Below are positions 1 to 24,000 of a stretch of DNA of 24,000 bases, one piece after another. Location of the stretch: assembly GCA_963677205.1 (NCBI GenBank), contig OY781917.1; one strand, given 5' to 3'. The stretch comes from an uncultured Aliarcobacter sp. (GTDB lineage: Bacteria > Campylobacterota > Campylobacteria > Campylobacterales > Arcobacteraceae). Below the pieces are notes generated by a model that was not told the origin of the DNA, did not search any database, and saw only the letters and a list, made by a program, of their open reading frames with translations. The first letter of the stretch is position 1, and each line of letters opens with the position of its first letter. Position numbers and translations under genes: made by a program.

Positions 1-1855
1 TAATTTCCATACCTTCACTTAATTTTGCTTGGTCTAATAAAATCCAAGAAACATCTTCGATTGTTGATTCATCAGGGCAACCGTTTAGTTTTTTTACGAT
101 TTCATGCTCTGGGTTGATTTCTAAGATTGGAGCTGATTCTGGCATAGCCTGTCCCATTTGTCTGAACATATGAGCCATTGCTGCCATTTGTGCATCTGCT
201 GCATCTTTTACAACGCAAGATGGTGATTCAGAAAGTCTATTTGTAACTTTTACATCTTTAACTGCATCACCTAATTTATCTTTAATTTTCTTAGTTATTG
301 ATTCAAATTTTGTTTCAACTTCTTTTTTCTCTTCTTCACTTTGCTCAACTTTTGGAGGTTCACAAGCTGTGATGTCTTTGAATTCCCACTCTTTATATGC
401 ACCAATTGCAGGAGTGATAATTTCATCGATTTCTTTATCATCTAAGATTAAAACTTCAATGTTATTTTTATTATAAGACTCTAATAATGGAGAACTTCTT
501 AATATTTTTTCATTATCACCAACGATATAGAAAATTGCTTTTTGTTCACTATCAGCTCTTTCTTTATATGCTTCTAATGAAGTCATTTTTCCAGCTTCAG
601 TTTTTGATGATTTATATCTTAATAACTCTAAAATAGCCTCTTTATTTGTATAATCTTGATATACACCCTCTTTTAAAGGTCTGATATATTGAGCTACAAA
701 CTCAGCATATTTTTCTTCATCTTTAGATAATTTTTTGATTTCAGCAAGGATTTTTTTCACGCTTCCTTGTTTGATGTTTGCTAAGATTCTATTTTCTTGT
801 AAAATTTCTCTTGAAACATTTAAAGGTAAATCTTCAGAATCAATAATTCCTCTTACAAATCTTAAGTAAGTTGGTAATAACTCTTTTTCATCATCTGTGA
901 TAAATACTCTTTTAACATACAGTTTAACACCACTCTGGAAATCTGCTCTATACATATCCATAGGTGCAGTTTTTGGGATGTAGAAAAGTGTTGTATATTC
1001 GTTTACACCCTCTGTTTTAGTGTGAATCGTAAGCATTGGCTCTGATGAGTCATGAGAAATTGATTTATAAAATTGATTATAATCTTCTTCTTTTAATTTT
1101 GCTTTTGGTTGCATCCATAAAGCTGTTGCTTCATTGATTTTTTCGTGTTTTCTCTCTAGAGTTTTTGCTGGTTCTTTTCCTGCTTTTTTATCTTCTTCAC
1201 TTAAAGTTTCTGTTACTTCTTCACTGTAATTTAAGAAAATTGGATATGCAATATGGTTTGAATATTTTCCAACGATATTTTTGATTCTATGTTTAGATGC
1301 GAACTCACTTGCTTCTTCATCTTTTAATTTGATATAAATAACAGTTCCATTTGATTCTTTAATTGCAGTTGTTAAATCAAACTCACCTGTTCCATCACTT
1401 GTCCATTTATAAGCAGTTTCTTCACCAGCTTTTTTAGTGATAACATCTACTTTGTTTGCTACCATAAATACTGAATAAAAACCAACCCCAAATTGACCGA
1501 TTAAGTTTGAATCTTTTTTTGCATCACCAGTTAAATTTTCAACAAATGATTTTGTACCTGATTTTGCAATTGTTCCAATTGAAGCTATTAAATCAGCTTC
1601 ATTCATACCAATACCATTATCTGAAATAGTTAAAGATTTATCAGCTTCGTCAAAAGAAACGTTAATTTCACCTTTCCAATCTGCAAATTTGTCTTTTAGA
1701 TTTTCATCTGTTAATCTTAAATAGTTTAATTTATCGATTGCATCACTTGAATTTGATACAAGTTCTCTTATAAAAATCTCTTTATTTGAGTATAAAGAGT
1801 GTGTCATTAAATGTAATAATTGTCCTACTTCTGTCTGAAATTGATGTTTTGCCAT
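1..1855 (-). CDS. htpG: Molecular chaperone HtpG (Hsp90 family); 3' end runs off the left window edge
   Basis: Absent from the ORF track because there is no stop inside the window. Hand translation of the reverse strand from ATG 1855-1853 gives MAKHQFQTEVGQLLHLMTHSLYSNKEIFIRELVSNSSD, the GHKL ATPase N-terminus of HtpG. An internal NLIGQFGVGFYS motif lies around 1470-1505, and the frame stays open to the edge, ending ...DQAKLSEGMEI. AGGAGA RBS at 1867-1862. Confidence 0.95.
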   Translation of the reverse strand, partial: MAKHQFQTEVGQLLHLMTHSLYSNKEIFIRELVSNSSDAIDKLNYLRLTDENLKDKFADWKGEINVSFDEADKSLTISDNGIGMNEADLIASIGTIAKSGTKSFVENLTGDAKKDSNLIGQFGVGFYSVFMVANKVDVITKKAGEETAYKWTSDGTGEFDLTTAIKESNGTVIYIKLKDEEASEFASKHRIKNIVGKYSNHIAYPIFLNYSEEVTETLSEEDKKAGKEPAKTLERKHEKINEATALWMQPKAKLKEEDYNQFYKSISHDSSEPMLTIHTKTEGVNEYTTLFYIPKTAPMDMYRADFQSGVKLYVKRVFITDDEKELLPTYLRFVRGIIDSEDLPLNVSREILQENRILANIKQGSVKKILAEIKKLSKDEEKYAEFVAQYIRPLKEGVYQDYTNKEAILELLRYKSSKTEAGKMTSLEAYKERADSEQKAIFYIVGDNEKILRSSPLLESYNKNNIEVLILDDKEIDEIITPAIGAYKEWEFKDITACEPPKVEQSEEEKKEVETKFESITKKIKDKLGDAVKDVKVTNRLSESPSCVVKDAADAQMAAMAHMFRQMGQAMPESAPILEINPEHEIVKKLNGCPDESTIEDVSWILLDQAKLSEGMEI

Positions 1856-1937
1856 GTCATTTCTCCTATAATTTATTTAATTTTAGAAGAGAATTTTATC
1901 GCAACTTTATAAAAGTAAGCTAAAGTTTTTATTAAAA

Positions 1938-1964
1938 CTAGCACTTTTTTGCATTGAGTGCTAA
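1938..1964. promoter_or_regulatory. CIRCE-like inverted repeat (candidate HrcA operator) in the htpG / 2025-ORF divergent region
   Basis: CTAGCACTT-N9-GAGTGCTAA compared with the CIRCE consensus TTAGCACTC-N9-GAGTGCTAA. The right half is 9/9, the left half 7/9, and the spacer is exactly 9 nt. It lies 83 nt upstream of the htpG ATG and 61 nt upstream of the 2025 ATG. Confidence 0.6.
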
Positions 1965-2024
1965 TTTAACTAAAAAAAAGTTCAAAAAAGATAAACTCTG
2001 CTTTTAAAATTAAGGATTAAAAAA

Positions 2025-3908
2025 ATGACAAAAGAGAATTTTTTAAACGACTTACAAAAAATATATGACTTCTTAAATGATGAAAAAACGCAAACTAATA
2101 AATTAATAGCTTTTCTTGAAAATGAAGAGTTTGATAAACTAGGACTCATAGATGATTTTGCGAAATCTCTAAACCTTGAAATGAGTAGTGATTTAAGATT
2201 TGCACTTGTTACAAGACTTGTGAATTTAAGGGATGATTCTTTAGTTCAAGTTCTAAAAAAACTTGAAAAAACTGAGCTTGAAATTATTGAACTTCAAGAA
2301 AAAGCCTATGATTTTGTAAAAGAGTATTGGCATGAAAAACATACAAAATTAATAGATTTAATAGTACAAAACAATCTTTTAACTCCTTTTTATCAAGAAA
2401 TTTTTATAGGTGTTTATAATGTTGGTCTTCAAATGACAGCATGGCAAACTTCTTGGACAGCACACATTATAAATGGTATTAATAAAGATTTAATGGCTAA
2501 GTTTGATGGAAAAGAAGAGAAAGTTATGAAATATTTAGAAGATGAAAAACTTCTAGATCTTGGACATAATGCTCAAATAGCTGATAGATGTTACTCTGCG
2601 CTAGTAAAAGATGGAAATAAATATACTTCAAAAGCATATATCAAAGCTTTCAAAAAAGAGACAACTGAAGTTGTTGATGCACTGGAAGAGTTTGCTGATA
2701 AACTAATCGAACTTGAAGATGAAATCTATAACCAAAAATGGGATTATGTTTTATATATTCAAGCTCTTATCAAAGCATTTAGTGAAGATAGAACTAATGA
2801 ATTAGTTTCAAAATGGGCAGATGTAGATAGAGCTTGGATGAAAATAAAAACTCCAATTCAAATTGGACATCCACTAGAATATTATGAAGACCACTTTAGA
2901 AAAGCCGTTGCACTTGAATGGGATATTAGACTTACAAATCCAAAATTTGCGCAAAATGACCATAGGGTAAATAAAATCAAATCGGCATTTGCCAAAATCT
3001 TTAATAGTTTTGAAGCAAATGAAACATACAAAAAGACTTATGATTTCTCTTTAAAATCACTAGATAAAGTGCAACTTTATGTTGGACGACCAGCGCTATT
3101 TTTTGGAGCTGAGTTTAATGGAATGTTTTCAGCTCAAGTTGTTCCAAATGATGAAATCGTATCTTTAGAAGAAGGTAAAAAAATCTTTGCATTTTCAGAT
3201 GAGATTTTACAAACAAGCCGAGCAAAACCATTTTTAAAATTAAGTCGAGAGATTTTTGGGCAAGAGTTACTTACACGTGATAGAACTTTCCTTTTTAATG
3301 AAACAGCTTCTTGGCATCAAGTTTATGATATTAGCACTATTGGACATGAATATGGACATATTTTATGGTGTGATGATGAAACAGAATCAGTAATGAATAA
3401 AACTGGTAACTTTAAAAATATTGAAGAGTTCAAAGCAACAACAGGTGGATTAATTTCATATTTTTTAGACCAAGATACAGATGAACTTCACTTAAAATCA
3501 CAAGTTTTAATTGACCTTGTAAAAAGAAGTGTTGGATTAATTGGATGGATGGAAGTTGATGAAGTTCAACCATATTACTGTGAGGGATTAATTCATTTAA
3601 ATGGACTATTTGATACAGCTGTTTTAACTTGGGATAATGAAAATAAAAACTTATCAATTGATTTAAGTGATGAAAAATATGAAGCGTTAAAAGCTTGGTA
3701 CATAAAAAATTACACAGCTTTAGCAAAACATTATCTTGATAAAAAAGATGCAACTGCATTTTTAAATAACTATGCTACAAAAACAGAAAAATATTTTATG
3801 CCAAATGATGAAAATATAAACTCATTTGTAAAATATTATTTCAAAAGATACCAAGATGTTGGGCAAGAGTTAGATACAGTTGATAAAAAAAGTAATTATA
3901 TAAAATGA
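2025..3908 (+). CDS. Hypothetical protein with a zinc-metallopeptidase-type HExxH motif (possible gluzincin; family not identified)
   Basis: 627-aa ORF with ATG at 2025 and an AAGGA RBS at 2012-2016. It contains TIGHEYGHILW followed about 22 residues later by NIEEFKATT. The position of HExxH...E at about 70% of the length resembles M3-type peptidases. I cannot assign a family from memory. Confidence 0.7.
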   Translation: MTKENFLNDLQKIYDFLNDEKTQTNKLIAFLENEEFDKLGLIDDFAKSLNLEMSSDLRFALVTRLVNLRDDSLVQVLKKLEKTELEIIELQEKAYDFVKEYWHEKHTKLIDLIVQNNLLTPFYQEIFIGVYNVGLQMTAWQTSWTAHIINGINKDLMAKFDGKEEKVMKYLEDEKLLDLGHNAQIADRCYSALVKDGNKYTSKAYIKAFKKETTEVVDALEEFADKLIELEDEIYNQKWDYVLYIQALIKAFSEDRTNELVSKWADVDRAWMKIKTPIQIGHPLEYYEDHFRKAVALEWDIRLTNPKFAQNDHRVNKIKSAFAKIFNSFEANETYKKTYDFSLKSLDKVQLYVGRPALFFGAEFNGMFSAQVVPNDEIVSLEEGKKIFAFSDEILQTSRAKPFLKLSREIFGQELLTRDRTFLFNETASWHQVYDISTIGHEYGHILWCDDETESVMNKTGNFKNIEEFKATTGGLISYFLDQDTDELHLKSQVLIDLVKRSVGLIGWMEVDEVQPYYCEGLIHLNGLFDTAVLTWDNENKNLSIDLSDEKYEALKAWYIKNYTALAKHYLDKKDATAFLNNYATKTEKYFMPNDENINSFVKYYFKRYQDVGQELDTVDKKSNYIK

Positions 3909-4144
3909 GTAAATGTGCATCTTTAATAAACCCAAAAGTTTGTCCTTTTTGTAAAAAAGAGAACTTATGTGAAGCGCATATTCCTAATAATAATTGTTGG
4001 TGTAATCATGTTGCAGTTCCAAAAGATTTAAGGGCTTTAATTCCACAAGAGCTACAAATGAAAGCTTGTATTTGTCAAAATTGTGTTTTGGCTTTTAAAG
4101 AAGATAAAGAAAAATTTATCACAGAATTAAATATATTAAAATAA
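3905..4144 (+). CDS. Cysteine-rich CWC-type small protein
   Basis: 79 aa with the pattern CPFC...C...CWC...CIC..C, which matches the Cys_rich_CWC family pattern as I remember it. Its start overlaps the upstream stop (ATGA at 3905-3908), implying translational coupling. Confidence 0.7.
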   Translation: MSKCASLINPKVCPFCKKENLCEAHIPNNNCWCNHVAVPKDLRALIPQELQMKACICQNCVLAFKEDKEKFITELNILK

Positions 4145-4159
4145 GAGATTTTCTCTTAT
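4141..4159. terminator. Short hairpin between convergent genes (possible bidirectional terminator)
   Basis: ATAAGAGA (4141-4148), TTT loop, TCTCTTAT (4152-4159). The 8-bp stem sits between the stop at 4142-4144 (+) and the stop at 4161-4163 (-), in T-rich flanks. Confidence 0.4.
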
Positions 4160-4160
4160 T

Positions 4161-4865
4161 TTATGTAGAAATAACCTCATTTAATTCCACACAATAAGCA
4201 CTAAGTTTTCCATATCCCTCTTTTGCATAACAACATCCAGTATCAACATCTATAAAGTGTTTTGTTAAATCAACCTCTTTTTGGATTGTATGTCCAAAAA
4301 TATTAAAAATTGGAACATCCTCTTTTGGCTCTTTTCTATTCCATAAAGCATACTCTTCAAAAACATCTTCTTTTTCATCTTTTAGATGCCAAACATTTGC
4401 CATTGAAGCGTGGGATACAACTATTGGTTTATCATTTTTAGAAGCTTTTAATTCTAAATACAAAGGTAAAGTTTCAAGCCATAAAATATCATCTAAAAGT
4501 TTTTGGAATTTTTCTTTATCTTCAAAGCAAACTAACTTTCCATCACTTTTATCCACATAAATAACTTCATAAGATAAAAGAGTTTGTTTTCCACCGTTGT
4601 TTATCCATCTATGATAATAAACCATTGAGGGAAGATTTGGGTAAGTTTGTTTAAATTCTGTAACATACTCTATCATCATTTTTTCATGATTTCCAAGAAC
4701 ACATAAGTGATTATTACTTTTTACAAAATCTATAACTTCCTTTGATTTTCTTCCCCTATCAACTAAATCTCCAACAAAAATAAGTTTTGAATCCTTTGGA
4801 AGTTTATCTACTAAAATTCGTAAACTATCAAACTCTCCATGAACATCACCTATTATATAAGTCAT
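4161..4865 (-). CDS. PPP-family metallophosphoesterase (Ser/Thr phosphatase or ApaH/PrpE-like)
   Basis: Carries the signature motifs GDVHG, GDLVDRG and GNHE, plus later VSHA and GHT. ATG at 4865-4863 is preceded by AAGGA. It lies 11 nt downstream of the preceding gene. Confidence 0.88.
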   Translation of the reverse strand: MTYIIGDVHGEFDSLRILVDKLPKDSKLIFVGDLVDRGRKSKEVIDFVKSNNHLCVLGNHEKMMIEYVTEFKQTYPNLPSMVYYHRWINNGGKQTLLSYEVIYVDKSDGKLVCFEDKEKFQKLLDDILWLETLPLYLELKASKNDKPIVVSHASMANVWHLKDEKEDVFEEYALWNRKEPKEDVPIFNIFGHTIQKEVDLTKHFIDVDTGCCYAKEGYGKLSAYCVELNEVIST

Positions 4866-4876
4866 TTAACAAATCC

Positions 4877-6166
4877 TTATTTTAACTTTGTATAAATATC
4901 TTCAACAAGATAAATATCTTTTAATAAAGTTAACAGTCCAGCTTTTATTTTTTCTGCATCTTGTTTTTGGAAAGTTCCTAGGTTTACTTTTTTGCCATCT
5001 TTTTGATTTACTATTAGCTCATTATTTACTATCTCAATATTTTCTATATTTTGATACCAAAAAACAGTTACCTCATCATTTTTTAGATTTACAAATCTAG
5101 CATGGGAATATTTTATATTTACATCAGGTTGTAAATCCCAAAAGTTAAAACTATAAACCACACCTTTTTCATACTCTTGTAAAATTTGATTTACAACCTC
5201 TTTTTCTTTGTAAACTTGAATATATGTCATAAAAGCAAATCTATATGCTTCTATATTTAAATCTTTAGTTTTTGAAGAATCTCTTTTATCAAGTTCATTA
5301 AATATGTCTATCACATAATTTAAATTTTGTGTAAAAGCATCTAATGAATATAAACTTTTTAGAGTATCAAATAACTCAATTTCACTTGTGTTTTCTAAAT
5401 CTTTGTTTAATAAAGATTTATATTTTTCCTCTTTTTCTTTTGCTTTTTTTTCATTTATATATTTTTCATATTCATCTTTATAAAACTCAATATCTTGGCT
5501 TAACCAATAGATATTATTTATACTATTTGAGAACCATAAAGGTTTTAAAATAAAATCATAAATTGTTAGTTCTTTATAAAGAGTTGGTGAGATATTATTT
5601 AATATATCCAAGAAGTTTTCATTATCTTTTAACTCATCAAAAATATCAGAAATAAAGAAATTTGAATAAAGAGTAACTATGTGTTTATTACTATCTTTTT
5701 GTTCAACTAAAAAGTATTTACCCTCTTTTTCATATAAAGAGTAAAATTGCTCATAAATTTGAAACTCTTTTATTAGTTTTTCATTTTGTAGATTTAAAGC
5801 TATTGCTTTTTTTGTATCAAATCGATATTTAAAACTATCATCAAATAATCCTAGTTTAAAAGAGATAAAATTTATTGCATTATTTAAAATCATTAAAGAA
5901 AAAATAACTAAAAGAAATTTCTTTGCATAATCCAAATATATTCTTCTATTTAACTCTTTTTGTTTTTTTAAAAGCTCTTTTTCTTCATCACTTACATCTG
6001 CTTTTTTATTAGGAAAAATGTAGAACCAAGAAAAACTAATGGTCATAAAAACTACCAGAAAAAAAAGAAAACCTTGCAAAGAGATAGGATTTAACTCTAA
6101 ACTTCTTTGCAAAATCGTCGCAACTCCACCTGAAACTAAAATTCTTAGAAAATTATTGTTTAACAT
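4877..6166 (-). CDS. Hypothetical membrane protein (three N-terminal hydrophobic helices, then a large Lys/Glu/Asn-rich soluble region)
   Basis: 429-aa ORF with ATG 6166-6164 and an AAGGA RBS, 9 nt downstream of the LetB-like gene. I recognise no domain. Confidence 0.75.
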   Translation of the reverse strand: MLNNNFLRILVSGGVATILQRSLELNPISLQGFLFFLVVFMTISFSWFYIFPNKKADVSDEEKELLKKQKELNRRIYLDYAKKFLLVIFSLMILNNAINFISFKLGLFDDSFKYRFDTKKAIALNLQNEKLIKEFQIYEQFYSLYEKEGKYFLVEQKDSNKHIVTLYSNFFISDIFDELKDNENFLDILNNISPTLYKELTIYDFILKPLWFSNSINNIYWLSQDIEFYKDEYEKYINEKKAKEKEEKYKSLLNKDLENTSEIELFDTLKSLYSLDAFTQNLNYVIDIFNELDKRDSSKTKDLNIEAYRFAFMTYIQVYKEKEVVNQILQEYEKGVVYSFNFWDLQPDVNIKYSHARFVNLKNDEVTVFWYQNIENIEIVNNELIVNQKDGKKVNLGTFQKQDAEKIKAGLLTLLKDIYLVEDIYTKLK

Positions 6167-6175
6167 ATCTTTTCC

Positions 6176-8827
6176 TTATTTTATACTAGGACTTATACTC
6201 TTCCAATCATCTCTTAATGTTTTTACTAAAGTAAATTTATCCTTTGGATTTGCAATCTCTCCATATTCATAAGGAGTAACAACTACTAATCCACCTTTTA
6301 ATAGACTTGTAAAAGTGTTTGATTCAACTTTTGAACCAGAGAAAATAGAGAATTTCATTTCAAATCCACTTATGTCATAAAACTCTGAATTTTTTCTAAT
6401 TAATTTTCTATATTTATCATAAATCAAACAATCAACAACAACTTTTGAGCCATCTTCACTTAAATCAATTTTACTTACTTTTCCTATTTGTACATTTTTA
6501 TAATAAACAGGTGAATCCACATTTACACTTGAAGCTGTTGGATCTTCTACTTTAAATACTGTTCCAAAATGTGAGCTTTCAACTGAGGGTTGATTTTCTG
6601 AACCTTCAAATCTTGTTTGAGGCATTGGGTTATCACTTTTAATAACTCCAATATTTACAGCCATTACAGTTGAACCAGCATTTGCTATTTCTTGAAGTGA
6701 AATTCTAGGTTTTTTTAGATAAAACAAAGTTCCCTCTTTAGCAATTGAAGCAAAATCACTATAAATTAAAGCTTTTACTTCAACTTGTTGTTTCTCATTT
6801 AATCTAACCTTTGTTACTTTCCCAATATTTACACCTTTGTAAGTAATTTGAGAGAAGTTTTCTTGTAAACCTTCCACATCATTAAAAACAATTGTAATGC
6901 TATTTGTTGAGTTTTTCATCTCATCTTCAGAAGCAAAGATTTTAGGTTTATCATACTCTATATTTGAATCTGTATCAAGTATTATTGAACCATTTAAAAG
7001 AGAAGAGAAGTTATCAACTTCAAATAAAACTCCACTAAGACTAGCTTTTAAATTTACAACACCTTTTTTATAGAATCTACTTTTATTTGTGATATATTTT
7101 TTAAAATCACTATAAATAAATAAAGATATTTTTGATTTTTTATCATCAAATTTTATATCTTTTACAAAACCTATCTCTTGATTTTTATACATTATTGCCA
7201 TATCAGGTTTTATTTCAAAGTCATTATTAAATTCAGCTTCTATTGTAAAACCATTGTTTGAAGCTCTTTTTAGTTTTTCTACATCTTTAAATGAACTATA
7301 AAGTTTAAACTCTTTATCTGAAAGTTTTGCACCCTCTTTTTTCTCAGCAATAAGTGCAATTGCACCATTTAACAGTGGCTCAACTCCTGAATAATTAATA
7401 TTTAGATTTAGATTTTTCATCTCTATTAGTTTTGAACTCATATCATAATAAAGGTTATTGTCATTTATTAAATCTTTATATTTTTCATCTATTAAAAGAG
7501 ATATTTTTACATTTTTTAAATCAGGAGTTAAAGCATAACTATCAACTTTTCCTATCTCAATATTTTTAAAATAAACCTTTGATTTTGTACTAATTGAGTT
7601 TAAATTTTCACTTAGAAGGTCTATTTTTATACTCAAATTACTTTTATTAATATCTTTTTTATTTATTGCAATAAAATCAGTTTTGAAATCACCTTTTTTA
7701 TACTCTAAAGATACAAAATTTCCTTTTACAATATTTCCTAGATTTTTAACTCCATCAAATGAAATAACTGGCTCTTCAACAAAAAACTTAGTCTTATTTG
7801 TTAATAAATATTTGTACTCTTCATACATAAATGCTTTTGTATTTAAACCATCTTTATTTAGTTTTACTTCTGTGATTTTTCCTATTTCGATACCTTTATA
7901 AATAATAGGAGTATTCTCTTCTATTCCATTTACATCATTAAAGTTTATAGTAAAGAACTCTTTATTTTTTAAATCATCTTTTTTTCCATATAAAATATAT
8001 GGCTCATCTTTTATGATTTTTTCATCCTCTTTATTTGGAGTAATAACTGTAATTCCCCCAACAATTGCAGAATATAAAGAACCTAACTCAATATTTAATC
8101 CACTTGCTCCATAAGTAACTTTTAAAGCTTCATTCATAAAAAATTTAGAACTTTTATTTACTAAATAGTTAAATTTATCATAAATATAGGCTGTAAAATA
8201 AACTTTTTCATATACAAACTCTTTTGCAATAACCTCACCAATTTGGAAGTTATTATAAAAAATAGGAGTTCCTATTTCCACATTATCTTTGTCATTTGCA
8301 ATTAAAGAGACATAATATCCATCATTTTCAAACTCATCATTTGGTTGTGTATCTAAACCACTAAAATAATCTTTATATTTTCCAGTGTTATACTCTTCTT
8401 GTGTTTTAAATTTTGGTGATAATTCAATTTTATATCCACTAATTAGAGTATTTAATCCTGAAATTTTTGTTAATGAAACTGTTGGTTTTTTTATCCAAAA
8501 TTGAGAACTTTCACTTGCTACATATTTTGCAACTTCATTATCCACTAAAATATTCACTTTTACACTTTTTAAATCTTCATGGATAGAGATTTTTGTAACT
8601 TTTCCAAGTTGTAAACCTTTGTATTCCAAAGGTGTAACGCCCTCTTTTAATCCTTCGGCACTTTTAAATACAACTGTAATATTTGTACCTTTTTTCATAT
8701 AAGATTCATAAGCAATCCAACCTAAAATTCCTAATATTATTAAAGGTAAAACCCAAATAAATGAAATTGATTTTTTATCTTCTATTTTAGGTTCATAAAC
8801 TTCTTGTTCTATTAATTCTTTACTCAT
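6176..8827 (-). CDS. Seven-MCE-domain intermembrane lipid-transport protein (LetB/YebT-like, PqiB family)
   Basis: N-terminal TM helix (ISFIWVLPLIILGILGWIAY). The MCE core motif recurs seven times at spacings of about 105-130 aa: LEYKGLQLGKV, IFYNNFQIGEV, IIYKGIEIGKI, VYFKNIEIGKV, IMYKNQEIGFV, ITYKGVNIGKV, VYYKNVQIGKV. The ORF-track start at 8848 is a TTG. I prefer ATG 8827-8825, which has an AAGGA RBS 9 nt upstream and makes an ATGAGTAA overlap with the upstream stop. Confidence 0.9.
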   Translation of the reverse strand: MSKELIEQEVYEPKIEDKKSISFIWVLPLIILGILGWIAYESYMKKGTNITVVFKSAEGLKEGVTPLEYKGLQLGKVTKISIHEDLKSVKVNILVDNEVAKYVASESSQFWIKKPTVSLTKISGLNTLISGYKIELSPKFKTQEEYNTGKYKDYFSGLDTQPNDEFENDGYYVSLIANDKDNVEIGTPIFYNNFQIGEVIAKEFVYEKVYFTAYIYDKFNYLVNKSSKFFMNEALKVTYGASGLNIELGSLYSAIVGGITVITPNKEDEKIIKDEPYILYGKKDDLKNKEFFTINFNDVNGIEENTPIIYKGIEIGKITEVKLNKDGLNTKAFMYEEYKYLLTNKTKFFVEEPVISFDGVKNLGNIVKGNFVSLEYKKGDFKTDFIAINKKDINKSNLSIKIDLLSENLNSISTKSKVYFKNIEIGKVDSYALTPDLKNVKISLLIDEKYKDLINDNNLYYDMSSKLIEMKNLNLNINYSGVEPLLNGAIALIAEKKEGAKLSDKEFKLYSSFKDVEKLKRASNNGFTIEAEFNNDFEIKPDMAIMYKNQEIGFVKDIKFDDKKSKISLFIYSDFKKYITNKSRFYKKGVVNLKASLSGVLFEVDNFSSLLNGSIILDTDSNIEYDKPKIFASEDEMKNSTNSITIVFNDVEGLQENFSQITYKGVNIGKVTKVRLNEKQQVEVKALIYSDFASIAKEGTLFYLKKPRISLQEIANAGSTVMAVNIGVIKSDNPMPQTRFEGSENQPSVESSHFGTVFKVEDPTASSVNVDSPVYYKNVQIGKVSKIDLSEDGSKVVVDCLIYDKYRKLIRKNSEFYDISGFEMKFSIFSGSKVESNTFTSLLKGGLVVVTPYEYGEIANPKDKFTLVKTLRDDWKSISPSIK

Positions 8828-9401
8828 CCCAAATAATCCTTGTATCAAATCTATTTGCTGCTATCATTGTTAATATTACCATTAAAGCAAAAGAGGTTGC
8901 AGCAATTCCCCCTTTTATATTAAAAATCTCATCAAGTTGAACTATTGAAGCCAAAAGTGCAACCACATAAATATCAATCATCGACCATTTTCCAATAGCT
9001 TCAATGAACTTAAATATTAATATTTTTCTATTATTATGCATTTTTACATTTACTTTTAAAGAAATAAAAATAAAAAGTAAACCAACCAACTTTATCATTG
9101 GAATTATCACACTTGCTGTAAATACTACAATTGCAATAAAATAACTTCCTTGTCCTAAAAAACTAATAACACCTTCTAAAATAGTACTTTCAATTTTTAC
9201 CCCAAGTCTTGTAACTTCCATTATTGGATAAATCATAGCTGGAATATAAAGTAAAATTGCACAAATAGTAAGAGCTAGTGAAACTTGTAAAGAGTCTTTT
9301 ATTCTTTTTCTCACAAGATGATTACATCTTGTACATACAAAATTATCAAAGTTTTCTCTTTCATACATTTTGTGGCAGTTTTTACAAGATATTAAAACCA
9401 T
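8820..9401 (-). CDS. PqiA/LetA-like integral membrane protein, C-terminal-half equivalent
   Basis: 193 aa with an N-terminal zinc-ribbon-like CKNC...CTRC followed by about four hydrophobic helices. This is the layout of one repeat of the two-repeat E. coli PqiA/LetA. Confidence 0.85.
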   Translation of the reverse strand: MVLISCKNCHKMYERENFDNFVCTRCNHLVRKRIKDSLQVSLALTICAILLYIPAMIYPIMEVTRLGVKIESTILEGVISFLGQGSYFIAIVVFTASVIIPMIKLVGLLFIFISLKVNVKMHNNRKILIFKFIEAIGKWSMIDIYVVALLASIVQLDEIFNIKGGIAATSFALMVILTMIAANRFDTRIIWDE

Positions 9402-10001
9402 TTATTCCTCATCAAATACACTTTTACCCACAAATTTTCTGTTTGACATATAAAAACAAAAGATATAAGCCAACATAACATAAAAACCAATATCAAATTT
9501 TGTTGAACTAACCATTCCAATTAGTTTTATATATGTAACAATCACACTTATAATAAATACTTCAATAAATCCCCAATGTCTAAAAAAATGAAAACTATCA
9601 TGAAGTAAAGTATCTGTAAAAAGTCTTATATTAGTTTTATCTTGAATAAAAGCAAATATTATTACTAAAGAGTTCAAAACAGGAGCTAGGATAATCGTAA
9701 AAAAAACTATGAGTGCCACAAAAAAGAAATTTTCTTCAAATAAAATTAAAACTGTACCAATTAAAGTAGCTCTTAATTCATTCTCATTTATATTTAGTGA
9801 AATGATTGGATAAATATTTAAAAGTCCAAATAACAAAAGTGCAGAAATAGAATAATATAAAGAGTCATTGCTGTGTTTTTTTTCAGCTTCAATTTTACTA
9901 TTACATCTAGGACATCTTTGAGTAGCAGTTATTTCTTGTTGTTTTTTTATAAATAAACCACAATTATAACACTCTACAATATCATCAATATTTTTGTCCA
10001 T
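9402..10001 (-). CDS. PqiA/LetA-like integral membrane protein, N-terminal-half equivalent
   Basis: 199 aa with CYNC...CPRC followed by about four hydrophobic helices. Its TAA stop (9404-9402) is immediately followed, in the same frame, by the ATG of the next PqiA-like ORF. Confidence 0.85.
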   Translation of the reverse strand: MDKNIDDIVECYNCGLFIKKQQEITATQRCPRCNSKIEAEKKHSNDSLYYSISALLLFGLLNIYPIISLNINENELRATLIGTVLILFEENFFFVALIVFFTIILAPVLNSLVIIFAFIQDKTNIRLFTDTLLHDSFHFFRHWGFIEVFIISVIVTYIKLIGMVSSTKFDIGFYVMLAYIFCFYMSNRKFVGKSVFDEE

Positions 10002-10080
10002 AAAATTCTACCCTTTTAGTTTTGGCATTCTAACATAGTAAACTTTTTTTCATTCTAAAAACTCTTTAAAATTAAATATA

Positions 10081-10093
10081 TTGTATTATACAA
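10081..10093. promoter_or_regulatory. 13-bp perfect palindrome in the pqiA-like / globin divergent intergenic region (candidate operator overlapping a -10-like TATTAT)
   Basis: TTGTAT-T-ATACAA, read directly. It lies 45 nt upstream of the globin ATG (10138) and is followed by a tandem ATGCAAT-T-ATGCAAT at 10094-10108. Confidence 0.25.
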
Positions 10094-10137
10094 ATGCAAT
10101 TATGCAATAAACTACTATTTTTTAAAGGTTAATAAAA

Positions 10138-10569
10138 ATGCAATTTACTATAACTCAAGCACAAATAGGTGAAAGACCTCCTGTTGTAAAACCAGTACCT
10201 GAAGTTTTAAAATTTTTAGGTGAAGAAAAAATGAGAAAACTAATCTCTGACCACTATGATTTATTAAGAGTTAGTAATATCAAAGGACTATTTCCTCCAA
10301 CTGACGAAGGTTTTGAAATGGCAAAAAAACACTCTGCAGATTTCTTCATTCAAATTTGCGGAGGACCTGATTATTTTAATCAAAGTAGAGGTGCTCCAAT
10401 GATGGCTGGACGACATGCAGCTTTTAAAATTACTCCAGAAGCTAGATTAATTTGGTTAGAATCTTATACTAAAGTTCTAGAACCAATTGAGATGCCTGAT
10501 GATTTAAAACAATCATTTTGGAACTATTTAGATATCTTTTCAATTTGGATGGTAAACAGTCCTGAATAA
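10138..10569 (+). CDS. Truncated haemoglobin (2-on-2 globin, group II / GlbO-like)
   Basis: 143 aa. The segment FFIQICGGPDYFNQSRGAPMMAGRHAAFKITPEARLIWLESY...MVNSPE aligns closely with the remembered M. tuberculosis GlbO segment [38 protein letters not shown]...LVNSPF, including the proximal His. Confidence 0.85.
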   Translation: MQFTITQAQIGERPPVVKPVPEVLKFLGEEKMRKLISDHYDLLRVSNIKGLFPPTDEGFEMAKKHSADFFIQICGGPDYFNQSRGAPMMAGRHAAFKITPEARLIWLESYTKVLEPIEMPDDLKQSFWNYLDIFSIWMVNSPE

Positions 10570-10579
10570 GTTTTAAATA

Positions 10580-10619
10580 TTCTTACAAAATATCAATAAA
10601 AAGTATTTTGTAAGAAATT
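10580..10619 (+). terminator. Hairpin terminator after the globin gene
   Basis: TTCTTACAAAATA (10580-10592), 11-nt loop, TATTTTGTAAGAA (10604-10616). The 13-bp stem is perfect and is followed by A/T-rich sequence. Confidence 0.5.
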
Positions 10620-10631
10620 TAAAATATTTAT

Positions 10632-10652
10632 TTTTGTCAGTTTTTGACAAAA
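10632..10652. promoter_or_regulatory. Inverted repeat upstream of the ATPase cassette (candidate operator)
   Basis: TTTTGTCA (10632-10639), 5-nt spacer, TGACAAAA (10645-10652). A TTGACA hexamer follows at 10696-10701, and TATACT at 10717-10722 (15-nt spacer, suboptimal). Confidence 0.3.
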
Positions 10653-10755
10653 TTCTACTTTATTTACTAATATTTACCGTAATTTAAACTTTTTTTTGAC
10701 AATATTTAACATATATTATACTAAACTACACTTTTAAAATATAAAAGGATTATAA

Positions 10756-11883
10756 ATGTTATTAGAATTTGGAGCATACAATTTTGCTTCTTTTAAAGAA
10801 GGTTTTGAAATTAACTTAAGAGAAAAAAAGAATAGTCTTGAAGCTTATACTTTAATGGGAATAAAGGGTGCAAATGCATCTGGAAAAACAAATGTACTAA
10901 AAGTTCCTGCTTTTCTATCAGATTTTTGCACAAATTCTTTTAATTCAGAAGTTGATGAAGATATTATTTTCTCTTCATTTTTTAATAATAATAGAGAAAC
11001 AAGTATTTATGCAATTTTTTCAGAAAATGGCATTGAATACAAATATGAAATTGATTTAACAAGAGCTAAAGTTATAAAAGAGTCTATTTATAGAAAAGAT
11101 AAATTAATTATTGAAAGAATTGATGATAAACTAACAGAAAATACAATTGAAGAATTTAAAGATTTGAAAACAATGATTTTGAGAGATAATGTTTCTCTAA
11201 TAAGTACAGCAAAACAATATGGTACAAAATCAATAGAAACAATTTATCATTTATTCTTTAAAATAAATGGAAATGTTCATGCATATGGACTTGCTGATAA
11301 ATTTCTAAATCATGAAAGTATTTCAAAGTCTTATTTTAAAGATAAAAAATTACTTGATTTTTTGAAAGAAATTCTTATAAAAACAGATACAGGTATTTCA
11401 GATATTGAAATACATGAAAAGATAAATCCAGAAACAAAGAAAGTTACTTATTACCCAATTTTCGTATATAAAGTTGATGAAGAAATAAATTATCTTACAT
11501 ACTATAACCAATCAAGTGGAACAAAAACTTTATATACACATCTTTTTCTATATAAAAGAATATTACAAATAGGTGGAATATTATTATTAGATGAATTAGA
11601 TATAAATCTTCACCCTGATTTAATCCCAATACTATTAAACCTTTTTGAATCAAAAAAATTAAATCCAGAAAATGCACAGTTAATATTTACTACTCATAAC
11701 AATGAAATAATGGATAGATTAAAAAAATCTAGAATTGTACTTGTAAATAAAGAAGATAACGAAAGTTATCTATATAAACTAGATGAAACTGGTGAAATTT
11801 TAAGAAATGATAGGTCCATTAGTAAAGTATATAATTCTGGAAAATTAGGTGGTAAACCTAAGATTGAGTTAGATTATGAGTAA
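10756..11883 (+). CDS. ABC/SMC-like AAA_21-type ATPase (stand-alone ATPase core with no fused nuclease domain)
   Basis: 375 aa with Walker A GANASGKT (aa 38-45), a signature-like SSGTK (aa 253-257), Walker B ILLLDE (aa 275-280) and an H-loop TTHN (aa 312-315). AAGGA RBS 7 nt before ATG 10756. Confidence 0.9.
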   Translation: MLLEFGAYNFASFKEGFEINLREKKNSLEAYTLMGIKGANASGKTNVLKVPAFLSDFCTNSFNSEVDEDIIFSSFFNNNRETSIYAIFSENGIEYKYEIDLTRAKVIKESIYRKDKLIIERIDDKLTENTIEEFKDLKTMILRDNVSLISTAKQYGTKSIETIYHLFFKINGNVHAYGLADKFLNHESISKSYFKDKKLLDFLKEILIKTDTGISDIEIHEKINPETKKVTYYPIFVYKVDEEINYLTYYNQSSGTKTLYTHLFLYKRILQIGGILLLDELDINLHPDLIPILLNLFESKKLNPENAQLIFTTHNNEIMDRLKKSRIVLVNKEDNESYLYKLDETGEILRNDRSISKVYNSGKLGGKPKIELDYE

Positions 11884-12367
11884 ATATAGTAAAAATAATA
11901 AAAGAGATAAAAATCTTTCACTAATATTACAAACAACTAGTTTAGATAATAAGACTGATATATTAACTAAAAGATGTAAATTTAACTTTCATTATTTTAA
12001 TAAAAACTGTGCAGGGCAAGATTTCAAAGAATGGAGTAATGAGAAGTTAATAACATTATTAGAAAAATTAATACTTTTTAGTGAAAATTCATTAACTTAT
12101 TGGGAAAATCAAAAACCAACACTTGTGATATATGATAATTTTCCTATTCCGGCAAAAACAGATTTTAAAGAACCTAGAAATGTTCCACTTGAAGCAAGAT
12201 GGGCAAGATTTAGACTCGGAGCTAAAATTAGATTAGTAGGATTTATTATTCCTGAAACATATCATGATAGAGAACATGAAACTACTAAAATGAGATGGGA
12301 TATAAATACTTTTTACATAGTATTTTTAGATGAAAACCATAGATTTTGGCATGATGAAGATGAATAA
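11876..12367 (+). CDS. Uncharacterised 163-aa partner protein of the ATPase (possible RelE/ParE-like C-terminal fold; inference)
   Basis: Its ATG at 11876 overlaps the ATPase stop (ATGAGTAA, 8-nt overlap). I see no RloB/TOPRIM or HNH motif. The C-terminal WARFRLGAKIRLVGFI...FYIVFLDENHRFW resembles the strand-strand-basic/His pattern of RelE/HigB-type toxins. Confidence 0.8.
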   Translation: MSKYSKNNKRDKNLSLILQTTSLDNKTDILTKRCKFNFHYFNKNCAGQDFKEWSNEKLITLLEKLILFSENSLTYWENQKPTLVIYDNFPIPAKTDFKEPRNVPLEARWARFRLGAKIRLVGFIIPETYHDREHETTKMRWDINTFYIVFLDENHRFWHDEDE

Positions 12368-12371
12368 TTAA

Positions 12372-12400
12372 AAAAGCATAGATTCAACTATGCTTTTCTT
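12372..12400 (+). terminator. Rho-independent terminator after the two-gene cassette
   Basis: AAAAGCATAG (12372-12381), 6-nt loop, CTATGCTTTT (12388-12397), then CTTT. It begins 5 nt after the stop at 12365-12367. Confidence 0.7.
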
Positions 12401-12610
12401 TCCATAAATTCAATATTTATAATAATTGTTATCTAACTCATCAAAATTAATAAAAATGGGATAAACTCCCATTCTTTATTAATTAATAATTATTGTTTCC
12501 TCAGTCTTTCAAGCTTTTTTGTAAATTAATAACATTTCTCTACAATTTATATACATAATCAAACTTTTTTTCGCTAATATACAAACATTCACTTTTTTAG
12601 GATTCATAAT

Positions 12611-15166
12611 ATGAAAAAGACTTTCAAAAACTATATCTATTCTAGACAAATAGTATTAGTTACGTTAATTTTCTTAATCTGCTTTATTTTTAGTACTTAT
12701 CTACATACAACCCTCACAAAACAGGAAGCTTTAAAACATTCAGATGCAATATCAAAGCAAGTTTTTTCTTCAATGTATCAAGTAATGAGAAAAGGTTGGA
12801 GCAAAGATGATGTAAAACTATTTACTAAATCTTTAGAAAAAAACTTTGAAAGTAGTAATTATGAAATTAATATTTACCGAGGAGATAAAGTAAGACAACT
12901 TTTTGGTGATATTGATGAAAAAGCAAAAGATTCAACTCTTGTTGATATTTTAAATGGGAAAATTGATAAACACGATGATTTTCAAAATAATATTGTAAGA
13001 AATATTATGCCTCTAAAAGCTACAAATGATTGTAAAGCTTGTCACGTAAATGTTCAAGTTGGTGAAGTTCTTGGAGCATTAGAAGTAAAACAAGATTTAA
13101 ATTCAATTTTTACAGAATCTAAATATCAATATATTGCATTTTTCCTAATTATTGTTCCTATATTTTACATTTTGGCATTTTTATCAACAAGATACACTAC
13201 AAAACAAATACTTGATAGTCTATCTCTTTTTAATGATAAAGTAAGAAATATAAACTCTGTACAAGATTTTAAAGCCTTTGACTCAAAAAATATTGATTTA
13301 TATTTCAAAGAGTTTAATGAAATAGTTCAAAATGTGGATTTAATGGCTGAAAAATTAAAAATTGTAGCTGTTGATAAAGAGTTATTAGAGTTTGAAATTA
13401 GACTTTTGGATAAATTTATTATTACTTCTGATGTGGTAAAAGATTGGCGAGAGTATATTTGTGATTTATTAATAGAAATAAATAAAATCATGGAAACTTA
13501 TACTTTAATGACAATTTTTAGAGTTGGTGAAGACCAATTTGAAGTTGATATTTTCTGGTTAGGAATGCCAAAAGAGCATCAAAAAGAGGTTTTTGATGCT
13601 TATATAAACAAAACAATAAAAGAGTCAGAATATTTCAAAGAGATGACTGATTTTACAATAAAACACGTAGTAGCAGATAGAAACAATTGCTTAAATGACT
13701 TAATTGAAGAAGAGATAGAATATAGAACTAAATCTTTATTTTTAGATACTCCAAAAATTGGAGGAATTGTAGGAATTGGTTTACAATCTGTTTTTGCAAG
13801 TGATCCAGTAAGATATATTGTAATTGACTCAATTTTAACAACTATGGCAAATCTTGTAGGTTCAGTAAAAGCCATTCATAAATATACTCAAGATTTAGAA
13901 TATTACGCTGCTCGTGACCCATTAACTGATTTATTTAATCAAAGAGTATTTAATGACATGATGGCTTATGAAATAAAAAGAGCTGCGAAACATGAATACC
14001 CATTTGCTTTAATGGTTATTGATTGTGATAACTTCAAACCTATTAATGATAACTTTGGTCATGCATTTGGGGATAAATTCTTACAAACAGTTGCAAATAT
14101 TCTTGAAGAAGAAAAAAGAGATGAGGATATTGTTGCAAGATATGGTGGAGATGAATTTACAATTATTCTTCCTGAATGTGATGAAAATGGAGCGTTAACA
14201 GTTGCTAATAGAATCTCAAAAAGAATTGAGAGTGAAAAACTTATAGCTCCAGATGGTTCAAGGGTGGGTATTACTATTTCTGTAGGAATTTGTGTTTATC
14301 CAACTCACACTTTATCGCAAAAAGATATGTTTGTTATTGCAGATTCTATGATGTATCAAGCAAAAGAAGAAGGTAAAAACTCTATCAAAATTCCAAATGA
14401 AAGAGATATTTCAAATATTTTAAAAACAAATCAAGAGAAATCTTCTTTATTAATAAAAGCAATTGAAAATGATGAAATTCATCCATATTTTCAACCAATA
14501 AAACCAGCTAATTCAAAAAATAATTTAGTAATCCACGAACTACTAATGAGAATAAATCAAGATGGAAGAGTTGTTTCAGCTTTTGAATTTATTGAAATTG
14601 CAGAAGCAAGAGGACTTATTAATACTATGGATTTAATGGTTATAGAAAAAGCCTTTAAAGAGATTCAACGAACACAATATGAGGGGATTTTATTTATTAA
14701 CTTGTCTCCAAAATCACTAATTGTTGGAGATTTTATCAATAAAATAAATAGTTTTGTAAATAAATATAACATTCAAAGGGAAAAAATTGTATTTGAAATA
14801 ACAGAGAGAGAAACAGTTAAAAACTTCTCTTTATTGGAAAAATTTGTACATAATTTAAAATCTGATGGTTATAAATTTGCAATAGATGACTTTGGTTCTG
14901 GATTCTCTTCGTTTCACTATATTAAAAAATTCCCAATTGATTATGTAAAAATCGATGGTGATTTTATTATAAATATTAATAAAGACGAAAAAGATAGAGC
15001 TTTTGTAAATAGTATTGTAACTTTAGCAAAAGAGTTAAAAATACATACTATTGCAGAGTTTGTAGAAAATCAAGAGATAGTTGAGATTTTAGATGAGTTA
15101 GAAATCGATTATTATCAGGGTTATCACATTGGAAAACCAAGTGACAAGTTTATCTCTTTTGAATAA
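12611..15166 (+). CDS. Membrane-bound GGDEF-EAL (c-di-GMP turnover) protein with a periplasmic CxxCH haem-c-type sensor loop
   Basis: 851 aa with TM helices at about aa 13-33 and 173-196. The loop of about 140 aa between them contains CKACH. The GGDEF domain has an intact RYGGDEF and an RxxD I-site (RDED) five residues upstream. The EAL domain has ELLMR, EITE, DDFGSGFSS, KIDG, EFVE and QGYHIGKP. Confidence 0.92.
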   Translation: MKKTFKNYIYSRQIVLVTLIFLICFIFSTYLHTTLTKQEALKHSDAISKQVFSSMYQVMRKGWSKDDVKLFTKSLEKNFESSNYEINIYRGDKVRQLFGDIDEKAKDSTLVDILNGKIDKHDDFQNNIVRNIMPLKATNDCKACHVNVQVGEVLGALEVKQDLNSIFTESKYQYIAFFLIIVPIFYILAFLSTRYTTKQILDSLSLFNDKVRNINSVQDFKAFDSKNIDLYFKEFNEIVQNVDLMAEKLKIVAVDKELLEFEIRLLDKFIITSDVVKDWREYICDLLIEINKIMETYTLMTIFRVGEDQFEVDIFWLGMPKEHQKEVFDAYINKTIKESEYFKEMTDFTIKHVVADRNNCLNDLIEEEIEYRTKSLFLDTPKIGGIVGIGLQSVFASDPVRYIVIDSILTTMANLVGSVKAIHKYTQDLEYYAARDPLTDLFNQRVFNDMMAYEIKRAAKHEYPFALMVIDCDNFKPINDNFGHAFGDKFLQTVANILEEEKRDEDIVARYGGDEFTIILPECDENGALTVANRISKRIESEKLIAPDGSRVGITISVGICVYPTHTLSQKDMFVIADSMMYQAKEEGKNSIKIPNERDISNILKTNQEKSSLLIKAIENDEIHPYFQPIKPANSKNNLVIHELLMRINQDGRVVSAFEFIEIAEARGLINTMDLMVIEKAFKEIQRTQYEGILFINLSPKSLIVGDFINKINSFVNKYNIQREKIVFEITERETVKNFSLLEKFVHNLKSDGYKFAIDDFGSGFSSFHYIKKFPIDYVKIDGDFIININKDEKDRAFVNSIVTLAKELKIHTIAEFVENQEIVEILDELEIDYYQGYHIGKPSDKFISFE

Positions 15167-15180
15167 GAGATAAACTTTAG
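15148..15180 (+). terminator. Hairpin terminator spanning the GGDEF-EAL stop codon (possibly bidirectional with the convergent SagB-like gene)
   Basis: GTTTATCTCTT (15148-15158), 6-nt loop, AAGAGATAAAC (15165-15175). The 11-bp stem is perfect and is followed by TTTAGTTT. Confidence 0.55.
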
Positions 15181-16478
15181 TTTCCAATAGCTAAAGCATA
15201 CAATACCATTGTATTTTCTTCTATAAACTCACTAACTTCATCATCATAATAAGCGCCAATTCCACTACAACCAATATCCAAATAGTTTGAAGCAATATAA
15301 AGCCTATGTCCAAGAAGTCCAGCTTTTTGATAAAGCTCTTGATAGTTTTTAGCTTTTGATGTTAAGAAAAAGGTAACTGCACTACTTTTTCCTAAATCTT
15401 GTTCTAAACACAAATATCCAGCCTTAGAAGAAAAATCCCCAGTTCTAATAAGTTCACCATTTTTATAAAGACCTAAAATCATTCCCTCAACTCTATTTAT
15501 CGTGTAATAAATATCAACTTCTTCGTCACAATCACTTTTTATTGCTTGATTTACAACACTCATTATTGATTCAAATTGAAGTTTAGAGATACTTTGTTTT
15601 GTAAACTCTCGAATTGATCTTCTTTTAAAAATAGTATCTTGAAGTCTTTGTTTTTGAAAATTAAAAATGGCTCTTTTTTCTTGAGCTTTTTTATCATAGA
15701 TTTTTAAACTCTCTTTGTAAGCGATTTCAACTATCTCATTTTTTTCAAAAAAACAGATATTTTCATCAACATAACTAGCTCCATCTAAAGTTGGAAGTTT
15801 TAATAAAAAACTCTCTTTCTTAGACTCTTTTTTATCTCCAACAATCACTACTGAAGTAAAAAACTCTTTCTCATCAAAAGAAAAAAACTCATTTAACTTC
15901 TCTTTTGAAAAATCATACAAAATCTCAAAATTTTTATCAAATAAATAAGAACTAGCTTCCATTGTTCCAATTAAATGTCCAGCATCCAATAAACAATATC
16001 TAAACGCCCTATTTTTATATTTCCAAGAAGACCTAAAATATATTGATGAAATAAAAAATATAAAACCATCTACACTATACGAAAGGTTTAAAAGATTTTC
16101 TATTCCTTCATTAGATTCAAGTTTACAAAGTAACACAGCACTTGAACTTCCAACTTCTAAATGATAAATCCCATCTTCAAAACCATCAACATTTCGCGCT
16201 TGAAAATATACTTCATTTGGATATAAAGCTCCAGCACTTGGATTTACTCTTAGGTAATATTCAACTCCTGGATAAGTTTTTTTAGCACTAATTCCACTAA
16301 TTAAATACAAAAAATTATAGTTTTTATTTTCTGAGTTTAAATGAACTCTTTTATAATCTTTTGAATAAAATTTAAATTTATTTGGAGGATTATTCCAATC
16401 TACTCTATTTGGATTTGTTCGTATTGAGTTATATGAGTGTTTTGTGTTTTGATGATAGCTGTTTAAGGGTATTAACAT
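15177..16478 (-). CDS. SagB/ThcOx-family (nitroreductase-fold) dehydrogenase
   Basis: N-terminal YHQNTKHSY...NPSAGALYP plus a second nitroreductase-like half with RRSIREF. This is typical of SagB-type dehydrogenase domains. The ORF-track start at 16487 is a TTG, so I list the first ATG (16478-16476); either is possible. Confidence 0.82.
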   Translation of the reverse strand: MLIPLNSYHQNTKHSYNSIRTNPNRVDWNNPPNKFKFYSKDYKRVHLNSENKNYNFLYLISGISAKKTYPGVEYYLRVNPSAGALYPNEVYFQARNVDGFEDGIYHLEVGSSSAVLLCKLESNEGIENLLNLSYSVDGFIFFISSIYFRSSWKYKNRAFRYCLLDAGHLIGTMEASSYLFDKNFEILYDFSKEKLNEFFSFDEKEFFTSVVIVGDKKESKKESFLLKLPTLDGASYVDENICFFEKNEIVEIAYKESLKIYDKKAQEKRAIFNFQKQRLQDTIFKRRSIREFTKQSISKLQFESIMSVVNQAIKSDCDEEVDIYYTINRVEGMILGLYKNGELIRTGDFSSKAGYLCLEQDLGKSSAVTFFLTSKAKNYQELYQKAGLLGHRLYIASNYLDIGCSGIGAYYDDEVSEFIEENTMVLYALAIGN

Positions 16479-16490
16479 AAAGTTCAACTT

Positions 16491-16973
16491 TTAGTAGTTG
16501 AACTTTATTGCAAGTTTTGATGTGTCATAAGTATAATCTCTTGGAGAATCATACATATCTACAGTTTTATAACTTCCCTCAAGTGATACATTTGAAGTAA
16601 GTCTATACTCTAAAGAAGCACCATATCCAAGACCTAATGCTGAGCCACTATCAACACTTTGAGCTACACCAGTTCCAAGTGCGAAACCAGTTAAATTCTC
16701 AACGATTTCATAACCAGCTCTTAAATCCATATCAGCACTAATTACTTCAACGCCATTTTTTGCACTACCATAAGATAAACTGTTTCCAAAACCTAAAATA
16801 ATTCCATTATCCATTCTTGTATTTGATGTATAACCAATACCATATTGTGTGTAACTATCTCCATCCATTTTTGCAGCAGTTGCACCAACTGATATTTTTG
16901 TATCAAATTCATTTGCAGTTAATACTGATGTTAAACCTGCTACTAATGAAATTACTACCAAACTTTTTTTCAT
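16491..16973 (-). CDS. Small outer-membrane beta-barrel protein (OmpA-like 8-strand barrel / OMP_b-brl type)
   Basis: Signal peptide MKKSLVVISLVAGLTSVLTA/NEF, alternating Gly/aromatic strands, and a C-terminal ...AIKFNY. I prefer the ATG at 16973 over 16979 because the AGGGAA RBS is then 7-8 nt upstream. Confidence 0.8.
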   Translation of the reverse strand: MKKSLVVISLVAGLTSVLTANEFDTKISVGATAAKMDGDSYTQYGIGYTSNTRMDNGIILGFGNSLSYGSAKNGVEVISADMDLRAGYEIVENLTGFALGTGVAQSVDSGSALGLGYGASLEYRLTSNVSLEGSYKTVDMYDSPRDYTYDTSKLAIKFNY

Positions 16974-16987
16974 ACACATTTCCCTTT

Positions 16988-17188
16988 TTATTTCTTAATA
17001 TCTGTTTGTTCTTGTGTTCCAACATAATCATTTGGAACAGAAGTTGTTTTTAAATAGGCGAAAATTCCACCAACAATTAAACAAAAAATCACCACAAGTC
17101 TAACTGTATTTCTTTTTTGTTTAGATTCATTTCCATTGTAATCATCAATTTTTTCTAAACTAGGTTCACCCTTATTTAATTTATTCAT
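16988..17188 (-). CDS. Small single-pass membrane protein, function unknown
   Basis: 66 aa with one hydrophobic helix (LVVIFCLIVGGIFAYL). A strong AAGGA RBS lies 7 nt before ATG 17188. It is tightly packed between gdh and the OMP gene. Confidence 0.6.
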   Translation of the reverse strand: MNKLNKGEPSLEKIDDYNGNESKQKRNTVRLVVIFCLIVGGIFAYLKTTSVPNDYVGTQEQTDIKK

Positions 17189-17223
17189 AAAAAATCCTTT
17201 TTATTTTTGTGACTATACAAAAC

Positions 17224-20200
17224 TTATATTAATGATACCATTAACTGATTAACAGTTACCGTAATATCTCTAATATCTTTGTTCTCTTTTACCATAAATG
17301 TATCTAAATGGTCTCTTATTTTAAAGAAAACTTGTTTTTCATTGGCAATAAAATTAGCAAATGCAACATCAGGAGCTTCATTTACCCTTTGGAAATCTAA
17401 TATTTTTTTCGTATAGTGAACTACAATATACTCAACAAATTGTAAAACTTGATTTCTTAAAGCCATATCAGTTGAGCTTGTTATTTTTACTTTGTTTAAA
17501 GCTACAATAATATCTAGAATATTAAACTCATGGATTAATGAATAAAACAACACAATAACATCTTTAAATGAGTGTGTAGTATTCTCTTTAATAATAATTG
17601 CAGCAATTGCAAATCTTAAATAATCAATTACACTATAAAATTTATTAAACTCTTCATCACCTTCAATGATAACTTCAACTTTTTCATTATGAACTTCTGA
17701 TAAAAGTGCAAATAGTTCTGCTTTATGGTCAAGTATATGAACAGAATCTAACTGATTTTTTTGAAGATATTTAACCATCCATTTTGTACTAGCATATAAA
17801 ACATATTCAAGTTTGTTTATTAATTTATACTGCTCATCTATTGGCATAATTGCATCTTGAGCATAGATTTTTTCTCTAATTTCTTTTGAACCAAACAATA
17901 ATTTTAAAACTAAATATGATTTAATTTTTAGTAAAAATTTATCATTTCCAAGTTTTGCATAATCAGAAATAAAAGTAATTCCTTGATGATTTATTACAAT
18001 ATCAGCCATCATTGTTGCAATTATCTCTCTTTTTAGTGGATGATTTGCAATTTGTTGCTCATAAGCTCCAACAAATGTTTTTGGAAAGTATCTAAATAGA
18101 TATTGTTGGCAAAAAGCTTCATCAATAAGAGCTGATTCTAATAATATTTTTTTGATAAATATTTTACAATATGATAACAGTGAACCTAAAACAGGTCGCA
18201 CAATTGAGCCATTAATATCAATAATTTCATTTATATTTTCATTTTTAGGAATGTAAAAATCTCTTCTATTAAATGCTTCAACTTCATTTTCTAAAACTTC
18301 AATAGATTTTAAATAATCATTTGGATATTTTCTTGAAAATTGTTCATCAATTGAAATCATACAAGCTTGGTCATAGTTACTTCTTAAAACTAATTGAACA
18401 ACTGCTTGTGTTAGAGAATGAAGAGTCTCATTTGTTTGTTTTTCATTTAAAATACCTTGATTTTTAATAATATTCAATAAAATTTTTAAGTTTACTTCAT
18501 GGTCAGATGTATTAACTCCCGCTGCATTATCAATAGCATCAAGATTTATTCTTCCACCATTTAGAGCAAATTCAATTCTTGCTTTTTGTGTAAAACCTAA
18601 ATTCCCACCCTCACAAACGATTTTTGCTTTTAAATCACTTGCATCAACTCTTACTGCTTCATTTTGTTTATCACCTAAATCAAGACTATTTTCATCACTT
18701 GCTTTTACATAAGTTCCAACTCCACCATTAAATAATAAATCCACATCTAATGTTAGAAGTTTTCTACAAAGCTCTTCCCCTGAAATTGTTTTTTTAGTAC
18801 ATTTTATAAGTTCTTGTATTTGTGGGCTTAATTCTATTTGTTTATCACTTCTTTTAAAAACTCCACCACCTTCAGAAATTAAAGATACATCATAATTTGC
18901 CCAACCACCATCTTTTGATTCAAAAAGTCTTTTTCTTTCTAAATATGATTTTTCTAAATCAGGATTTGGGTCAATAAAAATCTCTTTTTGTGAAATTGCC
19001 CCAAGAAGTTTGAACTTCTCAGATTCCATCATTCCATTTCCAAAAACATCTCCACTCATAGAACCAATCCCAACAACTGAAATCTCTTGTTTATGAATAT
19101 CAATACCCTCTTCTATAAAAAATCTTTGTGTTGAAATCATTGCACCTTTGGCTGTAATTCCTAAATCTTTATGTCCAAAACCATTACTTCCACCACTAGC
19201 AAAAGCATCACCTAACCAATAATTTCTTCCAATAGCAATTGCATTTGCAACATCACTCATGGCAGCAGTTCCCTTATCAGCAGCAACTACAAAATATGCA
19301 TCATCCCCATCATAACAAACCACATCAGGATTTTTTACGATTTTTCCATCTATCATATTATCAACTAAATCAAGGTTAGCATTGATAAATAATGTATAAA
19401 TCTCTTTGAAATACTCTTTTGAAACTTCACTTGAATCTTTATTTATTACAAATCCACCCTTTGCACCACTTGGAATAATAATAGAGTTTTTCCCCTCTTG
19501 TGTAATCATCAAAGATTTTATCTCTTGTCGATAGTCATCATGTCTATCAGACCATCGTAGCCCTCCTCTTGAAACCTTTGTCATTCTTAAATGAATCCCA
19601 TAAAAATCCCTATGGTAAATAAAGTTTTCAATATTTGGTTGTAATCCTTTTAAATCTTTTCCAAATGTTTTTGTATCAATTTTAAAAGATAGCGTCTCTT
19701 TTTCTAAGAAATAGTTTGTTCTTAAAAGAGATTTTAAAAATAACACCATGATATTTAGGATTTTGTCATCTAAAATTTGAGGAACAAGTTTTATTTTCTC
19801 TTTTATCTTTTCTTCAATTTTTTCTAACAACTTCTCTTTTTGTTCTATTTTAGGGTCAAATTTTGTTAAGAAATACTCTACAAACAGAGCCGTAATAGAG
19901 TGATGAGTTGTTAACGTATTTAAAATTGCAGTTGAATTAACACTTAAAACAGCTTGTCCAATATACGAAATAAATGCTCTTAAAATATATATTTTTCTAA
20001 GGTCAAAATTCTCTTGATAAACTAAAGAGAAAGTTTTTGAGGGTTTGATTGTTCTATCTTTTAAAGAGTGAGTAATAATATCTTCAATATTTTGTTTTGC
20101 AAGATCTAGTTTCTCAAAATCTGTAATGTTTAGATTAAATCTAGAGATATAAATTAAATCTTTTTTATTCATTACATTGTAAGTTACTTCATCTATTATT

Positions 20201-20409
20201 TCAAAACCTAAAGTATGTAAAAGTGGTGTTATACAAGATAAAAAGAGTTGTTCTTTTGAAAAAATTTTGATATATTTTGTATTTTTATTATCTAAAATTT
20301 TTGTAACAACACCTTCATCTAACACTTGTTTAAATAGTTCTTCACTAACTATCAAATCATCACTTGTTAAAATTTGTGAACATATTGCATTAATATCTTG
20401 AGTAGCCAT
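17224..20409 (-). CDS. Large NAD-specific glutamate dehydrogenase (Bac_GDH / GdhB-type family), 1061 aa
   Basis: Contains SRGGLRWSDRHDDYRQEIKSLMITQEGKNSIIIPSGAKGGFV and the dinucleotide-binding VVGIGSMSGDVFGNGM, both characteristic of large NAD-GDHs. ATG 20409 with an AAGGA RBS. Confidence 0.9.
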   Translation of the reverse strand: MATQDINAICSQILTSDDLIVSEELFKQVLDEGVVTKILDNKNTKYIKIFSKEQLFLSCITPLLHTLGFEIIDEVTYNVMNKKDLIYISRFNLNITDFEKLDLAKQNIEDIITHSLKDRTIKPSKTFSLVYQENFDLRKIYILRAFISYIGQAVLSVNSTAILNTLTTHHSITALFVEYFLTKFDPKIEQKEKLLEKIEEKIKEKIKLVPQILDDKILNIMVLFLKSLLRTNYFLEKETLSFKIDTKTFGKDLKGLQPNIENFIYHRDFYGIHLRMTKVSRGGLRWSDRHDDYRQEIKSLMITQEGKNSIIIPSGAKGGFVINKDSSEVSKEYFKEIYTLFINANLDLVDNMIDGKIVKNPDVVCYDGDDAYFVVAADKGTAAMSDVANAIAIGRNYWLGDAFASGGSNGFGHKDLGITAKGAMISTQRFFIEEGIDIHKQEISVVGIGSMSGDVFGNGMMESEKFKLLGAISQKEIFIDPNPDLEKSYLERKRLFESKDGGWANYDVSLISEGGGVFKRSDKQIELSPQIQELIKCTKKTISGEELCRKLLTLDVDLLFNGGVGTYVKASDENSLDLGDKQNEAVRVDASDLKAKIVCEGGNLGFTQKARIEFALNGGRINLDAIDNAAGVNTSDHEVNLKILLNIIKNQGILNEKQTNETLHSLTQAVVQLVLRSNYDQACMISIDEQFSRKYPNDYLKSIEVLENEVEAFNRRDFYIPKNENINEIIDINGSIVRPVLGSLLSYCKIFIKKILLESALIDEAFCQQYLFRYFPKTFVGAYEQQIANHPLKREIIATMMADIVINHQGITFISDYAKLGNDKFLLKIKSYLVLKLLFGSKEIREKIYAQDAIMPIDEQYKLINKLEYVLYASTKWMVKYLQKNQLDSVHILDHKAELFALLSEVHNEKVEVIIEGDEEFNKFYSVIDYLRFAIAAIIIKENTTHSFKDVIVLFYSLIHEFNILDIIVALNKVKITSSTDMALRNQVLQFVEYIVVHYTKKILDFQRVNEAPDVAFANFIANEKQVFFKIRDHLDTFMVKENKDIRDITVTVNQLMVSLI

Positions 20410-20512
20410 ATTCTAAATCCTTTGAAAATAGTCTTTAGTTATATACTACCTTTTATGTCTTAAATTTTCAGTTAAAAAAATCTTCTGATTTTCCTAGTAA
20501 AATTTATTATTA

Positions 20513-20980
20513 TCAAACTGTAACTTTAAATATTTTTGCACTTAATAATTTTTCTAAATCTTGGGGTTTAACCTCAATATCAAGTCCTCGTTTACCACCA
20601 CTAATAAAGATAGTATCAAAGTTTTTAACACTTTGGTCAAGAACAGTTTTTAATCTCTTTTTTTGTCCCAAAGGTGAGATTCCACCAAGTAAATAACCAG
20701 TTACTTTTTGAGCTTCGTCTTTATTTGCCATTGCAGCTTTTTTAACTCCAAAAGCAGCTGCCACATCTTTTAGACTTAACTGATTTGAAACAGGTAAAAC
20801 GCAAACTGCTAACTCTTTGGGAGTTAGTTCCACAAGTAAAGTTTTATAAACCTGAGCAGCATCAAGGCCAAGCTTTTCAACAGCTTCATCACCAAAATTT
20901 GTACAAGCTGGGTCGTGGTCATATTTGTGTATTTTAAAATCACATTTGTTTTTTTTAAGTAAATCAATTGCTGGTGTCAT
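20513..20980 (-). CDS. ybaK: Cys-tRNA(Pro)/Cys-tRNA(Cys) deacylase YbaK
   Basis: 155 aa, near-colinear with E. coli YbaK as I remember it: [19 protein letters not shown]...FGDE...KLGL...QVYKTLLV...[16 protein letters not shown]...[10 protein letters not shown]. Confidence 0.92.
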
Positions 20981-22049
20981 TTAAGTAAAATTCCTCTTTT
21001 AAAATCTCTTCACCATTTATCAAAATTGCAATAAAATGCTTTCCTAAATAGTGTTTTCGAGTTGTCATATTTTTAAAACTCTGTTTTTTCGTAAACTTTT
21101 TTGAAGATGATTTTATCTCATTTTGGCTTATCATAAAGATTTTTCTATTGTGAGTTTTGTTTGATTTTAGATAATCAATAGCGTATTCAACTCTGATATT
21201 TCCAATACTTTCACTTGAATTTATCTCAAATGAAAAAGTCAAATTTTCATCTACATTTACACTTTTATCATAACAAAAATCTATGAGATTAATATGATTT
21301 GACTTAGAAAAATCAAACAAGTCCAAAATCTGCTTATTGCCTTTTTTTAGAAGTGTTCGAGATGCATGTTTACAAATCCAATCCAGCTCTTTTGTACTTC
21401 CAAGATTTGCTTTTACAAACTCTATTACAAGTTCTGGATTGTCTTTTGAAATATCATTTAGATTGTTTGCAACAGATTTTCTCACATACAAACTTTTATC
21501 ATTTTTTAGAAGTTCTATTATTTCTAAAACTTTTGTTGGGTCTCTTTTAAATAAAGGAAGTGCTACAGCCCAAGGAAGTCTTGGACGACAACCTTCGCTA
21601 GCAAGTCTTCGCAAATGTTCATTTGGTGTTTTTGCCCAAATTTTCATTTGCTCCATAGTTTCATCTTCATACTTTAAAATAAACTGCCTAATAGCAAACT
21701 CACTACTAGAATCAATGGTAAAAACTTCCAAAGCATTTAAAGACTCTTCTAAATCATCAAGCCCAAAAACCTCAACAAAATCTTGAAAAACCATAGCTTC
21801 AAGGCCACCAAAATCTTTTTTTACCTCTTTTAAAATCTCAACTTGTTTTTTGTATGCAAAAGGTAAATATTTATTTAAAGTAAGAGCAATATGTCGCATT
21901 CGCATCTTTAATTCTAAATCTTGCCATGAGTTATCAAAAATAGAGTTTATAAAATTTTCTTTTTCAAAGTTTGAGTAAGTCAAAAAGAGTTTATTTGCAA
22001 GTTTTAAAATAAACTCTTTTGAATATAAATTTTTTAGTTGTTCAGCCAT
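20964..22049 (-). CDS. DNA alkylation repair protein, HEAT-like-repeat glycosylase family (AlkC/AlkD-like, long form with a C-terminal extra domain)
   Basis: 361 aa with ...[14 protein letters not shown]..., [25 protein letters not shown] and [19 protein letters not shown], which are hallmark blocks of this family. A C-terminal region of about 100 aa would fit the Ig-like domain of long AlkC proteins. It overlaps ybaK by 17 nt. Confidence 0.8.
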
Positions 22050-22056
22050 ATTTTTC

Positions 22057-22914
22057 CTAATTTAATTTTTTTATTAATTCATCAATATCAAGGTTTATCT
22101 TTGAAAAAGCAAACCATCTTTTACCAAGGTCTTTGATACTTGCACCTATATGAAAAATCTCTTTTTTATCAATTATCAAAAATCTGTCATGTGAATTTTG
22201 AAAAGTTTTTAAAGTAATATTATCATACTGTTTTGAATACTTTTCAAAATCAAGTTTTAATTGCTTTGAAATTGTATTTGTATAGATAGTTACTTTTATA
22301 TGTGGAGTTTTTGAAAAAAGTGTTAATGTCGTATCATCAATGTAATTATCAATAAGTATTATCTCATTTTTTGCTTTTTTTATTAAATCTGATACAAAAC
22401 TATAAGCATCATAAACTTGCCCATCATAGAAAATACCTTGTTTGATTTTCAAACTATTATCTTCAAATTTAGCTGAGATATTATCAATTTTATTTTTTAA
22501 GATATTCACATCTTTTTCTAAAGAAACAAATCTTTCATTTGTAATTTTATCACTATTTATTACATAACCATTTTGAATATAATTTTTTAGAATCGTAGTT
22601 GCCCATTGCCTAAACTTAACACCTTTTTGAGATTTCACTCTATATCCTACTGAGATAATAACATCTAAATTATAGTATTCGACATTGTATATTTTACCAT
22701 CCAATGCAGTTGTCGCAAAATTTGCGACAACTGAAATCTTCTCTAACTCTTTTTCTTCAAATATATTATTTATATGTTTACCAATAGTTTTTACGTCTCT
22801 GCCAAAAAGTTCAGATAGTTGAGTTCTATTTAGCCATACAGTTTCAGTATTTACTGAAACTTTTAGTTCCAATTCACCATCATTATAAACTACAATATTA
22901 GATATATTATTCAT
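22057..22914 (-). CDS. RhuM-N-like (ORF6N/KilA-N-like DNA-binding) protein with a distinct C-terminal HDRFLIID...GASIKDLGKRWFAFS domain
   Basis: The N-terminal 125 aa match the RhuM family core (ETVWLNRTQLSELFGRDVKTIGKHINNIF...YYNLDVIISVGYRVKSQKGVKFRQWATTILKNY). The C-terminal half is not the usual RhuM tail. The gene ends 7 nt upstream of the AlkC-like gene. Confidence 0.8.
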   Translation of the reverse strand: MNNISNIVVYNDGELELKVSVNTETVWLNRTQLSELFGRDVKTIGKHINNIFEEKELEKISVVANFATTALDGKIYNVEYYNLDVIISVGYRVKSQKGVKFRQWATTILKNYIQNGYVINSDKITNERFVSLEKDVNILKNKIDNISAKFEDNSLKIKQGIFYDGQVYDAYSFVSDLIKKAKNEIILIDNYIDDTTLTLFSKTPHIKVTIYTNTISKQLKLDFEKYSKQYDNITLKTFQNSHDRFLIIDKKEIFHIGASIKDLGKRWFAFSKINLDIDELIKKLN

Positions 22915-23064
22915 AAAGATACCTTTTTAATTTAATTGATTTTGAACTATATCGTAAAAGATAATTTTGGGTTTAAAATATTGCAGATTGTTATATTTTA
23001 ATTATTTTAAGAGTATTTTATATAAAATGTATTTAAATAATTACAAACTTCAAGGAAATTCTTC

Positions 23065-23466
23065 ATGCTAACAGATGTGTTTATTAACAGATATCAAAAT
23101 TTATCATCACTACAAACTTATGAAGGAAATCCAAAACCAAAACTTGCTAATTTAATAAGACAAGCAACTCAAATAATTTATGAAGATATTCAAAAAGAAA
23201 TACCTATTAGTGAAAATACTTTTAAATCTGCTCATGATAAATTATGTAGAGAATTTGGAATAGGTAGATTATTTGATTCTAATACATATTCTAATATTTG
23301 TGCCTATTTCTTATTTGAACAATATGATTTATTTAATAATAGACATGGTAATTCTGATTATTTTATTAAATTTCGTATCAGTCTAATTGAACTTTTACTA
23401 AGAGAAATTGATATTCAAATATTTGAACCATTTGAACTCATAGAAAAAAAAAGTTTTTTGGTTTAA
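23065..23466 (+). CDS. N-terminal part of an AbiJ-like HEPN protein (either a separate 133-aa ORF or the upstream half of a frameshifted gene)
   Basis: ATG 23065 with an AAGGAA RBS. The ORF ends at TAA 23464-23466, 12 nt after an A9 tract. The -1 frame is open from 23436 to the window edge. Confidence 0.6.
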   Translation: MLTDVFINRYQNLSSLQTYEGNPKPKLANLIRQATQIIYEDIQKEIPISENTFKSAHDKLCREFGIGRLFDSNTYSNICAYFLFEQYDLFNNRHGNSDYFIKFRISLIELLLREIDIQIFEPFELIEKKSFLV

Positions 23467-24000
23467 TTAAGTCAAATAACTCCGAAGAAATCATTTTACA
23501 AAAGAAAAAACAAAAACATTTTCAAATATGTATTGAAGAATTTAATCAAAGAATGAAACTTGCAAATTTTCCATTTCATTATCATAATGGATACATACAA
23601 AAACAACATGATGAATTAAGTACTCAACAAATACATACACCCTTTTGGGAACTATTAAAAGATATTAAATGGAAAAATGTTGATATGGATATAAAAGAAG
23701 CTATTGATAGACGAGATACAAATGGAAAAGATTCTTCATTATATGCTGCAAGAGCACTTGAAAGTACTATAAAAATAATTAGTGATGAAAAAGGTTGGAC
23801 AATAGGAAATGAAAAAGGTGTTGCAAATTTTATTGATAATTTGGTAAGTAAAAAGAATGGAAAATTTATCGATGTATGGGAATCTGATTTCTTAAAAAAA
23901 TATTTTTCAGAAACTAGAAACCCATTTGCACATGGCTCAGGTTCACAAAATCCAGCACAATTTAATCATGAACAAATTACTTGGGCAATTGAAAATAGTA
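23436..24000 (+). CDS. HEPN-domain protein, AbiJ-like C-terminal part (partial; runs off the right edge)
   Basis: Hand translation of the frame one nucleotide back from the upstream ORF gives ...FPFHYHNGYIQKQHDELSTQQIHTPFWELLKDIKWKNVDMDIKEAIDRRDTNGKDSSLYAARALESTIKIISDEKGWTIGNEKGVANFIDNLVSKKNGKFIDVWESDFLKKYFSETRNPFAHGSGSQNPAQF..., with the Rx4H HEPN motif RNPFAH at 23916-23933. The first in-frame ATG is at 23553. The feature is missing from the ORF track because it has no stop in the window. Confidence 0.65.
23444..23452 (+). repeat. A9 homopolymer followed by G and T6, at the junction of the two AbiJ-like reading frames
   Basis: Read directly: GAAAAAAAAAGTTTTTT. In the upstream frame it reads GAA AAA AAA AGT, so it contains an A_AAA_AAA slippery heptamer. 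Confidence 0.9.

Follow-up and report, generated by a model that had tools for sequence, protein, structure and literature searches.

A mobile ATPase-toxin cassette in an uncultured Aliarcobacter is most likely a member of the AarT:AAA module

In the genome of an uncultured Aliarcobacter sp. (GCA_963677205.1, contig OY781917.1), an ABC-type ATPase gene overlaps the gene of a small protein without a recognised domain, raising the question of whether the pair represents a new kind of defence or toxin system. The window, which is the whole 24,000-nt stretch of DNA that was analysed, carries these genes as two plus-strand ORFs: 10756-11883 (375 aa) and 11876-12367 (163 aa), sharing an 8-nt overlap, ATGAGTAA. 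A first-pass annotation had described this coupling, the hairpins that bracket the pair, and flanking genes unrelated to it. Both ORFs were confirmed, the hairpins have z-scores of -6.2 (upstream) and -5.7 (downstream), and the flanking genes are Bac_globin and GGDEF-EAL. The features of the locus are as follows.

~10558..12435, no strand assigned: inserted segment of ~1.87 kb, absent from a near-identical strain (indel polymorphism)
10580..10616, plus strand: 5'-edge stem-loop, folded as 10572-10623 (-15.6 kcal/mol, z = -6.2)
10632-10652, plus strand: perfect 8-bp palindrome TTTTGTCA/TGACAAAA (-6.6 kcal/mol, z = -3.0)
within 10632..10673, plus strand: promoter-like TTGACA-18-TAATAT overlapping the palindrome (10/12 match)
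10712..10755, plus strand: conserved cassette leader, nearly identical to the A. butzleri copy (L005) from ~10712 to the ATG
10756..11883, plus strand: ABC-type (AAA_21) ATPase, predicted to act as sensor and as neutraliser (antitoxin) for the toxin encoded downstream
11876..12367, plus strand: 163-aa predicted toxin with a RelE/ParE-like predicted fold, probably of the NetFlax D3 (AarT) family
12372..12397, plus strand: terminator-like stem-loop closing the two-gene operon (-10.7 kcal/mol, z = -5.7; flagged terminator-like)
12436-12450, plus strand: original 3' end of the globin gene, now a degenerate remnant (from alignment to the empty site)
12455-12473, plus strand: native globin terminator hairpin (-11.5 kcal/mol, z = -3.8; flagged terminator-like; from the empty-site alignment)

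The extent of the cassette is defined by a natural empty site. Metagenome contig L096 aligns with the window over 8622-10562 at 99.4% and over 12436-12823 at 96.1%, with nothing between. As a near-identical strain therefore lacks ~10558-12435, the cassette is a recent indel and not a housekeeping operon, which sets aside the reading of a universally conserved operon that the first-pass annotation had itself raised. The junction alignment indicates that the insert replaced the last codons of the globin gene, which end in NSPE* here and in NTPQD* in the empty site. The upstream hairpin at 10580-10616 now substitutes as the terminator of the globin gene, and the globin 3' remnant and native terminator have been displaced by the insertion to a position downstream of the cassette. 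Direct repeats or a target-site duplication were sought at the insert ends, and the candidates score no better than shuffled sequence. The G+C content of the insert is 23.1%, compared with 27.0 +/- 1.6% in the other equal-sized segments of the window, none of which is lower; one native gene reaches 22.6%. The drop in G+C that had been noted from hand counts is thus genuine yet small.

Homology to the A. butzleri copy covers a shorter segment, only ~10712 to 12373, ending ~6 nt past the stop codon. Within the conserved leader, a -10-like TATACT (10717-10722) and a ribosome-binding site AAGGA (10745-10749) were assigned by inspection of the sequence. The insert includes the hairpins and the palindrome, but the A. 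butzleri copy does not share them. This bears on the earlier proposal that the cassette possesses its own upstream inverted repeat: the palindrome exists, but conservation of the cassette does not extend to it. As the region 10632-10673 has no homology to the A. butzleri copy, the palindrome was rejected as the cassette's own operator. The same region may be a local promoter or operator; promoter-like sites of the 10/12 class number 23 against 22.8 expected, making this weak evidence.

Relatives of the cassette are found in diverse settings. The island that holds the A. butzleri copy is integrase-bounded and also encodes an OLD-type nuclease, AbiTii, and HigB. A Treponema copy adjoins a type I restriction-modification S subunit and a KAP NTPase, the family member P0102 adjoins an MmeI-type methyltransferase and a SNF2/PLD protein, and a copy on a Shewanella conjugative plasmid is located between integrases and beside a retron. 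Because many of the genes neighbouring family loci are housekeeping genes, defence-island enrichment of the family is only moderate. These observations support the assignment of the cassette as a self-contained, horizontally mobile two-gene module.

The two genes also travel together. Of 86 loci, two are truncated contigs; in each of the 84 that could be tested, the toxin gene is immediately preceded by an orthologous ATPase gene, and 40 of 68 orthologous pairs share a 4-nt ATGA overlap. The distances among ATPases and among toxins correlate (Mantel r = 0.62; permuted maximum 0.16), and no conserved third gene was found among 150 neighbouring genes, which span 153 Pfam families. The two genes thus co-occur strictly and have co-evolved, and the possibility that homologues of the pair would fail to co-occur can be dismissed.

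The ATPase contains each of the motifs ascribed to it previously: Walker A (GANASGKT, residues 38-45), the signature (SSGTK, 253-257), Walker B (ILLLDE, 275-280), and the H-loop (TTHN, 312-315). These are intact, and across 70 orthologues conservation reaches 90% or more at G38, N40, G43, K44, T45, S253, G255, T256, D279, E280, D282, and H314. The protein matches Pfam AAA_21 (1.9e-36). Its best PADLOC match is AbiLi (2.1e-60), followed by AriA (5.9e-35) and then PtuA and HEC-01A, in line with the proposed AbiLi/AriA/PtuA class. Matches to the PtuA models are weak (PADLOC 1e-12; NCBIfam 22 bits, where the cutoff is 500). A phmmer search of PDB sequences with the ATPase found nothing.

The 163-aa protein is less readily placed. 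It yielded only noise against Pfam, NCBIfam, PADLOC, and PHROGs, in agreement with the earlier statement that it is not an RloB, TOPRIM, or HNH protein, and 45 of its homologues likewise gave only noise against Pfam, with no clan match. The family is large, comprising 706 clusters at 90% identity and 407 representatives at 50% identity, with relatives in 242 species-representative genomes. Members include those of Vibrio cholerae, Yersinia enterocolitica, Pectobacterium, and the Shewanella plasmid pSBP2_mcr4. Nearly invariant residues are Y86, P90, P100, W109, R119, G122, F146, D152, H155, and F157.

Analysis of predicted structures suggests a fold for this family. AlphaFold2 models have pLDDT values of 88.7 for the 163-aa protein and 81.8 for a second model, with topology β-α-α-β-β-β-β, and the Foldseek lists of both are dominated by RelE, HigB, YoeB, YafQ, and ParE. 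The best match of the 163-aa protein is HigB (4mcx_D). For the model of P0102, all of the top 14 and ~30 of the top 36 PDB matches belong to the RelE/ParE superfamily, the best being 1wmi_A RelE (prob 0.77, TM 0.59) and 4w4g HigB (E = 0.18, the lowest value, so that no match is individually significant). A search of BFVD viral structures returned nothing useful. At the level of predicted fold, the models support the earlier guess of a RelE/ParE/HigB-like protein. The RelE/ParE (BECR) superfamily is recognised by a compact α/β fold in which an N-terminal strand and two helices precede an antiparallel sheet of three or four strands, and the modelled topology may represent it. The family HMM found no match among PDB sequences, and hhalign detected no similarity between the family profile and single RelE, YoeB, YafQ, or HigB sequences; against a 120-member profile of P. 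vulgaris-type HigB (PF05015), a template of low diversity (Neff 2.5), the probability was 0.2%. Because the HigB profile comparison and the PDB-sequence search were negative, membership in the RelE superfamily is proposed here solely from the predicted fold.

The likely role of the small protein is indicated by a minority clade. A SocA_Panacea gene (PF13274) precedes gp24 of Bacteroides phage BI-TP1, which scores 105 bits against the family HMM, and also precedes P0231, P0238, and P0229; in the phage the two genes are gp23 and gp24. Because this clade follows a Panacea (PanA) antitoxin gene, the pairing marks the 163-aa family as a putative toxin partner.

A module of this type has been described. 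NetFlax (Ernits et al., PNAS 2023, PMC10440598) reached its ATPase zone by hopping from Panacea via shared toxins, and validated the Acinetobacter guerrae pair AarT(D3):AAA(D29) (WP_152878172.1 / WP_152878174.1). The A. guerrae AarT is toxic, is neutralised by its cognate ATPase, and blocks 35S-Met incorporation; when the toxin is expressed, translation is blocked while uridine incorporation goes up (PMC10440598). AarT has no HHpred match and is assigned an mRNA-interferase fold (PMC10440598), which could be MazF-like instead of RelE-like. In the accompanying table, the D29:D3 gene order is given as AT, antitoxin first, and rows of Dataset S1 pair D3 with Panacea as well (PMC10440598). The A. 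guerrae pair gave no protection against BASEL coliphages in E. coli, and the AlphaFold2 models showed no convincing ATPase-toxin interface (pDockQ 0.24-0.35) (PMC10440598). The 163-aa family is probably NetFlax D3/AarT, a circumstantial identification made by matching descriptors and not sequences.

The data are best accommodated, and with good probability, by a mobile bicistronic toxin-antitoxin or abortive-infection module in which a RelE/ParE (BECR)-fold toxin is held by the upstream ABC ATPase. In this mechanism, the ATPase would be made first, with its translation coupled to that of the toxin. It would then bind the toxin and keep it inactive, probably in a higher-order complex. Once free, the 163-aa toxin would arrest translation, most likely via RNA cleavage, with D152, H155, and R119 as candidate catalytic residues of a putative RNase. 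Release may follow when the ATPase senses an invader or stress signal, stopping growth of the infected cell. This last step is drawn by analogy with PARIS, where AriA holds AriB until a phage trigger releases it, and the trigger sensing and anti-phage role of the cassette are proposed on this basis. Toxicity, neutralisation, and translation inhibition are carried over from the A. guerrae AarT:AAA pair, as the family is probably the same.

One alternative would be that the 163-aa proteins form a distinct, undescribed toxin family that merely shares both partner classes with D3/AarT, making the pair a new two-gene defence type. When beta- and gammaproteobacterial members were used to seed the family search, neither Acinetobacter nor Advenella appeared among the best 120 of 706 matches, and no direct sequence link to AarT emerged from these. 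In addition, PADLOC 2.0, Pfam 2025, and NCBIfam 2026 contain no model for the partner, and all of the named copies examined are annotated 'hypothetical protein'. Yet D3 agrees on every descriptor that the NetFlax entries allow to be compared: gene order, no HMM match, RNase-like fold, and two alternative partners, D29 and Panacea. The bridge from Panacea to the ATPase via shared toxins is also seen both in NetFlax and here. A separate family is thus considered unlikely. The same low standing is given to its functional counterpart: an unnamed abortive-infection system distinct from AarT/D3, in which a sensor of the ABC ATPase type would control a RelE-fold RNase and the effector would be interchangeable between two unrelated neutralisers, the ATPase and Panacea.

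A second set of alternatives retains the small protein as a partner of the ATPase and assigns it a different activity. If it were non-enzymatic, it could be a subunit that serves the ATPase as adaptor or confers specificity on it, or a ParE-like inhibitor of a protein target such as gyrase, with arrest arising from the ATPase or from target binding. It is established that some proteins of the RelE/ParE fold, the ParE gyrase poisons, are non-nucleolytic (cited in PMC10440598), AAA_21 carries the Pfam label 'putative AbiEii toxin', and the catalytic residues proposed here are candidates only. This is nevertheless improbable. Pairing with a Panacea antitoxin marks the small protein as the toxic partner; the probable orthologue blocks translation as uridine incorporation rises, which is unlike gyrase poisoning (PMC10440598); and D152, H155, and R119 are 97-98% conserved in 338 family members, as expected of an active site. 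It would be more surprising still if the cassette were a variant of AbiL, PARIS, or Septu, with the small protein being a TOPRIM/RloB or HNH nuclease that has diverged strongly and targets DNA or tRNA. The ranking of the ATPase matches, AbiLi before AriA, PtuA, and HEC-01A, speaks for such a variant, but the partner has no AbiLii, AriB, PtuB, RloB, or DUF4435 match at E <= 1 in Pfam or PADLOC. A TOPRIM-OLD domain would not fit within its 163 aa, its family contains neither a conserved Cys/His HNH motif nor an EGxxE motif, and its predicted topology and Foldseek lists are RelE-like, with no TOPRIM or HNH structures listed for it or for P0102.

In sum, the cassette is real and mobile. It most likely belongs to a toxin-antitoxin or phage-defence module published in 2023, in which AarT is paired with an AAA ATPase, and so is no new type of system. 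The first-pass annotation had called a pairing of this ATPase class with a RelE-like effector undescribed, a claim that does not survive: the NetFlax AarT D3:AAA D29 pair was already reported and tested (PMC10440598), and Menshen/ptuXYZ also couples such parts. For the same reason, it was too strong to state that proteins of this class 'always' have a nuclease partner of the TOPRIM or HNH type. What had appeared to be a novel architecture turns into a likely orthologue of a module already in the literature and characterised in part. The remaining value of the locus is threefold. It exposes an annotation gap, as a widespread toxin family goes unrecognised by Pfam, NCBIfam, PADLOC, and PHROG models. 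The pair connects type II toxin-antitoxin biology with ATPase-plus-nuclease defence (PARIS, AbiL, Septu). Finally, one toxin family can be guarded by either Panacea or an ABC ATPase, and therefore offers a clean comparison through which the contribution of the ATPase, trigger sensing for instance, can be examined. If the family were distinct from AarT/D3, PADLOC, NCBIfam, and Pfam would be overlooking an as yet unnamed defence system whose relatives occur in at least 242 species-representative genomes.

Comparison with known systems places the pair between several of them. PARIS (AriA with the AriB TOPRIM tRNase) and AbiL (AbiLi with the AbiLii/RloB TOPRIM protein) share its ATPase class and bicistronic layout, and the PARIS ATPase is both sensor and antitoxin, sequestering an RNA-targeting effector (PMC11464382, PMC13064643). 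The effector here differs, being a 163-aa protein of RelE-like predicted fold and not a TOPRIM/OLD nuclease, and the 375-aa ATPase is shorter than AriA or AbiLi. With respect to AbiL, the AbiLi-type ATPase is present (2.1e-60) and an AbiLii/RloB TOPRIM-OLD partner is not. With respect to PARIS, there is no AriB-like gene encoding a DUF4435/TOPRIM effector, and with respect to Septu (PtuA with PtuB), the partner has no HNH motif or match that would identify PtuB. Menshen/ptuXYZ likewise couples an ABC ATPase to a BECR/RelE-fold effector in a defence locus. It does so with three genes, ParB-DUF262, ABC ATPase, and a PIN-BECR effector fusion, whereas the cassette has no conserved third gene, no PIN domain, and a single 163-aa domain.

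In its models, the 163-aa protein resembles the RelE/HigB/YoeB toxins in its β-α-α-β-β-β-β fold, Arg residues on the central strands, and a C-terminal D..H motif. These toxins differ in that sequence or profile similarity to the family is not detectable, and that the 163-aa protein is extended by an additional helix at the N-terminus and by two long insertions. Like type II and PanA-neutralised toxins, a minority clade of the family stands behind a classical proteinaceous antitoxin (Panacea); unlike type II toxins, most members are predicted to be neutralised by an ABC ATPase and not by a small DNA-binding antitoxin. The closest counterpart is AarT(D3):AAA(D29). Toxicity and neutralisation are reported for the A. 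guerrae pair only, the window orthologue being known from its sequence. The window copy comes from an Aliarcobacter-like genome of 27% G+C, a genus absent among the NetFlax table entries examined. The two have in common a two-gene operon with the ATPase first and a small toxin downstream, a toxin with no HMM-detectable domain and an RNase/interferase-like predicted fold, and a sporadic distribution in Proteobacteria and beyond. In the NetFlax entries examined, as here, the toxin family is alternatively paired with Panacea, including in Bacteroidota.

The cassette is a real feature, delimited correctly by the first-pass annotation, and both of its genes were found where that annotation had placed them:

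10756-11883, + strand: ATPase ORF, 375 aa, a full-length AAA_21 ABC ATPase (Pfam, 1.9e-36)
ATPase residues 38-45, Walker A; 253-257, signature SSGTK; 275-280, Walker B; His314, H-loop
11876-12367, + strand: small ORF, 163 aa, no library match

The two ORFs overlap (ATGAGTAA). As had been claimed from the sequence, the Walker A, SSGTK, Walker B and His314 motifs are intact, with at least 90% conservation in 70 orthologues; strong hairpins bracket the genes (upstream, -15.6 kcal/mol, z = -6.2; downstream, -10.7 kcal/mol, z = -5.7, versus shuffled sequence); and the flanking genes, Bac_globin and GGDEF-EAL, are unrelated. The suspected G+C dip is real though small, at 23.1% for the insert (~10558-12435) versus 27.0 +/- 1.6% for other equal-size windows.

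Comparison with the Aliarcobacter butzleri copy, which has a different location and shares 83% identity in the toxin and 76% in the ATPase with the window pair, sets the limits of the module. Shared homology runs only from ~45 nt 5' of the ATG to ~6 nt past the stop codon; the hairpins and the palindrome at 10632-10652 are therefore local and not conserved in the module. The palindrome, noted earlier as an upstream inverted repeat, does fold, more weakly than the hairpins (-6.6 kcal/mol, z = -3.0), but is no conserved part of the module. The A. butzleri region (locus L005, GCA_035066705.1, 318-8486) looks like a compact defence island: it is bounded by integrases, and its gene order is OLD-type AAA_21-DUF4435 protein, AbiTii, 436-aa unknown, ATPase-toxin pair, 120-aa ORF with HigB toxin, tyrosine integrase.

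Elsewhere in the window, a 429-aa ORF without a Pfam match (4877-6166, - strand) has a G+C of 22.6%, the lowest among the native genes checked and as low as the cassette. The 627-aa protein at 2025-3908, previously read as htpG, matches only DUF7897 (803 bits, full length), with neither HSP90 nor HATPase_c among the Pfam matches listed at E <= 1e-5. A pqi-like operon (6176-10001, - strand) has PqiA split into separate 199- and 193-aa ORFs, then an 890-aa protein carrying five MlaD domains.

The cassette was inserted recently, as an empty site in a metagenome contig (L096) shows. This contig encodes a PqiA protein exactly identical to the window's and matches window positions 8622-10562 at 99.4% and 12436-12823 at 96.1%, with no match between. 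Hence ~1.87 kb (~10558-12435), containing the gene pair, the two hairpins and the palindrome, is present in one strain and missing from a near-identical one. In the empty site the globin ends ...NTPQD*, followed directly by a hairpin equivalent to window 12455-12473; the window's globin reaches its stop (...NSPE*) within the insert, and its old 3' end persists as a decayed copy at 12436-12450. This pattern favours insertion over deletion. The insert ends have no significant flanking direct repeat. The lower identity of the right flank compared with the left suggests that the cassette arrived together with some flanking DNA via homologous recombination. The event rewrote the globin's last codons (10547-10569) and shifted its native terminator (within 12436-12473) ~1.9 kb downstream. 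Strains with and without the insert are a natural comparison of interest.

The ATPase and the 163-aa protein form a conserved, autonomous module. A search with the single sequence of the small protein gave 102 homologue clusters; a profile search gave 407 representatives at 50% identity, and a second one 706 clusters at 90% identity. A set of 185,579 species-representative genomes yields relatives in 242, from Campylobacterota, Gamma-, Beta- and Deltaproteobacteria, Spirochaetota and Cyanobacteria to Fibrobacterota, Cloacimonadota, Verrucomicrobiota, Clostridia and Gracilibacteria. Family members span 60-210 aa; none, then, is part of a larger fusion protein. In the survey of homologues proposed in the first-pass annotation, an orthologous, co-oriented ATPase gene directly precedes the small gene in 84 of 86 fetched loci (the other two are contig ends), and 40 of 68 junctions are 4-nt ATGA overlaps. 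The partners co-evolve, as reflected in their distance matrices (Mantel r = 0.62; permuted maximum 0.16).

No recurrent third gene was found, the 150 nearest neighbour genes falling in 153 Pfam families; set among ordinary housekeeping genes, some types recur infrequently: integrases, type I R-M S subunits, other AAA_21 proteins, HigB, Fic and Eco57I-type methylases. The module is mobile, and several contexts suggest defence or mobility. A Treponema copy has a type I R-M S subunit as a neighbour, along with a KAP NTPase. On contigs carrying the family member P0102 (L089-L092), a distant pair (447-aa ATPase, 149-aa toxin) adjoins a 1107-aa MmeI/Eco57I-type methyltransferase as well as an SNF2/PLD helicase protein, resembling DISARM or BREX neighbourhoods. 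On the conjugative MOBF plasmid pSBP2_mcr4 of Shewanella baltica (L087, NZ_CP051531.1, 1879-8971), the pair is flanked by site-specific integrase genes and adjoins a retron Ec67-type RT/endonuclease.

The family also pairs with Panacea. A tblastn search of phage genomes located gp24 of Bacteroides phage BI-TP1 (105 bits to the family HMM), and the overlapping gene directly upstream encodes SocA_Panacea (PF13274, 3.5e-20). Within gp24's short-loop clade, P0231, P0238 and P0229 likewise follow Panacea genes, and P0102 and P0240 follow ABC ATPases. Panacea is a hyperpromiscuous antitoxin domain (PMC10440598); its place ahead of family members, an independent indication of role, identifies the small protein as the toxic partner, and the ATPase holds the antitoxin's position. 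BI-TP1 is temperate (L088, PQ571265.1, 4433-5363) and gp24 has 145 aa; both genes are recorded as 'hypothetical protein', and the antitoxin entry also notes a structural match to a DUF4065 protein.

Neither the 163-aa protein alone nor 45 homologues matched Pfam, PADLOC 2.0, NCBIfam 20 or PHROGs, and the family profile found no match in the PDB. This is an annotation gap: the family is without a model in any of these four libraries, and the named copies listed are all 'hypothetical'. AlphaFold2 models the protein with confidence (pLDDT 88.7, pTM 0.80), and the modelled order (helix, β, α, α, β, β, β, β) corresponds to RelE/HigB topology extended by an N-terminal helix and by two long loops. 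In a Foldseek search of the PDB, HigB (4mcx_D) ranks first, with YoeB/ParE, another TA toxin and BrnT among the other small-protein matches, all at E of at least 0.4. An independent model of the distant, shorter P0102 (pLDDT 81.8) gives a cleaner list, in which the RelE/ParE superfamily provides all 14 leading matches and ~30 of the top 36, among them HigB, archaeal RelE (1wmi_A, prob 0.77, TM 0.59), YoeB, YafQ, HP0892/HP0894, RelK, HigB2, PrpT, ParE and the RelE domain of Cami1, each individually non-significant (E = 0.18-3). A P. vulgaris-type HigB profile, compared profile to profile, gave a negative result (probability 0.2%). Together, these RelE-dominated yet non-significant lists and the negative profile make a RelE-like fold probable and leave superfamily membership unproven; the earlier guess of a RelE/ParE/HigB-like fold was a good one. 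Residues Y86, P90, P100, W109, R119, G122, F146, D152, H155 and F157 are 97-99% conserved in 338 members, and we infer that the C-terminal strand motif FY[IV]VFLDxxHxF[YW] and central-strand arginines resemble RelE, YoeB and HigB active sites.

In the most likely mechanism, translation of the ATPase comes first and synthesis of the toxin is coupled to it. The ATPase would sequester the toxin, probably in an oligomer, until a phage-derived or stress signal that it senses releases the toxin, which would shut down translation via RNA cleavage. The present analysis shows the anatomy, conservation, co-evolution and mobility of the pair and the alternative pairing with Panacea; toxicity, neutralisation and translation inhibition are reported for the probable orthologue AarT:AAA of Acinetobacter guerrae, and for RNase chemistry, trigger and defence role we rely on inference. 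PARIS offers a precedent for a trigger-released effector (PMC11464382; summarised in PMC13064643). The trigger and RNA target remain of interest.

Among known systems, the ATPase best matches the PADLOC models AbiLi (2.1e-60) and AriA (5.9e-35), and more weakly PtuA, MADS3, HEC-01A and PDC-M. The partner is no cognate effector of AbiL, PARIS or Septu, so the pair is none of these. The earlier claim of an undescribed architecture falls, because NetFlax (Ernits et al., PNAS 2023, PMC10440598) had already described an ATPase-neutralised RNase-like toxin: AarT(D3):AAA(D29) of A. guerrae (WP_152878172.1 / WP_152878174.1), antitoxin gene first. There, the ATPase neutralises AarT, whose expression blocks 35S-methionine incorporation and raises 3H-uridine incorporation; in E. 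coli the pair gave no protection against BASEL coliphages, and AF2 gave no convincing protein-protein interface (PMC10440598). NetFlax Dataset S1 also has D29:D3 in Advenella faeciporci, and it has Panacea:D3 both in Algibacter wandonensis, of the Bacteroidota, and in Alteripontixanthobacter maritimus (PMC10440598). The same dual partnership, found independently here, is shared by D3 and the window toxin family, and on a match by description the two are probably one family. Menshen/ptuXYZ also couples an ABC ATPase to a BECR/RelE-fold effector, but in three genes, with a ParB/DUF262 gene and a PIN-BECR fusion that the window pair lacks. The pair most likely represents an Aliarcobacter-like, so far uncharacterised orthologue of the published ATPase-neutralised RNase-like toxin module.
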